Source: Dehalococcoidia bacterium (lineage in GTDB: Bacteria; Chloroflexota; Dehalococcoidia; UBA2979). From it: 64,000 nucleotides of DNA. Shown in pieces: positions 1 to 64,000 of this stretch. The stretch lies in the NCBI GenBank assembly GCA_965262725.1, contig OZ253555.1, positions 3,360,001-3,424,000 on the forward strand, in the 5' to 3' direction. The notes beneath the pieces were generated by a model. That model was not told the origin of the DNA. It saw only the letters and a list, made by a program, of their open reading frames with translations, and searched no databases. Every line of letters begins with the position of its first letter. Positions within the stretch are counted from its first letter, which is position 1. A program made the translations under genes and the position numbers.

Positions 1-1002
1 GGGCTTGCGCCCCAGCCCGAATCTCCCGTCGCGTCGGGTCCGGCAGTAGTGCGTCATGCCGAGAAAGTCGAACGTTTCCGGTCGGCCCTCCCCGCGCTTC
101 CGCCTGTTCGCCAGCGCGAACCTGCCGAACTCAAGTAGACGGGTCTTCTCCGGGTGCAGCTCCAGCCCGTAGGCCGCGAACCGCTCCCGGAGTGCCTCCA
201 TGAACCGCACCGCATCGCTGCGGTGCTGGAACCCCAGGACGAAGTCATCGGCATACCGCACGATGTACGCCTCGCCCCGGACCTCCCGCGGTCGCCACTC
301 GCGCGCAAACCAGTCGTCGAGCACGTTGTGCAGGTACACGTTCGCAAGCAGCGGCGATATCGGCGCCCCCTGCGGCATCCCCCGCACGAAATCGACTTCC
401 GGCTCCGCGTCCATGACGCCGACGCTCAGCCACTTTCGTATCAGGCGCAACACCCGCTGGTCCCCGATGCGCATCTCCAGAAACGACATCAGCCGCCCCC
501 GGTCGATGCTGCCGAAGAACTCCCGGATGTCCACCTCGACAATCCAGCTGACCTTGCGCCGTTCGACCGCGTAGGCCAGTGCGTCCAGCGCGTCATGCGC
601 CGAACGCCCCGGCCTGAAGCCATGCGAGAAGCCGTAGTAGCCCGACTCGTAAATCGGGTTCAAAAGATTGTCCACCACCGCCCGCTGAACGATCTTGTCC
701 TCCAGCGAGACGATACCGAGCGGCCGTATTCCCCCGTCCGGCTTGGGTATCTCTACCCGCCTGACGGGCTTCGCCCGGTACGCTCCACGGTGTACGCGGC
801 CATGCAGGTCGAGCAATCGCTCGTCCAGCCCGTCCCCGTATTCTCGCCACCTCACCCCGTCCACGCCCGGAGCCGCATCCCGCTTCAACGCGAGATACGC
901 CTCCCGCAGCGCCTCCGGCGTGATGTGGTGCAAGAGCGCGGTGAGTTTCTCTCCCGGCTTCCGTTCCACGAACTGCCGTATCCTCTCCGCTCCGGGTGAC
1001 AC
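1..1002 (-). CDS. ltrA: Group II intron reverse transcriptase/maturase (partial, runs off the window)
   Basis: Manual translation from GTG at 1002: AAPGVDG, IPKPDGGIRPLGI, GFRPGRSAHDAL, GMPQGAPISPLLANVYLH, RYADDF (about 241-260), LHPEKT, FDFLG. Confidence 0.95.
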   Translation of the reverse strand, partial: MSPGAERIRQFVERKPGEKLTALLHHITPEALREAYLALKRDAAPGVDGVRWREYGDGLDERLLDLHGRVHRGAYRAKPVRRVEIPKPDGGIRPLGIVSLEDKIVQRAVVDNLLNPIYESGYYGFSHGFRPGRSAHDALDALAYAVERRKVSWIVEVDIREFFGSIDRGRLMSFLEMRIGDQRVLRLIRKWLSVGVMDAEPEVDFVRGMPQGAPISPLLANVYLHNVLDDWFAREWRPREVRGEAYIVRYADDFVLGFQHRSDAVRFMEALRERFAAYGLELHPEKTRLLEFGRFALANRRKRGEGRPETFDFLGMTHYCRTRRDGRFGLGRKP

Positions 1003-1518
1003 CGCACCCCGACTCTGCGTCCGGACCGTGCCGGTGCTTTGAGGATTCCTCTCGGTTGGGGCCCTTTGCTCCAGCGACTCCGCCGGGGCTCGCGCCCCCT
1101 TGTTCGCCGCCTTCATCGCTCGTACGGCCCCATCAGACTGCTGCGCATCGTGCATCATCGGCTACGGTTTACGTCCCTTCCCGACGCGGTCCCGGCGTAC
1201 GACTCGTCGGGACAACGCGCAGCTCTCCCAAGTCCCGGCGATAGACGTGTGTGCGTGCATGGGGTCTTCGACACCGTGGGGCCCGACCACGACTCGCCAG
1301 TAGCGCCGTCGCCGGTATTGCCTTCGACCAATCCAAGAGCCTCGGCACCCCAAATGGCCCTTTCGATGCTCATTAGCCCCGCCCGCACACCCCGCTGCCG
1401 ACGCTTCACAAGCCGCCTCGCGACGACCCGCGCACGGCTCGCGGAATGACATGAGTGGCTAGCTCTTTGCCATAGAGGACTTCCACCTCCTGCCTACTCG
1501 CCAGTTAGCCTGGCGCTC
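1..1518 (-). mobile_element. Group II intron (probably class E/IIB-like), 5' part; continues off the window
   Basis: The minus strand begins GAGCGCCAGGCTAACTGGCG at 1518. A domain-I-like segment GGGTGCCGAGGC..GAAGGCAATACC carries EBS1 UGGAUU (1335-1330), complementary to the 5' exon end GATCCA (1524-1519). An RT ORF follows. Confidence 0.9.
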
Positions 1519-1529
1519 TGGATCAGGGC

Positions 1530-2555
1530 TAAAGTGTAACCTTCGGTATAATCCGCCTGGAGCAGCGCCACCTGCCTCTTGACCCGCCACCAATTCCGTG
1601 CCGGTCTGAGCCGCAGAGAGCCCCTGGTCCGGCCTGGGGCCCCGCAGCACTACCGCGGCGACCGGCCTCAGCGCCCGCCGGGCTGTCCCTCGCTCCTGGC
1701 GACGAGGGGCGTCATGAGTGGCAAGCCGTCAGCGAACAGGTCGCGGAAGGGCTGGGTCACGAAGTCCGGCGCACCGAGGATGTAGGACACGAACTCACCC
1801 CCGCTCAGGGCGTAGAGGGCGGTGATGTCCGCGCTTCGCGCGCAGCCCTCCAGCTCATCGACGCTGCCGCCCTCGTAGACGACGAGGCTGAAGCCCGCGA
1901 CGACAGTGCCGCGTAGGCACTCCGGCCACGGCGGCTGCCCACCGTCGTCAAGGTCATCCCCGAACGGGTCCGCCGAGGGCGGTCCGTTGCTCGCGGCCAC
2001 CAACGGCGTGATGGGCGGGACACCATCGGCAAACAGCTCCCCGAACTCACGGTTCACGAAGTTCGGCGCCCCGAGGATGTAGGAGACGTAGACGCCCTCA
2101 TGCAGCGCGTAGAAGGCCGCGACATCACGGCTCTCCGCGCAGGTGACCAACTCCGCGACGCTGCCCCCCTCGTGGACGACGAGGCTCAACCCCTCGGAGA
2201 CCGCGCCGCGCAGGCAGTGTGGCCAGGGATCGCGGGCCGGATCCCACGCTGTCTCGGGGAACTGCACGCGGTAAATCTTCTTCCGGCTGCCGTCCTGCGA
2301 GGTGACGGTGACCGTGATCTCGCCGAGGTCCTGGAGCGCTACCTGATGGCCGTTCGCGCCGTCGCCGTCGGCATCGGGCGGGTCGGTGACGACAACCGCG
2401 CGGCGCTGCATCGCCTCGGCCTCGACCGTGGTCTCCGTGACGCCGTCCGCGACGACTGCCTCGTAGTCCGGCCGGCCGGGATCGAACTCGCCGATGTCGA
2501 CGCCGCTCAGCGTGAGTGAAGCGAGCCGCGCGTCGATAGCGTCGGGCATGTTGTA
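1530..2555. repeat. Segmental duplication, homologous to 18650-18681 plus 19334-20326
   Basis: Shared CTTCGGTA(T/C)AATCCGCCTGGA, then AGCAGCGCCACCTGCCTCTTGACCCGCCACCAATTCCGT and about 0.9 kb of similar coding sequence. Confidence 0.85.
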
Positions 2556-3160
2556 GGTGTAGACGCGGTCGTCGCTTTCGTCCGCCACGTACATCACGTC
2601 CCCGTCGGACCAGATCCCGCGTGGGCTGTTGTTGCTGGCCCCGCTCAGCTTCCTGAACTCCTCGTCGCGGACACGCTCGAGTTCCCTGTCGTCGTCGTCC
2701 GCGTCCTCCTCGCCGGAGCCCGCCTCTGCATCTGGCAGCACGGGCACGCGGTAGGCGAAGAGGCGCTTCGGGTCGTGGTTGGAGACCCAGAAGGTGACGC
2801 CGTCGGACCAGATGCCGCGGGGGTCGTCGTTGGCCGCGTCGAGCTCGTACTCGGCGAGCAGGTCGCCGCTGGCGATGTCGTAGGCGAAGAGGGCGTCGTT
2901 GCGGTCGTCGAGCACCCACATCGTCTCGCCGTCGGACCAGATGCCGCGCGCATCGCGGTTGCGTTCGGCGAGCGCGAACTCGCGCTCCTCGACACCGCTG
3001 CCGGTGTCATCCGGCGCCGCCCAACCGATCGTCAGCGTCCTCATGCCCGCGACGGCGGACGTCACGGTCGGGCGATCCGGCAAATCGTCGTGACCGTAGG
3101 TTTTGAGCCGCCAGGAGACCAGGTCACCCGAACGCTCGTGGTAGCGGTCAGTCAGGCGCA
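1668..3160 (-). pseudogene. Collapsed surface-protein remnant: P-domain tail, FN3 start, propeller-like repeats, cadherin-like domain, two C-terminal repeats
   Basis: LRLTDRYHERSGDLVSWRLKTYGH (P-domain-like end) and PDRPTVTS..TIGWAAPDDTGS (FN3 start) join abruptly to NRDARGIWSDG repeats. DARLASLTLSGVDIGEFDP marks the cadherin-like domain. No signal peptide. Confidence 0.75.
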
Positions 3161-3677
3161 GCGTTCGCCCTCTCGTCCGTCCAACATCGGGTGGTGCCGT
3201 CGGGTTGCTGCTCGCAGGTCTGGACTTCGCCCCCCACGATGCTCCCCCAGCACCTGATTTCCCCATCGGGCCTGAACCCACACGCATCTTATTGTGCGTG
3301 TACTGGTAATTTGCTTTCTCTCCCGGTCTTGACCAGCACTATATATCCACAGTTTCATACGAATGAAATAGCAGAATTGCTATGGGTGTCAATGCTGAGA
3401 CACCCTGTTCGCCACTCCCAAATATGTGTTGGCATGTCGGCTTCCGCGGGGATGAGCGGGCGCCCCATGCGCAATAACCAACACAACCCGGGAATACCAA
3501 AAGCGGTGTTCCTAACGTGTGTTGGGTATGGCGCACGACACCGCCCATCCTGAGCCTGTCTGTTTCAAAGCAGCAGAGGGTCGGGAAGCCGGTCTGGTGA
3601 AGGCCGGTCTGAACCAACCTGGGATAGAGGTTGGCGGCCGGAGCGGTAGCCGGGGCCGTTGGAAGCGTGGTGGCAGG

Positions 3678-3977
3678 CTAGGAAGGCACGTTACTGCAGA
3701 CTTCGTCGCGGCTCGCCTTCAGGTCTTCGATCGGAGCGACGGAACTCACATAGATGAACTGCGCCTTGGCCTCGTCCATATCGTTGGCGGTGGGGAATGT
3801 CATGAGCATGCTTGCCTCGAAGACTTCAGTGTTCCCCTGGGCCCAGCAGTCCCAAGTCTGATTGAGGATGTCCTCCTTGCTCTCGCCGCCTCCGCAGGCG
3901 GCCAAGAGTAGGATGGACGCCAAGATACACATAAGCGGAATGGCGATAAACAGAAAGGGTTGGGAGTGGATTCTCAA
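3678..3977 (-). CDS. Small putative lipoprotein
   Basis: Hydrophobic N-terminus ending in lipobox LAAC-GGG; two further Cys; locally lower GC. Confidence 0.7.
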   Translation of the reverse strand: MRIHSQPFLFIAIPLMCILASILLLAACGGGESKEDILNQTWDCWAQGNTEVFEASMLMTFPTANDMDEAKAQFIYVSSVAPIEDLKASRDEVCSNVPS

Positions 3978-4834
3978 TGTTCGTTCCTAATAGTAGTTTG
4001 CCTGCCGCCGGAAGGTCCTGCCACAGGCTCCGGCCTGCGCCCATCTATGTCACGGAAGGATGTGGAGGAAGCCGGAAGCGGCTGTGGGGCCAGGCCAGAA
4101 GGACAATCTGGGGGCGACGTTTGCCCTGGTCCGCCGTGGACGGCGGCCCCAAGCGCGGTCAGCGCAGCGGCGGCAGGGGGCGCCGGGACGCCCATCACTG
4201 TTTGCCTCCAACTCGGAACCAAATAGAATACACTTCTTACCGCTCAGGGAGCGAAATCAGCCCAGATCATCGCCTTTGACGTTACCCGACAGCCCAGCCT
4301 TTAGTCAATATGATTGAGTGATTGCAGGCGTGTCCTTCTGTCTTCGACCACCATCTTCCTGAGGAAAACAGAGCAGTGCCGGGCGAGCGCTGCTATTGGC
4401 GAACCCGGCAGACCGGACTGACCGGACTGCTGAGCGATGTACCCGTCGATGGCCAGTTGGAGGGCGGTCAGGGCCTCGCGGACTCTCTCTTGCTTGTCTC
4501 TCGACCCCACGATCACCCGACTGCCTTCTCCTGGCACAAGACGCGGCTGCGGCTGTGAACCTGCAAGGTCGGCCAAGGTTCCCTCCTCGTCGAGGTTCTT
4601 GAAGCGTCAGTCGCGGTGCGCCTCCGGCGCGAACTCACCCCTCCCAGGCATCATGACGGTCCAGCGGCGATGGCGGTGCGTTGTTGCCATCGACCAGCAG
4701 CGCAGGGGCCGGGATTCCGAAGTCTGGCGTCAGCGTAGCTCCTGCCCCTGTTTGAGCTTTGCGCAACTCGGGCGACCCTTGGCGGGAAAGCCAAGGCTGA
4801 GCCTGCACCTCGGTAGCGCCACCCGCACCAGGCG

Positions 4835-7800
4835 TCATTGCAGTGCGGGTGGCCCGTCGCTCTTTGCGACGAGTGACGTCACGGGCGGCAGACCGTCGGT
4901 AAACAGCTCGAAGAACGGGCGGTTCACGAATTCCGGGGCTCCGAGGATGAAGGGCACCCAGTCGCCTTCGTGCAGGGCGTAGAGGGCCGCGATGCCGAGG
5001 CTTCGAGCGCACTCCTCGAGTGACTCAGTGCTGCCGCCCCCGTAGACGGCGAAGCTGAAGCCGGTCGTGATCTCCCCGTCCAGGCAGTTCGACCCCCGCA
5101 GGATCACGCGCTCTTCCTCTGCGACATCACCGGCGAAGGGATCCGGGCTTGCCGGCCCGTTGCTCCCGGCGATCAGCGGCGTCACGGGCGGGACGCCATC
5201 CGCGTACAAGTCGTGGAAGGAACGATTCACGAAGTCGGGCGCGCCGACGATGTAGGGGACGTAGGCGTCGTGATCCAGCGCGTAGAGGGCGAAGACGTGC
5301 CTGCTCACGGCGCAGACGACGAGGTCCTCGAGACTGCCCCCTTCGTAGAGGAGAAGGCTGAAGCCCTCGAACACGTCACCGCGGAAGCAGTCGGCCGTGG
5401 GGTCGCTCGGCGCTTGGTGATCTACAGCGGCGAACCGCACCCGGTAGACGCGCTCGCGGCTGCCGTCCGCCGAGGTCACGGTGACGGTGATCTCCGTGCT
5501 CGCCTCCAACTCCACCTGGTGACCGTTCTCCGGGTCGCCGTCGGCATCCGACGGACTGATCACGACCGTCGCCCGGCGCTGCGTTGCCTCGGCCTCGACC
5601 ATCGTCTCGGTCACGCCCTCCGCGACAACGCCGTCGTACTCGGTCCGTTCCGATGAGAACTCGCCGATGTCCACGCCGCCGAGCGTGAGCGAGGCGAGGC
5701 GGGCGTCGATCGTGTTGGGCATGTTGTAGGTGTAGACCTTGCCGTCGCTCGCATCGACGACGTACATCACGTCGCCATCGGACCAGAGGCCGCGCGGGCT
5801 GTTGTTGCTGGCGCGGCTGAGCACCGTGTTGGGGAACTCCTCGCCGGGGATGCGTTCGAGCGGCGTCGGCTCGGCGTCCTCCGCCGCGGACGCAGCGGGC
5901 CGCGCCGGAAGGCCGTAGGCATGGAGCCGCTTGGTGATGTGGTCCGACACCCAGAGCGTGGTTTCGTCGGACCAGACGCCGTGGGGGTCGTCGTTCTGCT
6001 CGGCGAGCTCGTACTCGGCGAGCAACGCGCCGCTCTCGAGGTCGTAGGCGAAGAGGCTGTTCTTCCCGCCGTCGAGCACCCATATCGTCTCGCCGTCGGA
6101 CCAGATGCCGCGCGCATCGCGGTTGCGGTCGGCGAGTGCGATGTCGCGCGCCTCCTGGCGCTCGCCGCTCTCAAGGTCGTGGGCGAAGAGGCGATTCTGG
6201 CCGCTGTCGGAGACCCAGATGACCGTGCCGTCGGACCAGACGCCGCGCGGCGCGCGGTTGGTCTCGGCGAGCGGGAACTCGCGATCCTCGACGCGTTCGC
6301 CGGTCTCCCGGTCATAGGCGTAGATCGCGTCGTCGGCGCCGGAGCCATTCTCCAGGATCCAGAGCGTCATGGCGTCGGACCAGAGGCCGGAGGGGGTGTC
6401 GTGGCCGGGGTCGAGCTCCTCGATGTCGTGCGTGACGGTCCACTCGAAGTCCTGCTCGCTGGGGGTGGGGCCGGACGGGCCGCCGCCTCCTCCTCCACCG
6501 CCACCGGTGATGATCGGGGGTGGCGGTGGCTTGTTGCCGAGCACCGTGATGTCGGTGGTGGCAGTGCCTCTGAGTGCGCCGGCCCCGTCGTCGGTAACGG
6601 TGAGGGTGAGCGTGATGCTCTGGGCGGTGTCGATCTTTGGTGGTGCCGTCCACGTTGTCTCCGGTGCCGAGGCGTCGTCGAATGTCCCCCCGCCGTTGCT
6701 GTTCCATGCGTAGGTCAGGCGGTCACCTTCGGGGTCTGTCGCCGTTCCAGACACCTCCAGCTCACCATCACCCTCCACCGTGGCGGTCGCCGGGGACACC
6801 GTCACTCGAGGGGCCTGGTTCGCCCGCAACGTCACGCTCGCCGTCGCGGATGCTGCGGCGTTCGCTGGGTCCGTCACCGTAAGCGTGAGGACGACTGACT
6901 CGTTGGCGTTGGTGGCCCTCGGCGCGGTCCAGGTCGTGTCGAGAGCCGACGCATCGTCGAAGCTACCGCCTCCGTTGCTGCTCCACCTGTAGGTGACCGT
7001 GCCGTCGTCGCGGTCCGTGGCGGTGCCGTCGAGCCTGACCGTGCCACCCCCGTTCACGGTGGTTGGCGAGGCGGTCACCGACGCCGTGGGCTCTTCGTTC
7101 GCCCGCACCGTCACGTCGACGTTTGCCGTCCCCGTGCGTGCGCCGGCGCCGTCGTCGGTTACCGTCAGGGTGAGGACGATGTTCTGGAGGGCGTCGGTCT
7201 TCGGGGGCGCGGTCCAGGTCGTGTCGAGAGCCGAAGCGTCGGCGAACGTCCCCCCACCGTTGCTGCGCCAGGCGTAGGTCAGGCCGTCGCGCTCCGGGTC
7301 GGTCGCCGTGCCGTCGAGTGTGACCGTGCCGCCGCCCGCCACCGTCATCGGCCTCCCGCTCGCCGAAGCGATGGGCGCCTGGTTCGCGCGCACGGTGACG
7401 CGGACCGTCGCCGTCGAGGAGGCGTTGGCGCTGTCGGTGACCGTGAGGGTCAGCGTGACATCCCGGTCGCTCGTGCCCGCCCCTGGTGCGGTCCACGTCG
7501 TGTCGAGGGCCGAGGCGTCGGCGAACGTGCCCCCGCCATTGCTCGTCCACTCATACGACAGCGGGTCGTTCTGGGGGTCCCTGGCCGTGCCGTCCAGCCG
7601 TACCGCCCCGCCCCCGTTGACCCTGCTCACCGAGGTGGTGGCCGAGACGGTCGGCGCGGTGTTGTCGCGCTCCGGCACGGTGACGTCGACGATCGCCGTC
7701 GCGGAGGCGCCTCCGGCGTCGGTGACGGTGAGGGTGAGGGTGAGGGTGATGCTCTGTGCGTTCGTCGTGGCCACGGGAGCAGTCCAGGTCGTGTCGAGGG

Positions 7801-8249
7801 CCGCGGCATTCGCGAAGGCGCCACCGCCCGAACTGGTCCAGGCGTAGGTCATTCGCCCTCGTTCGGGATCGGTCGCCGTCCCGTCCAGCGTCAGCCTGCT
7901 GCCACCGCCAACGGTGGCGCTCTCCGGGGCCACCGATACCTCCGGCGGCTGATTGGCCCGTACCGTGATCTGGGCGGTCGCCGTGTCGCGGGCCCCGGTG
8001 CCGTCGGTCGCCGTGAGCGTGAGCGTGATGCTCTGCGCGGTACTCGTCGCCGCCGGCGCGGTCCAGGTCGTGTCGAGGGCCGACGCCTTGGCGAATGTCC
8101 CGCCGCCCGAGCTCGTCCAGGTGTAAGTGAGCGCGCTGTCGTCCGCGTCGGAAGCCGAGCCATCCAGCGCGACGCTGCCACCCCCGTTGGTGGTAGCGCT
8201 GGTGGGTGCCACGGAGGCGTCCGGCGCCTGGTTGGCGCGCACCGTGACG
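4835..8249 (-). pseudogene. C-terminal part of the giant surface protein, cut off by IS256 (6 Ig/PKD-like repeats, Pro/Gly linker, propeller-like repeats, cadherin-like domain, two C-terminal repeats)
   Basis: Repeated N(Q/E)AP..LDGTATD..LDTTWTAP units; PPPPPIITGGGGGGGGGP linker; RG(V/I/L)WSDG repeats. In frame with 9679-18026 once the IS and one target duplication are removed. Confidence 0.9.
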
Positions 8250-9670
8250 GAGATATCGTCAAGAGTTGTGGATCGCTGGCCAGGGCAAGTCAGGCGGCGT
8301 ACCTCCCGTGGCGTGCGTCGTCGCTCGCATCCGGGCTGACGGCTCGTTCCTGTAGGACGCCATCGACGAAGACGCCGCCCGCCCGGACGACGGCGACGAG
8401 TTGCGGGGCGTTCACCCGCCGCCAGCGCTGCTGCGCCGCGTCGAGCAGTTTGTAGGCCATCGCCAGTCCCGCCGACCGCGACCCGGCGCCCTTCGTGACG
8501 CGCTGGCGCAGCCGCACCGTCGCGAAGGTGGACTCGATCGGGTTCGTGGTGCGCAGGTGCACGTGGTGCTCGGACGGGAAGTCGTGGAACGCGAGCAGCC
8601 GTTCGAGGTCGTCGGCGACCTTCGCTGTCGCCTTCGGCCACTGCGCGAACTGCCCGGCGAAGGCGCGCGCCGCATCCAGCGCCCCGGCGCGCGTCGCGGC
8701 TCCGGAGACGGCGTGGAGCGCCCGCGTCGCTTCCCCCTGGACGCGCTCGGGCAGCGACGCCAGGACGTTCGCGGTCTTGTGCACCCAGCAGCGCTGCTCG
8801 CGGGTCCGGGGGAAGACCTCCCGCAGCGCCGCCCAGAACCCGAGCGCCCCGTCGCCGACGGCCAGCTCGGGGTCGCGCATGCCCCGCTCGCGCAGGTCCC
8901 GCAGCAGGTCGAGCCAGGACTGGGTGTCCTCACGGTAGCCGTCCTGCACGGCCACCAGCTCCTTGCGGCCGTCCGGGCGCACCCCGACCAGCACCAGGCA
9001 GCAGAGCCGGTCCTCCTCGAGACGCACGGTGAAGTGGACGCCGTCCGCCCAGAGGTAGACGTAGTCGACCTCGGCCAGGCTGCGTCGCTGCCAGCGCTCG
9101 TGCTCGGCCTGCCACGCCTCCGTGAGCCGCCCCACGGTCGAGGCGGAGAGCCCCGCCCCCGAGCCGAAGAACGCCGACAGGGCGGGCAGGAAGTCGCCCG
9201 TCGAGAGCCCGCGCAGGTAGAGCAGCGGCAACACCTCGGTCACCTTGGGCGAGCGCCGCATGTAGGGCGGCAGAAGCGCCGAGATGTAGCGCTCGCCGGG
9301 ACGGCGGTCGTCGACGCGCGGCGCCTGTACGGCGACCCGTCCCGCGGCGGTCGTGATCTCTCTCGCGCGGGCGTAGCCGTTGCCGACGACCACGCGGCGG
9401 CCCTCTCCATCGACCGCGCCCGCGTGGCGCTCGAGGTAGGCCTGCCGTTCCGCCTCCAGCGCCACCCCGAGCATCTCCTGGGCGGCCATACGGCAGAGCT
9501 CGTCCAGTCCGACCTGCGTCCCCGGCCCCGCTTCCCGCTCGCCTCCCTCATGGACTATCCTCAACATCCGGCGTACTCCTCCCCGGCCGGCTTCCCGGCC
9601 ACTCCTGTTGACTCAGGGAGGGTACGCCGCCTCTCTCTCCTGGCTCATCCACAACTTCTGGCTATACCTC
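8250..9670 (-). mobile_element. IS256 family insertion sequence, complete
   Basis: Imperfect terminal IRs GAGATATCGTCAAGAGTTGTGGAT / GAGGTATAGCCAGAAGTTGTGGAT; 8-bp target duplication CCGTGACG (8242-8249 and 9671-9678). Confidence 0.95.
8290..9567 (-). CDS. IS256 family transposase
   Basis: YLWADG, LAVGDGALGFW, QRCWVHK and LRTTNPIES motifs. Confidence 0.95.
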   Translation of the reverse strand: MLRIVHEGGEREAGPGTQVGLDELCRMAAQEMLGVALEAERQAYLERHAGAVDGEGRRVVVGNGYARAREITTAAGRVAVQAPRVDDRRPGERYISALLPPYMRRSPKVTEVLPLLYLRGLSTGDFLPALSAFFGSGAGLSASTVGRLTEAWQAEHERWQRRSLAEVDYVYLWADGVHFTVRLEEDRLCCLVLVGVRPDGRKELVAVQDGYREDTQSWLDLLRDLRERGMRDPELAVGDGALGFWAALREVFPRTREQRCWVHKTANVLASLPERVQGEATRALHAVSGAATRAGALDAARAFAGQFAQWPKATAKVADDLERLLAFHDFPSEHHVHLRTTNPIESTFATVRLRQRVTKGAGSRSAGLAMAYKLLDAAQQRWRRVNAPQLVAVVRAGGVFVDGVLQERAVSPDASDDARHGRYAA

Positions 9671-9678
9671 CCGTGACG

Positions 9679-12600
9679 CTGACGGTCGCGGTGTCCGCGA
9701 GCCTCAGCGCACCGTTGTCGGTGACGGTGAGGGTCAGGGTGATGCTCTGCTCAGCGTTGGTCTTCGCAGGCGCGGTCCACGTCGTGTCGAGGACAGCAGC
9801 GTTCGCGAAACGTCCCCCTCCATCGCTGGCCCATGCGTAGGTCAGGCGGTCGCCCTCGGGGTCCGTCGCGGTGCCATCCAGGCTCACCGAGCCGCCACCG
9901 TTGACCGTGGTGGACAGAGGGGACGCCGAGACCTGCGGGGCCCGGTTGGCTCGCACGGTGAACCGGACCGTGTCGGTGGAGGAGGCGTTGACCTCATCGG
10001 TGACCGTCAGGGTGAGGGTGATGTCCTGGGCCGCGCCGGTGGCGGCCGGCGCCGTCCACGTCGTGCTCAGCGCGGAGCCATCAGCGAACGTGCCCCTGCC
10101 CGAACTGGTCCAAGCGTAGCTCAGGCTATCGAGATCGGGGTCACTCGCGGTCGCGATGAGCATGACGGCGCCGCGTCCGTTCACGGTGGCCGGCGCGCTC
10201 GCGATCGAGGCGGTTGGTGGCTCGTTGGCCCGCACCGCGACGCTGACCGTCGCCGTGTCCACCAGCCTCCCCGCGCCGTTGTCCGTGACGGTGAGGGTCA
10301 GGACGATGCTCTGGAGGGCGTTGGTCTTTGCGGGCGCGGTCCACGTCGTGTCGAGGGCGGCGGCGTTCACGAAGCGGCCCCCGCCGTTGCTGGTCCAGTC
10401 GTAGGTCAGGCGGTCGCCCTCGGGATCGGTCACCGTGCCGTCGAGCGTGACCGAACCTCCGCCATCGACCGTCGTGTTGACCGGAGTGACCGAGACCTGC
10501 GGAGCCTGGTTCGCACGCACTTCGACCTGGAGCGTGTCGGTGGCGGACGCGTCGCCGGCATCGGTGACCATGAGCGTCAGCGTGATGTCCTGCGTGTCGG
10601 CGGTGGCGGCGGGCGCGGTCCAGGTCGTGCTCAGGGCCGAGGCGGCCGTGAAGGTGCCCCCGCCCGAGCTGGTCCACTCGTGGGTCAGGTCATCCATCTC
10701 CGGGTCGTTCGCCGTGGCGGTGAGCATCACGGCGCCGCGTCCGTTCACGGTGGCAGGGGCCGTCGCGATCGAGGCGGTCGGCGCCTGGTTGGGCCGCACC
10801 GTGACCCGGACGGTCACGGTGCCGGTGAGGGTTCCGGCGCCGTCGTCGGTGACGGTGAGGATCAGGACGATGTGCTGGGCGACGTTGGTCTTCGCCGGCG
10901 CGGTCCAGGTGGTGTCGAGGGCGTTCGCATGCGCGAAGGTGCCCCCGCCCGAGCTCGTCCACCTATAGGTCAGGGCGTCCGACTCCGCGTCGGTTGCCGT
11001 CCCGTCCAGGGTGACGGTCCCCCCCGCGTCGACGATGGCGGGCGTCGCGCTGACGCTCGCGGTTGGCGCGGTGTTCGTCGCGGATGCGCTCACCGTCACC
11101 ATCACGGGCGCGCTGCGGGTCGCTTCCCCACCGTCGACGACCGCAGCCACCTGGTAGGTGTAGGTGCCGGCGCCCAGGCCGGAGTCCGCGTAGTCGAGCG
11201 CGTCGAGGTCCTCGGCTTCGGCGACGCCGTCGCGATGGACCGTGTAGGTGACATCCGGCCGCGGGGACCAGGAGCCTGCGTCCACGGCAGCCCAGGTCAC
11301 GATCACCTGTTCCCTGCCAGCCTCGGTCGTCACCGTCGGACCGGCGCGAAGCTGGTGGCCGAACTCCTGCCAGGTCTTGTCGCCGTCGCCGTCGAAGTCG
11401 ACCGCCAGGGCCGGGTACTGCGAGGAGGTTCCAAAGTCCCAGGGGTCGTCGGCCCGGCGGTCGCCATCGACATCCAGGTTCCAGGTCCCGTAGATCCCGC
11501 TGTAGCCCCTCGGCGCTTGCAACGCGGCCGTGGACCGCCCCCCTGTGATGCCGGAGGTCGTCGAATCCCAGTAGCTCGCGTTGATCTCGTTATCGCCGGA
11601 CCGCTCGTCCTCCCCGACCAGGCCCCCCACGTTGCGGTCGAAGCTGCTAGTTTTCGCTGATGTCGATGCCGGGCCGGTCGAGTAGCTGGCGGTGATGACT
11701 CCGGCGTTGGTACCGACGAGCCCGCCGACATCATCGCTTCCCGAAACGCGGCCCGTGGCATAGCTGGCGTAGATTCCCGAACCCCGGTCGTTTCTCCCAA
11801 CCAGCCCGCCCCCGCCCACCGCGGCCCCCGCCACCGCCCCCGTCGCATAGCTGGCGCTGATGGTTCCGCCACCGTTCCAACCAACGAGTCCACCCGAGGG
11901 GTAGCCCGAGACTCTGCCGGTCGCGTAGCTGAAGGTGATGGGGCCGCCGTTCGCCCCAACCAGGCCTCCGACCCCCGGGAACACGAACGACACATCCGGG
12001 TCGTCGAAGTTCCCCTCGTACGTGACCGTCGCGAAGCTGCTACTGCGGGTGATGCTCCCCGAGTAGTTGTCTCCCACCAGTCCACCGACCGCGTCGTCAC
12101 CCCGCACCCTGCCTGACGTGTGGCTGCCGACCACGGAGCCGTAGTTGATGCCGACCAGCCCGCCGACGGCATCGTTTCCCGTCACGTCCACGTCGGTGAC
12201 GTTGAGGTTGCGGATGACACCTCCCAGCGCACCGAACAGGCCTGTGTACGACTCCGACTTTCTCGAGATAAAGAGGTTGGCAATGGTGTGACCATTCCCG
12301 TCGAAGGTCGCCCTGAAGGAGCCGAACGTGAGGAATCTGGATGCGCCGAGTGGCAGCCAGCCGGCGCCATCGTTCCAGTACGTGTCTCCGGCGTCGGCTG
12401 CGCCGCTCCCGTCGGTATCGAAATCCAGGTCCGCCATGAGCTCATACCCCTGGCATCCCTCAGAGCCGCAACCCAGGTAGTCGATGGCATCGGGGAACGC
12501 GAGGGCGTGCAGCGCCGCGTCGGCCGGGACAGACTGCCCGCTCAGGTTGTGACGCACCGCATCCAGCTGGGCCAGCGTCCGAATCTCGATCAGCCCATCC

Positions 12601-15600
12601 CCATCGGGGTCGTAGTCCCTGCCCACGGTCACGGTGAAGCGCTGCGTTGCGCTCGGGTTGGACGAGACGGTGTCGGTGGCGGTGACCGTGATGATCGACC
12701 GGCCTGCGGTGCCGGGCGTGATCGTGACCATCGAGCCCGACACGCTCACGGTGGCGACCGAGGTCTGTGACGAAGCGGCCGCGTAGGTCAGTGCGTCGCT
12801 GTCCGTGAACGAACGCGCGACGTCCACCATCACCCCGTCGGCGGCCACGAGGAGCGTGAGATCCGCCAGCGTTCCCACCGGCAGCGGCGGTTGATTCGCC
12901 GCGCCCGCGGTCACGGGAGCCGGTGCGCTGCGCACGACTTCGCCGCCGTCGATCACCGCAGCCAGCTGGTACGTGTAACGGATCCCCGTCGCCACCCCCG
13001 TGTCGGTGTACGTGGTGCCGCTCAGCGCATCAGCAAGGGCCGTGACAGTGGCGCCGTTGTCGCGGTAGAGCGTGTAGGTGACCGTTGGCGGCGGGCTCCA
13101 CTGACTCACGCTCGGCGCGGTCCAGCTCAGGGCAACCTGGGCCTGACCTCCCACCGTCGTCGCCGTCAGTGGGAGTGCCGCCCGGAACTGGTAGCCGAAC
13201 TCCTGCCAAGTCTGCCTGTTGTCGCCGCTCAGGTCCACCGAGAGGGCCGGGTACTGCATCGCCGTGCCGAAGTCCCACGGGTCGTCGGGCACGCGGTCGC
13301 CGAAGTCCCCGCCGAAGTCGACGTTCCACGAGCGGTAGATGCCGGTGTAGCCCGTCGGCGCCTGCAGCGCAGCAGTGGCCAGACCCATGGTCCCGACCCT
13401 GCGCAGCTCGTCGCCGTCGATCGCGCCATTGTCGCTCGCGTCGTCCTCGCCGACCCCAACGCGCAGCCCGGAGACCTCCACATCCCAGTAGCTCGGCGGG
13501 GAGAACCTGACTGTGCGGCCCGAGCCGACGAGCCCGCCGACGGCCGTCGTACCGGAGACTATCCCGGTCGCGTAGCTGGCCTCGATGATGCCGCACGAGT
13601 GCCCGGCGAGCCCGCCGACGCCTCCACCGGTGCTGGTCGAGGCCGGGGCGAGGCCAAGGTACCCGCAGACAATGAATCCCGAAGCCGAGGACGAGAGGCG
13701 AGCTCCCACGCCGGAGACGGGTCCCGTGGCGTAACTCGCCTCGATCAGCTGCTGGAAGTCGCTCGTGGCCCCGACCAGGCCGCCAACGGCATTCGTGCCG
13801 GACACACGCCCGGTGGCGTAGCTCGCCGTGATCCTGTTGAGGATGTGATGCCCGACCAACCCTCCAACGGCCTCGTCGCCGGATACGCGGACGGCGGCGT
13901 AGCTGTTGATCACGTTGCCCGAAGACTCGCCTACGAGGCCGCCTACCCGGTCGCCACCCGCCACGCCGCCCGTGGCATGGCTGCCTACCACCGTCAAGTA
14001 GGTCGAACGCCCGATCAGGGCGCCGACGGCATCCTTCCCCGTCACGTCGACGTTGGCGAGACCGACACCACGAACGAGCGCATTGCCGTCACGGTGGACT
14101 TCGCCGAAGAGCCCGATCCCGTCCTCCGTTGGGCGGTTGATGAAGAGGTTGCTCAGCGTGTGTCCGTGGCCCTCGAATGTCGCGGTAAAGAGCTCGTCTT
14201 CGCTGCCTATCGGTGACCAGCCGGCGCCGTCGTTCCAGTAGGTGTCGCCCGCTACGCTGGTCGCCCCACTGCCGTCGGTGTCAAAATCCAGATCCGCGGA
14301 CAGCTCGTAGCCGGTGCAGCCGTCGGGACACCCCATCTCCAGCGCGCTCATGGCGAACGCCCCCGCGGCGTAGTACGGGCGCCACGTCGCGCCATCGACG
14401 ATGCCGTCTCCGTTCAGGTCGTATCGCATGGCGTCGAGCTGGGCCAGGTTGGAAACCTCGATGAGGCCGTCGTTGTCCGCGTCGTAATCCCTGCTGCCCG
14501 CCGTGACGGTGACCGTGAAGCTGGCCGTCGCGGCCAGGCCCTTGAGGTCGGTCGCGCGGACCCTGACCGCACTGCGGCCCGGGGACCCCGGCGTCAGCGT
14601 CAGCTGGGTTCCGCTCAGCGTCGCCGTCAGCCGGTCTGGATCGCTCGACACCACCGTGTAGGTCAGCGTGTCCGTTGCCGCATCGGTGAAGGTACTCGCC
14701 AGATCAACGGTGACCGCGTCCGAGCCCGGGGCCAGCGTTCGGTCGACGAGCGTGGTCGTCACGGTGGGGGCCCGGTTGCGGCTCGCTGCGGCAACGGCGA
14801 GCCCATCGACCGCACCCGGCGCCATCACGATTCCGGCGCCGCTGTCCCGGTCGGTCCCGTCCGCCTCGATGTCCACAACCGCGGTCGTCGCCGTCATCGC
14901 CGTGCGGAGCTCCGCAAGGGTCACCTCCTTCGGACCCCCGGCAGCCTCGACCATCAGGGCCGCGATGGCCGCCGCGTGCGGCGCCGCAGCCGATGTGCCG
15001 CAGAACGTCGAGAAGCCGGGCGTCGCGGTCGACACACACGCGGCGGCGGCGAGGTCAGGCTTCTGCACCACCCGCCCGCCGGTCGAGGAGAAATTGCCCG
15101 CCGTGATCGGCGTACCGTCCGGCTCGAAGAAGAGCCGGCTCGGTCCGTCCGAGCTGGTCGTCCTGACAGACTCCGTTCCGTCGAAGACACCGCCGGCGCC
15201 GCCCGCGGTGCGCACATCAACCTGCCCGACGCCAATCGCGTTCTGCGCCGCTGGGTGCCCATACGTGTTGCCCGCGGTCGCAATCTCCAGCTGCCTCTCG
15301 AATGTCTGGAGGCGGAGATAGCGGTCCGCGCCGGAGACCTTCACGATGACCAGCCGCGCGTCGCTGTACGGGAAGATTCCCGAAGATATGGTCTCGATTG
15401 GATCCTGGGTGCCGTCCTGCGTGTCCGTAGAACTCGCACGTACGTTGCCGTCGCCATCAACCAGGAACAGGTCGTAGTCGTTTGCGGACGCCCCGAGAGG
15501 GTCGGCCCACTGCAGAACGACGGTGCCGGAGAACGACCTCACGACAGGGTTCTCCTCCTTGCCGCTACCGAAGTCGTGGCGGACGCCGACCGTCTCGCCT

Positions 15601-18026
15601 TCCACGGTCAGTGAACTCCCCGCCGCGTAGTCGCCCTCCCAGACCCCGGACGTGCTGTCGTTCAGATTCCCGTCATTGCCGGCCGCCGAGAAGAAGTAGC
15701 ACCCATCGGCCACCGCCGCGTTTACTCCCTGAGCGACGATGCCGTCCTGAAAAGCGGCTTCCACGAAGTAGCCGGTATCGTCGACGATCACATTGGCGCC
15801 GGCGTCGCACAGCGCCTCGATGTTCGCCGCCAATTGCGCCTGCCCACCGAACCCTGTCGCGAAGTACAGGTCCGCGCCCGGGGCGAGGTCGTGGACGATC
15901 TCGAGCATCGCCGTTCCCTCGTCGCCCGATCCCTCCCGACCCGGCAGCACGATGACCTGGGCCGGAACGTCGCCTGACGCCTGGCGGGCGGCGAGCGTCT
16001 CGACCCCACTCGAGATCACGCCGATACCGATGCCAGCGCCGGTGACGCTGTGCGTCGTGCGCGCCGCGCGCGCCCGGTGGGCGGTGTCGCCCTCGGACGT
16101 GTTGGTCTTGCGCGTGACGGCTTCGTCGGCCGGGCGGATCGAGTCGACTGCCTCGAGGCTGGCGAGTGACTCCACGGTCACGAGTGGGAGTACCGCCCGG
16201 ATCGCCCGGTACTGCGGGACGCTGTTGATCACCGTGCCGCCCAGTGCGCGGATGCGCGCCAGGACGGCGGGTGTCACGTCTGCGCGGATGTCGACCGTCA
16301 CCAGCTCGGACCGGTCCACCGTTCCCGTGGGTTCCAGCTGCTGACCGGCTGGCCGAGACGGTACCTGTGACTGAATCCCCCCGCCTCCTGCATCACGGGC
16401 CGAGTTGCCCGACGGCGGTTGCCGCACCGGCTCTTCGTCCTCCAGGGGGGGTTGCGCAGCTCCTGCCTCGCCCAGGAACTGCGAACTCACCTTCCGCTGT
16501 GCGGCGTTCCGCCGGGCCTTCGCGGCCAGCAGCGCCCCGATCTGTTGCGTGGCTGTCGCTGAAAGGGACGCACTGCCTTCCGCTGTCGAACCACGCACGC
16601 TGGGTGTGGCGGTGGAGTCATTCCCGAGGACCCGGCCGCTGAACGAGGCTGCGTCATTGCCCGCGCGATCCTGAATGGCAGCCTCGTCGTTCCCGCTTGA
16701 GGGATCGGCGTAGCTCACTGAGACCGCCTGTCCCTGCCGGATCGCCGGAACTAGGCTGACCAGGAAGACAGACTGCGGATGGCCGGGGATCACCTGGACG
16801 CCCCCCACCGCGATCGAGACGCCATCGGCCGTCACGCTGAAGGCGCTTACCGTCGGTCGCTTGCCTGCGCCGAGGTCGAGTGGTTCGTTGAACTGCAGTT
16901 CCAGAGTGTCGCCGGTGGCGCCCACTGCACCGGAGGCCAGGCGCGGGGGAGTGCGGTCGTCGGTGGTTGCGCTGGCGACGTTCGAGGGAGCCCCCGTGCC
17001 AGCCGAGTTGATGGCCGAGACCCGGTAGTGCCACCTCGCTCCGGGCACAAGGTCGGTGTGGGCGTGCGCCGTGGCGGTGCGTTCCGTATTGGCAGCCAGG
17101 TCGGCCCAGCTCGTCCCGCCGTCGGCGGATACTTCGATCCGGTAGCCGAGGAGCGAGGAGGCGTCGGCGCCTTCCGGCTCTGTCCACGACAGGACGACCA
17201 GCGTCTCGCCAGCAGCCACGGCCGTGAGGTCCCTCGGCGGATCCGGTAGTGCGGGCGTTGGATCGGGAGCGGCTGGGAGGACAGCGTCGAAGAAGCTGCT
17301 GCGCTCGCTCAGACCGACACTGTTGCGGGCCGTGACCCGGTAGACGTAGCTGGTTCCGGCCTCGACCAGGGTGTCCACGTACAACGTGGCCGAGCTGTTG
17401 GTGTCGTCGACATGGACGATGAACTCGCCGGGTTCGTGGATGCCAGGCTGGCGGCGCAGGACCTGGTAACTGGTGATCGATGGGTCCGCCGGGTCGTCCC
17501 AGGAGAGAGAGACGGACTCGTGGGTGAAGGTTCCGGTGAGACCGGTGGGCCTCGCCGGCAGTCCGGGCGTGGGAGGGGCTGGGAGGACGGCGTTGAAGAA
17601 GCTGCTGCGCTCACTCAGCCCGAAGCTGTTGCGTGCCTTGACCCGGTAGACGTAGCGGGCTTCGGCCTCGACCACGGTGTCCACGTAAGACGTAGCCGAG
17701 CTGTTGGCGTCGTCGACGTGGACGATGAACTCGCCAGGGTCGTGGACGCCGACCTGGCGGCGCAGGATCTGGTAGCTGGTGATCGATGGGTCCCCTGGGT
17801 CGTCCCAGGAGAGGGAGACGGACTCGTGGGTGAAGGTTCCGGTGAGACCGGTGGGCATCGCCGGCGGCCCGGACTGTGGAACCTGCGCGTCCACGGGGCC
17901 GCTCATCCCCCAGACCGCCCCCGCGATCAAGAACGCGACGACCGCCAGGAGGATGAGGCGACTCACGGGTGGCCAAACCGCGAGGGGCAATCGCCTGACG
18001 ACGCGTGAAGGAGCCAGGCTACCCAT
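9679..18026 (-). CDS. N-terminal part of a giant secreted protein (3 FN3, Ig/SwmB-like, S8/S53-like peptidase, two GLUG-rich regions, FN3, 5 Ig/PKD-like repeats), interrupted by IS256
   Basis: Signal peptide (LILLAVVAFLIAGAVWG); FN3 motifs SLSWDDP..YVYRVKARN; EGTAMLEIVHDLAPGA, SAAGNDG and GTSAAAPH; many VGGLVG motifs; LDTTWTAP repeats. Confidence 0.9.
17279..17860. repeat. 300-bp tandem duplication encoding two near-identical FN3 domains
   Basis: PTGLTGTFTHESVSLSWDDP..GLSERSSFF occurs twice at 300-bp spacing with high DNA identity. Confidence 0.9.
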
Positions 18027-18069
18027 CGAATTCGGTGCCCTGCGAGAGCTCGCTCAGCGTCAGCGAAGG

Positions 18070-18408
18070 TCTTGTCGGCGGCCGGGTAGGCATTGCCCCG
18101 GTCGGTCTCGTTGTCCTCAGTCCATGAGAGATGGTCGGACTCAACCGGAGCCCAGCTCATGCGGTAGTCGGAGGGCGCCGGGCTGGGCGCGTTCCAGGAG
18201 ACAACGAGGGTTCCGGGGAATCGGTGGTCAGCGTCAGGCCGCTGATGGCGCCATCGGCTTGCTGAGCCTGCGCAACCGCGAAGACGCCCAGGAAGGTCAC
18301 AACGGCCAGCAGCAGAACCGCCAGCGTCGGGGCGGGGAGTGGCCAGGACCTGCTCGGGCGCACCCCAATGTCAGCTGCTCGGTGGAGCTGGCCGGAGGCC
18401 TTCTTCAC
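18070..18408 (-). pseudogene. N-terminal remnant of another secreted FN3 protein
   Basis: Signal peptide LAVLLLAVVTFLGVFAVAQA, then GAISGLTLTTDSP, a frameshift, and SWNAPSPAPSDYRMSWAP; truncated. Confidence 0.65.
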
Positions 18409-18778
18409 AGATTACGTTCCGCGAGGATCCGCGAGGATCGCTGTCCGAGCACGGCAAGCCGGAAGGGTGTGGGCGGCGTTGGAACCCAGGAGGTCATGAC
18501 CGAGCCTGTAGGGCCCAATGACCCCGGGTTCAACACAGGCCACTCCATCCACGCAAGGCACGTCGCTGTCCCGCCTGTTCGACTCCATGGGCTGCCGTGA
18601 AAGGAATTCTAGCGAGAGGATGTGTAACCAGAGATCAACGGGAGACAGCTAAAGTTGAAACTTCGGTACAATCCGCCTGGATCCGCTGCCGGGCGACCCG
18701 TATCGCGACGGCGCGTGCTGCTCAGGGCGGGGCTACGCCCGCCGGCATCCACCATCCGGGCTCCGAACGAGGTGGGAC

Positions 18779-19290
18779 ATGACCCAGTTCAGCGACCTAG
18801 AGCGCGAGAACCGGGCCCTCCGTGAGCGCCTCTCGCGTCTCAGCGAGGCCAGCCTCCGCATCAACGAGAGCCTCGAGTTCGACACCGTCCTGCAGGAGGT
18901 GCTGGACAGCGCGCGCGTGCTCAGCGGCGCCAGCTACGGCGTCATCACCCTCTTCAACGACTCGGGAGCGGTCGCCGCGTTCCTCGCTTCCGGTATCACG
19001 CCGGAGGAGGCGGAGAGCGTCTGGGCGATGGCTCACGGACCGCAGTTCCTGGAGCACCTCCGCAGCTTGTCGGTGCCCGTGCGCACCGCCGTTTGACCAG
19101 CTAAGCCCACTCCATAGGCCTGGCCGATTTCAGCCCGCTGGCGGGCGCGGGCGCCTTCATGTCGGACCCCATCCGGCACCGGCCGGGGTCTCGGCGCCAT
19201 CTGCCTCCCGAAGAAGGAACCCGATCCCGAGTTCAGCCGCGAGGACGAAGAGACGCTCGTGACCTTCGCCTCCCAGGCCGCCCGCGGTCA
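18779..19290 (+). pseudogene. GAF-domain sensor/regulator gene remnant
   Basis: MTQFSDLERENRALRERLSRLSEASLRINESLEFDTVLQEVLDSAR..; frameshifts; later FSREDEETLVTFASQAA, then truncation. Confidence 0.8.
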
Positions 19291-19441
19291 CTTCACTGAC
19301 GCCCTCCCGCAGCCACTCGGCGACCACGAGGTCGAGCAGCGCCACCTGCCTCTTGACCCGCCACCAATTCCGTCCCGGTCTGAGCCGCGAAGAGCCGCTG
19401 GTCCGGCCTGGGGCCCCGTACCACTGCGGTGGCTACCGGCC

Positions 19442-20326
19442 TCAGCGATCGCCGTGCCCCTCGCTCTTCGCGACCAGGGGCGTCATGAGTGGCAGACCGT
19501 CGGCGAACAGGTTACGGAAGGGCTGGGTCACGAAGTCCGGCGCGCCGAGGATGTAGGAGACGAACTCACCCTCGCTCAGTGTGTACAGGGCGGTGACGTC
19601 CATGCTCTCCGCGCAGACGACCAACTCCTCAACACTGCCGCCCTCGTAGACGACGAGGCTGAAGCCCTCGGCGACGGCGCCGCGCACGCACTCCGGCCAC
19701 GACTGCTGCCCACCGTCGTCCAGGTCATCCCCGAACGGGTCCGCCGAGGGCGGCCCGTTGCTCCCGGCCACCAGCGGCGTGATGGGCGGCAGGCTATCGG
19801 GGAACAGCTCCACGAACCCCGCGTTCACGAAGTCCGGCGCGCCGAGGATGTACGAGACGTAGACACCGCCGTGCAGGGCGTAGAGGGACACGATGCCCCG
19901 GCTCTCCGCGCAGGTGACCAGCTCCTCGACGCTGCCCCCCTCGTAGACGACGAGGCTCAACCCCTCGGAGACCGCTCCGCGCAGGCAGTGCGGCCAGGGA
20001 TCGCGGGCCGGATCCCACCCTGTCTCGGGGAACCACACGCGGTAGGTCTTGCTCCGGCTGCCGTCTTGCGAGGTGACGATGACCGTGATCTCGCCGAGGT
20101 CCCGGAGGGCTACCGGGTGGCCGTTCGCGTCGTCGCCGTCGGCATCGGGCGGGTCGATGGCGACATCCGTGCAGGGCTGCATCGCCTCGGCCTCGACGGG
20201 CGTCTCCGTCAGGCCCTCGTCCGGGGTTCCCTTGTAGTCGGTCCGGCCGGGGTCGAACTCCCCGATGTCTACGCCGCTGAGCGTGAGTGAAGCGAGACGC
20301 GCGGCGATCGCCTCCGGCATGTTGTA
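19442..20326 (-). CDS. Orphan C-terminal fragment: cadherin-like domain plus two C-terminal repeats
   Basis: ARLASLTLSGVDIGEFDP; two C(L/V)RG..SLVVYEGGS..YILGAPDFV..F..GLP repeats; N-terminus missing. Confidence 0.75.
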   Translation of the reverse strand, partial: YNMPEAIAARLASLTLSGVDIGEFDPGRTDYKGTPDEGLTETPVEAEAMQPCTDVAIDPPDADGDDANGHPVALRDLGEITVIVTSQDGSRSKTYRVWFPETGWDPARDPWPHCLRGAVSEGLSLVVYEGGSVEELVTCAESRGIVSLYALHGGVYVSYILGAPDFVNAGFVELFPDSLPPITPLVAGSNGPPSADPFGDDLDDGGQQSWPECVRGAVAEGFSLVVYEGGSVEELVVCAESMDVTALYTLSEGEFVSYILGAPDFVTQPFRNLFADGLPLMTPLVAKSEGHGDR

Positions 20327-20343
20327 GCTGTGCTTATTGCCGG

Positions 20344-21098
20344 CTACTGGCCGGGCCCGCTGACGATGAACTCCAGCGGGCTGGACAGCATCCTCTTGTC
20401 ATCGGTGCAGATGGCCCCCTGCGCGTCGCAGTCCTCGGTGACGGGCAGCTCGACGGTGACATCGCCGTTGGAGTCCGGTTTGACGACGATCTCCCAGCCG
20501 ATGTTGCTGGGCGGGTTCAAGCGGCGCGCGCCTGTTACCGAGCCCCCCGTCACCGTGAACGCATGGCCGCGCATCGTGGTGTAGCTGAAGCCCGATTTGG
20601 GCTCCTCGCTGAGAGCGATCCTGATTCTGAATTCGTCGCTGCCGTTGTGGGACGCTGGGACGCTTTCGAGACTTGCCGTCAGCGGAGGCCCCTTGACGAT
20701 GAATTTCAGCGGGCTGGACAGCATCGTCCCGTCATCGGTGCAGATGGCGCCCTGCGCCTCGCAGTCCGTGGTGACTGGCAGCTCGACGGTGACGTCCGCG
20801 TTGGAGTCCGGGCTGACGCTGATCTCCCACCGGATGTTGGGGGTGTCGCTGTCCCTGTTCAGCTGCCGGGCCCCCGCCACCTTGCCTCTCGTCACCGTGA
20901 ACGCATGGTCCCGCAGCGTCTGGTAGCTGAGCGAGAACTCCTCGCTGAACCGCAGTTCGAATTTGAACGCGGCCTGCCCGTTGTGCGACTCAGGCTTGTC
21001 GTGGATGGCGGCCGTCAGCGGCGTCTCCGCAGGCTCCTGCGCCTCCTGCGCCTCCTGCGCCTCTTGCTTCTCCGTCGACCCCAGAGACGTCTTCGGCT
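20344..21098 (-). pseudogene. 3' exon of an intron-interrupted surface-protein gene, with two ~110-aa repeats
   Basis: PLTA..P.SHNG..FSEE..SY.T.R.HAFTVT..WEI.V.PDSN.DVTVELPVT.DC.AQGAICTDD..MLSSPL twice; a 9-bp repeat encoding QEA three times lies near the splice junction. Confidence 0.75.
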
Positions 21099-21687
21099 GT
21101 TCGCGGTAGGGATGCCGGTTGCCCGGCACCCCCCGCACAGATCCGGACGTGCCCTCTCGGGCATCCGGCTCCTACCTCAAGTGCGTGACGGCGAATCGCT
21201 CCGCAGGCCACGGGTGAAGGATGGAGATTCGGGGCCAGTGTTCCTGGCACAGGGCAAGGATGCGCTCCCACGTGAAACGGTCGCGCTGCGACCGCCGTCG
21301 GAGAACGCGCAGCCAGAGCCGCTTCACGAAACGAACAAACCGCGTGAGCGCCGGCGAGCTGGTCGGCACCGCGTAGTAGCCAAGCCACCCACGCAGTACC
21401 CGCCCCAGCCACTGCCCCGTCGTCACGGGGTTGTCGTGCATGCGCCGCCACAACTCGGCCTTGATGGCCTTCAGCGTCCGGCGCATCCGCTTCGCAACGG
21501 GCTTGCGCCCCAGCCCGAATCTCCCGTCACGTCGGGTCCGGCAGTAGTGCGTCATGCCGAGAAAGTCGAACGTTTCCGGTCGGCCCTCCCCGCGCTTCCG
21601 CCTGTTCGCCAGCGCGAACCTGCCGAACTCAAGTAGACGGGTCTTCTCCGGGTGCAGCTCCAGCCCGTAGGCCGCGAACCGCTCCCG
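21099..21687 (-). mobile_element. Group II intron 3' part (maturase C-terminus, domains V and VI), truncated by IS21
   Basis: 21499-21687 matches 1-189 with one mismatch. Domain V GAGCCGGATGCCCGAGAGGGCACGTCCGGATC; domain VI ends CCCTACCGCGAAC. The ORF stops at 21172 with no HNH domain. Confidence 0.92.
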
Positions 21688-21779
21688 TGGGAATGATGCT
21701 CTGAATTGGCCCCACCCCCGACCCATCCAGGACCTACGCTCGGGTGACTGCATGACTCCCGGAGCGAGGGAAGAGGAGT

Positions 21780-23414
21780 GTGTCGAGAGTGGAGCTGTTC
21801 GAGTCTATCCGACGGATGGCGAGGGAGGAGGAGCTGTCGATCCATGAGCTGGGACGCCGGCATGGCGTGCACCGGCGCACGGTGCGGCAGGCTCTTGGGT
21901 CGGCGATACCCCCGGAACGCAAGCAGGCGACCCGCGTGGCCCCGAAGCTCGGGCCGTACGTCTCGGTCATCCGGGGCTGGCTCGTGGACGACCTCAGCGC
22001 GCCGCGCAAGCAGCGGCACACGGCCCGGCGCATCTGGGAGCGCCTCGTCGACGAACACGGGGCGACGGTGGCCGAGCCCACGGTCCGCGCCTGCGTCGCG
22101 CGCCTGCGTCGCGAGATCCAGGGCGGGCGCGCGGTTGTGACGATCCCGCAGGTCCATCCTCCCGGCGAGGAGGCGGAGGTCGACTTCGGCACGGTGACGG
22201 TGTGGCTGGAGGGCGTCGAGACCCGGCTGGCGATGTTCGTGATGCGGCTCTCGCATTCGGGGCGGGCGGCGCACGTCTGCTTCGTCGGCGAGGGCCAGGA
22301 GTCTCTGCTCGAGGGGCACGTGGTCGCCTTCGAGCGGCTCGGCGGAGTGCCGCGGCGCATCCGCTACGACAATCTGACGGCGGCCGTCACCACCGTGCTG
22401 CAGGGACGCGAGCGCCTGCAGACCGAGCGCTTCATCGCGCTCCGCTCGCATTACGGCTTCGACAGCTTCTTCTGTGAGCCCGGCATCGAGGGCGCGCACG
22501 AGAAGGGCGGTGTGGAGGGCGAGGTCGGCCGCTTCCGCCGGCGGCACTTCGTGCCGGTCCCGAAGGTGGCGACCCTCGGCGAGCTGAACGAACGAGTGCG
22601 GGAGGCGGACCGCACCGACGACGCCCGGCACATCGAGAGCCGCCTCGCCACCGTCGGCGAGATGGGAGAGAACGAGAAGGCCTCGCTGCGTCCGCTTCCG
22701 GCGGAGCGCTTCGACCCGTCAATCCCGCTGCGCGCGAAGGTCGACCGCAAGGCGCGCATCGCCGTGCGTAGCTCCCGCTACTCGGTCCCGGCGGCCTATG
22801 CAGGCCGGAAGCTGGACGTGCGGCTGTCCGGGAACAGCCTGACCGTGTGGGCCGAGGGGCGTGAAGTCGCCCACCACGAGCGCAGCGCCCGCACCGGAGC
22901 AGAGGTCCTGCTGCTCGACCACTATCTGGAGGTGCTCGCGCGCAAGCCCGGGGCGGTCCCGGGCTCGGTGGCGCTCCAGCAGGCGCGTGCGAAGGGACAC
23001 GTCACAGCCGAGCATCAGCGCTTCTGGGACCGCGCCCGCCGCAAGCTCGGCGACCGCGCGGGCACGCAGGCGTACATCGAGGTCCTGCTCCTGCATCGCC
23101 ATCTTCCCTTCACGGCGGTGCACGCCGCGCTCGGGACGGTCAACAGGATCCAGTCGGTGAACCCCGAACTGGTCGCCATCGAGGCGCGCCGTCTCGCCGA
23201 CCGCAGGCCACCAGACGCCGCCGTCGAGAGACCGCACCTGGAGCGCTACGACCGACCTGCCCCGCTCCTCGATGGCTACGATGCGCTGCTCTCGGGTGAT
23301 TCCCGATGGCCCGGCACGTCGCCGGGCGGGCGCTCCCGCGCTCCGCGGTCTGCCGAGAACGCGTCGCACACCACCACAACCGCCGTCACCGCTGCGGTGT
23401 CGACGGCACGCTGA
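21780..23414 (+). CDS. istA: IS21 transposase
   Basis: N-terminal HTH; AEVDFG, IRYDN and HEKGGVEGEVG motifs. Confidence 0.95.
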   Translation: MSRVELFESIRRMAREEELSIHELGRRHGVHRRTVRQALGSAIPPERKQATRVAPKLGPYVSVIRGWLVDDLSAPRKQRHTARRIWERLVDEHGATVAEPTVRACVARLRREIQGGRAVVTIPQVHPPGEEAEVDFGTVTVWLEGVETRLAMFVMRLSHSGRAAHVCFVGEGQESLLEGHVVAFERLGGVPRRIRYDNLTAAVTTVLQGRERLQTERFIALRSHYGFDSFFCEPGIEGAHEKGGVEGEVGRFRRRHFVPVPKVATLGELNERVREADRTDDARHIESRLATVGEMGENEKASLRPLPAERFDPSIPLRAKVDRKARIAVRSSRYSVPAAYAGRKLDVRLSGNSLTVWAEGREVAHHERSARTGAEVLLLDHYLEVLARKPGAVPGSVALQQARAKGHVTAEHQRFWDRARRKLGDRAGTQAYIEVLLLHRHLPFTAVHAALGTVNRIQSVNPELVAIEARRLADRRPPDAAVERPHLERYDRPAPLLDGYDALLSGDSRWPGTSPGGRSRAPRSAENASHTTTTAVTAAVSTAR

Positions 23415-23430
23415 CCACAGGAGGCACCCG

Positions 23431-24213
23431 ATGACAGCACCCCTCACCGACCAGGCCGCGGAGCTGACAATCGAGGCGATCTGCCGCGAGCTCCGTCTCC
23501 CCACCGTCAGGAAGCAGGCGCTCCCGCTCGCCGAAGCCGCGGTCCGAGACCGGATCACCCATCTGGGCTATCTCGCCGAAGTGCTGGGAGCCGAACGCGA
23601 TGACCGTGAGGAGCGGCGCCGTCAGCGCCGTATCGTCGAGGCGCGGTTCCCGCGTTTCAAGTACCTCGCCGACTTCGACCTCGAGGCGGCGCCGACAGTC
23701 GACGCGCCGGCGCTCGCCACGCTGGAGCGCTGCGACTGGGTCGAAAGGGGCGAGCCCGTCGTCCTGCTCGGTGACAGCGGCACCGGGAAGTCACACCTGC
23801 TCATCGGCCTCGGCATGGCCGCCTGCCACCTGGGGCTGCGCGTGCGGTACATGACCACGGCCGCCCTGGTGAATGAACTGGCCGAAGCGTCGGATGATCG
23901 CGCGCTCTCACGCCTCGTCGCCCGCTACGGCCGCCTCGACCTGCTCTGCCTGGATGAGTTCGGGTACGTCCACCTCGACCCGCGCGGTGCCGAAATGCTG
24001 TTCCAGATCCTGACCGAGCGCGAGGAACGGGCATCGGTCGCCGTCGCCTCCAACTCCCCGTTCTCCGAGTGGGGCCGCATCTTCACCGACCCTCGTCTCG
24101 CCGCGGCCGTCGTTGACCGCCTCACCTACCGTGCCCATATCATCGAGACCGGCACCGAGTCCTACCGGCTCCGGGCCTCGACCTCCCCGAGAGGAGGTGC
24201 CCCAACGACCTGA
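23431..24213 (+). CDS. istB: IS21 helper ATPase
   Basis: Walker A GDSGTGKSH; LLCLDEFGY; AAVVDRL..GTESYRL. Confidence 0.95.
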   Translation: MTAPLTDQAAELTIEAICRELRLPTVRKQALPLAEAAVRDRITHLGYLAEVLGAERDDREERRRQRRIVEARFPRFKYLADFDLEAAPTVDAPALATLERCDWVERGEPVVLLGDSGTGKSHLLIGLGMAACHLGLRVRYMTTAALVNELAEASDDRALSRLVARYGRLDLLCLDEFGYVHLDPRGAEMLFQILTEREERASVAVASNSPFSEWGRIFTDPRLAAAVVDRLTYRAHIIETGTESYRLRASTSPRGGAPTT

Positions 24214-24280
24214 TCCCGGTCCCCGGGGGTGGGGCCAGATCAGAGGATCAAAGTGGGGCCAGATGTAAGCATCATTCCCA

Positions 24281-24395
24281 GAAGGCGATGTCCTCGCGGC
24301 AGCGCCGTTCGATCTGGCGGCTCGAGCGCTCGCCCTCGCAGTAGGCATAGAGCACGAGCGCGACCATCATCGACGGCTCGTACGCCTTCCGCCCC
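24281..24395 (-). pseudogene. IS1182/IS5-like transposase fragment (DUF772 region)
   Basis: GRKAYEPSMMVALVLYAYCEGERSSRQIERRCREDIAF. Confidence 0.75.
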
Positions 24396-24423
24396 CACCC
24401 ATCCTGACATCCGTTAGGAACTC

Positions 24424-24752
24424 AACGGTCCCGAGCTCACGGCCAACGCCCTGCGCGACTGGTGCCGGTTCTCCGGCACGGGCAGCAGCTACATCGAGCC
24501 CGGTGCGCCGTGGGAGAACCCGTACGTGGAGTCGTTCAACGGCCGGCTCCGCGACGAGTTCCTGGCCGTCGAGCAGTTCGACAGCTTGCTGGAGGCGCAG
24601 GTACTGATCGAGGACTGGCGGATCGAGTACAACACGACGCGCCCGCACAGCAGCCTGGGCTGGCTCGCCCCGGCTGCCTACGCCGAGCAACGCAGGGCGG
24701 AACAACTGGTTGGACTCTCATAAGCGGTAGTCTCGCGAAGGGGGTCCGGTCA
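24424..24752 (+). pseudogene. IS3 family transposase C-terminal fragment with right end
   Basis: NGPELTANALRDW..IEPGAPWENPYVESFNGRLRDEFL..YNTTRPHSSLG; ends GGGGTCCGGTCA. Confidence 0.85.
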
Positions 24753-25012
24753 GCACCGGAAACCTACCTCGCCGGACAACACGACGCGCCCGCACAGCTG
24801 CACATTCATACCGATGTTTGCCCGGTGGTGAGACCAGACGGCAGCGGCAGAGCCTGGACCAAGGGGGCTCGTCTCCGTAGGCATTTCGTAGGCATGCGTA
24901 GCGAAACGGAGCAGGATGAGCCAGGACGGAACGTCACGTGAGCCCGTCATGTCAGGTTCAGAGAGGGCCCTAAGACGAGGTGGTGGCACAGGCTGGGACG
25001 GCTGGCGGCGAA

Positions 25013-25069
25013 CTCAAAAACCGTTGGGCTTCATCGCCCGTGTGGGTTCGAATCCCACCTTCGGCACCA
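25013..25069 (+). tRNA. 3' fragment of tRNA-Leu(CAA), probable att site
   Basis: CTCAAAA anticodon loop, long variable arm, GTGGGTTCGAATCCCAC T-arm, TTCGGCACCA end. No 5' acceptor strand or D arm upstream. Confidence 0.85.
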
Positions 25070-25262
25070 ACCCAGATTCAAGACCGAGGCTAGCGGGACC
25101 AAGCAACTGCTGAGCACGTCAGCAATTGGGAACGGATTGCGAACCAGAATACCTGTGTGTCGGGGCCCAGCCGAGCCTCGGGCGCACCGCAACCGCGGTG
25201 CGGCGGTGGTGCTGCCGCACTGCTCGTCGACAAGGTACACCGCACCAGACCCTGCGCAGCGA

Positions 25263-25760
25263 TCAGGGTGAGAGGGGAAAGGCATCGACTCTCGGTGCCG
25301 CGTCGCGGCGCCAGACCATCACCTGCCGCCTCATCTGGAGTACGACCTCCCCCCGCTGGTTGAGTCCGCGGGTGCGCGTCGTGACGATGCCCTGTTCGGG
25401 GCGCGACCGGGACTCTCGAACCTCCAAGACCTCGGTCTCGGCGTAGAGGGTGTCGCCGGCGAAGACGGGCCTCGGCATCGTCACCTCCTCATAGCCGAGG
25501 GCGAAGCCGTTCTGGCTAACGTCGGCCACAGTCATCCCGGTGACGATCGCAAGCGTCAAGGTGCTGTTTACGAGCGGGCGTCCGAACTCCGTGCGGCTCG
25601 CATACTCAGCATTGAAGTGGATCTGATTCGGATTGTTCGTGATCAGCGTAAACCAGGTGTTGTCGGCCTCCGAAACCGTGCGACCCACCGGGGCACGATA
25701 GATGTCACCTAGATTGAAGTCCTCAAAGTAGCGCCCCGCCCATGCTTCCTGAATCGCCAT
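25263..25760 (-). CDS. MaoC family (R)-specific enoyl-CoA hydratase/dehydratase
   Basis: GRYFEDF, GRTVSEADNTWFT, NQIHFN and PVFAGDTL motifs. Confidence 0.9.
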   Translation of the reverse strand: MAIQEAWAGRYFEDFNLGDIYRAPVGRTVSEADNTWFTLITNNPNQIHFNAEYASRTEFGRPLVNSTLTLAIVTGMTVADVSQNGFALGYEEVTMPRPVFAGDTLYAETEVLEVRESRSRPEQGIVTTRTRGLNQRGEVVLQMRRQVMVWRRDAAPRVDAFPLSP

Positions 25761-25788
25761 CGGACCGCCCACTTCCACCGCGTCGCCG

Positions 25789-26670
25789 CTAGAGACGCTC
25801 CGCGTCCGCGAGGAGCTGGCGGGCGCGCTCCACCACGGGTGCATCGACCATCTCGCCATCCACCGACAGCACACCCCGACCGTCGAGACCCGCATCGTCG
25901 TACGCCCGGATGATTCGCTGCGCCCGCTCCAGTTCGGCCGCGTTCGCCCGGAATCCAGCATTGATCGCCGCGACCTGATCGGGATGGATCGCGAGCTTTC
26001 CGCTGAAGCCGAGGCTGCGGCCCTGTCTCACCGATCGCTCCAGTGCCTCGAGATCACGAAACTCACGAGGGACCATGTCGACCGCCTCCACGCCGGCCGC
26101 ATGGCTCGCCATCGCCAACTCGGCGCGCGCGTGGATCAGCCCTTTGGACCTGTCGTCAGCTGCGAGGCCGGTCGCGTTGGCGTAGTCCTCAGCCCCGAAG
26201 CACAATGCCGTCACCCGCGGTGAGGCACCAGCCAACTCTGCCGCAACCTTGAGCGCTGACGGGCTCTCAACCAGCACGGCGATCCGAGTCTCACCCGGCA
26301 CCAGTCCCCGCAGGGACTCCCACACTTCGAGCGCCGCGTCGATGCCGACGATCACCCTAACGTCGTCGACCTTCGGCAGCACCAAGCCGTCCAGACCCGG
26401 GCCAACCACGGCCGCGAGATCGGCGTGGAGCACCGCGTAAGGGGCGCTCTCCCGGACGCGCACAAACTTTTGGACCCCGGCGATCTGCCGATCAGCGGAG
26501 AGGAGCTGCGAGAGCGAACTTCGGGCGGTCTCGACCTGGTCAACGGCGACCGAGTCTTCGAGATCGAAGATCACCGCGTGGGCCCCCGAGCCAAGTGCCT
26601 TGGCGAACCGTCCCGGGCGATCGCCCGGGACGAAGAGCCACGACCTCTTCGCTCCGGAGGAGCCTAGCAC
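25789..26670 (-). CDS. CitE/HpcH-family acyl-CoA lyase
   Basis: RSWLFVPG, IFDLEDSV, LPKV, FGAEDY, GKLAIHPDQV and MVDAPV motifs. Confidence 0.92.
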   Translation of the reverse strand: MLGSSGAKRSWLFVPGDRPGRFAKALGSGAHAVIFDLEDSVAVDQVETARSSLSQLLSADRQIAGVQKFVRVRESAPYAVLHADLAAVVGPGLDGLVLPKVDDVRVIVGIDAALEVWESLRGLVPGETRIAVLVESPSALKVAAELAGASPRVTALCFGAEDYANATGLAADDRSKGLIHARAELAMASHAAGVEAVDMVPREFRDLEALERSVRQGRSLGFSGKLAIHPDQVAAINAGFRANAAELERAQRIIRAYDDAGLDGRGVLSVDGEMVDAPVVERARQLLADAERL

Positions 26671-26898
26671 CGGAGCCTAGCCCCGAGGCTTCCCGCATGC
26701 TGCCGCCTCTGGTGGCTACCGACGATACGGCTCAGCGGCGCAATCGACCTCAAACTCCGCTCCGGCGCCAACAGCCCCCGGGCCCGGATCCGCATCGCCA
26801 TCGTCACCCCCGCCCGTCGTTGACCGGTCGCAGGCGGTGCCCGCATCACCGAACTCCGCTCCAGAGACAGCGACCGATCGCGGGTCCGACCGAGCGGG

Positions 26899-28104
26899 TC
26901 AGCCGATCACGACGCGTCCGCCCAACAGCGTGGCGATCTCGCGCGTGCCATAACCCAGCTCGGCAAGGATCTCGCGTGTGTGCTGACCAAGCGTCGGGGC
27001 GGAGCGCTCGAGCTCGGCTGGCGTCCCGGAGAACTCCCATGGCGGCAGCAGCGTCTGAATGGGAGTGCCTCCTGGCCCATCGACCGTCTGCACCATGCCG
27101 ATGTGACGGACCTGATCCAGGTCGACCAGCTGCTGGTAGTCGTTGGTCGGGAATGCCCAGCCCCCATGGCGTCGCACCCGCTCGATCACCTCATCGGCGG
27201 TGAACTTCGAGAACGCCCGCTCCCAGATCGGTTGCATGATCTCAAACACATCCGATGTCGGACCGCCGCGATCCCGCAGGAAATCGTCATAGCGCGGATC
27301 ATCCTTCACCCACTCCATCTCGAGGTCGCGGATCAGTGCCTGGCGACCTTCGGGGGTGACACGAGCCAGCGAGAAGAGGATGGCACCGTCCTTGCACTGT
27401 TGGCCATGGTCTGGCGGCCTCACAAGGCCATCGAGGTGATAGCCTGACCAGGAGTCTGGATTCGACCGCGCCACCCAGAGCGTCGAGCGCATCGCCAGAA
27501 CCGAGCCCAAGAGCGAGATATCGACTCGCTGGCCGAGTCCACTACGTTCACGCTCGAGCAGCGCCGCACAGATTGCCTGAACCGCGTAGATCGCCGCGTA
27601 CATCGACGCGAGATCGGTGCCCACCCGTACCGGTGCCTCACCGGGACGACCGAGCGAGGCAGTCGCCTCGCCCGCCAGTTGCGCGGGGAGCTCACCATAG
27701 GGTGCCCGACCCGCCCATGGGCCGCGATCGCCGAATTCCGAGATGACGCAGATGATGAGCCCGGGATTTGTTCCCGCCAGCGATTCGCGGGCGAGGACGG
27801 ACTCTTCCTTCCCGCCGGCGTCGATGATCGCAACGTCCGCCCACCGCAGCAACCGGGTAGTCAGTTCGAGCGCCTGCCGGCCACCGAGGTCCAGCGCGAT
27901 CCCGCGCTTGCTTCGGTTGAGACTGCCGAACACCGCGCCTACATCGCCACGCTCATCTGAGCCCCAGTGACGGGTACGGTCTCCGGCCAGCTCCTCGACC
28001 TTGATCACATCGGCGCCGCCGTCACCGAGTTCCATCGCGCAGTAGGGGCCGGCGACGGCCTCCGCGAACTCGACCACCCTGAACCCTTCGAGTGGTCCGC
28101 TCAC
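26899..28104 (-). CDS. Family III CoA-transferase subunit (catalytic Asp apparently absent)
   Basis: GPLEGFRVVE..AGPYC..GADVIKVE..GDRTR, LNRSKRGIALDL, APTLGQHT. Confidence 0.9.
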   Translation of the reverse strand: MSGPLEGFRVVEFAEAVAGPYCAMELGDGGADVIKVEELAGDRTRHWGSDERGDVGAVFGSLNRSKRGIALDLGGRQALELTTRLLRWADVAIIDAGGKEESVLARESLAGTNPGLIICVISEFGDRGPWAGRAPYGELPAQLAGEATASLGRPGEAPVRVGTDLASMYAAIYAVQAICAALLERERSGLGQRVDISLLGSVLAMRSTLWVARSNPDSWSGYHLDGLVRPPDHGQQCKDGAILFSLARVTPEGRQALIRDLEMEWVKDDPRYDDFLRDRGGPTSDVFEIMQPIWERAFSKFTADEVIERVRRHGGWAFPTNDYQQLVDLDQVRHIGMVQTVDGPGGTPIQTLLPPWEFSGTPAELERSAPTLGQHTREILAELGYGTREIATLLGGRVVIG

Positions 28105-28105
28105 C

Positions 28106-28385
28106 CTAGTGTCCCGAGTTGGGGATAGGGGTTAGGCACCCGGTGAGGTTGTCGAGTATCGGGGCTTGGATGCCCGTCGAGCCCGACCACGTCGCGCACC
28201 TTCGCGATGAACTGGGGGTCGGGCGACAGCGTGACGTGCTCCACGAGCTGCGGCCTGAGACCGAAGGCGCGCCACACCGACGTGGTCGGCCCGCGCACCC
28301 ATCGGTCCAACGTCACACGGGCAGAGCCCCACCCTGCCGACACTATAGGAGCCATCCCAATCGCATCTGCAGCTTGGAACACTAG
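28106..28385. mobile_element. Internally deleted IS630-derived miniature element
   Basis: Ends CTAGTGTCCCGAGTTG / CTAGTGTTCCAAGCTG (inverted), with CTAG on both sides. The internal minus-strand peptide VWRAFGLRPQLVEHVTLSPDPQFIAKVRDVVGL resembles IS630 transposases. Confidence 0.8.
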
Positions 28386-29581
28386 CTCCCCTCGCCAGTC
28401 ACAAGCGCCAGCGGCGCGGCGGCTTCCGATCGCGCGGCCAACTCGGCCAGGATCTCCTCGTTGTGGAGACCGGGGAAGGGCGTCGGGGTCCAGCGCGCCG
28501 GGGTGCGGTCGAGGTGCCATGGTGGGCCCCCGGTAGTGACCGTGCCCCAGGCCACCGTGTCGATATCGATCAGGTACGCGTTCTCCAGCACCTGCTGATG
28601 CTGGCGAAGCACCTTCCATCTCATCGGGAAGCCAAAGGAAATGCCGCTCCGCTCGAGGTGAAACGCCCAGTAGTCACTGGGCTGGGTGCCGAAGACCTCA
28701 GTCAGGATGTCCGCCAACTCGTGTCGGTGATCGAGGCGAGCGCCGTTGGTTCGGAAACGCTCATCCTCGCGAAGTTCCGGTTGTCCGATCAGTTCGCAGA
28801 GCGCCGCCCACTCCGTGTCCGAGGTCACTGCAACGCCGATCCACTCGCGGTCCTGGCACTCGAAGGCCTGGTCCGGGGCCGTTGCCTGTGAGGCGCTCCC
28901 GCGGGGGCCCGAAAGCACGCCGCTCTGCAGGAACTCGCCGATGCGCGCGGATTGCATCGCGGAGACGGCGCGCAGCATCGAGACCTGGACCCGTTGTCCC
29001 TTGCCCGTTCGCTCGCGGGCGAGCAGTGCCATGGTGATCGCCTGGGCAGCATAGTTCCCGGTCGTGAAATCGGCCTGCGTGTAATGGCGATAGACCTCAG
29101 GGCGGCCGCCCTCGACGCCGTTGGTCGACGTGAAGCCGGTGATGTGCTGGGCCTGCTGATCAGCACCCGGGAGGGCCGACATCGGACCGCTCTCTCCCCA
29201 GCCCGTGACCTCGCAGTAGACGATCCGTGGATTGATCTCGCGCACCGCCTCGTAGCCGACTCCGAGCCGCTCGGGGACGCCCGGACGCATGTTGGCCAGG
29301 AAGACATCGCAGGTCTTGAGCAGGTCGTAGGCGTTCTTTCGGTGAGCCTCTGACTTCAGGTCCAACGAAAACGCCCGCTTGTTCATGTTGAACGCGATGT
29401 AGCCGATCGATGTCCCGTTGATCGTAGGCGGAATGCTCGCGGCGAGCGTCGACCAGTCAATGTTCGGTTGTTCGATGTGAATGACGTCGGCGCCGAGGGC
29501 ACCGAGCTGCATCGAAGCCCACGGTCCTACTCCCCACTGAGTAAGATCGAAGACGCGTATCCCCTCAAGTGCCTGCTTCAT
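28382..29581 (-). CDS. Family III CoA-transferase (CaiB/BaiF)
   Basis: LEGIRVFDLTQ..GP..GADVIHIE, NMNKR..LDLK, NMRPGVPERLG; catalytic ADFTTG. Confidence 0.93.
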   Translation of the reverse strand: MKQALEGIRVFDLTQWGVGPWASMQLGALGADVIHIEQPNIDWSTLAASIPPTINGTSIGYIAFNMNKRAFSLDLKSEAHRKNAYDLLKTCDVFLANMRPGVPERLGVGYEAVREINPRIVYCEVTGWGESGPMSALPGADQQAQHITGFTSTNGVEGGRPEVYRHYTQADFTTGNYAAQAITMALLARERTGKGQRVQVSMLRAVSAMQSARIGEFLQSGVLSGPRGSASQATAPDQAFECQDREWIGVAVTSDTEWAALCELIGQPELREDERFRTNGARLDHRHELADILTEVFGTQPSDYWAFHLERSGISFGFPMRWKVLRQHQQVLENAYLIDIDTVAWGTVTTGGPPWHLDRTPARWTPTPFPGLHNEEILAELAARSEAAAPLALVTGEGS

Positions 29582-29690
29582 CGGTTACCTCACCATTCCC
29601 TCTCCGAACTCACTGCCTCCCCAGACACAATCCGCTCGGCGTCCAAGGAGAGCCCGCCAGACCGCTACGCGGTTGCCCCCAGCTGGAGGG

Positions 29691-30542
29691 CTAGGGGAGA
29701 CCCAGTCCGGCCTGGAGTCTCGGAAATGCTCTCCGGATGTTGCGTTCGATCACGTCGGAGACCTGCTCGAACGAAACCTCCTTCTCTTTGGCAAGGCGTT
29801 CTGTAAAGCGGACGAGGTTTATCAGTTCCGTCTTCTGGTCGAGATCGAACGGGTAGATTCCCTCCCCGGTCCGCTCGAGTAGCCCTGCCGGCCAATCCGT
29901 GTCCATCACGAGGCCTCCGAGCGGCAGGTTGCGGTACACGTTGCGAAGCCGGTGGGCGTCGGGATGCATGAGCACGACGGAGACGGAGGGATAGATACCC
30001 ATGTCGAGCAACCGTCCGGCCAGATCTTCACTGCCCATGAAGTTGTGAAGCACGCCGCCAACCTCCCAGGCGCGTTCCTCCTTCAGGACATCGGCCAGCA
30101 CCTGCGCCGACTCTCTCCCGTAGGTGTGCAGGTTGAGTGGTAGCCTGAGATCGCGGGCGAGCCCGATCTGGCGGCGGAAGACATCGACCTGCAGATCTCG
30201 CGGAAGTGGCGATCTCTCGAAATCGACTCCCACCTCGCCGATCCCCACGACGCGATCGTTCGACTCCGCGAGCTCGGCAAGCTCAGCGACCGAATCCTCC
30301 GTAAAGCTGTCGGACTGGGAGGGGTGCACGCCAACGCAGGCGAAGTAGCCGTCACGCCCGTCGATGAAGTTGAGCACCTCTCGCGAATCGGGGAGCGTGG
30401 TCCCTTGTACGATCCAGGCACGCACACCCTGAGCGCGGGCGATCGCTTCCTGTCTCTCCAACATCTCAAACGTGGCGCCGGGCCGCCCCGCCCTGTGCAC
30501 ATGGCAATCGATCAACACGGCATCTCGCCTCCTCATGATCAC
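29691..30542 (-). CDS. TatD family metallohydrolase
   Basis: LIDCHVH, VGVHP, GIGEVGVD, LNLH, VLHNF and DTDWP motifs. Confidence 0.9.
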   Translation of the reverse strand: MIMRRRDAVLIDCHVHRAGRPGATFEMLERQEAIARAQGVRAWIVQGTTLPDSREVLNFIDGRDGYFACVGVHPSQSDSFTEDSVAELAELAESNDRVVGIGEVGVDFERSPLPRDLQVDVFRRQIGLARDLRLPLNLHTYGRESAQVLADVLKEERAWEVGGVLHNFMGSEDLAGRLLDMGIYPSVSVVLMHPDAHRLRNVYRNLPLGGLVMDTDWPAGLLERTGEGIYPFDLDQKTELINLVRFTERLAKEKEVSFEQVSDVIERNIRRAFPRLQAGLGLP

Positions 30543-30822
30543 TGGATGGGGTACTGCGAACCAGCGCCAAACGTGATCGATGACAGGGTGCGAGGCACAT
30601 CCTGAGGCGAACCATCGGGCCGATTCGCGCCCTGCATCATGCCCGCCGCTACCTGGCCCCTCACTTTAGCGATCGCCCGATGCGATAGCAACCCAAAATC
30701 CACAGCAAGAGCGATTCGGAAGATGTCCCGCGCCTCGCAATCTCGGCCAGCGTCGGGGCGCGGTGGTGGGCGGCTGGTCCGGCCGTCCTCGATGTGAGCC
30801 GAGCTACCGAGGCGGGCGCACC

Positions 30823-33225
30823 TCAGCGGGCGCGAATGGCCGTGACTTCACGGAAGGGCCGGGCCGACGGCATGGGAATGCCGTCGAGCGTCCACGGTGC
30901 CCGCTGGTAGCGGACCGTGCCGAGGGTCGGGTGATTCATCTCGGCGAAGAGAGCCAGAGCCTTGATCTGGGGGTGGTGGTAGAGCTGTTGATAGTCGTTC
31001 GCGAGTACGCAGTTGCCGCCGTACTTCATGAAGATGTCGGAGACTTGCTCTGCCGTGAATCTGCTGAAGGCCTCCTCCCAGATCGGTTTGGCCAGCATCG
31101 GAATCTCGCCCGTGTCGACCGCACCGTTGCTGCCCCAGCCGAGCAGATACTCGGGAGGATGCTGGAAGAGCGGGTCTCTCAGGTAGCTGTCCATCCCCAA
31201 TTCCTTCATCAGGAGGGGCAGGTCCTCTGCCCGCGAAATCGGATTCACCAGGATCGGCTGATCCTTGGTCTTGTAGGGATGGTCCGGTGGCTTGAGGTAG
31301 CCGAAGAGATATCCGTTCCACTCGTCCGGATCGACGAGGCTCGTCCACTGGACCGCCCGCTGGTGGAGGAGTGCACCGAGTTCGCTGATCGCAATCCGCT
31401 GGCCGACTCCCGTTCGCCACTGGTCGTAGAGCGCCCCGAGGATCGCCTGGCAGGCGTAGAGGGACGTTCCCGCCGTCGCCATGTCCGCCCCGATTCGGAC
31501 CGGCTCTTCCCCGGGCTTCCCGAGGTGGCCCGTAAAGTCGCTCATCGCCTGGAAAATGAGCTCTGAACCGGGCTGATCGCGAAGCGGTCCCTCCTCCCCG
31601 AAGGGCGAGATGCTGCAGGTGATGATCGCGGGGTTGATCTGCTCCAGCGAGGCCTGATCCAGTCCCCATTGCCCGAGCCGGTCCTGCCCCTCCTCCTCGA
31701 TGAAGACATCGACATCGCGCAGCAGCGCTCTGAGCTCGTCCCGATCAGCCGGCTGCTCCAGGTCGATGCGCAGCCCCTCCTTGTTCCGATTGAGGTGGAA
31801 GAAAGTAGCGCCAACGTCGCCAAGCCTTGGTTCCCACCCACGCGTGTAGTCGCCCTCCGGCGGCTCGACCTTGATCACCCGTGCGCCGCACTCGGCGAGC
31901 ATCAGTGACGCGAAGGGCCCCGAGATTCCCTGAGTCATGTCGAGCACCGTGACCCCGTCGAGAACGCCGGTCGCCATCGACCGGCGTGGACCGTGGTAGG
32001 CAGGGGAGGTCTCGTCGTTTTCGCTCAACCATCCGTGCCTCAGGATGTGGTCCGTATTCGCGCCGGGCAGGGTCCCTGCCGTGGTCGCGATCGGGGTCTT
32101 TGAGTACTGAAACGGCAAACTTCCGAACGGCAACAGCGGCAGCGGCGGGAACTGCCCGATGACGGGGTACGCGAGCACCTCTGCGGTCTCATCGTCTCTG
32201 GGGTACTGGAGCCAGACGAAGAGCCCGCTCGCCCGCACCTGAGGCTCGTCCATGACCTGGGTGTAGTCGAGGAAGAGGCTGACCGGGACCTTGGCCTTGC
32301 GCAGCTGGATCTCCCACCATTTGGCCGTCTGGGTGGCGAAAATCCGGCCCAGCGCGTCGTCCACGAGTTCGCGGTTGTGCACCCGACCACGGTTCGTCCT
32401 CAGCTCATCATTCTGCCCCAGATCCTCGGCACCGATTGCGCGCCAGAGGCGCCACCACTGGTCATCCCTGACCACGCCGACCGCGAGCCAGCGGCCGTCG
32501 CGGCAGCGGTAGGCCCGGTTGGGCACGGTCGTTGCCGTCCCACTACCCATCCGTGCCGGCACGTCGCCCGTGGCCAGAAACTCCGCCAGGCGGCTCAACT
32601 GGATGTTCACGGAGGCCCCGATCTGGTGGGAGAGCAGGCTCAGGCCACCGCCGGTCCGTTCGCGTGCGAGCAGCCCCAGCAGCAACGACACGGCGATGTG
32701 CAGGCTGGCGTTGAAGTCCCACAGCGCCGGCCAGCGGAGGATCTCCGGCTCACCGCCTCGCCGACCATTGATCGCCACGGAACCGCTGAAGACCTGCGTG
32801 ATACTGTCGGCGCTGCGTCGCTGAACATAGGGACCCTCGCGTCCCCATCCTGGGAAATTGCCGTAGACGAGCCGCGGGTTGCGTTCCAACAACCGATCAC
32901 GGCCGAGGCCAAGGCGCTGGACCGTACCCCAAGTCATGTTCTCGGCGAAAATGTCGGCTTCACCGAGCAGACGGTAGGCCGCCTCCAACCCCTCTGGTTC
33001 CTTGAGGTCAAGGTAGAGGCTCCGCTTGTTCAGATGGACCGTCATGTAGAGAGTCGAGAGGCCGCGGATGTTGGGCGGCGAGCCCTGGTAGGCCGGGGGC
33101 CACCAAGGACCCTGCTCCACCGCCACGACCTCGGCACCCATGTTCGCGAGAATGCCCGTGGCAAAGGGGCCGACACCCACGATCGTGAGGTCGAATACCT
33201 TGACACCGCTCAGTGGTCCGGGCAC
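30823..33225 (-). CDS. Tandem (fused) family III CoA-transferase
   Basis: Two CaiB domains: GPLSGVKVFDLT..LNKRSLYLDLK and VLDGVTVLDMTQGISGP..LNRNKEGLRIDL. Confidence 0.92.
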   Translation of the reverse strand: MPGPLSGVKVFDLTIVGVGPFATGILANMGAEVVAVEQGPWWPPAYQGSPPNIRGLSTLYMTVHLNKRSLYLDLKEPEGLEAAYRLLGEADIFAENMTWGTVQRLGLGRDRLLERNPRLVYGNFPGWGREGPYVQRRSADSITQVFSGSVAINGRRGGEPEILRWPALWDFNASLHIAVSLLLGLLARERTGGGLSLLSHQIGASVNIQLSRLAEFLATGDVPARMGSGTATTVPNRAYRCRDGRWLAVGVVRDDQWWRLWRAIGAEDLGQNDELRTNRGRVHNRELVDDALGRIFATQTAKWWEIQLRKAKVPVSLFLDYTQVMDEPQVRASGLFVWLQYPRDDETAEVLAYPVIGQFPPLPLLPFGSLPFQYSKTPIATTAGTLPGANTDHILRHGWLSENDETSPAYHGPRRSMATGVLDGVTVLDMTQGISGPFASLMLAECGARVIKVEPPEGDYTRGWEPRLGDVGATFFHLNRNKEGLRIDLEQPADRDELRALLRDVDVFIEEEGQDRLGQWGLDQASLEQINPAIITCSISPFGEEGPLRDQPGSELIFQAMSDFTGHLGKPGEEPVRIGADMATAGTSLYACQAILGALYDQWRTGVGQRIAISELGALLHQRAVQWTSLVDPDEWNGYLFGYLKPPDHPYKTKDQPILVNPISRAEDLPLLMKELGMDSYLRDPLFQHPPEYLLGWGSNGAVDTGEIPMLAKPIWEEAFSRFTAEQVSDIFMKYGGNCVLANDYQQLYHHPQIKALALFAEMNHPTLGTVRYQRAPWTLDGIPMPSARPFREVTAIRAR

Positions 33226-33321
33226 GGCTTTTCTCCGTTCGCGCCTGGCCCGGCGGCCAGGCGGCGCTATTGGCGCCGGGCGGCGACGCGGTAGCGAGAT
33301 CTCAAATCTGCGCCACCCTCC

Positions 33322-34506
33322 TCAGTCGAGCGCCTTCAGCAGCATCGAGCAGTTCTGGACGCCCGCCCCGTTCGAGACGACTGCGATCCTGGCATCAGGA
33401 ACCTGCCTGACGCCGGCTCGCCCCATCAGTTGATCGGCCGCCTCGGCCGCGAACCCCATGCCGTGGACCCGCCCCTCTGACAGCATCCCGCCGTGCGGAT
33501 TGAGCACGGGGCCGGGGCCACTGCTGCCGAGCTGCAGGGCGTCCCCGACGAGGAAGTCCTTCGCCTCCCCGACATTGACGAAGCCAAGCGCCTCGAGCCA
33601 GTTGACGGTCAGGATCGTGAAGCCGTCATAGAGACAGGCGACCTGCACGTCCTCGGGCCTGATGCCGGTTCCTTCGGCCAGCTCCCACATCTCCCGGCTG
33701 CAATAGGTGGCGCCCATGTTGCTCATGTCATCCCAGAGCATCGTCTCGGTGCGCGGCCCCGTCTTCTGAGAGCCGGCGATGATCGAGACGGGTCGGTTCG
33801 GCAGGTGCCGAGCCCGATCAGGGGTGGTGATCACGACCGCCGCGTATCCATCGACCGGGTAGTCGCAGTCGAAGAGACAAAATGGCTTGGAGATCCAGCG
33901 AGAATTGAGGTAGTCGTCCATTGTCAGGGGCGATCGCGCGAGCGCTCGCTCATTATCGCCGGCGTGCTTGCGGGCGGTGACGGCGATATGGCCGAAGGTC
34001 TCGCGGGGCGCACCGTACTTCCACATGTAGCGGCTCATCCAGTGCACGAACGAGAAGCCGGTCCCCCCGAAAGGTGCCGACCACTGGCCCTCCCCGCCGA
34101 TCCGCGGTGGGCGAGGCATCCCGGCAAAGGGGTCTCGGCGCGAACCGTTACCTCTGGGCTTCATGCTGCCCATCACCACCACGGTGTACTTGGACGCGCC
34201 GTACTCCACGGCCATCGCGGCCTCGATCATGCTAAAGGTCGCCGTCACCTGGGGTAGGCCCATCTGCCCGTACCAGCTGACGTTTGAGAGACCCAGGGAC
34301 TCGCGTAACTGATAGCCGTTGAGCAGACCCATCTCGTTCGTAGCAAGCCCGTCGACATCCGCAGCCGTCAGACCGGCGTCCCTGATCGCCGCAACACACG
34401 CATCGGTTGCGAGCGTGGTGGCGGTCTTGCCGGAGTCGCGGGAAATGATGCTTCTTCCCACACCGACGATACAGGCGTTCTTTTGGTCGCCAAGGTTCAG
34501 TTTCAT
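33322..34506 (-). CDS. Thiolase-superfamily protein (SCP2/Ltp2-like)
   Basis: ACIVGVG, FDCDYPVDG, LYDGFT, NPHGGMLSEG; no canonical N-terminal catalytic Cys visible. Confidence 0.88.
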   Translation of the reverse strand: MKLNLGDQKNACIVGVGRSIISRDSGKTATTLATDACVAAIRDAGLTAADVDGLATNEMGLLNGYQLRESLGLSNVSWYGQMGLPQVTATFSMIEAAMAVEYGASKYTVVVMGSMKPRGNGSRRDPFAGMPRPPRIGGEGQWSAPFGGTGFSFVHWMSRYMWKYGAPRETFGHIAVTARKHAGDNERALARSPLTMDDYLNSRWISKPFCLFDCDYPVDGYAAVVITTPDRARHLPNRPVSIIAGSQKTGPRTETMLWDDMSNMGATYCSREMWELAEGTGIRPEDVQVACLYDGFTILTVNWLEALGFVNVGEAKDFLVGDALQLGSSGPGPVLNPHGGMLSEGRVHGMGFAAEAADQLMGRAGVRQVPDARIAVVSNGAGVQNCSMLLKALD

Positions 34507-34513
34507 CTGAGGG

Positions 34514-34951
34514 CTACTCCTCGTCTCTGGTCATCGGCCGGAATAGAGGGAGCGACGCCTCCAGCTCGCCATCCGCGGTCATGATGTCGCGGAACGCCAC
34601 CTCGACACGCAGGCCGATCACCAGCTGATCTTCAGGGCAGTCGACGATGTTGGTCATGACCCGCAACCCGGGCTGTTCGTCGAGTTCGACGAGCGAGACG
34701 TTGTAGGGCGGCTGGAACCCCGGCGCCGTCGGCATGTTTACGATCGTCACGGTGTAGACCGTCCCCTTGCCACTGACCTGAACGCTGCCAACCTTGGTCG
34801 ACCAGCACTCCGGACAACGCGACTTGGGCAGATGGATGTAGAAGCCACAATCATCGCAACGCTTGAAGATCAGTTCGTGTCGCTTACAGCCCTCCCAGAA
34901 ATCGCGGCTATCATCGTCCGGGATCGGGATCGGCCCCTCGTATTGACTCAC
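34514..34951 (-). CDS. DUF35 Zn-ribbon/OB-fold protein (ChsH2-like)
   Basis: FWEG, CDDC..CPEC, GKGTVYT, VELDEQPGLR motifs. Confidence 0.92.
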   Translation of the reverse strand: MSQYEGPIPIPDDDSRDFWEGCKRHELIFKRCDDCGFYIHLPKSRCPECWSTKVGSVQVSGKGTVYTVTIVNMPTAPGFQPPYNVSLVELDEQPGLRVMTNIVDCPEDQLVIGLRVEVAFRDIMTADGELEASLPLFRPMTRDEE

Positions 34952-35028
34952 TGCCCCCCCTCCCCTTGAGCTGCTCGGCCGGTCGGCGATCGAAACCGAG
35001 CGACCCGCAGTGCCTGCCCAGCGACCCA

Positions 35029-36123
35029 CTAATCGAAGGTGATCACCGACCGACCGACGATCTGCCGGTCCTGAAGCAGTTGATGCATCTTGGGTGTGTC
35101 TTCAATCGGGAATCTCTCGGAGATGACGGCCTGAAGTCGCCCCGCTTCCATCAGCCTGAAGGAGCGCAGCGTGTCGGCGTACATGCCGCCGGTACAGCCG
35201 GTGAGGACGGCCTCCCGCCAGAACAGCCACGGTACCGGGAAGCGCGCGTATTCGTTGTTGATTTGGCCGACGAAGACGTAGCGGCCGTAGTAGGCCAGAG
35301 CGCGGAAGCCGCCAGCATTGAAGGTCGATCCGCCGACCGTGTCGATCACGTAGTCGGCCCCATGTCCGTCGGTCAACTCCATCACCTGGTCGTGTAAGGG
35401 CCCGTCCGAGCTGCAGACGACTTCATCAGCGCCGTATTGCTTGAGGATCGGGATCTTGGATTCGGTCGTCGTTGACGCGATCACGCGACCGCCCGTGAGC
35501 GCTGCCAGTTGGAGCGCGTGGATCCCCAGCCCTCCGCCGGCACCCAGCACCAAGATGTTGTCGTGGGACGTCGGCTCCTTGCCCTCGAGGTAGATCCCGC
35601 GCAACGGCGTACCGATCGCACAGCGGACGATCGAGGCCTCCGCGAAGCCAACGGTGTCCGGTATGCGCATCACCGCGCGCTCTGGAGCGAGACACAGCTC
35701 GGCGTACCCCTCGGTGACAGTGGGAACCGTGTCGGTGCACCTCACCGCAAGCCCGGTCTGACAGTTGTCGCAGACACCGCAGTGGGAGCCGCCGCTGGGT
35801 GCCACGCGATCCCCAACCCGGTGTCTCGTCACGCCCGGCCCGACAGCACGCACGATGCCTGCCACTTCGTGCCCGAGGATCAGGCAGCGCCTCCGCACCC
35901 AGTTGCCATTCTCCCTGATCTCGTGCTCGCGCGCGTTGGCGAGGCCGATCGCGGCGCCACCCCTCGTCATTGTGCCGTCGCGCTCCACCAGGTCGTGCCC
36001 ATCGATCGCTGAGGCCTTCACCTCGATCAGGACCTCCCCCGGACCAGGCGGCGGCGGATCCTCTATCTCCACGACCGTGAGGTTCTCGGGCGGGCCGAGT
36101 TCAAACAGCACACATGCCTTCAT
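35029..36123 (-). CDS. Zn-dependent medium-chain dehydrogenase/reductase
   Basis: GHEVAG; structural Zn site CGVCDNC..C; GAGGGLG. Confidence 0.9.
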   Translation of the reverse strand: MKACVLFELGPPENLTVVEIEDPPPPGPGEVLIEVKASAIDGHDLVERDGTMTRGGAAIGLANAREHEIRENGNWVRRRCLILGHEVAGIVRAVGPGVTRHRVGDRVAPSGGSHCGVCDNCQTGLAVRCTDTVPTVTEGYAELCLAPERAVMRIPDTVGFAEASIVRCAIGTPLRGIYLEGKEPTSHDNILVLGAGGGLGIHALQLAALTGGRVIASTTTESKIPILKQYGADEVVCSSDGPLHDQVMELTDGHGADYVIDTVGGSTFNAGGFRALAYYGRYVFVGQINNEYARFPVPWLFWREAVLTGCTGGMYADTLRSFRLMEAGRLQAVISERFPIEDTPKMHQLLQDRQIVGRSVITFD

Positions 36124-36177
36124 AGCTCCCTCTCCCTGTGACAGCGGCCCCTCGACCAGACCAGCGGGGTCGCCAGA

Positions 36178-37152
36178 TCAGTATAGATAGCAGGCGACCC
36201 AGTGCCCCGGCTCAAGCTCCTGAAAGATGGGGCGTGTTCCCGAACAGACCGGCATCGCGACCGGACAGCGGGGATGAAAGCGGCAACCGCTGGGTGGATT
36301 GAACGGACTCGGTACCTCGCCCTTGACGATTACACGCTCCTTCTTCGTGTCGGGATCATAAGGCAGCGCGCTTGAGAGCAACGCCTGCGTGTAGGGGTGG
36401 AGGGGGTTTGAGTAGACCAACTCTGCCGGGCCCATCTCGATGATCTGCCCGAGATACATCACCGCGATCGTCTCGCACATGTAGCGAACGACCCCGAGAT
36501 CGTGGGCGATCATGAACAGGGTCAGATTGTAGCGCTGCTGAAGATCCTTGAGCAGGTTCATAATCTGAGCGCGGATCGAGACGTCCAGCGCCGAGACGGG
36601 CTCGTCGAGCACGAGGAACTTCGGCTCGCACGAGAGCGCCCTGGCGATCGCGATGCGCTGGCGCTGCCCGCCACTAAACTGATGAGGGAAGCGGTAGAGG
36701 AAGTTGCGATTCAGTCCAACCTGCTCCAGCAGATCGGCGGCGAGCTCTTTGGCTCGATCCTTGGTGAGATTCCGGTTGATGATCGCTGGCTCGCTGATGA
36801 TCTCCCAGACCGGCATGCGCGGGTTCAGGGATGAGTAGGGATCTTGAAAAACGGGCTGGACCGCCTTCCGGTAGTCGCGGAGCCCATCCCGATCGAGACG
36901 ACTGATGTCCTGTCCCTCGAACTCGATGACGCCCTCAGTGAGCGTCTCGATCAGCAGCAGCAGCCTCGAGAGCGTCGTCTTGCCGCAGCCCGACTCGCCA
37001 ACGAGGCCGAACGTGTCGCCCTGATGGATCGTGAAATCGGTACCATCCACCGCCTGAACGTAGCCGACCACCTTCCGCCGCACGACACCCCTCGTGACCG
37101 GGAAGTACTTCTTGAGCCCCCGCACCGCAAGCAGCGGTGGCACCTCGTTCAT
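36178..37152 (-). CDS. Peptide/nickel-type ABC transporter ATPase (OppF/DppF-like)
   Basis: GESGCGKT, FSGGQRQR, LDEPVSALD and GCRFHPRC motifs. Confidence 0.95.
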   Translation of the reverse strand: MNEVPPLLAVRGLKKYFPVTRGVVRRKVVGYVQAVDGTDFTIHQGDTFGLVGESGCGKTTLSRLLLLIETLTEGVIEFEGQDISRLDRDGLRDYRKAVQPVFQDPYSSLNPRMPVWEIISEPAIINRNLTKDRAKELAADLLEQVGLNRNFLYRFPHQFSGGQRQRIAIARALSCEPKFLVLDEPVSALDVSIRAQIMNLLKDLQQRYNLTLFMIAHDLGVVRYMCETIAVMYLGQIIEMGPAELVYSNPLHPYTQALLSSALPYDPDTKKERVIVKGEVPSPFNPPSGCRFHPRCPVAMPVCSGTRPIFQELEPGHWVACYLY

Positions 37153-37315
37153 GAGCTACCACCCTCCCGCCCGACCGTGAAATCGGTACCACCCACCGCC
37201 CCAACGGGGCCGATAACCTTCCGGCGCGCGACAGCCGTCGTCACCGGGAGGCACGTCTTGAGCCCCCGCACCGCAAGCAGCGGTGACGCCCCTCTCATGA
37301 GCTACCACCCTCCCG
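37030..37315. repeat. Diverged ~140-bp tandem duplication of the ATPase gene start
   Basis: 37177-37315 resembles 37030-37169 (GTGAAATCGGTACC..CTTGAGCCCCCGCACCGCAAGCAGCGGTG..TCATGAGCTACCACCCTCCCG). Confidence 0.85.
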
Positions 37316-38300
37316 GGAAGAGACAGGCCGCGTGGTGACCGGAGCTGACCGGGGCAAACTCCGGATAGGCCTCGCTGCACTCCGGCTGCGCCTTGGGACA
37401 CCTCGGGGCGAAGCGACAGCCGGGCGGCATCTCGCGGGGGTCGGGCGGCTGGCCGTCGATGCTCTCCAGGCGCTCGACGCCCTCAAGCCTCGGCAAGCAG
37501 CGCAGCAGCGAGATCGTGTACGGATGCGCCGGGTTGCGGAAGACCTCCCTGGTCGTGCCCGACTCAACGATCCGCCCCGCGTACATCACGCCCACCCGCT
37601 CGCACATCCGGGCGACAATCCCCATATCGTGCGTGATGAAGATCAGGGCAACCCCTGTCTGCTGCTGGACCTCCTTGAGGAGCTCGAGGTACTGGGCCTG
37701 AATCGTCACATCAAGGGCGGTTGTCGGCTCATCGCAGATCAGCACCTTGGGCGTGGTGGAGATGCCGATGGCGCCCGCGATGCGCTGGCGCATGCCGCCG
37801 CTGAACTGGTCAGGATAGTCTCGAACGCGTCGCTCTGCGGCGGGGATGTTGACGAGCCGGAGCAATCGAAGCACGCGCGCGAATAGCGACTTCCCGCGCA
37901 CACCCTCGTGAATCCTCATCGCCTCACCGACCTGATAGCCGATCGTGAAGGTCGGATTCAGGGCGGTCATCGGGTCCTGCATGATCATGGAAATCTTCTT
38001 GCCGCGAATCGCCCGCATCTGGGAGTTGCTGAGCTCGGTCAACTCTTCACCGTCAAGCATTACCGAACCCGAGGAGATCCGGCCGGTCGCCGCGATCAGG
38101 CGCAGGATGCCCATCGCCGTGACTGACTTCCCGCAGCCGGACTCCCCTACAATCCCCAGAGACTCTCCCTCGTCGACGTAGAAGCTCACGCCGTCGACAG
38201 CGCGCGACGGCCCGGTCTTCGTCTTGAACTCCACGTGGAGATCCTTCACCTCCAGGAGATGGGAGGAATCTGAGTTCGGGGACCGCGGCTCTTCTGACAA
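37302..38300 (-). CDS. Peptide/nickel-type ABC transporter ATPase (OppD/DppD-like)
   Basis: GESGCGKS, FSGGMRQR, DEPTTALDVT; TTG start after AGGGAG. Confidence 0.95.
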   Translation of the reverse strand: MSEEPRSPNSDSSHLLEVKDLHVEFKTKTGPSRAVDGVSFYVDEGESLGIVGESGCGKSVTAMGILRLIAATGRISSGSVMLDGEELTELSNSQMRAIRGKKISMIMQDPMTALNPTFTIGYQVGEAMRIHEGVRGKSLFARVLRLLRLVNIPAAERRVRDYPDQFSGGMRQRIAGAIGISTTPKVLICDEPTTALDVTIQAQYLELLKEVQQQTGVALIFITHDMGIVARMCERVGVMYAGRIVESGTTREVFRNPAHPYTISLLRCLPRLEGVERLESIDGQPPDPREMPPGCRFAPRCPKAQPECSEAYPEFAPVSSGHHAACLFPGGW

Positions 38301-38310
38301 TGCGTACTCC

Positions 38311-39198
38311 CTACAGCGTCTGGAGACGTGGATCGAGACGGTCACGCAACCAGTCGCCCAGCGTGTTGGTCGACAGGACGGTCACGAAGATCGCGAACCC
38401 CGGGACGATCGAGAGCCACGGGGCCGATGTCAATTGGGCCCGCCCCTCGGAGACCATGCCCCCCCACGACGGGGCGGGCGGGGGAATACCGACACCGAGG
38501 AAGCTGAGCGCCGCCTCAAAGAGGATGACGGTGCCTACTTGCAGGGTGGTGATTACGAGCACGGTCGGGAGCACGCCCGGCAAGATATGCTTGATCATGA
38601 TCCGCGTGTTCGACGATCCGGCGCAGCGGGCGAGCGTCACGAAGTCCTGCTGCTTCAGTGCCAACACCTCCACCCGCACCTGGCGCGCCGTCGGAGGCCA
38701 GATGAAGAGCGTAATGATCAGGATCACGTTGAGGAAACTGGGGCCAAAGATCACCGCCATCAGGATCGCCAAGAGGAATGCCGGAAACGCGATCAGGATG
38801 TCGACGGTGCTCATGATCATCGAGTCCCAGATGCCCCCGAAGAACCCGGCCACTAACCCCAAACCGACGCCGATCAGCGTCTTGAACACCAGGATCACCG
38901 CAACGACCGAGACCGAGATTCGCGCACCGTAGACCACACGACTCAGCTGGTCCCGCCCGTGGATGTCCGTTCCCAGCGGGAAGCGTGTCGTGCCGCCACC
39001 AAGAACTGGTGGCTCGAGACTGTTCCGTAGCTCCCCGTGCCGTTCGCTGTGCGGGGCGATGAGTGGTGCGAACAGCGCGATCAAGACCAGGCTGACGATG
39101 ACCGCGAGCGAGAGCGCCGGCAGAATCGGTATCGCAAATCGCGAAGGCGCGGCGACCATAATGGCCGGAGCCTTGTCGAACCCGCTGTCCATGGTCAC
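38311..39198 (-). CDS. ABC transporter permease (OppC/DppC-like)
   Basis: PLGTDIHGRD, EAALSFLGVG, PSWG and GDWLRDRLDPR motifs. Confidence 0.95.
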   Translation of the reverse strand: MTMDSGFDKAPAIMVAAPSRFAIPILPALSLAVIVSLVLIALFAPLIAPHSERHGELRNSLEPPVLGGGTTRFPLGTDIHGRDQLSRVVYGARISVSVVAVILVFKTLIGVGLGLVAGFFGGIWDSMIMSTVDILIAFPAFLLAILMAVIFGPSFLNVILIITLFIWPPTARQVRVEVLALKQQDFVTLARCAGSSNTRIMIKHILPGVLPTVLVITTLQVGTVILFEAALSFLGVGIPPPAPSWGGMVSEGRAQLTSAPWLSIVPGFAIFVTVLSTNTLGDWLRDRLDPRLQTL

Positions 39199-39249
39199 GA
39201 ACAGGTCCTCCAGAGTGGTGCGACGTTGCGCATGCTCATCCTCAGACGG

Positions 39250-40164
39250 CTAGTGCTTGATCTTTGGATTGAGGTAGACGTAGAGGATATCGACGAGCAA
39301 GTTCCCGAATATCACCCATGAGCTGAACAGCAAAACGATCGCCTGCACGAGCTGGAAGTCACGGTTATTGACTCCCTCGAGTACCAGCAGCCCGATACCC
39401 GGCCAGAAGAAGACCGTCTCCACGATCACTGACCCACGGATCAAGCCGAGAAAGACGAGCGATGCATAGGTCAGGATTGGCAGCGCGCCATTCTTGAAGG
39501 CGTGCCTCCACAGCACACTCGTCTCACCGACCCCCTTGACGCGAGCGAGCCTGATGTAGTCGTTGCTGAGTACCTCAATCATGCTCGAGCGGGTGATCCG
39601 CATCAGGCCCGCCACCGGGCCCCAGCCGAGCGTGATCGCCGGAAGAATCAGGTGCCGCCACTCCCCCCGGCCACCAGACGGCAGCCAGTTCAGCCAGACG
39701 GCAAAGACGAGGACCAGCATGATCCCTAGCCAGAAGTTCGGTGCCGCCTGCCCCATCACGGCCAGTAGGCGAGCGCCGGCGTCGAGCCCCGAACCCCGGA
39801 ACGCCGCAGAATAGACGCCGACCGTCAGTCCCAGCAGCAGCGTGATCCCGTAGGCCGCAACAGCCAGCTCCAGCGTCGCCGGCAGCCTCGTAGAGACCAA
39901 CTCCGATACCGGGACCTGGTAGCGGAGCGAGATCCCGAAGTCGCCACGAGCGGCTTGCGATACCCAGCGCCAGTACTGCTCCGGGATTGGTCGATCGAGG
40001 AGCAGCAGTCTCCGCATCTCCAAGTACTGCTCACGGGGCGCCTCATCCGAGATCATCATGCGGGCGGGGTCGCCGCTCAGCCTCACCGTGCCGAAGATCA
40101 CGACGGTGATCACGAACATCGCGAAGACGGCATGGATGATCCGGTTGAGGATGAACGGTCCCAT
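39250..40164 (-). CDS. ABC transporter permease (OppB/DppB-like)
   Basis: GDPA, GDFGIS, LPATLEL, DYIRLARVKG and NLLVDILY motifs. Confidence 0.95.
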   Translation of the reverse strand: MGPFILNRIIHAVFAMFVITVVIFGTVRLSGDPARMMISDEAPREQYLEMRRLLLLDRPIPEQYWRWVSQAARGDFGISLRYQVPVSELVSTRLPATLELAVAAYGITLLLGLTVGVYSAAFRGSGLDAGARLLAVMGQAAPNFWLGIMLVLVFAVWLNWLPSGGRGEWRHLILPAITLGWGPVAGLMRITRSSMIEVLSNDYIRLARVKGVGETSVLWRHAFKNGALPILTYASLVFLGLIRGSVIVETVFFWPGIGLLVLEGVNNRDFQLVQAIVLLFSSWVIFGNLLVDILYVYLNPKIKH

Positions 40165-40167
40165 GGC

Positions 40168-41004
40168 TCAGCGCGCCAAGAATGCTCGAACGGCCCGCTC
40201 AAAGCGGACTGGCTGGTCAACAAGGATGCTGTGCCCGGCCCCCGGGACCTCCACCGCGGTGGCGCTCGGCATCACCGTGAGCATCCGCTCCATCGTCTTG
40301 CGGCCGAGGATGTCGCTGTCCTCGCCGCGCAGGATCAGAGTCGGGCAGTTGATCCTGCCGCACGACTCCCAGAGGAACGGGATCTCCCTGCCACCGGCCG
40401 AGCCGGTGATCCAGAGGAGTTCGGGGTCATGCCGCCAGACCAGCTTCTTCGCCCAGTTGAGCCGGAGGCCATAGTCGATCGAACGCTCGATCTGCTTTCG
40501 TGAACTATTGAGGTTCCGCAGTCGGAAGTACTCTCCGGCCTCCTCGCGGCTGCGGAATGCAAGCGGGCGCTCTCCACCGACACCCGCCATCACAGTCTTC
40601 GCACCGCTCCGTTCGATCTCCGGTCCGGAGTCGACCAACACCAAGTGCCTTAGTGAGCCGGGGTGCTCGGCCGCGAAGGGCATCGCATTGCGGCCTCCAA
40701 GGGACGCCCCGACAAGATCGAACCGCCCGAATCGGAGTGCCCGCCCGAACTCAAAGATGTCGGAAGCGAACGCGGTTACTGGATAACCCTCGGAAGCGTG
40801 CTCGCTCTCGCCGTGACCGCGCTGGTCGAGGGCGAAGACACGGAAGTCGCCGCGCACTTGCTCGGCAAAATCATCCCAAACGTGACAGTTTCCCGAGATA
40901 CCGTGCAACAGGAGCAGGACGTCATCGCTCGGCCCACCCCAGTCTAGGTAGTGGAGCCGGAGACCATTGACCCCAACGAAACAGTCCGCTGGTGCGGCGA
41001 CCAT
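40168..41004 (-). CDS. Alpha/beta-fold hydrolase
   Basis: LLHG, DQRGHGES, nucleophile elbow GASLGG, AGH. Confidence 0.9.
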   Translation of the reverse strand: MVAAPADCFVGVNGLRLHYLDWGGPSDDVLLLLHGISGNCHVWDDFAEQVRGDFRVFALDQRGHGESEHASEGYPVTAFASDIFEFGRALRFGRFDLVGASLGGRNAMPFAAEHPGSLRHLVLVDSGPEIERSGAKTVMAGVGGERPLAFRSREEAGEYFRLRNLNSSRKQIERSIDYGLRLNWAKKLVWRHDPELLWITGSAGGREIPFLWESCGRINCPTLILRGEDSDILGRKTMERMLTVMPSATAVEVPGAGHSILVDQPVRFERAVRAFLAR

Positions 41005-41012
41005 CCGGTCTC

Positions 41013-41056
41013 CCCTAGCTCCCTGTCTCTATCTCCCCTAGCTCCCTGTCTCTCTT
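41013..41056. repeat. Short tandem duplication
   Basis: CCCTAGCTCCCTGTCTCT occurs twice, just upstream of the hydrolase start. Confidence 0.7.
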
Positions 41057-41076
41057 CCGAATGGCCGCGCCCGCAG

Positions 41077-41121
41077 GGAGCCGATTGCCTGCGGCGCTCC
41101 GCGCCAGCAGGCAATCGCTCC
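41077..41121 (-). terminator. Long stem-loop downstream of the substrate-binding protein gene (mRNA-stabilising or attenuating)
   Basis: GGAGCCGATTGCCTGCGGCG..CGCCAGCAGGCAATCGCTCC imperfect inverted repeat; no U-tract. Confidence 0.55.
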
Positions 41122-41140
41122 GAGCAGATCGCCCCGAGAA

Positions 41141-42874
41141 CTACTTCGGGTACACGAACTCAAGATACTGGAGCGGGCCACGTCGCGGCGAGACCTGCTC
41201 CCATGACCCAACGTTCGGGCCAACACCCTGAGTGAGGTGGAGCGAGGCGATCGGGATCGTGGGGTATGACCTGTAGATCTCATCACCCAGCTCCCGCTCG
41301 AGCTGAATCTGCCGCTCGATATCAGTCTCCTTGTTGAGTTGCTCGCAGAAGACATCGAAGTACGGGAGCTCAGTGTGGGTGAGCGTCGCGAAAGTCGGTC
41401 CACCGTGGAGGCAGGCGTAGCGGGTCGGGCGGACGATCGGGCCGCCCTCGAAGGACCACGTCCAACCGCCTTCATCACCCGTCGTGCGGTCGCCGAGCAT
41501 ACTCCGCAGGCCCGGGCGATAGTCAGCCTGGTTCCGGATGACGTTGCAGCCGAGGTTCGCCTCCCACATCTGTGCCACAGCCTCACCGATGTCCGGGCCG
41601 TAGACCTGACCATTGATCAGCCAGATCTTGATGTCGAAGCAATCGGGGTATCCCGCGTCCGTCATCAGCTCCTTAGCCAGCTCGGGATCGAACGGATCTG
41701 GCGTCCAATCATCGTTCCACCACGGCAAGCCCGGCCTGATGAATGAGAAGCTCAGTGCACCCGGTTCGCCGTAGCCGAACAGAATCTTGTCGACGATCGC
41801 CTGGCGATCCACCGCGAGGCTGAGCGCCCTGCGAACCTGGATCGACCGCTCCGACATCGGATCCTCACCGGCCCACGGCAGTGATGGGTCGTAGTTGGGG
41901 CGAGTGGGGTACAGACCGCCGAACGCGATGAAGGGCTCAACCGCGTTCTGAGCGACCGCAATCCTGATTCCGGCGGCCTCGAGCTCACTCACCAATCGCG
42001 CCGGCACCTGCGCAATGTCTACCTCACCGGTGCGCAACATCGCGGTCCGGGTCGAGTCATCCTGAACGTTGAGGTAGACGATCTCGGCGTATCCGGGGGT
42101 CACCCTGTAGTGGTCCTCGACTGCCTTGACCGTCATGCTCACGCCGGGCACCTGCGAAACGAACTCGTATGGGCCCGCGTAGACCGGGTTGCGCGCGAAC
42201 TCGTCCTCGCCCACCTCCTCGAAGTAGGCCTTCGAGAATGGGCGCAGCGTCCGTCCCCCGTCGTCGGGTGACATCACACGAAAGACCTCGATCGGGTTCA
42301 TCGGGTTCGGTTGGTGGATGTTGAGTGTGAGGTCATCCACGACCACGAGGTTGTTCGGGTCCTTGCCGTAGAAGGCGGTGATGATCGACGTGTTGGCGTT
42401 GACCGACCCCTCCTTCAGGAACTCGGTCATTGTGAACTTGAGATCCTCGGCGGTTACTTCGCCGTAGCCCTTGTGGAACTTGATGCCCGACTTTATCTTG
42501 AAGACCCAGTCCACGCTTCCATCGGCGTTCTCGGTGCCTTCAAAACTCTCAAGAATGGCGCCGTTGGTCGGGGTATCGGTCTCCCAGTCCCACCAGACGA
42601 TCGGCTCGGCGATCACGGCCAGAGCGGCCTCGCCGGTGGCTGTACGCAGCAGGAAGCGTTCGCTGCCAAACCCCGCGATTACCGTAAGTGTACCCTCGGG
42701 CTCGCGGTCTCCAGCCGCCGCAGCCTGCGTCGGTGCGGCGGTAGTCGCTGGAGGCGCGTCGTCATCATCCCCGCAGGCGGCGGACACCACCACCAACGCC
42801 ACGATCACGCTCCATAGTGCAGCGCGCCGGAACCCCGTCCCTAGCCTCGTGCCAATCTCTGCTACACGTCCCAC
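41141..42874 (-). CDS. ABC transporter substrate-binding lipoprotein (family 5)
   Basis: GTG start after AGGAG; lipobox SAAC; GIKFH..VTAEDLKFT, GPYEF, VRRALSLAVDRQAIV, FDPELAKELM. Confidence 0.93.
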   Translation of the reverse strand: MGRVAEIGTRLGTGFRRAALWSVIVALVVVSAACGDDDDAPPATTAAPTQAAAAGDREPEGTLTVIAGFGSERFLLRTATGEAALAVIAEPIVWWDWETDTPTNGAILESFEGTENADGSVDWVFKIKSGIKFHKGYGEVTAEDLKFTMTEFLKEGSVNANTSIITAFYGKDPNNLVVVDDLTLNIHQPNPMNPIEVFRVMSPDDGGRTLRPFSKAYFEEVGEDEFARNPVYAGPYEFVSQVPGVSMTVKAVEDHYRVTPGYAEIVYLNVQDDSTRTAMLRTGEVDIAQVPARLVSELEAAGIRIAVAQNAVEPFIAFGGLYPTRPNYDPSLPWAGEDPMSERSIQVRRALSLAVDRQAIVDKILFGYGEPGALSFSFIRPGLPWWNDDWTPDPFDPELAKELMTDAGYPDCFDIKIWLINGQVYGPDIGEAVAQMWEANLGCNVIRNQADYRPGLRSMLGDRTTGDEGGWTWSFEGGPIVRPTRYACLHGGPTFATLTHTELPYFDVFCEQLNKETDIERQIQLERELGDEIYRSYPTIPIASLHLTQGVGPNVGSWEQVSPRRGPLQYLEFVYPK

Positions 42875-43069
42875 TTCAACAACTCCTAATCGCAGATCTA
42901 CGAGCCTTGGAATCTCGGGCGCGCGAGCCCGGCTGGGCACGTCCGTCCGCCCGGGAGCCTACAGTACCACGAGCGTCTTGTCGCGCACAGCGTTGCGGAA
43001 GGAAGCTAGGGACCGAAACGACTGCCCTGCCTTCGTCGCGACCCCCGATGCTCGGGAGCATCCCGCGAG

Positions 43070-43155
43070 TCGCGACCACACTTACTGTCTTCGGGTTCCA
43101 CGTGCCCGGCGACGCGCTCCGCGACGTGCTTGATCCACGGCTGCGTGGAGCCTGA
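43070..43155 (+). pseudogene. C-terminal remnant of a DppC-like permease
   Basis: TLTVFGFHVPGDALRDVLDPRLRGA* resembles the DppC C-terminal motif. Confidence 0.6.
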
Positions 43156-43268
43156 TCGCGGGGTCGGCCGCGTTCGCGGGTGGCCGGGCGGGCTACCCCC
43201 TAGCTCTGCGATGACCGACCAGATATCTGGCCGCCCCATCCGGTGGGCGATGCTGTCCGTCGCCGTCG

Positions 43269-44429
43269 TCAGTACGAGCGCGGCAAGCCGAGTACATGCT
43301 GGCCGAGATAGGCCAGGATCAGGTTGTTGTTGACCGGCGCAATTGACCACAGGCGCGTTTCACGGAACTTCCGCTCCACATCGTTATCGACGTCGAAGCC
43401 AGCGCCGCCAAAGGTGTCCAAGCAAACATTCGCGGCCTGCCATGCGGCCTTCGAAGCGAGCAACTTCGCCATATTCGCCTCCGGGCCGCAACTTTCGCCC
43501 CGGTCGAACTTCTCCGAGGCCCGGTAGCGCACGAGGTCTGCCGCCTCCAGGTCAGCATGGGCCGCTGCGATCGGGAACTGTACCCCCTGATTCGCTCCGA
43601 TCGGCCTCCCGAACACAACCCGATCGCTCGCATAGCGAACGGCCCGATCGATGAACCAGCGACCGTCTCCGAGCGCCTCAGCGGCGATCAAGATCCGCTC
43701 CGCATTCCACGAGTCGATGACGTACCTGAATCCTTCGCCCTCGTCGCCGATCAGGTTGTCCCGCGGCACCACCAAGTCATCGAAAAAGAGTGCGTTCGTG
43801 TGCTGATTGATCATGAGCCTGAGCGGCTGGACGTTTATCGCGGAGGTCTGCTCGGCAAGGTCCACTACGAAGGCGGAGAGACCCCGCGTCTTGTCGTCTA
43901 GGTCGGTGTAGGGTGTCGTGCGGGCCAGCAATACCATCAGATCTGATTGCATCACGCGCGAGATGAAGACCTTCTGCCCGTTGATCCGGTAGCTGTCGCC
44001 GTCGCGCACGGCCGTGGTCGCGATGCGCGTCGTCTCCGAACCCGCCTCCGGCTCCGTCACCCCGAAAGCCTGTAGCCGGAGCTCCCCGCTCGCGATCCGT
44101 GGCAGGTAACGCTCCTTCAGCGCGCTGCTGCCGTGTCTCAACAGAATTCCCATGGTGTACATCTGGCCATGGCACGCCGACGAGTTCCCTCCGGATCGAT
44201 TGACCTCCTCGAGGATCACGCTGGCCTCGGTCAGGCTCAGGCCGGCTCCGCCGAACTCCGTCGGAATGAGCGCCGACAACCAGCCCAGCTCGGTCAGCTC
44301 ATCGACGAAGGCCGTGGGATACTCGCGCTCCCGATCCAGCTCGCGCCAGTAAGACGACGGATACTTGCGGCAGACCTCGCGGATCGCACGGCGTATCGCC
44401 TCGACGCTTGCCTCGTGTCCGGTGACCAT
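43269..44429 (-). CDS. Acyl-CoA dehydrogenase
   Basis: FGVTEPEAGS, INGQKVFIS, RVVFGRPIGANQGVQ, FGGAGF and ERKFRE motifs. Confidence 0.93.
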   Translation of the reverse strand: MVTGHEASVEAIRRAIREVCRKYPSSYWRELDREREYPTAFVDELTELGWLSALIPTEFGGAGLSLTEASVILEEVNRSGGNSSACHGQMYTMGILLRHGSSALKERYLPRIASGELRLQAFGVTEPEAGSETTRIATTAVRDGDSYRINGQKVFISRVMQSDLMVLLARTTPYTDLDDKTRGLSAFVVDLAEQTSAINVQPLRLMINQHTNALFFDDLVVPRDNLIGDEGEGFRYVIDSWNAERILIAAEALGDGRWFIDRAVRYASDRVVFGRPIGANQGVQFPIAAAHADLEAADLVRYRASEKFDRGESCGPEANMAKLLASKAAWQAANVCLDTFGGAGFDVDNDVERKFRETRLWSIAPVNNNLILAYLGQHVLGLPRSY

Positions 44430-44450
44430 TGCTGACTCCAGTACGACCGC

Positions 44451-45100
44451 CTACATGCCGAGTCGCCGCTTCGCATCCCCGTCCGCCACGAGCGCCCGCT
44501 CGTCGTGGCTGAGCGGCAGCGGGCGCGTCACGCGCGGATACACGTTATTCTTCGGGTACGCGGGCCAAAGCCGCGAGTCATCGACATAGCTCGCAAGTGC
44601 CAACGGGACGATCGACACGCCGACCGCGCTCTTGCTTGTGCCCGTCCTCGATCTCCGCGACCACCGCCTCCACGCCCCTAAGCGCGGGAGCGACACCGAG
44701 AAAGTGTGGCGCCTCGCTGGGCGCTGATCCCGACGGCCCCTTCGTTGTCGTCGATCATCCGCTGAGCCATCAACTGCTGGATCTCCCGCTCGACTGCCAC
44801 GCGCTGCGTCAGATCGGACGGCAACTCCCGCTTGCCGATGCGCGTCTCGAGCAGGAAGCGGGTCGACGTGTACACCAGCATCACACTGTGGCTGGTGCCG
44901 GTACGGTCCATCACCGAGCAAGTCATCGACCGTGCCGCTGCGGGCCGCCTCCGCGTGGGCAATCGACCGCTGCCAGTTGGGACCCCACTTCGCGCTGGCG
45001 ACCGGGTGAATGTGGATGAACTCAGGATCTGCCATCCTGGCTGCTCCTGCCCGTACGGCCGGGGTATGGATCCTGGTGCGAATATACACGGCGGAGCAGC
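44451..45100 (-). pseudogene. Degraded gene, possibly amidohydrolase-like
   Basis: Fragmented frames; C-terminus LPLSHDERALVADGDAKRRLGM and FIHIHP resemble amidohydrolase_2 motifs. Confidence 0.3.
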
Positions 45101-45456
45101 GAGTCGAACCGCCCGCCCCGCATCGCTAGGCTTCCCCCGGTTCGGCAGCTGAATCAAATGGAGCGGAAAGAACTGCCGGATGTTCACCTCCGCTATCCAG
45201 TTGACGTCGCGAACCGCGGTCCGAGCGGCGCCAGCGCGACCGGGCGCCTGAGACCGCGAAGCCCAGTGCTGATCGATCATGTCCACAGCGAGCCTCAGCG
45301 ATTGGGAACGGACTACCCGGGACGAGCCGCGTCCAGACGACAAACAACAGGACGGCGGCCGTCATGCGTGCCGCGTTACCCCTCCTGGTCGCATTCCGGG
45401 TGAGGAGCTCCGTTCTCCGCAACGGGGTCAGGACCTCGAGGTGATTGTGTCCAGTC

Positions 45457-45487
45457 TGGTGGACCTGAGGGGGCTCGAACCCCTGAC
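45457..45487 (-). tRNA. 3' fragment of a tRNA (probably Ala), probable att site
   Basis: GTCAGGGGTTCGAGCCCCCTCAGGTCCACCA contains a T-arm, a 3' acceptor strand with U70 and A73, and CCA; the rest is absent. Confidence 0.75.
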
Positions 45488-45499
45488 GGTGTCACCCGG

Positions 45500-45716
45500 C
45501 AACGTGCAGTTCGTGCACATCGAGCCGTTCATCCTTGAGGCGGTGCGCACCGATGCCCTCCTCGTCCCCACCCCGCTCATGCGTGATTGGCAGTTGCAGA
45601 CCGGGCCCTGGCTGTTCATCGTCGGCCGTGGCGGCGCCGTCACCGCCACCTTCGAGGGCGTCGCCTCGCCCGAGGAGGTCCGCGGCGCCCTCGTCGCAGC
45701 CATCAACTCGCGGTAG
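45500..45716 (+). pseudogene. C-terminal fragment of a thioredoxin-like protein
   Basis: VQFVHIEPF..WQLQTGPWLFIVGRGGAVTATFEG..EEVRGAL; 5' end cut at the tRNA fragment. Confidence 0.5.
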
Positions 45717-45799
45717 AGCCGCCGCACGCTCCCGGCACGCCGTCGGGGCCAGCCTGCGTCCCCACCGCGAATCGCGAGCGAGGGGTCAGGAGACGGACC

Positions 45800-46138
45800 A
45801 TGGACATCAACGCGAAGCGTGACGGGACGACCGTCATCGCCCGGCCTGCAGGGCGTCTGGACAGCTTCACCGCGGGCGAGTTCCAAGAGGCCGTGGAGGC
45901 GGCGATGGAGGACACTGACCGCGCCCTGATCCTGGACTTCCAGGACGTCCCCTACATCAGCAGCGCCGGGCTGCTCGTGATCCTGGTCACGGCACGGACC
46001 CTCCAGGGAAACGGCGGTGCGCTGGCGCTCTGCTCGCTCGCTACGCCCGTCCGCGACGTATTCGCGATCAGCGGCTTCGACGCCATCATCCCGATCCACA
46101 CCTCCTGCAACGATGCCCTGGCTGCGGTTGCGGGCTAG
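45800..46138 (+). CDS. STAS-domain anti-sigma-factor antagonist
   Basis: GRLD, LILDFQDVPYISSAGL, VRDVFAISGF; AGGAG RBS. Confidence 0.92.
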   Translation: MDINAKRDGTTVIARPAGRLDSFTAGEFQEAVEAAMEDTDRALILDFQDVPYISSAGLLVILVTARTLQGNGGALALCSLATPVRDVFAISGFDAIIPIHTSCNDALAAVAG

Positions 46139-46471
46139 CTCGCGCGGTCAGGACACCGGCGCATGCGTGGTCCGCGGGGCTCTCCCTCGACGCACGCACC
46201 GGCGAGGAGTCAGGCCGCCATATCCGCATCGCCACGGATTCGAAGGAAGAGATCTGTCACTTCTCTACGGGTCGATTCTTCATCGACCGATCGGCGTTCA
46301 GGACGACCGGGCGAGTCCCGCTGGATGGTGTCGGCACCCGCCCGCCGTGGATGTACTGTTCGCTCGCGCCGCCGCCGAAGTGTTGTTCGATCCGATCGTC
46401 GCACGCGTTCGGAGCGCGCAGCGGCGCGGGCAGCTCGTCGTTGTTCCGGAACAGCAAACCGCAGGCGCCGC

Positions 46472-47670
46472 TCAGGACTCGATCAACCCCTCCTGTGGCG
46501 AGGTCCAAGGCAGGGCGTAGAGCGGGGCGATCTGCGGGGCACGCGGGATCGGCAGGTCGCCGAAGGGGACGTCGATGACCACCGGCGCATTGCGTGCCAG
46601 CGCGGCGGGGAGGAGTGTCTTCAGCTCCATCGGGTCGCCCGCCCTCATGCCAACCGCACCGAAGGACTCGGCGAACTTGACCAAGTCCGGGTTGTGCAGG
46701 TCGGTCCCGTAGGTTCCGCCGAACAGCTCGTGCAGGTCGCGGGCGACGTTGCCGTATGAGTCGTTTCGGAACACGACGGTGGTGACGTTGATCCCGTGCT
46801 GGACTGCCGTGGCGAGCTCGAAGGCGTTGAAGAGGAAGCCGCCGTCGCCAACCATGCAGACCACCGGGCGATCGGGCTTCGCCACCTTGACGCCCAACGC
46901 CGTCGGAAACGAGTAGCCGACGTTGAACTGGTAGCCGGAATCGATGTACGTCTTCGGGTGGTTCACCTTGTAGTGCGTACGGGCGTAGTAGCCGAACTGG
47001 GTCACGTCCCAGACGATGAAAGCATCCTCCGGAATGCTGCCCTGGATCGCCTCCAGGACCGGGTACTGCGGCTCCTTGAGCCTGATGTCGTAGTAGGCAA
47101 TCAGGCTGCGCGCCGCGCTGACCGCCTCGGCGGGCGACGGGCGCTCGCCCGCACCGGCTTCGTCGAGGTGGGGAAGCATCGCTTCGATGGTCGCCCGGGC
47201 GTCCCCGTGCAGCGGGAGGGTGTTGGACTGGATCCGCATCAGCTCGCTGTCGTCCACGTTGATGTTGACCAGCGTGGACGCGTTGCCCGCCGGGTTGCCG
47301 AGCGAGAACCGGGCGCCGATTCCGATCACGACGTCGGCGGACTGCATCACGTCGAACAACTGGTTCATCTCCTGCCGCTCGCCGCGGGGGCTGAAGCATG
47401 AGCCGTATGAGAGCGGATGATTGTCCGGAATGGTCCCCTTGCCACCGCTGGACGTGACCACGGGGATGTGCGTCGCCTCGACCAGCCTGACGAGGGCATC
47501 TTCGGCGTTCGATCGCGCCACGCCGCCGCCGGCGTAGATCAGGGGCAGACGCGCCGCGGCGATGACGCGGGCCGCCTCCCTGAGCTGGTCCGGGCTCGGG
47601 ACGATCGGCGACACGGGTGCCGGATCCCACAGTTCGACTTCCTCCCGTTCGACGCCGGCCTCGGGCGGCA
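46472..47670 (-). pseudogene. TPP-dependent enzyme (acetolactate-synthase-like), N-terminal domain missing
   Basis: PLIYAGGG, GKG, TPP motif GDGGFLFN..NDSYGNV; no N-terminal TPP domain upstream. Confidence 0.8.
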
Positions 47671-48232
47671 TCTCGGATAAGGGACGGGAGCGGTACGAGC
47701 CGTCGGCAGTGGCGTTCACCCCGAAGGGTTCCCCGACGGCGCCCCACCCCCAGCGGGCGCCTGGCGCGTCTAACCCTCGGATCGGACGGATCCATGGCAC
47801 CCGGACGACTGGTCGGGCCGCGATCTCATCATCGAGATTTCGATGTTCGAGGGTCGTTCCTCCGCATCGAGTCTGCCCTATTCGACTTCTCGACGAGAGA
47901 GTCGATCGAGGCCTGTAGATTGCCAGGACCGTTGAGATAACGACACCTGAGTCTACGGCGAATAAGTGCAGTATCTGTGGAAGGATCGGGACCGAACGTG
48001 ACCTGCCCTACCGAGCAGATGTGTAAGGTGGATCTGCCGGAGACCCGCGCCGCCAAGAGTGAGCACTGGAGCGGGTCGGAGCCCGGATGGGCGGGCACTG
48101 GCCCGAGCACGCTCCGCGACCGGTCACCTTTCCGCCGGGTGCTCCGGTGAAGTGAGACGAGCGCGGATCGGTCGCGATGCGAATCCTCCCCGCCCGCACG
48201 CACGGCCGCTTCGCGCAGGGAAGGAGCTAACG

Positions 48233-48778
48233 GTGGCAACGGAGAACGAAATCCGGGACCTCGTGAAGAAGATGCAGTCCGAGCGCTCTACCCTGCTCGG
48301 GCTCATCGAGGGAATGGACGAGGGGGCGGCCGAGCACCGGCCACCGGAGGCCGACGGCGAGGCCGGCTGGTCGGTGAAGGAGCAACTCGCTCACCTCGCG
48401 CAGATGGAGACGACCTACCGCGCGTGGGTCGAGCGTGCTCTGGCCGAGGAGCGCCCGAACCTTGACGACGGCACCTCCCCCGACCCGGTCGCTCACCCGC
48501 TCGAACGAGCCCACGAAGCGAGCGTGGCCGACCACGCGGCCGAGCTCCGGCTCCAGCGCGAGCGCACGCTCGGCACGATCGGCCGGATCGACCCGGAGGC
48601 GTTCGAGCGGACCGCCGTATCCCCGCTCTTCGGTGAGTTGGCCGTGATGCAGTGGCTCCGCTCCTACTATCGGCACGACCGCATGCACCAGGCCCAGATC
48701 GAGGGACGACAGTCGGACTACCGGCCGCGCTTCACCGATGGCGTCGAGCCGGACCAGCGGATCGCCCGTGACCGCTAG
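48233..48778 (+). CDS. DinB/YfiT family protein
   Basis: GWSVKEQLAHLA and HDRMH metal His motifs; AAGGAG RBS. Confidence 0.88.
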   Translation: MATENEIRDLVKKMQSERSTLLGLIEGMDEGAAEHRPPEADGEAGWSVKEQLAHLAQMETTYRAWVERALAEERPNLDDGTSPDPVAHPLERAHEASVADHAAELRLQRERTLGTIGRIDPEAFERTAVSPLFGELAVMQWLRSYYRHDRMHQAQIEGRQSDYRPRFTDGVEPDQRIARDR

Positions 48779-48859
48779 CAGCGACCCACCGGCGCCGGCG
48801 CGAACGGAACGATGAAGCGACCCATCACGTGCGCGTCGAGCGCCCGAGGGTCGCGAGGG

Positions 48860-49210
48860 AGATCACCGGTTCGCGGAAGTACGCCAGGGCGTAGCTCTCC
48901 CGCGATCCTGGTGACCGCCGCTCCGTAGAGAAGGATCAGCCCTCGAGATGCGCCCACATCATCAGGACGACGGCGGAGGTGATCGGCCCGTCGACCGCGC
49001 TCGCATGTGGCCAGGCTGGTGAAGCAGAAGAACAATTGCTTCCCCGCTTCGACGAGAACGAGGGCGACCATCGCGCCGAGCGCGGCGCCCCCACACGTGG
49101 ACGTGTGGAAGTCGGCGGTAGACGATCGCGACCACCGCCGCGGTGAGCACGGGCGACGCGGTCGACACGGCGCCAACCAGGAGAAAGGCGACCGTCGACG
49201 CACCTTCGGT
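48860..49210 (-). pseudogene. YihY/BrkB family membrane protein remnant
   Basis: Frameshifted pieces AIVYRRLPHVHV, GAMVALVLVEAGKQLF, VVLMMW and LILLYGA. Confidence 0.65.
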
Positions 49211-49343
49211 CGGCGAGGTCGCCGACTCCAGGACGCACTCCTCCGGCTGCGCCGTCACCTGCGGGTTAGGTAGCAGCCCACCCTCGGCCACGGAGGCCGG
49301 CTGATGCCGATGCCACCGGACGGGCACGCCCGGCTGCCCGTCT

Positions 49344-49742
49344 CTAGCCCAGGCGGCCCATCGCGCGGGCGGGCACGATCCGCATCGCCACCGAGCCGCG
49401 CTCGTCGAGTTCGCGATCGAGCGCGGAATCATCGTCCGAGGCCGGACTCCGGCTCCGGGCGAGGGCGCGCCGGATCGCCCCTCGCCGCTCGGCCCCACCG
49501 TCGAGGATCTCTGCCCGTCCATAGACCGTGAGGTAGCGCCCGCCGTCCTGGACCAGCAGCGAGACGTCGGCGCGGCGGCCGACATTTTGCGCCTTGGCGC
49601 TGCTTATGCCCGTCTGGAGCACGATGTCGGTCCCGTCGAAGTCGTAGGCGATCAGGGACTGCTGCGGTGAGCCATCACGCCGCCCCGTCGCGAGCGACGC
49701 GAAGCGGCACTCCCGCAGGAAGTCCACCTGCTCGGGTGTCAC
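49344..49742 (-). CDS. PPOX-class (probably F420-dependent) split-barrel oxidoreductase
   Basis: FL....ASLAT.RRDGSPQ.S, SAKAQNV.R..DVSLLV, YLTVYGRAEI. Confidence 0.85.
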   Translation of the reverse strand: MTPEQVDFLRECRFASLATGRRDGSPQQSLIAYDFDGTDIVLQTGISSAKAQNVGRRADVSLLVQDGGRYLTVYGRAEILDGGAERRGAIRRALARSRSPASDDDSALDRELDERGSVAMRIVPARAMGRLG

Positions 49743-49847
49743 CGGCGCCCCCTTCTGGCGGCGACAGTGTCGCACGGAGCGGCGCCACCCGGTGGACGCA
49801 CCGTTACGATGCGACGGCCTGAGGCGGAGGCCGAGCGAGGGGTGCCC

Positions 49848-50987
49848 ATGACCGAGTACGTGCCGGGGAACTTCATGTGGTCCCAGGGCGTCATGTTCGC
49901 GATGGAGATGATGACCTGGGGAGGGGCGGCCGCCGGCGAGGTGCTCGGCGTGGTGGAGCGGCTCCTGCGCCGCGAGCCGGAAAACCGGGCGTGGTGGGAG
50001 GAGTGGAGCGCGGAGGCCGAGCGCCTCGAGCGCTGGGGCGACTCCGAGGCCGCCGCCGGCCACGAGCTCACCGCAGGCAGCCTCTACCTCCGAGCCGCGA
50101 CGTACTACTTCTGCGGTGAGCGCTTCCTCCCGCCGGGCGAGGAGAAACGCGCCTCTTACGAGCGCGTGCTGCACTGCTTCGCGCAGGGGACGGCCGCCCG
50201 TTACCCGAACCTCGCGCGGGTCGAGGTGCCGTACCAGGAGACGACTCTTCCGGCCTACTTCCTTCGCTCCGAGGTAGCGGGCGACGAGCCGGCGCCCGCG
50301 ATGGTCGTCTTCGACGGTCTCGACAACGCGAAGGAGCTCTCCGTCTTCTTCGCAGGGGTCGAGCTGGCGCGCCGCGGGATTCACACGCTTGCCATCGACG
50401 GGCCGGGGCAGGGAGAGACGCTCCGCCTCCGCGGCATCCCCAGCCGCTTCGACTATGAGGTGCCGGGCACGGCCGCCTTCGAGTACGTCGCCGCCCGGCC
50501 GGAGGTGGACCGCGAGCGCGTGGGGGTGATGGGATTCAGCCTGGGCGGCTACTACGCGCCGCGGGCCGCCACGTTCGAGAAGCGCTACGCCCTCTGCGTG
50601 GCGTGGGGCGGCCACTTCGACTACCACGAGGCGTGGACCGAGCGGCGCAGGCGCATCGAGTCGAGCGACTCCCGCGTCTCGGCGCCGGCCTTTCAACTCC
50701 CCTGGGTTCTGGGCGTCGATGACATGGATGCGGCGATGCGAGTGCTGGAGGACTTCCGCCTCGACGGAGTCGTGCAGCGCCTCGATCGGCCGCTACTCGT
50801 CACGCACGGTGAGGACGACACGGTCGTGCCGCTCCGCTTCGCGCATCGGCTGTACGAAGCGGCCGGCTCGGAGGTGAAGGAGCTGCGCGTCTTCACCGCC
50901 GCCGAGGGCGGCAACGAGCACTGCCAGGAGGACAACCGGCAGATCGGGGCGAACTTCGTCGCAGACTGGATCGCCGACCACATCTAG
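49848..50987 (+). CDS. FrsA/DHPON-hydrolase-like alpha/beta hydrolase
   Basis: YLRAATYY, VEVPY, GLDNAKE, DGPGQGE, GFSLGGYYAPRAA and GGNEHCQ motifs. Confidence 0.88.
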   Translation: MTEYVPGNFMWSQGVMFAMEMMTWGGAAAGEVLGVVERLLRREPENRAWWEEWSAEAERLERWGDSEAAAGHELTAGSLYLRAATYYFCGERFLPPGEEKRASYERVLHCFAQGTAARYPNLARVEVPYQETTLPAYFLRSEVAGDEPAPAMVVFDGLDNAKELSVFFAGVELARRGIHTLAIDGPGQGETLRLRGIPSRFDYEVPGTAAFEYVAARPEVDRERVGVMGFSLGGYYAPRAATFEKRYALCVAWGGHFDYHEAWTERRRRIESSDSRVSAPAFQLPWVLGVDDMDAAMRVLEDFRLDGVVQRLDRPLLVTHGEDDTVVPLRFAHRLYEAAGSEVKELRVFTAAEGGNEHCQEDNRQIGANFVADWIADHI

Positions 50988-51026
50988 GTCGACGGCACGC
51001 AGCCCGGCGACCGGCCCCGGTGCACG

Positions 51027-51557
51027 CTACTCTGCGACGGTGGCCGAGTCGGCGCTCACCAGCACGAACGAGATCGCGCAGGGCTCCGTGCCGGGATTCG
51101 ACCACGCGTGGACGGTGCCGCGCTGGACGATGCAGTCCCCCGCTCGGAGACGGACCGTCCCCGTCTCGAGGTGCAGGTCGATCTCACCCGAGAGCACGAC
51201 CGCGAAGTCGATGCTGTGGGTCGCGTGCCAGCCCGATCGATAGTCGCGCATCGCGCCGCCGTCATCGAAGCGGCTCCTCGCGCCGTCGATCTGCTCGTCC
51301 GTGAGACCCTGCACCTCGTATGCCGGCGCGAAGGTGACGATGCGCCATTTCACGCCTCCCGGTGCGGGCGCGAGGACGGCGCGATCGACGGCGGCCGGAT
51401 CGGAACCACCGCTCAGCGGAGGCGGCAGCGCCTCGGCGGCCCACATCTCATCGTAGGTGGCGCGCCCGAGTTCAAGATGCCCCGGCGTCGGCCCGTCCGC
51501 CGACACGCTGGAGCGGCCCACGTCGTCCACGCCCGTCACCACTCGCCTGACGCTCAT
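51027..51557 (-). CDS. Cupin domain protein
   Basis: VRRVVTG, HATHSIDFAVVLSGEI, GDCIVQRGTVHAWSN. Confidence 0.9.
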   Translation of the reverse strand: MSVRRVVTGVDDVGRSSVSADGPTPGHLELGRATYDEMWAAEALPPPLSGGSDPAAVDRAVLAPAPGGVKWRIVTFAPAYEVQGLTDEQIDGARSRFDDGGAMRDYRSGWHATHSIDFAVVLSGEIDLHLETGTVRLRAGDCIVQRGTVHAWSNPGTEPCAISFVLVSADSATVAE

Positions 51558-51579
51558 CCGTCCCCCCGCCCCGCGTCTC

Positions 51580-52842
51580 TCATCCGCTTGCCGCCGACCC
51601 GCCCAGCAGATGAAGGATCGTGAGAGCGTAGACAGAGGTGGCGGTGACGAGATCGTCGACGCGCACGACCTCCCCGAATTCAGCATCGTAGGCGGCGTAC
51701 GCCCCGGCCTCGGTGCGGGAGATGCCGGCGGGCCCGTAGGTGATCCCCTGCGCGCCGAGATCGGCGAAGACCCAGTTGTCGCTCGACACACCGTATCGCT
51801 CAGCGTCCGGCTCGACCGGATCCGCACCGGTCACGAGCGCATGCGCAGCGCGGACCTTGCGCGGCAACTCCGCAGCGTGCCCCAGCTCGTAGCCGCGCCC
51901 AACCATGTAGACCGATGCCTCCAGCCGAAGCGAAGGATCGGCCGCGTTCAGCCCGGCGATCAGCTGGTCAAGTTCGCGGCGGACGGTGCGCACGTCGGCG
52001 CCAGGCAGCAGCATGACGTTCACGTAGGCGTCGCAGCGGTTCGCGACGAGGCTCGGCGTGGGCGGCGATCCCGCCTCGATCGCGCCGACATTCACGGTCG
52101 GCCGGATCCTCGGATGCGGGAACCGCCGCTGGTACTCGCTCTCCCACGCGCGGATGCGCGGGAGCACGCGCTCCATCGACGCGATCGCGTCGACGCCGTG
52201 GCGGCGGTAGGCGCTGTGCTGCGTCACGCCGCGGGTCGTCAGCCGCACGAACATGTAGCCGCAATTCGCGGTCTGCACGCGGAGCCCGGTCGGTTCGCCG
52301 TTGATGACGAAGTCCGGCATCAGGCCGTGGCTGGCGAGGTAGCGCGCGCCGTGGCCCGAGCCGCGCACGCTCGCGCCCTGGTACGTGCCGATCGGAGCGC
52401 GCTCGATCTCGCCGACGACGCCCGCCACCAGCAGCTCGCCGCTCAAGCGGACGTCTGCCGCGGCGAGCATGTGTGCAGCCATCCAGTAGCAGGGGAATGC
52501 CGACTTCATGTTCGACGCGCCGAGGCCGGCTATCCATCCGCCGCCGAGCATCTGCGCGGTTGGACGTCCGATGCCGGGAGCGGAGTCCATGTGGCCAAGC
52601 AGGAGGACGGAGGGACCGGGCTCCGCCACCGGCCGGCGCGCGACGACGTTCCGCCGGCCCGCTTCGACCTCCTGCAGCTCGACTGCGAGGCCGAGCTCGG
52701 CGAACCGCGCGGCGAGGTAGTCGCCCACGGGGCCCTCGGAACCGGTGGGGCTGGGAAGCTCGATGAGCGCGCGCGTCATGTCGACGAGCACGTCGCGATC
52801 GAGCCCGGCAAGAACGCGGCGCTCGAGGTCGTCCATCGACAC
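51580..52842 (-). CDS. M20 family (ArgE/DapE-like) metallohydrolase
   Basis: LIELPSPTGSE, GHMD, GLGASNMK, VVGEIE and GEPT motifs. Confidence 0.85.
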   Translation of the reverse strand: MSMDDLERRVLAGLDRDVLVDMTRALIELPSPTGSEGPVGDYLAARFAELGLAVELQEVEAGRRNVVARRPVAEPGPSVLLLGHMDSAPGIGRPTAQMLGGGWIAGLGASNMKSAFPCYWMAAHMLAAADVRLSGELLVAGVVGEIERAPIGTYQGASVRGSGHGARYLASHGLMPDFVINGEPTGLRVQTANCGYMFVRLTTRGVTQHSAYRRHGVDAIASMERVLPRIRAWESEYQRRFPHPRIRPTVNVGAIEAGSPPTPSLVANRCDAYVNVMLLPGADVRTVRRELDQLIAGLNAADPSLRLEASVYMVGRGYELGHAAELPRKVRAAHALVTGADPVEPDAERYGVSSDNWVFADLGAQGITYGPAGISRTEAGAYAAYDAEFGEVVRVDDLVTATSVYALTILHLLGGSAASG

Positions 52843-52942
52843 CCCTGACCTCCGGACCGAGACGGCCCGGACTGTACTATCGACCGACCAAGAACGTCAG
52901 CCCGGTGCGCAGGCCGCGCCACCTTCGTGGGAGACCCGCCTC

Positions 52943-54160
52943 GTGAGCAATCGGATCAGCCGCCGCCGCGACAGCCAGCAGTGGATCCTCGACTGGCTGA
53001 CGAAGCGCAGCGGCCGTGTGCAGAACTTCGCCTACGACGAGCGAGTCGTGCCACCCGAGGTGAAGTCCTACGCGATGATCCCGCGCGTAGTCGAGCGCGC
53101 CGCCCGACACGTGGAGCAGGTCGCGCGGGGCGCCGAGGCTGCCGGACACCGCCGAAGCGCCCACGCGCACTACTGGCGCGCTGCGAGCCTCTACCGAGAG
53201 GCCCAGCACGCGATCTTCGCCGACGACGATCCCGAGAAGATCTACCTGCACGGCAAGCTGCTCGCCTGCTACGACCGCGTGATCGCGCTCTCGCCCTATC
53301 CCATCAAGCGCGTCGAGATCCCGTGGGACGGCGTCGAGCTGCAGGCCGTCTTCCACATGACCGGCGAGCGCGGGGCTCCGACGGTGCTCGAGGTCGGCGG
53401 GATGGACCACACCAAGGAGACGTTTCCCGACCCGACCGACAACGCCTTCCTCAGCCGCGGCCTGAACGTCCTCAGCTTCGACGGCCCGGGACAGGGTACG
53501 AGCAACATCCGCAAGATCCGCGTCACCGACGACAACTTCGAGAGGGCTGGGAGCGCGGCCATTGACTGGCTGATCGAGCAGCCCGAGGTCGATCCGGAGC
53601 GCATCGCGGTAAACGGGATCTCGATGGGGTCGCTCTGGGCGATGCGGATAGCGGCGGGCGACCGCCGCGTGGCGGCGCTCGCCACCGCGCTCGCCTGCTT
53701 CACGGCGAAGCGCGCGATCTTCGAGGAGGCGTCACCGCGCTTCAAGCAGGTCTTCATGTACATGTCCGGGATCGAGGACGAGGACGAGTTCGATCGGATG
53801 GCCGCTCGGATGACGATGGACGGACACGCCGGGAGTATCCGGTGCCCCTCCCTCACTGCCTTCGGGGAATACGATCCGCTCGCCCCGCTGGAGGAGGCGC
53901 TGCCAATCTGGGAGCAGCTACCGCGACCCCGTGAACTCTGGCTGTGGGAGGACGACTTCCACTCCTCCACGCGCGTCCACGGGCTCGGCGGCGAAGACGT
54001 GTATCACTACACGGCGGACTGGCTGCGCGACGCGCTTGACGGTCGCGTCGAGCCGGATCGCGACGTGATACGGGTCATCCCGCGCGCCAACGGTGCCGGG
54101 CCGTACGAACCGGCGGTGCGGGGCGTCTATCTCCCGGAGCGGCTCTCGACGGGAAGCTAG
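52943..54160 (+). CDS. FrsA-like alpha/beta hydrolase
   Basis: VEIPW, GGMDHTKE, DGPGQG, GISMGS and GEYDPL motifs. Confidence 0.85.
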   Translation: MSNRISRRRDSQQWILDWLTKRSGRVQNFAYDERVVPPEVKSYAMIPRVVERAARHVEQVARGAEAAGHRRSAHAHYWRAASLYREAQHAIFADDDPEKIYLHGKLLACYDRVIALSPYPIKRVEIPWDGVELQAVFHMTGERGAPTVLEVGGMDHTKETFPDPTDNAFLSRGLNVLSFDGPGQGTSNIRKIRVTDDNFERAGSAAIDWLIEQPEVDPERIAVNGISMGSLWAMRIAAGDRRVAALATALACFTAKRAIFEEASPRFKQVFMYMSGIEDEDEFDRMAARMTMDGHAGSIRCPSLTAFGEYDPLAPLEEALPIWEQLPRPRELWLWEDDFHSSTRVHGLGGEDVYHYTADWLRDALDGRVEPDRDVIRVIPRANGAGPYEPAVRGVYLPERLSTGS

Positions 54161-54249
54161 CAGCGCCGGGAGACAAGCAGGGGCCCACGGGAATCTGCTG
54201 CCGGTTGAACGCGGGCGCGTCGCGGCCTGTCGACAAAGGCGCCTCACGA

Positions 54250-54670
54250 CGGCATCGCCGACGACGGCCGAGCCCGGATGTTCCGGCGTCGAGTTGAAGT
54301 TCCGCGGTCCGCAGCCTGGCTATCTCGCTGATGCGCAGACCGGCGTCGAGCATGAGCGTGAGGATCGCGTAGGCGCGCGCTCCTCAGCCCGACTTGATGT
54401 CGCAGGCGGCGAGCAGGGAGCAGCACACTGGACGGAATGGCTGGGCGGTTCTCTCCGAGTGCACCCTGCCACCCTAGGGCGTGGTACGCGTGCGCACGCC
54501 GCTCATGTATCCCGACGGTGACATCATCGACGTGTTCGTGCAGGCGAGGAGCGGGTGCTGCTCCCGGGCGTGCCGTGTCGTGTTCGGGGACTCTCCCTCG
54601 GTGCGGTTGTGAGAGTCCCAGTAGCCGATGAGATCCCGCAGCGACAGCTGCTCCAGCGGCGAAATGGGAG
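54250..54670 (-). pseudogene. Degraded tyrosine integrase
   Basis: RAYAILTLMLDAGLRISEIARL (box I) and N-terminal LRDLIGYWDSHNRTEGESPNT; broken frames; directly downstream of the tRNA-Gly fragment. Confidence 0.75.
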
Positions 54671-54690
54671 GTCTCGAACCTAGAACCAGG

Positions 54691-54715
54691 CTCTCACGCC
54701 GCAATGGCGTGAGAT
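54691..54715 (-). terminator. Hairpin directly after the tRNA-Gly 3' end
   Basis: TCTCACGCC-ATTGC-GGCGTGAGA perfect 9-bp stem. Confidence 0.6.
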
Positions 54716-54716
54716 G

Positions 54717-54763
54717 TGGAGCGGGAGACGGGATTCGAACCCGCGACCCTCTGCTTGGGAAGC
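54717..54763 (-). tRNA. 3' fragment of tRNA-Gly(CCC), probable att site
   Basis: GCTTCCCAAGCAGAGGGTCGCGGGTTCGAATCCCGTCTCCCGCTCCA; the 5' half is missing. Confidence 0.88.
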
Positions 54764-54962
54764 GGGCTCTTCTTCGTGCCCCCGAAAACGCTCCGTTTAG
54801 GTTCAAAATCGCCCGATTCGGCTCCCTCTGCACGGTCGAGGCAGTGGGTCGGCTCAGGCACGTCCTTCCAGTTTGGACGCAGGTTATCTGGTTTGGCTTC
54901 CGGTGCCAACGTGGTCCGGCACGAGCCGTAACCCGTGGTGTGCAGCAGTGCTTCCCACGTGC

Positions 54963-56105
54963 TCAGAACGAGGCCCTCCTACTCCTCGACCCGGAGGCCG
55001 CCAGCCGCAAGAACTGCATCCCGGTGAGCTTCAGCGCCTGCTTGCGGTACGCCCGTGAGCACCACTCGCGGCTGACGCCCAGCTCGCCGGCGATCTCGGT
55101 TACCCGCTTCCCCTCGACGTAGCGCGTGAGGAACAAGTGCAACGGCGCCTGAAGCGGTACCTCGCGGGCATGGTCGGCAGCGCGCTGCGCCGCATCCACG
55201 AGCAGCCCGCGCAGAGCCTGGGCCTCCGGCATCGGCGCCAGCGGGTTTGTCCGTTCTCGAACGGCCTCGAGCCCGGTAAGCCGTGAGTCCTGCAGCCAAT
55301 CGAGATCGTGGAGATGCCCGTAGGCCTCCAGCACGTGCTGCAGGAGAGCAGCATCGGGCCGAGAGCGTCGGGACATGACTCGAATCGCCCTGGCCGTGCT
55401 CGTGCCGATCGTCTGCACGCCAGACTCGGCTGGAGCCGAGAGAAAGGAGCTGACGGAAGTGAAGGTGACTCGGTCAATGAACTCCGACGACACGAGGTGC
55501 TGTGTCGCCTTCTTCAGGTCGGCGGCGGCTCTCGCCGTGTCCGCGCAGAGGAACACCTCGTCGAAGGCATCAATGTCCTGCAGATGCGAGTGCAGCCCGC
55601 CAGCGTCGCCGGTCACGATGACCTCGAAGGCGACGGACCGGGCTCCCTTCGGGTCTCCGCCGCCGGGGACCAGGACCGAGACATCCGGTGAATGGTCGGG
55701 CGAGTCGAGCCCTGGGCCGATCTCGACCGCCGCCTCAGGCCACGTGCGACGCGCGTACTCGGCGAGTCTGGTCGCGTAGTAGCGTCGTCGATAGGCACAA
55801 GGGCCTTGAGGCTGGTCTATGCGGACGTCAGCTGCCTCCAAGTGCTCTCGGCCGACGGGCGTGAGTTCGAGCAGCACAGCCTGCCCAGATCGATGGCCCG
55901 TCGAGACGCGATGCGGACGCACGCAGCCCAGTTCAATGAGACGTCGCCGGACCTGGACCCCGTTGTACCGGCTCAGGCCGAGGCGCTGATCGCGCTCCAG
56001 TGCCAGCGAGAAGGGACGACCGGCGACATCCTGGAGGTACGCGAACAATCGCTCGTCTCTCAGAGCCTCGACCGGCGGGTCCGGAATGGACAGTCTACCG
56101 CTCAT
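54963..56105 (-). CDS. Mobile-element protein with wHTH/nuclease-like region and C-terminal HTH
   Basis: LLELTPVGREHL, PDVSV..VAFEV (PD-(D/E)XK-like), YVEGKRVTEIAGELGVSREW (HTH). Confidence 0.6.
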   Translation of the reverse strand: MSGRLSIPDPPVEALRDERLFAYLQDVAGRPFSLALERDQRLGLSRYNGVQVRRRLIELGCVRPHRVSTGHRSGQAVLLELTPVGREHLEAADVRIDQPQGPCAYRRRYYATRLAEYARRTWPEAAVEIGPGLDSPDHSPDVSVLVPGGGDPKGARSVAFEVIVTGDAGGLHSHLQDIDAFDEVFLCADTARAAADLKKATQHLVSSEFIDRVTFTSVSSFLSAPAESGVQTIGTSTARAIRVMSRRSRPDAALLQHVLEAYGHLHDLDWLQDSRLTGLEAVRERTNPLAPMPEAQALRGLLVDAAQRAADHAREVPLQAPLHLFLTRYVEGKRVTEIAGELGVSREWCSRAYRKQALKLTGMQFLRLAASGSRSRRASF

Positions 56106-57943
56106 CGGTTGCCCGCCGCGGCGACTTCGCCCGATGGCGGGAGCGCGTGGCGACGCCGGTCTTCGTGCTGGTTCCGCCAGATCGGCCCCGCCAACCCTGC
56201 AGGATCCCGCTCGCCGCGCCACTCACATGTCATCACCAGCGCCAGGTCCGGCGAGACCGACCTCGCCAGGCGTGCCACGCGGGCCTCGGCGCGGCGGTCG
56301 ACGCAGACGAACACCAGCCCGGGCTTCTCAGGAAACGCCCCTCGCCACTCCCGGGCGGCGTAGTAGCGCCGGTACCCCTCGAACTTCGCGCGGTAGTCGC
56401 CGGAATCGAGCGTTCCGCGGTCGTACTCAAGGAGGAATGGTTGCGCCTCCACGCCGCGCACGAGCACACCCGAGGCGTCTGGACGGATCCACGCGATCCG
56501 CCCGTCCTCCGCCACGAAGCGGTGCGTCGACTCCGCTTCGTTTCGCCACTCCGCGAGGCGCCAGCCCGCGGCCCGGGCATCGACGGCCAGACGAGCGGCG
56601 AAGCGGTTCACGCCGAGCGTGTGCTCGCGGTGCCGGACCACTCGCCGGCGGGATGGCTGCTTCGCGGAGACAAAGGTCACTCCCCCGTGCCGCGCGAAGA
56701 TCGCCGGAGGGACGCCAGCCCGAACGGCGATCGACCGCATCCCCAGTTCCGTCAGCAGGTAGCGGGGCTCGTCGACATCGTTCATCCGGCGGGTTCCGGC
56801 TCTCTCCGGCGGTTCAGCGTCGGCACCGATCGCGCCGCACCGAGTGAGTCGCTCCAGGCGGCGCGTGATCAGTCCCCCGGTTCGCTCCTGAGCGCCGCGA
56901 GGTCGGCGATGCTCAGGAGCGGGTGCCGCGCCACCCATTCGATGAGGGTCTTCTCGGACGCGCTTGTCGCGAGCACGAGACCGGCAAGACGTTGCCGGTC
57001 CGGCCCCACCCTCCCGCTCGTCGCCTGATCGAACGCGCGCCTGCTCGGCGATGCGCCGCTGCGGCGGGGCGGCGGCGTGCAGTCGTCGAGCGCCCGCGCG
57101 ATCCGGACCGCGTCCAGAGCCGGTGCCTTCCCCCACCCGAGCTGCTCGACGAGCGGCGCCAGCGCGCGGCCCGGTCGCCACCACCGCGCATCGTCCGCGC
57201 CGGCTGCGTGCAGCTCCTCGCGGGTCGTGAACAACAGGTCGAGACACCCGGGGCCTGCCCCGTCCCGCTTCGCGAGTGCGTCCTCCCACACGCGCCACTC
57301 CCGGGCGGAGGGGCAGATCACGAGCACGGGCGGGAGTCCTTCACGGCCCCACCGCCGGTCGACACGGGCGCTCGCCGCGATCCACCCGGCCAGCCTCCTG
57401 CGGCGATGCACGTCCGGCGCCGACGCGCGGTCCCAGGCCACGAGGAACGGCGCGTGGAGCGGACCCGAGCGGAGGCAGCCGTAGCCCTCGGTGCCTGGGA
57501 GCCACCAGCGCTCGGCCGGAGGCACGGCAAGCGGGAGCGATCGCGCGTCGGCGAGTTGAGCGATACCCGGAGCTCTCAAGGTCGTCGGCGAGGTCGGCGG
57601 CGAAGCGATTCACGCAGGCGGTGATCTCAAGGCGGACCACCCGCCTCAAGAGATCGCGCGGGCGGACCGGGACGGCGTCCGCGAGCGAGGCGAGATCCCG
57701 TCCGCACGCGGCCGCCAGGGCCGGCACCGCCTCGTCCCGCAGGACGGCGAGTCGCCGCGGTTCCAGCTCCGGCGAGGCTGCCGCGACGGTCTCGACCCAC
57801 CCCTGTGCGGAGAGCAGGTGGATGAGCCGGCGGGAGTCGTACTCGTCCACGCCGAGCAGCCCGGCCAACTCCGGCTCGCCGCAGAGGGGGAGCCGTGCGA
57901 TCCACTCCAGAGCCCGCGCGAGACGCGCCGTCTCGTCACGCAT
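56102..57943 (-). pseudogene. Replication-relaxation (Replic_Relax) family protein, two tandem domains, two frameshifts
   Basis: C-domain: YLLTELG, HTLGVNRF, IRPDASG, FLLEYDRGT, KFEGYRRY. N-domain degenerate: ITACVNRF, LPGTEGYG, FLVAWDRAS. Frame changes near 57580 and 56875. Confidence 0.78.
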
Positions 57944-59470
57944 GGCGCCCTCGGTGATCGTGGCCGCGGTGGTCGTTGCCGCGGCGTGGTCGCCGGGGGG
58001 TCCGCGGGCTCTCGCGCTGATCCGCCGTGCTCGTCGGAGTCGTGTCGGCGTCACCCGTCCCGGCGGCACTTCCCTGCCCTGCCTCGGCCACCTCCTCCTG
58101 GGACTTCCGCTCGCGTCGATCTGACGAACGCGACGACGAGTGCTCCCAGAGCGCCTGCGTGATCTCCCGCACCACCTGCTCCCGCGGGCGGCCGACGCGT
58201 GCGGCGGAGCGCGCCGCGATCGCCCGGGCCCGGCCCGGGACGGTCGCGGGCGGCGGGTCGACCCGGAACGAGAAGGCCGGCGGGCGGGTGCGGCCGTCTC
58301 ACCAGCGCGCGTAGCAGGTGAAGTCGTCGAGCGAGACGAGGTCGGGGACCTCGATCCCGCCGCCGAGCTCCGGGGTGAGCCGGCGGGCGTCCTCGGCGCT
58401 GACCCCGAACACGGTGAGGCCGTCGGAGTTGGCGAAGATCGTCGGTGCGAGGTTGCGGTCGATGGCGTCGAGCTTCGCGAGCGACTGCGTCACCAGCACG
58501 AAGCTCGCGCCGTACTTGCCGAGCTCGGAGAGCATGCGCGTGTAGTCGACGGCGCCGAGCGTGCTCGACTCGTCGATGAGCCCGATCACCTTCCGCCGGC
58601 GCTCGGGCGGCAGCGCGACCTGCTCCTCGATCAGGAGGCCGAGCAGGTTAAGCAGCGTCGCCCCGACAAGCGAGGCGGCGCCCTCGCCGAGCGCGCCGAC
58701 GGCGGTGTTGACGACGAGCACGCCGCCGTCGCGCACGATCGCGCGCGGATCGAAGGTGGAGCGCGCCTGCCCGAAGACCAGGCGCGAGGCCTCGGTGACC
58801 GTGAAGCGGCCGATCTTCGAGGTGACGGGGTTCGCGGTCTGCTGCTGCAGCACGCGCCCCGCGCGGTCGTAGTTGTCGCGCCACCAGGCGCGCAGCGCCG
58901 GGTCCGGCACCTGATCGAGCACGCGCTCGCGCAGCTCCCGGTCGGTGAGGAGTGGCGCCACATCGAGCAGCGTGAACTGCGCCTCCCTCTCATACCCCCG
59001 GTTCGCGTCGAGCAGCGCGAGCAGCGAGGCCCGCAGCGCGCCCTCCATGCGCGGGCCCCAGTTGGCCGGCCAGAGGCGGTTCATCATCGTGACGATGTGC
59101 TCGGTCGTGCGGTCGCGGTCCGGGAAGAGCGAGACGTCGAGCAGGTTGAGGCCGACCGGCCGCTCCAGGTTCGCGAAGTCGAGGTAGGTCGTGCGGTCCG
59201 CCAGTTCCGACGGCACGGCGTCCAGCACCGCCTCGGCGAGGTCCTGGTGCGGGTCGACCACCACCAGCGCCGTCTCATCCGAGCCCCCGTCGATCCCCTC
59301 CATCACGCGGGCCGCGAGGTGCCTGAGCAGCGTCGACTTGCCGCGCCGCGTCTTCGCGACGATGAGCTGGTTGCGGTGCAGAAGCGGCGCGGGCAGGTGG
59401 ACGGGAGCGCCGCTTCCGTCCGCATCGGCGGCGCCGACGCGCGCGCCGCGCGCCGCGTGACCGGGCGCCG
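57936..59470 (-). pseudogene. VirD4/TraD/HerA-like coupling ATPase, N-truncated, with an internal TGA at 58299-58301
   Basis: AKTRRGKST, VVDPHQD, LIDES, KYGASFVLVTQ; the frame continues after the stop (RPPAFSFRVDPPP). Confidence 0.8.
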
Positions 59471-59477
59471 GCGGAAG

Positions 59478-59666
59478 CCGCAGCTCAAGCGGCGCACGCT
59501 CACCAACCTCTACAACGCCCGCCCGGCGTGGCTCGCCCACCTCCACCGCGACCTCGACGCCGCCGTGTTCGCCGCCTACGGATGGCCGGAGGCGGGGGAG
59601 CTGGACGCGCTGGGGGACGAGGATCTGCTGGGGCGGCTGCTGGCGTTGAACCTGGAGCGCGCGTGA
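59478..59666 (+). pseudogene. C-terminal fragment of an MmeI-like type IIL restriction-modification enzyme
   Basis: LKRRTLTNLYNARPAWLAHLHRDLDAAVFAAYGWP..LLGRLLALNLERA*. Confidence 0.85.
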
Positions 59667-59861
59667 CCGTGGCCGTCATCGACGCGGTCTGCGGCCGTAC
59701 GCGGTGCGGGTGACCCATCCCGCGAGAGAGACTGCGCTCCGCTCTATGTTCGAGTCGCGTTCTGAGGTAGACCGGCCTGCGAGATGCTGCCAACGTGTGT
59801 GTAGGGACTGGGCGACTCACCGGGTGCCTCCGGCCCGGACTCTGCCAGCGTTTGGAGCTTG

Positions 59862-60581
59862 ATGCCCAACCGAATGCGCAGCCGAGTTCTGTTCCTCGAC
59901 GACTCCGGGAAGCCCGGAGCTCGTGACGCCACGAAGGCCGTTGTCATCGGCGGCTTCTCCATCCCATCAGAGAACGTCCCCACCCTGAGCCGCAGAATCG
60001 CGGGCGCGAAGTCGCGCTTCTATCCGAACCGTGGGGATCCCGCCAACTGGGAAGTGAAGGCCAGGCGGACGCTCGTACCGAACGAGTGGAAGCGCTCAAA
60101 GAACCGTCAGTTCCTCGCCGAGGCCATGCGCATTCTGGGCGACCTCGACTGCACCGTATACACGGTCAGCATCGACAAGCGCCGGCTCATGCACCCGATG
60201 GAGCTCCGCACGACCGTGCCGCTGCAGATCCAGGGGCTTGTGGAGCACTTCTCGGTGGAGTGCACGACGCGGCACGAGACGGGTCTCATTGTGTCGGACT
60301 GGTCGAACCACGACCTCGATGCCCATGCGGGCCAGAGCGTGGGGAGCTTCGTGATCTCGCGCCACCTGCCGCTCCACCCCACCGTCTACTACGCAAACTC
60401 GCTGAACTCTCATCCGATCCAGGTAGCGGACCTCATAGCGGCTGTCCGACGCCGAGCGATCGAAGGCGATGCGAATCTCCAGCCACTCGACGATCAGCTC
60501 GCGGCCATCACCGGTCCGCACCGCATCGCGGCTACCACCCACACCGGTCGACCGTACACCAACAGAATCGTTCTAATCTGA
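59862..60581 (+). CDS. DUF3800 domain protein
   Basis: N-terminal FLDDSG, VVIGG, EVK, central IVSD, C-terminal IQVADLIA. Confidence 0.85.
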   Translation: MPNRMRSRVLFLDDSGKPGARDATKAVVIGGFSIPSENVPTLSRRIAGAKSRFYPNRGDPANWEVKARRTLVPNEWKRSKNRQFLAEAMRILGDLDCTVYTVSIDKRRLMHPMELRTTVPLQIQGLVEHFSVECTTRHETGLIVSDWSNHDLDAHAGQSVGSFVISRHLPLHPTVYYANSLNSHPIQVADLIAAVRRRAIEGDANLQPLDDQLAAITGPHRIAATTHTGRPYTNRIVLI

Positions 60582-60586
60582 AAGAG

Positions 60587-60616
60587 TTTACAAACGCGGG
60601 TGAGAGAGCCTAATAT
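60587..60616 (+). promoter_or_regulatory. Putative sigma70 promoter for the small RNA
   Basis: TTTACA-N18-TAATAT, AT-rich in a GC-rich background. Confidence 0.6.
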
Positions 60617-60619
60617 CAG

Positions 60620-60712
60620 CAGAGCCAGCCGGTTCGGCTAGTAGGCGTAAGCCGAATGCAGCCGACATACCGTGGCAATGGGACCCCGGAACGCACGGGG
60701 TCCCTTTTCTTT
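60620..60712 (+). ncRNA. Putative DUF3800-associated structured small RNA
   Basis: Nested stems GCCA/TGGC, CGGT/ACCG and TCGGCT/AGCCGA enclose AGTA-GGC-GTAA-GCC-GAA; an intrinsic terminator follows. Confidence 0.7.
60680..60712 (+). terminator. Rho-independent terminator
   Basis: GGGACCCC-N9-GGGGTCCC followed by TTTTCTTT. Confidence 0.9.
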
Positions 60713-60974
60713 GCCCAGAAACCGCCTGGACTTGAGCTGTCTGATAGTAGTTGCCAGTTCCCGCGCGGCACCACGCTCGCTCGATCGACGCCGCCAGCCC
60801 CCGAGTTGAGGGGGTCCTCGTGAGAAAACCAACCGGTCTCAGGCGCATCCCGCTCTTCCTGCTCGTAATCGGCAGGGGTCCGCTCGCGCCGGCCGGGCGA
60901 ACGCCTGAACTCCCCGGTCAGTCGTCGACGGAGAAGATCACGAGGGACAGCAGTTCGAGTTCGGCAGACGGCTC

Positions 60975-61305
60975 CGGCACGGGGCTATCGCGCGTGACGG
61001 TGCGCCGCTACGTCGAGGCGGCGGAGGCGGCCGGCCTCACACCGGGCGGTCCCGAGCCGAGTGAGGAGCAGCTCGCCGCGCTGGCGACGTTGAGCCTCTC
61101 CGGCCCGCGGCCGGCCGAGGCGCCGAGCGAGGAGCTGCTCTCGCCCTGGGCGGAGCGGATCGAGCGCTGGCTCACGGCCGACCGCCTGCAGCTGACGCGC
61201 ATCCAGGAGCTCCTCGCCGGGCGAGGCTGCGAGGTTTCCTACACCACGCTGCGGCGCTTCATCCGGCGACGCGGCTGGCGTCACCGGCAGCCGGTGACCG
61301 TGCGC
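60975..61305 (+). pseudogene. IS21 transposase N-terminal fragment
   Basis: TGLSRVTVRRYVEAA..IQELLAGRGCEVSYTTLRRFI..TVR. Confidence 0.75.
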
Positions 61306-61728
61306 GCCCTCGCCTCCGCCGTGCAGGTGCGTGCCCGCGCCCAGCAGCAGCTGGTCTGGAATCGCACCCGCGAGAGCAACCGACTGCGCAGCGCGCTGCT
61401 GCAGTACTTCCCGGCCGCTCTTCAGGCCTTCCCCGACCTCGCGCACGCGGATGCGCTCTCGGTGCTCGCCGTCGCACCGGAGCCGCTCGCAGCGGCGAAG
61501 CTGACGCGGGCGCAGCTCCGCGCGGCGCTCAGGCGCGGGGGCCGCAAGCGCAACCTGGACACGCGGACGGAGGAGATCCACGAGAAGCTCCGCCTCCGGA
61601 CGCTCCACGTCGCGCCCGCCCTCAGTCAGGCGTTCGCCGACAGCGTGCTCGTCCAGGTCGGGCAGCTCCAGGAGATCAACCGGCAGCTCGAGGGACTGGA
61701 GTCGAAGCTGGCCGCGTCTACCGACTAA

Positions 61729-63168
61729 CTACACCGTCGCCAAACCTGTGGTCGGCGGTCCGGGAGCTCCGGTTCCATCCGCTTCGTGGCCTCCGAGCGG
61801 CACCAGCTGGTAGCCGAGCTTCCTGGCCCTGCGTCTCGCGTTGCGGAGGGCTCTCTCGTGGTGCTGCGCCTCGTAGTACTCGGCTCCGGCGTCCGTGTAC
61901 CCGTGTCCGTACTTCAGGCTCGAGTAGATGATCCTCGCCAGCTTGTGAGCCGTCGCAGTGATGGCCTTGGCTGGCCCCAGCTGCGCCTTCTTCCTCCGCA
62001 GGAACGCCCCCAGGGCGCTGTTGGAGCGGTGAAGACCGAAGGCGGCAAGACGCAGGGCCGCTGCTGCCCGGTTCGCCGACGGCGTGGTCCGGGAGCTGAT
62101 GACCTTGCCTCCGGTGACGCGGTTGTTCGGGCTCAGGCCCAACCACGATGCGAAGTGCTTCGGGGTTTCCCAGCGGCTCATGTCCACCCCGACCTCGCTG
62201 ACGACCTTCAGCGCCGTATGGGCGTCCACGCCATCGATGCGCGTCAGGTCCACCCCCGTCATCCGGTAGAGATGGCTCCGCACGTCGAACGCCGGCGCAT
62301 TCTTGGCGCGCTTCGACCGCTTGGGCTTCCCGAGAGGCGGCCGGGGGTCGCCGGAATCGTCCCACTCCTCCAGTAGCGCCTCGAGCTTCCCGTCGCACTC
62401 GGCGATCTTGCCCTGGTACACCCGGTAGAGATCCCGGGCCTGCGCCAGTTCGAAGAGGTGCTCCTCCCGCCAGTGCCCCTCCAGTGACCGGGCGATCATC
62501 GACGTGTCCGCCCGGATCCTCGGGTCACGCAGCTGCGCCAGCTTCACGGGGTCACGCTCGCCACCAATGACGGCATCAATGATGGCCAGTCCCGTCGCGC
62601 CGGTGATGTCGCTGATGACGTGCTGGAGCTTGACGTTCATCTGGGTCAGGGCCTTCTGCATGTGCTGAACGTGTCTGGCCGCGTCCTCGACCAGCAGGGC
62701 TCGCTGCCGCATGTAGCTGCGCAGTCGGCGGATATCCTCATCGGGACGGAAGGCTCCGGAGAGCAGCCCGTAGGTGTGAAGCTGCTGGATCCACTGGCTG
62801 TCCAGCACATCCGTCTTGCGGCCGGGCGCATTCTTGATGCCCCTCGGGTTCACCAGCAGCACCTCGAATCCCCGCTCCTCCAGCACTCCGAAGAGCGGGA
62901 TCCAGTACACCCCCGTCGACTCCAGCGCCACGGTCTCGATGCCGCACTCGGCCAACCAGTCCGCCAGGCGGTACAGGTCGCCCGTGAAAGCTGCGAACTC
63001 CCGCACCGGCGTATCGGAACGGTCCTCGGGGACTGCCACGAAGTGGCTCTCGGCGCCCACATCGATCCCGGCCGCGTTCAGGTTCACCCGGGACAGCGCC
63101 GCGGGCAGTACCGGCGGATCGCCCCGCGTTCCGTCGGCGCGCCGGGCACTCTCGCCTCGTGTCTCCAT
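61729..63168 (-). CDS. IS110 family transposase/recombinase
   Basis: DEDD motifs AGIDVG, ALESTGVYW and KTDVLDS; HFASWLGLSP..TGGK; AITATAHKLARIIY. Confidence 0.95.
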   Translation of the reverse strand: METRGESARRADGTRGDPPVLPAALSRVNLNAAGIDVGAESHFVAVPEDRSDTPVREFAAFTGDLYRLADWLAECGIETVALESTGVYWIPLFGVLEERGFEVLLVNPRGIKNAPGRKTDVLDSQWIQQLHTYGLLSGAFRPDEDIRRLRSYMRQRALLVEDAARHVQHMQKALTQMNVKLQHVISDITGATGLAIIDAVIGGERDPVKLAQLRDPRIRADTSMIARSLEGHWREEHLFELAQARDLYRVYQGKIAECDGKLEALLEEWDDSGDPRPPLGKPKRSKRAKNAPAFDVRSHLYRMTGVDLTRIDGVDAHTALKVVSEVGVDMSRWETPKHFASWLGLSPNNRVTGGKVISSRTTPSANRAAAALRLAAFGLHRSNSALGAFLRRKKAQLGPAKAITATAHKLARIIYSSLKYGHGYTDAGAEYYEAQHHERALRNARRRARKLGYQLVPLGGHEADGTGAPGPPTTGLATV

Positions 63169-63184
63169 CCTCTCGCCCCCTCCC

Positions 63185-63360
63185 CCACAGCGTGGGCGTG
63201 TGACCGGAGGGAGCCACGACCAGACCGACACTCTACCGAACGGGATCGCCCCGACGGGACGTCACCAGTGATGCAGTCGCAGGGCTCCCGGACCATGCTT
63301 TTGAACGGGCAGATCGCACCAACGATGTACCGGCCTCGGCCCGGTCATCACGCCTCGCCG
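63185..63360 (-). ncRNA. Putative IS110 bridge RNA (ends approximate)
   Basis: Contains, in order, segments matching left target, right target, left donor and right donor (see findings). Confidence 0.75.
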
Positions 63361-64000
63361 CGACTATACATCGCCGCTCGGCCCACCCCAGTTAGTGGCT
63401 TGCTGCACCGCCCGGCCGCCGGGGGTGGGGTGCTTTTGAGGAGCACCCGGACGCCGCGATTTACCTGTCGATGCCGGGCCTGGGGCCCGTGCTCGGCGCC
63501 CGGGTGCTGGGCGAGTTCGGGGATGAACCCGAACGCTTCGTGTCCGCGAAGTCCCGCAGGAACTACGCGGGCACGTCGCCGCTCACCATATCATCGGGGC
63601 GGAAGCGGGCGGTCACCGCGCGCCACGTGCGGAACCGGCGCCTCTACGACGCGGTACACCTGTGGGCGTTCTGCTCGCTCCAGGCGAGTCCCGGGTGTCG
63701 GGCGTACTACCAGCAGCGGCGGGCGCTGGGCGACGGGCACAACCAGGCGCTGCGCGCCCTCGCCAACCGCCTGGTCGCGTTCCTGCACGGCTGCCTGAGC
63801 ACGCGTCGGCTCTACGACGAGCAGGCGGCCTGGGGCGGCCTGAAGACTGAGCCTGCCGAGCTCGCCGCCTGACGGAGGTCGTTGAGCGCCTCGGCGGGCC
63901 CGGACTCATCCAGGGTCTGGAGCTCGTTGAGGGCGCAACATGGCGCGACGAGTACCTGCGCACCCCGCATCACGGGCGACCGGCAGCGGTCGGCCAGCCA

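Follow-up and report, generated by a model that had tools for sequence, protein, structure and literature searches.

How does an IS110-family insertion sequence come to lie inside the transposase gene of another IS110, and which parts of its own sequence would specify that site and the ends of the element? Bridge RNAs underlie a new class of programmable recombinases, and an earlier note on the window (the whole 64,000-nucleotide stretch of DNA analysed, to which all coordinates refer) had read the locus as such a system: an IS110-family element with an AG core and short subterminal inverted repeats, inserted into another IS110 and carrying in its 5′ non-coding end a guide RNA with four guide segments in the manner of IS621. 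The family assignment, the core, the repeats, the nested insertion and the structured RNA, with its target loop ahead of its donor loop, were all upheld. All four guide strings are present where the note had placed them; the left target and left donor guides stood, whereas the right target and right donor guides did not.

The element is an IS110-family insertion sequence of 1,715 bp, a length that includes one copy of the AG core (Table 1). Its limits were set by a head-to-tail dimer, in which two copies overlap by 2 bp, and by two empty sites; the alignment of orthologues (90% identity) spans the core to position 61718. AG is single in the empty sites, stands at both junctions of the occupied sites and forms the overlap within the dimer. 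The arrangement of left target and AG followed by CA... at the left junction, and of ...AG followed by the right target at the right junction, is found in 35 of 35 related elements with mapped ends. Comparison of empty and occupied sites reveals no target duplication beyond this shared 2-nt core. The donor junction in the dimer is GTTAGTCGGT-AG-CACCCC, also given as GTTAGTCGGT-AG-CACCCCACC, and not the circle junction GTTAGTCGGT-AG-CCACTAAC that had been predicted; the abutted ends are known from the genomic dimer alone, circle reads being indistinguishable from it.

The genome contains four near-identical copies of the element, two of which make up the dimer; the four show no more than 5 differences over 1,717 nt, and each has an intact ORF. 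All copies share a single insertion site within the transposase gene of the host IS110, parts of which flank the element on either side, and the occupied host sites (n = 3) are identical in position. The two empty sites read CTCAAG-AG-ACGCGG. This provides a natural specificity experiment within the genome: host-IS110 copies with TCAAA-AG, which match the left guide perfectly, are occupied in three of three cases, whereas two intact copies with a single-base variant beside the core (G rather than A at -1) are empty. The element is intact and has been recently active, as follows from the near-identical copies with intact ORFs, the head-to-tail dimer and the filling of every TCAAA-AG host copy.

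The encoded protein is, as judged from its sequence, an IS110-family DEDD transposase. It matches the Pfam families PF01548 (3.1e-22, 79.4 bits) and PF02371 (6.1e-12, 46.2 bits), both above cut-off, and the NCBIfam model NF033542, “IS110 family RNA-guided transposase” (255.5 bits, cut-off 140). The catalytic motifs GIDVG, LESTG and TDVLDS (GID, E and TDxxD) align with those of IS621, and the nucleophile position is occupied by Thr352 in the motif GLSPNNRVTGG; in relatives, the nucleophile residue is T in 53 and S in 27 motif matches, and 11 loci are without a match. The stop codon (61729) is followed by only 10 nt before the right end. From the viewpoint of annotation the finding is an ordinary one, an IS110-family “RNA-guided transposase” nested inside another IS110.

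The left end of the element, 265 nt upstream of the transposase gene, encodes a structured RNA. Across 25 orthologues, 96.1% of cells are paired in the predicted fold, compared with at most 51% when the partners are slid; for 67 distinct sequences the values are 94.2% and at most 47%, with compensatory changes in 32 of 40 pairs. The observed pairing values were reached by none of 500 shuffles. The sole match of a covariance model in the window is the bridge RNA core, at 153 bits, and G-U pairs fix the RNA strand as that of the transposase gene. Sequence and covariation together firmly predict a folded guide RNA in this 5′ non-coding end. One contig from an RNA library spans 63183-63311; such contigs prove neither expression nor RNA ends.

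Two modules lie within the outer closing helix. The target-binding loop is closed by helix 3, which is 99.4% paired and shows compensatory changes in two pairs in the wide set, and encloses helix 4 (99% paired, with U-G, C-G and U-A alternatives). In the donor-binding multiloop, compensatory changes are seen in 6 of 6 pairs of helix 5 and 8 of 9 pairs of helix 8, and helix 6 is weaker, at 67.5% paired. Helix 1, a separate hairpin, is 95% paired and has two pairs with compensatory changes. Upstream of the outer helix, G64, T65, A66 and T70 of a -10-like region are invariant in 25 of 25 orthologues; as a consensus promoter scan returned no full sigma-70 site, the region is proposed as a putative RNA promoter only.

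Table 1. Features of the element, its RNA and its insertion site (window coordinates)
Feature	Position	Strand	Remarks
Whole element	61718..63432	minus	limits shared by four genomic copies
Element ends	63432; 61719-61718	minus	first base of left end 63432; right end ...GTTAGTCGGT-AG, its AG at 61719-61718
AG core, left junction	63433..63434	minus	second copy 61718-61719
Left target flank TCAAA	63435..63439	minus	in host IS110 gene; identical to left target guide
Right target flank ACGCGGC	61711..61717	minus	
Host IS110, upstream part of interrupted transposase gene	61304..61717	plus	copy truncated at 61304
Host IS110, downstream part	63435..64000	plus	Transposase_20 domain (PF02371, 1.5e-13); extends beyond window end
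Transposase gene, 479 aa	61729..63168	minus	DEDD/RuvC-like and Tnp domains
Bridge RNA core, 160 nt (predicted)	63195..63354	minus	RNAalifold on 25 orthologues
Outer closing helix, long	63354-63340 with 63208-63195	minus	
Target-binding loop	63291..63335	minus	helix GGCCG (63335-63331) with UGGUC (63295-63291)
Small hairpin separating the two target guides	63308..63320	minus	helix 4
Donor-binding multiloop	63209..63289	minus	closed by 63289-63284/63214-63209 and 63281-63279/63217-63215; hairpin 63266-63242 inside
G+C-rich hairpin	63408..63424	minus	helix 1; very start of left end, within right donor half-site
-10-like hexamer TATAGT (TAnnnT), putative RNA promoter	63363..63368	minus	8 nt upstream of outer helix
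Left target guide UUCAAA-AG, then CA	63296..63305	minus	equals top strand of left flank, core and first 2 nt of element
Proposed right target guide GUACAUC	63324..63330	minus	5′ side of target loop; C63324 would pair with core G
Left donor guide GUUCGGU-AG, GUUCGGUAG	63233..63241	minus	3′ side of donor loop
Left subterminal inverted repeat CCACTAACT	63390..63398	minus	34 nt inside left end
Right subterminal inverted repeat AGTTAGTCG	61722..61730	minus	ends 4 nt from right end
CTGCGACT, rejected as right target guide	63275..63282	minus	conserved scaffold
GTGGCT, rejected as right donor guide	63212..63217	minus	3′ strand of helices 5 and 6; matched sequence internal

The left target guide lies in the target loop, where the identity reported earlier, TCAAAAG at 63304-63298 with 63439-63433, extends to 9 nt (63304-63296 with 63439-63431). 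When the 265-nt left end was shuffled 20,000 times, the 7-mer appeared in 0.19% and the 9-mer in 0.005% of cases. The shuffle tests overstate significance, since related elements that occupy homologous sites do not count as independent. Per position, 26 to 33 of the 35 insertions have the same base at left-end positions 129-133 as at left-flank positions -5 to -1. In a wider set of 83 rows, 47 have a perfect upstream copy of the 7-mer and a further 22 have one with a single mismatch. The dinucleotide behind the guide AG is the one with which the element begins in 37 of 39 distinct perfect cases, which comprise 7 dinucleotide types. The left target guide (63305-63298) is thus taken as real, tracking the flanks over 35 related insertions; as it carries the top-strand sequence, it would pair with the bottom strand.

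The left donor guide follows the same pattern. TCGGTAG (63239-63233) equals the right end plus core (61724-61718), a 7-mer seen in 1.7% of shuffles, and left-end positions 196-198 agree with right-end positions -3 to -1 in 32 to 33 of the 35 insertions, counted position by position. The duplex energy is -10.14 kcal/mol for cognate and -5.45 kcal/mol for non-cognate pairs. The agreement is inflated by shared descent, since the donor belongs to the element; even then, each of the four variants TCGGTAG, TGGGGAG, TCCATAG and TCGATAG matches its own right end. With its agreement with the right ends of the 35 related insertions, this guide (63241-63233) is likewise taken as real. Both left guides are placed by the predicted fold on the 3′ side of their loops, after the inner hairpin and before the 3′ strand of the closing helix. 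A comparison with other insertion sites, which the earlier note had suggested, therefore bears out these two guides.

Such end-flank matches might instead be remnants of sequence history, for example of a junction duplication, without any function in RNA, and the 9-nt identity does span the integrated junction, as a copied junction would. However, the segment changes with its flank in dozens of independent insertions while the scaffold stays fixed, it sits in a loop of the fold in which 32 of 40 pairs covary, and the RNA strand fixed by the G-U pairs is that of the transposase gene. We give the remnant reading next to no probability.

For the right guides, the layout proposed earlier was IS621-like, with a right target guide CUGCGACU (63282-63275) and a right donor guide GUGGCU (63217-63212), each placed after the corresponding left guide. 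Besides the presence of the strings, two points speak for this layout: GUG(G)CU could pair with the AG-CAC of the true left end with one base bulged, and left-then-right is the guide order of IS621 in the part of the literature consulted (PMC11208158). Both segments, however, lie within helices that show compensatory changes, and neither follows the flanks of other insertions; these are the two outcomes that the earlier note had named as refuting its reading. The match of CTGCGACT to the right target CCGCGTCT is 6 of 8, a level reached in 89% of shuffles; the segment is nearly constant among elements with different right targets, and 63282-63275 has no cognate preference for right targets (duplex energy -4.76 versus -4.82 kcal/mol for non-cognate). 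With 5 of its 8 bases in helices 6 and 7, it is conserved scaffold and not a guide. All 6 bases of GTGGCT fall in covarying helices, and every one of the six pairs of helix 5 has changed on both sides; its GCU becomes GCA, GUU or GCG in relatives while the AG core remains constant. Plus-strand 63395-63400, which GTGGCT equals and which had been taken for the other end of the element, is internal: position 63400 lies 32 nt inside the element, since the dimer and the empty sites show that the left end begins at 63432, immediately next to the AG at 63434-63433. By these sequence comparisons the layout is largely refuted, and we consider it very improbable.

A segment 5′ of the left target guide is a better candidate for the right target guide, as we infer from several comparisons. 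Among 260 antiparallel registers tried across the left end, 63330-63324 is the best, with a score of 74 out of 135 against a null-of-maximum with a mean of 58.6 and a maximum of 65 (27 sites), and right targets give a cognate energy gain (-2.65 and -1.88) with no other window. When 16 element types are represented once each, 29 of the 48 positions from +1 to +3 are paired, against an expectation of 12 (hand count), and the segment is hypervariable among elements of 90% identity. The fit to its own site is poor, comprising the core G, three Watson-Crick pairs and one G-U pair over +1 to +7, and only the second core base would be paired. In the relatives L007, L008 and L047 a 1-nt shift or bulge is needed, as judged by eye, and no fit was found to the heterogeneous right flanks of the Endozoicomonas-type (6 sites) and Thiohalocapsa-type (4 sites) elements.

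It is also conceivable, and in our judgement unlikely, that the host-IS110 site is a half-match reached through the left target guide only, the true full target being elsewhere or absent from this genome. The left flank matches at 7 of 7 positions and the right flank pairs poorly with 63330-63324; one and the same host sequence recurs at all three occupied sites; and a 2026 preprint carries the title [quoted passage not shown] (10.64898/2026.08.31.748434). Yet both host lineages (98-99% and 92-94% identity to the intact copies) carry insertions, so the site has been used repeatedly, and right flanks are loose in other families as well, the right target guide of IS621 being only 4 nt long.

In the tests of the right donor half, no register or window of the RNA preferred the element's own sequence: the best cognate gain, -0.68 or -0.48 kcal/mol, is within noise, and the register scores fall inside the null. 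The register test was gap-free and would miss a discontiguous right donor guide, which the energy tests could also overlook. The subterminal inverted repeats, CCACTAACT and AGTTAGTCG, match at 8 of 9 positions. Repeat pairs covary across 41 distinct listed elements (ACTAAC/GTTAGT, AGTAAC/GTTACT and GGAAC/GTTCC), the best repeat lying at the conserved positions in 38 of these and elsewhere in 3, and the repeats of relatives are 7 to 16 bp long with 6 to 15 matching bases. In miniature derivatives (74 to 92 bp), all that is retained is the left end as far as about position 57, together with about 33 nt of the right end.

These observations bear on whether a right donor guide exists at all. The RNA may read the target with two guides and the right end with a third, the left end being recognized in an IS1111-like manner through the 2-nt match, the repeats, the terminal hairpin or the protein; we hold this to be possible, at less than even odds. 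A cognate signal for the right donor half is absent throughout the RNA, the two bases that follow the left target guide track the element start, the repeats covary across the clade, and the miniature derivatives retain just the two end parts. Moreover, a short seekRNA with only target matches was sufficient for ISEc11, according to the portion consulted of Siddiquee et al. (PMC11187229). On the other hand, the right donor guide of IS621 is discontiguous, 2 + 4 nt, in the sections seen of PMC11208158, and would be missable by the tests used here. A variable stretch, 63232-63218, adjoins the left donor guide, and the window element differs there from L007 and L008 in step with left-end position +3 (G with C, U with A), which hints at a bulged guide. 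A role in right-donor recognition may be proposed for this dinucleotide behind the left target guide and for the subterminal repeats.

Taken together, we favour, at a probability of about 80%, an intact IS110 element with an approximately 160-nt left-end bridge RNA, in which two modules are enclosed by a long closing helix, the left guides being 3′ and the right target guide 5′. In the target module, the small hairpin is followed by 63305-63298, which has the left target and core sequence and would pair with the bottom strand. In the donor module, GUUCGGUAG, which carries the right end and core sequence, comes after a conserved stretch and a hairpin. By analogy with IS621, the complex of transposase and RNA would join the donor site GTTAGTCGGT-AG-CACCCC with the target TCAAA-AG-N..., and strand exchange, with its chemistry also modelled on that system, would occur at AG. 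Such an exchange would have placed the element into every TCAAA-AG copy of the host IS110 in the genome.

The RNA is not confined to this genome: the covariance model finds it at full length upstream of a transposase at 83 places, from 77 sources in many phyla. To our knowledge, nearly all mechanistic work on bridge RNAs has concerned IS621 and IS622. A second well-conserved layout, with permuted guides, an AG core, a Thr nucleophile and possibly three guides only, would widen the design space, and it poses a testable question, namely how the right donor half is recognized without an evident complementary RNA segment. It is conceivable, though less likely than not, that a distinct bridge-RNA architecture is common to a large, phylum-spanning clade of IS110-family transposases of about 440-480 aa and stands in between two known groups. 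It would combine an upstream RNA, modules in the IS1111 order (right guide, hairpin, left guide), a multiloop donor module without a right donor guide, a 2-nt extension of the left target guide that reads the first two bases of the element, and asymmetric covarying subterminal repeats (at a distance of about 34 nt on the left and 4 nt on the right).

The comparison with IS621, as described in parts of two reports (PMC11208160 and PMC11208158), reveals a shared plan. Similar to IS621, the element encodes a recombinase with DEDD/RuvC and Tnp domains and has a left-end RNA upstream of the gene, with the target module followed by the donor module and no target duplication beyond the core. In both, the left guides carry top-strand sequence, complementary to the bottom strand, with the 2-nt core included; the right target guide of IS621 pairs with the top strand, as the one proposed here would. 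The proteins are barely similar (28.5 bits, E 5.8e-06), with 479 aa here and 328 in the solved IS621 chain. Further differences from what these parts describe are the core (CT in IS621, AG here), the nucleophile position (Ser in IS621, Thr here), the subterminal repeats (2-3 bp in IS621, 9 bp here) and the promoter, which in IS621 is built across the circle junction, whereas the -10-like box here lies inside the left end. In addition, the donor module here is a multiloop, the proposed right target guide pairs with the second core base only, and a right donor guide was not found in the left end. The IS621 guide order assigned in the earlier note does not hold, the order inside each loop being reversed.

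The observed order fits IS1111-type seekRNAs, as far as these are covered in the part consulted of PMC11187229: the complement of the top strand (63330-63324) lies 5′ of the complement of the bottom strand (63305-63298), a likeness that depends on the assignment of the right target guide. Subterminal inverted repeats and the GL-P----TG motif are also shared with IS1111, and donor-side nucleotides in a multiloop are noted for many IS1111 elements in the sections seen of Durrant et al. (PMC11208160). The main differences, on the same partial account of IS1111 (PMC11187229), are the location of the RNA, upstream of the transposase gene here and downstream in IS1111, the size of the protein (479 aa against 330-350 aa), and the repeats. 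The left repeat lies about 34 nt from its end here, compared with 6-7 bp in IS1111, and the right 4 nt, compared with 3; they are 9 bp long here (7-16 bp in relatives) and usually 11-13 bp, with a range of 7-17, in IS1111. A few IS1111 elements, for example ISMtsp17, have an upstream non-coding region in that account. ISEc21, an IS110-type seekRNA system in the same source, resembles the element in its upstream non-coding region and in a short RNA that matches both target strands. Its match order is the reverse of that of IS1111, and is therefore also the reverse of the order proposed here.

The element, a minus-strand insertion sequence of 1,715 bp that extends from 63432 (CACCCCACC...) to ...GTTAGTCGGT-AG at 61719-61718, is, judging by its sequence, a genuine member of the IS110 family that has been active recently and that encodes a bridge RNA; the functions assigned here to the element and its RNA are putative. 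The product of its transposase gene contains the two Pfam domains of IS110-family transposases and scores 255.5 bits against the NCBIfam family NF033542, "IS110 family RNA-guided transposase", in agreement with the assignment made in an earlier note. The open reading frame is preceded by 265 nt of non-coding sequence, termed the left end and numbered from the element start at 63432, and only 10 nt separate the stop codon from the right end. Four copies are present in the genome of the window, G000: the window copy, one at another locus, and two arranged as a head-to-tail dimer, the members of which overlap by exactly 2 bp. These four copies, the dimer overlap, and the uninterrupted copies of the host IS fix the limits of the element and the shared AG core, which the earlier note had also read. 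Sequence differences among the four copies are confined to at most five of 1,717 positions, all outside the guides, and the reading frame is open in every copy. The dimer (G000:C1:3476368-3479843, loci L003 and L004) shares one AG between its members, occupies the same host-IS110 site as the window copy, and provides a chromosomal example of the donor junction, GTTAGTCGGT-AG-CACCCC; L003 and L004 are identical to each other wherever they differ from the window copy. The left end and circle junction proposed earlier are incorrect, because the segment matched by GTGGCT (63400-63395) is internal to the element, 32 nt from its end.

The element is inserted in the opposite orientation into the transposase gene of another IS110-family element, parts of which flank it on both sides, as the earlier note had recognized. 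In two uninterrupted copies of this host IS, the empty site reads CTCCTCAAG-AG-ACGCGGCC, and in a contig from sequencing run X1, 61719 and 63436 are linked through a single C, the empty form of the site. Of the host IS, G000 has two intact copies and one fragment in addition to three copies that are occupied. The latter fall into two host lineages, one sharing 98-99% and the other 92-94% identity with the intact copies; TCAAA-AG is found in all three occupied copies and TCAAG-AG in both empty ones. Truncation of the window's host copy at 61304 suggests that more mobile DNA, nested or decayed, is present here; a long reading frame that enters the host fragment (60751-61303, plus strand) begins in unrelated sequence and has a weak match to HTH_Tnp_Tc3_2 (E 4.2e-4, below the cut-off). 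The first 59 nt beside the host IS110 (L005:700-760) recur at about 20 places in G000 with 88-98% identity, so the host IS seems to sit in, or to target, a short dispersed repeat. A search of 60500-64000 against Rfam 15 returned no matching family; the sole near match, to the actinobacterial sRNA Ms_AS-4 (46.9 bits, gathering score 50; 63470-63551, minus strand), is antisense within the host transposase gene.

Relatives of the protein were sought by scanning one genome per species, and the best 80 loci of 566 relatives, 53-90% identical to the element's protein, were kept. The closest of these 80 are mostly from Dehalococcoidia MAGs, and others are from Proteobacteria, Planctomycetota, Acidobacteriota, and Bacteroidota. 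Alignment of upstream regions fixed the left end for 36 elements, and the exact ends of many relatives were taken from within-genome copies. L014 and L066, with an unaligned upstream region, and L033, with an unrecognizable right end, were set aside, and 35 elements with both ends remain. All 35 have LT-AG followed by CA... at the left boundary and ...GTTA(G/C)Tnnnn-AG followed by RT at the right boundary, where LT and RT are the left and right targets.

RNAalifold folds 25 non-redundant left ends into eight helices, including an outer helix and the closing helices of a target module and a donor module (table). In this alignment, 96.1% of cells are paired, compared with at most 51% when the partners are slid, and compensatory changes are observed at 14 pairs; none of 500 shuffles reached the observed values. 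A covariance model made from the 169-position core finds a full-length match upstream of a transposase at 83 places in 77 sources and, within G000, matches exactly the four copies. Among 67 distinct sequences, in an alignment that was fitted to the model and thus leans towards the structure, 94.2% of cells are paired versus at most 47% with slid partners, 32 of 40 pairs show compensatory changes, and helix 6 is the weakest (67.5% paired). Single-sequence folding is uninformative at the G+C content of the left end (z of -1.23 for 268 nt and +1.02 for 161 nt). An alternative helix picked out by eye, UGGUGC (63321-63316) with GCAUCA (63274-63269), was rejected, with an uncompensated pair break in 10 of the 25 sequences.

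Features of the element, its RNA, and the interrupted host gene, in window coordinates
Feature	Position	Strand	Remark
Transposase ORF	61729-63168	minus	479 aa from the ATG behind GAGAGG
Outer helix	63354-63340 with 63208-63195	minus	
Target module, closing helix	63335-63331 with 63295-63291	minus	
Target module, inside	63320-63308 (small hairpin)	minus	variable stretch, small hairpin, second variable stretch
Donor module, closing helices	63289-63284 with 63214-63209; 63281-63279 with 63217-63215	minus	
Donor module, inside	63266-63242 (hairpin)	minus	conserved stretch, hairpin, third variable stretch
Subterminal inverted repeat	63398-63390 and 61730-61722		position conserved, sequence covaries across the clade
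Host IS gene, upstream part	ends 61717		
Host IS gene, Transposase_20 part	resumes 63435		

The four strings that the earlier note had proposed as guides are all present where it placed them, and the two left guides are borne out by the relatives. The left target guide, at left-end positions 129-133 (63304-63300), is identical to left-flank positions -5 to -1 in 26 to 33 of 35 insertions per position (31, 32, 26, 33, and 30, respectively). It reads UCAAA-AG beside a left flank of tcaaa-AG in the window, ACGAA-AG beside acgaa-AG in L008, and UUUAC-AG beside tttac-AG in L007. The left donor guide, at positions 196-198, equals right-end positions -3 to -1 in 33, 32, and 33 of 35, and its variants UCGGUAG, UGGGGAG, UCCAUAG, and UCGAUAG each equal their own right end. 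In 20,000 shuffles of the left end, the left-flank 7-mer arose by chance in 0.19%, its 9-nt extension in 0.005%, the right-end 7-mer in 1.7%, and a 6/8 match to the right flank in 89%. Among 39 distinct cases in which the 7-mer matches perfectly, 37 repeat the first two nucleotides of the element directly after the AG of the left target guide, across seven dinucleotide types (CA, CT, CG, CC, TA, TT, and AA), so that the RNA carries 9 nt of the integrated left junction; this feature was also used to decide tied matches, which can matter for imperfect matches only. When cognate minus non-cognate duplex energy is mapped along the left end for the 25 sequences, the minimum for the left-flank bottom strand falls at 122-141 (-4.7 kcal/mol) and that for the right-end bottom strand at 186-209 (-5.6 kcal/mol). 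A wider set of 52 sequences gives the same picture, its left-flank and right-end energies being circular in that the ends had been located by the guides.

In the same map of the 25 sequences, the right-flank top strand has its minimum at left-end positions 98-113 (-2.65 kcal/mol). In the best of 260 gap-free registers, left-end position 108 pairs with flank +1, and C109, which is invariant, pairs with the G of the core. This register scores 74 of 135, whereas the best register in each of 200 shuffles averaged 58.6 and never exceeded 65, at 27 sites, 7 of 34 having been dropped for a right flank that is another element's left end; related elements at homologous sites are not independent in these statistics. 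The segment that follows the right flanks, 63330-63324, is on balance the better candidate for the right target guide, with modest confidence, because the sites are related, the window's own right flank pairs poorly with this segment, some elements need a 1-nt shift of register, and the right flanks of two distant multi-copy families are heterogeneous and do not match it. The segment that had been named as this guide, CTGCGACT (63282-63275), does not hold up: five of its eight bases lie in helices 6 and 7, and it shows no preference for its own right flank (-4.76 versus -4.82).

The proposed right donor guide, GTGGCT, is likewise structural. All six bases form the 3′ strand of helices 5 and 6, and the supposed core-binding GCU is replaced by GCA, GUU, or GCG, with the opposite strand compensating, although the core is always AG. 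No cognate preference for a right donor guide was detected by column-by-column covariation, over all gap-free registers with and without G-U pairs, by duplex energies in zones on both sides of the donor hairpin, or in sliding windows along the whole left end of 25 sequences (best, -0.68 kcal/mol) or across 52 sequences. The 52-sequence windows contain a weak identity-sense signal between the element start and the small hairpin region (-1.33), which probably reflects G+C-rich composition shared within lineages.

A TAnnnT box, of which T65, A66, T70, and the preceding G are invariant in 25 of 25 sequences, is positioned 8 nt upstream of the outer helix and is a putative -10 box of the RNA; no promoter was detected when 63100-63500 was scanned for sigma-70 sites and terminators. 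A covarying hairpin is found at left-end positions 9-25, and a terminator-like hairpin with a T-run (63416-63428, plus strand) overlaps this terminal hairpin and is oriented out of the element, towards the host IS. The subterminal inverted repeats described earlier are real. Of the 41 distinct elements listed, 38 carry them approximately 32-45 nt in from the left end and 4-5 nt in from the right, and in the other three (L036, L008, and L057) the best repeat is found elsewhere. In a sponge metatranscriptome library (run X20), a contig of 195 nt spans 63183-63311, covering the target and donor loops, with three differences in 129 nt; as an assembled contig, it is no proof of transcription. The sequencing runs consist of contigs only, from which RNA ends, strand, and level cannot be read. 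Two RNA libraries have no contig over 63324-63500, and such uncovered stretches carry no evidential weight.

Relatives at approximately 52-56% identity reside on plasmids of many genera, including Citrobacter and Enterobacter. On a Citrobacter freundii plasmid (CP132326.1; L103:1014-1158), a weak match to the RNA model (31.7 bits) lies directly upstream of the gene for a relative that is found on enterobacterial plasmids; this protein is 52.5% identical, and the same protein hit recurs in many records. In the model alignment, the left target guide slot of L103 has AA where the others have AG, and its donor guide slot is less clear. The model has no match at E 0.01 or better in a Paraburkholderia plasmid relative. 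In several MAGs, different clade elements form tandem arrays in which an element is bordered on its right by the left end of the following one (L019, L022, L028, L031, L035, L036, L040, and L086). Clade elements often target each other's ends, since the left flanks of L015, L023, L024, and L041 are the right ends of other elements. Between full elements lie miniature ones of 74-92 bp (L019:2955-3046, L028:2948-3039, and L022:2919-2992); each consists of the first ~55 nt of a left end, with hairpin and left repeat, fused to the terminal ~33 nt of a right end, with the right repeat, and AG is present on both flanks.

In each loop of the IS621 RNA, the hairpin is preceded by the left guide and followed by the right guide (LTG 50-58, RTG 77-80, LDG 123-130, and RDG 157-165; PMC11208158), and Durrant et al. 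give the same order for their covariation set (PMC11208160). Both left guides of the present element, in contrast, are 3′ of the hairpin, and this order and the missing right donor guide break the IS621 pattern; the proteins are only remotely alike (28.5 bits). The layout of the RNA is a variant for which no description was found among the literature listed, although the clade may already be included in the supplementary tables of Durrant et al. (covariance models and ISfinder elements) or in the supplementary tree of Siddiquee et al. Like IS110-type elements, the element has its RNA upstream of the gene. Its guide order, subterminal repeats, TG motif, and donor multiloop are similar to those of the IS1111 type, but its repeat offsets, 479-residue protein length, and RNA position depart from the IS1111 definition. 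The element thus mixes IS110-type and IS1111-type features and fits neither group fully.
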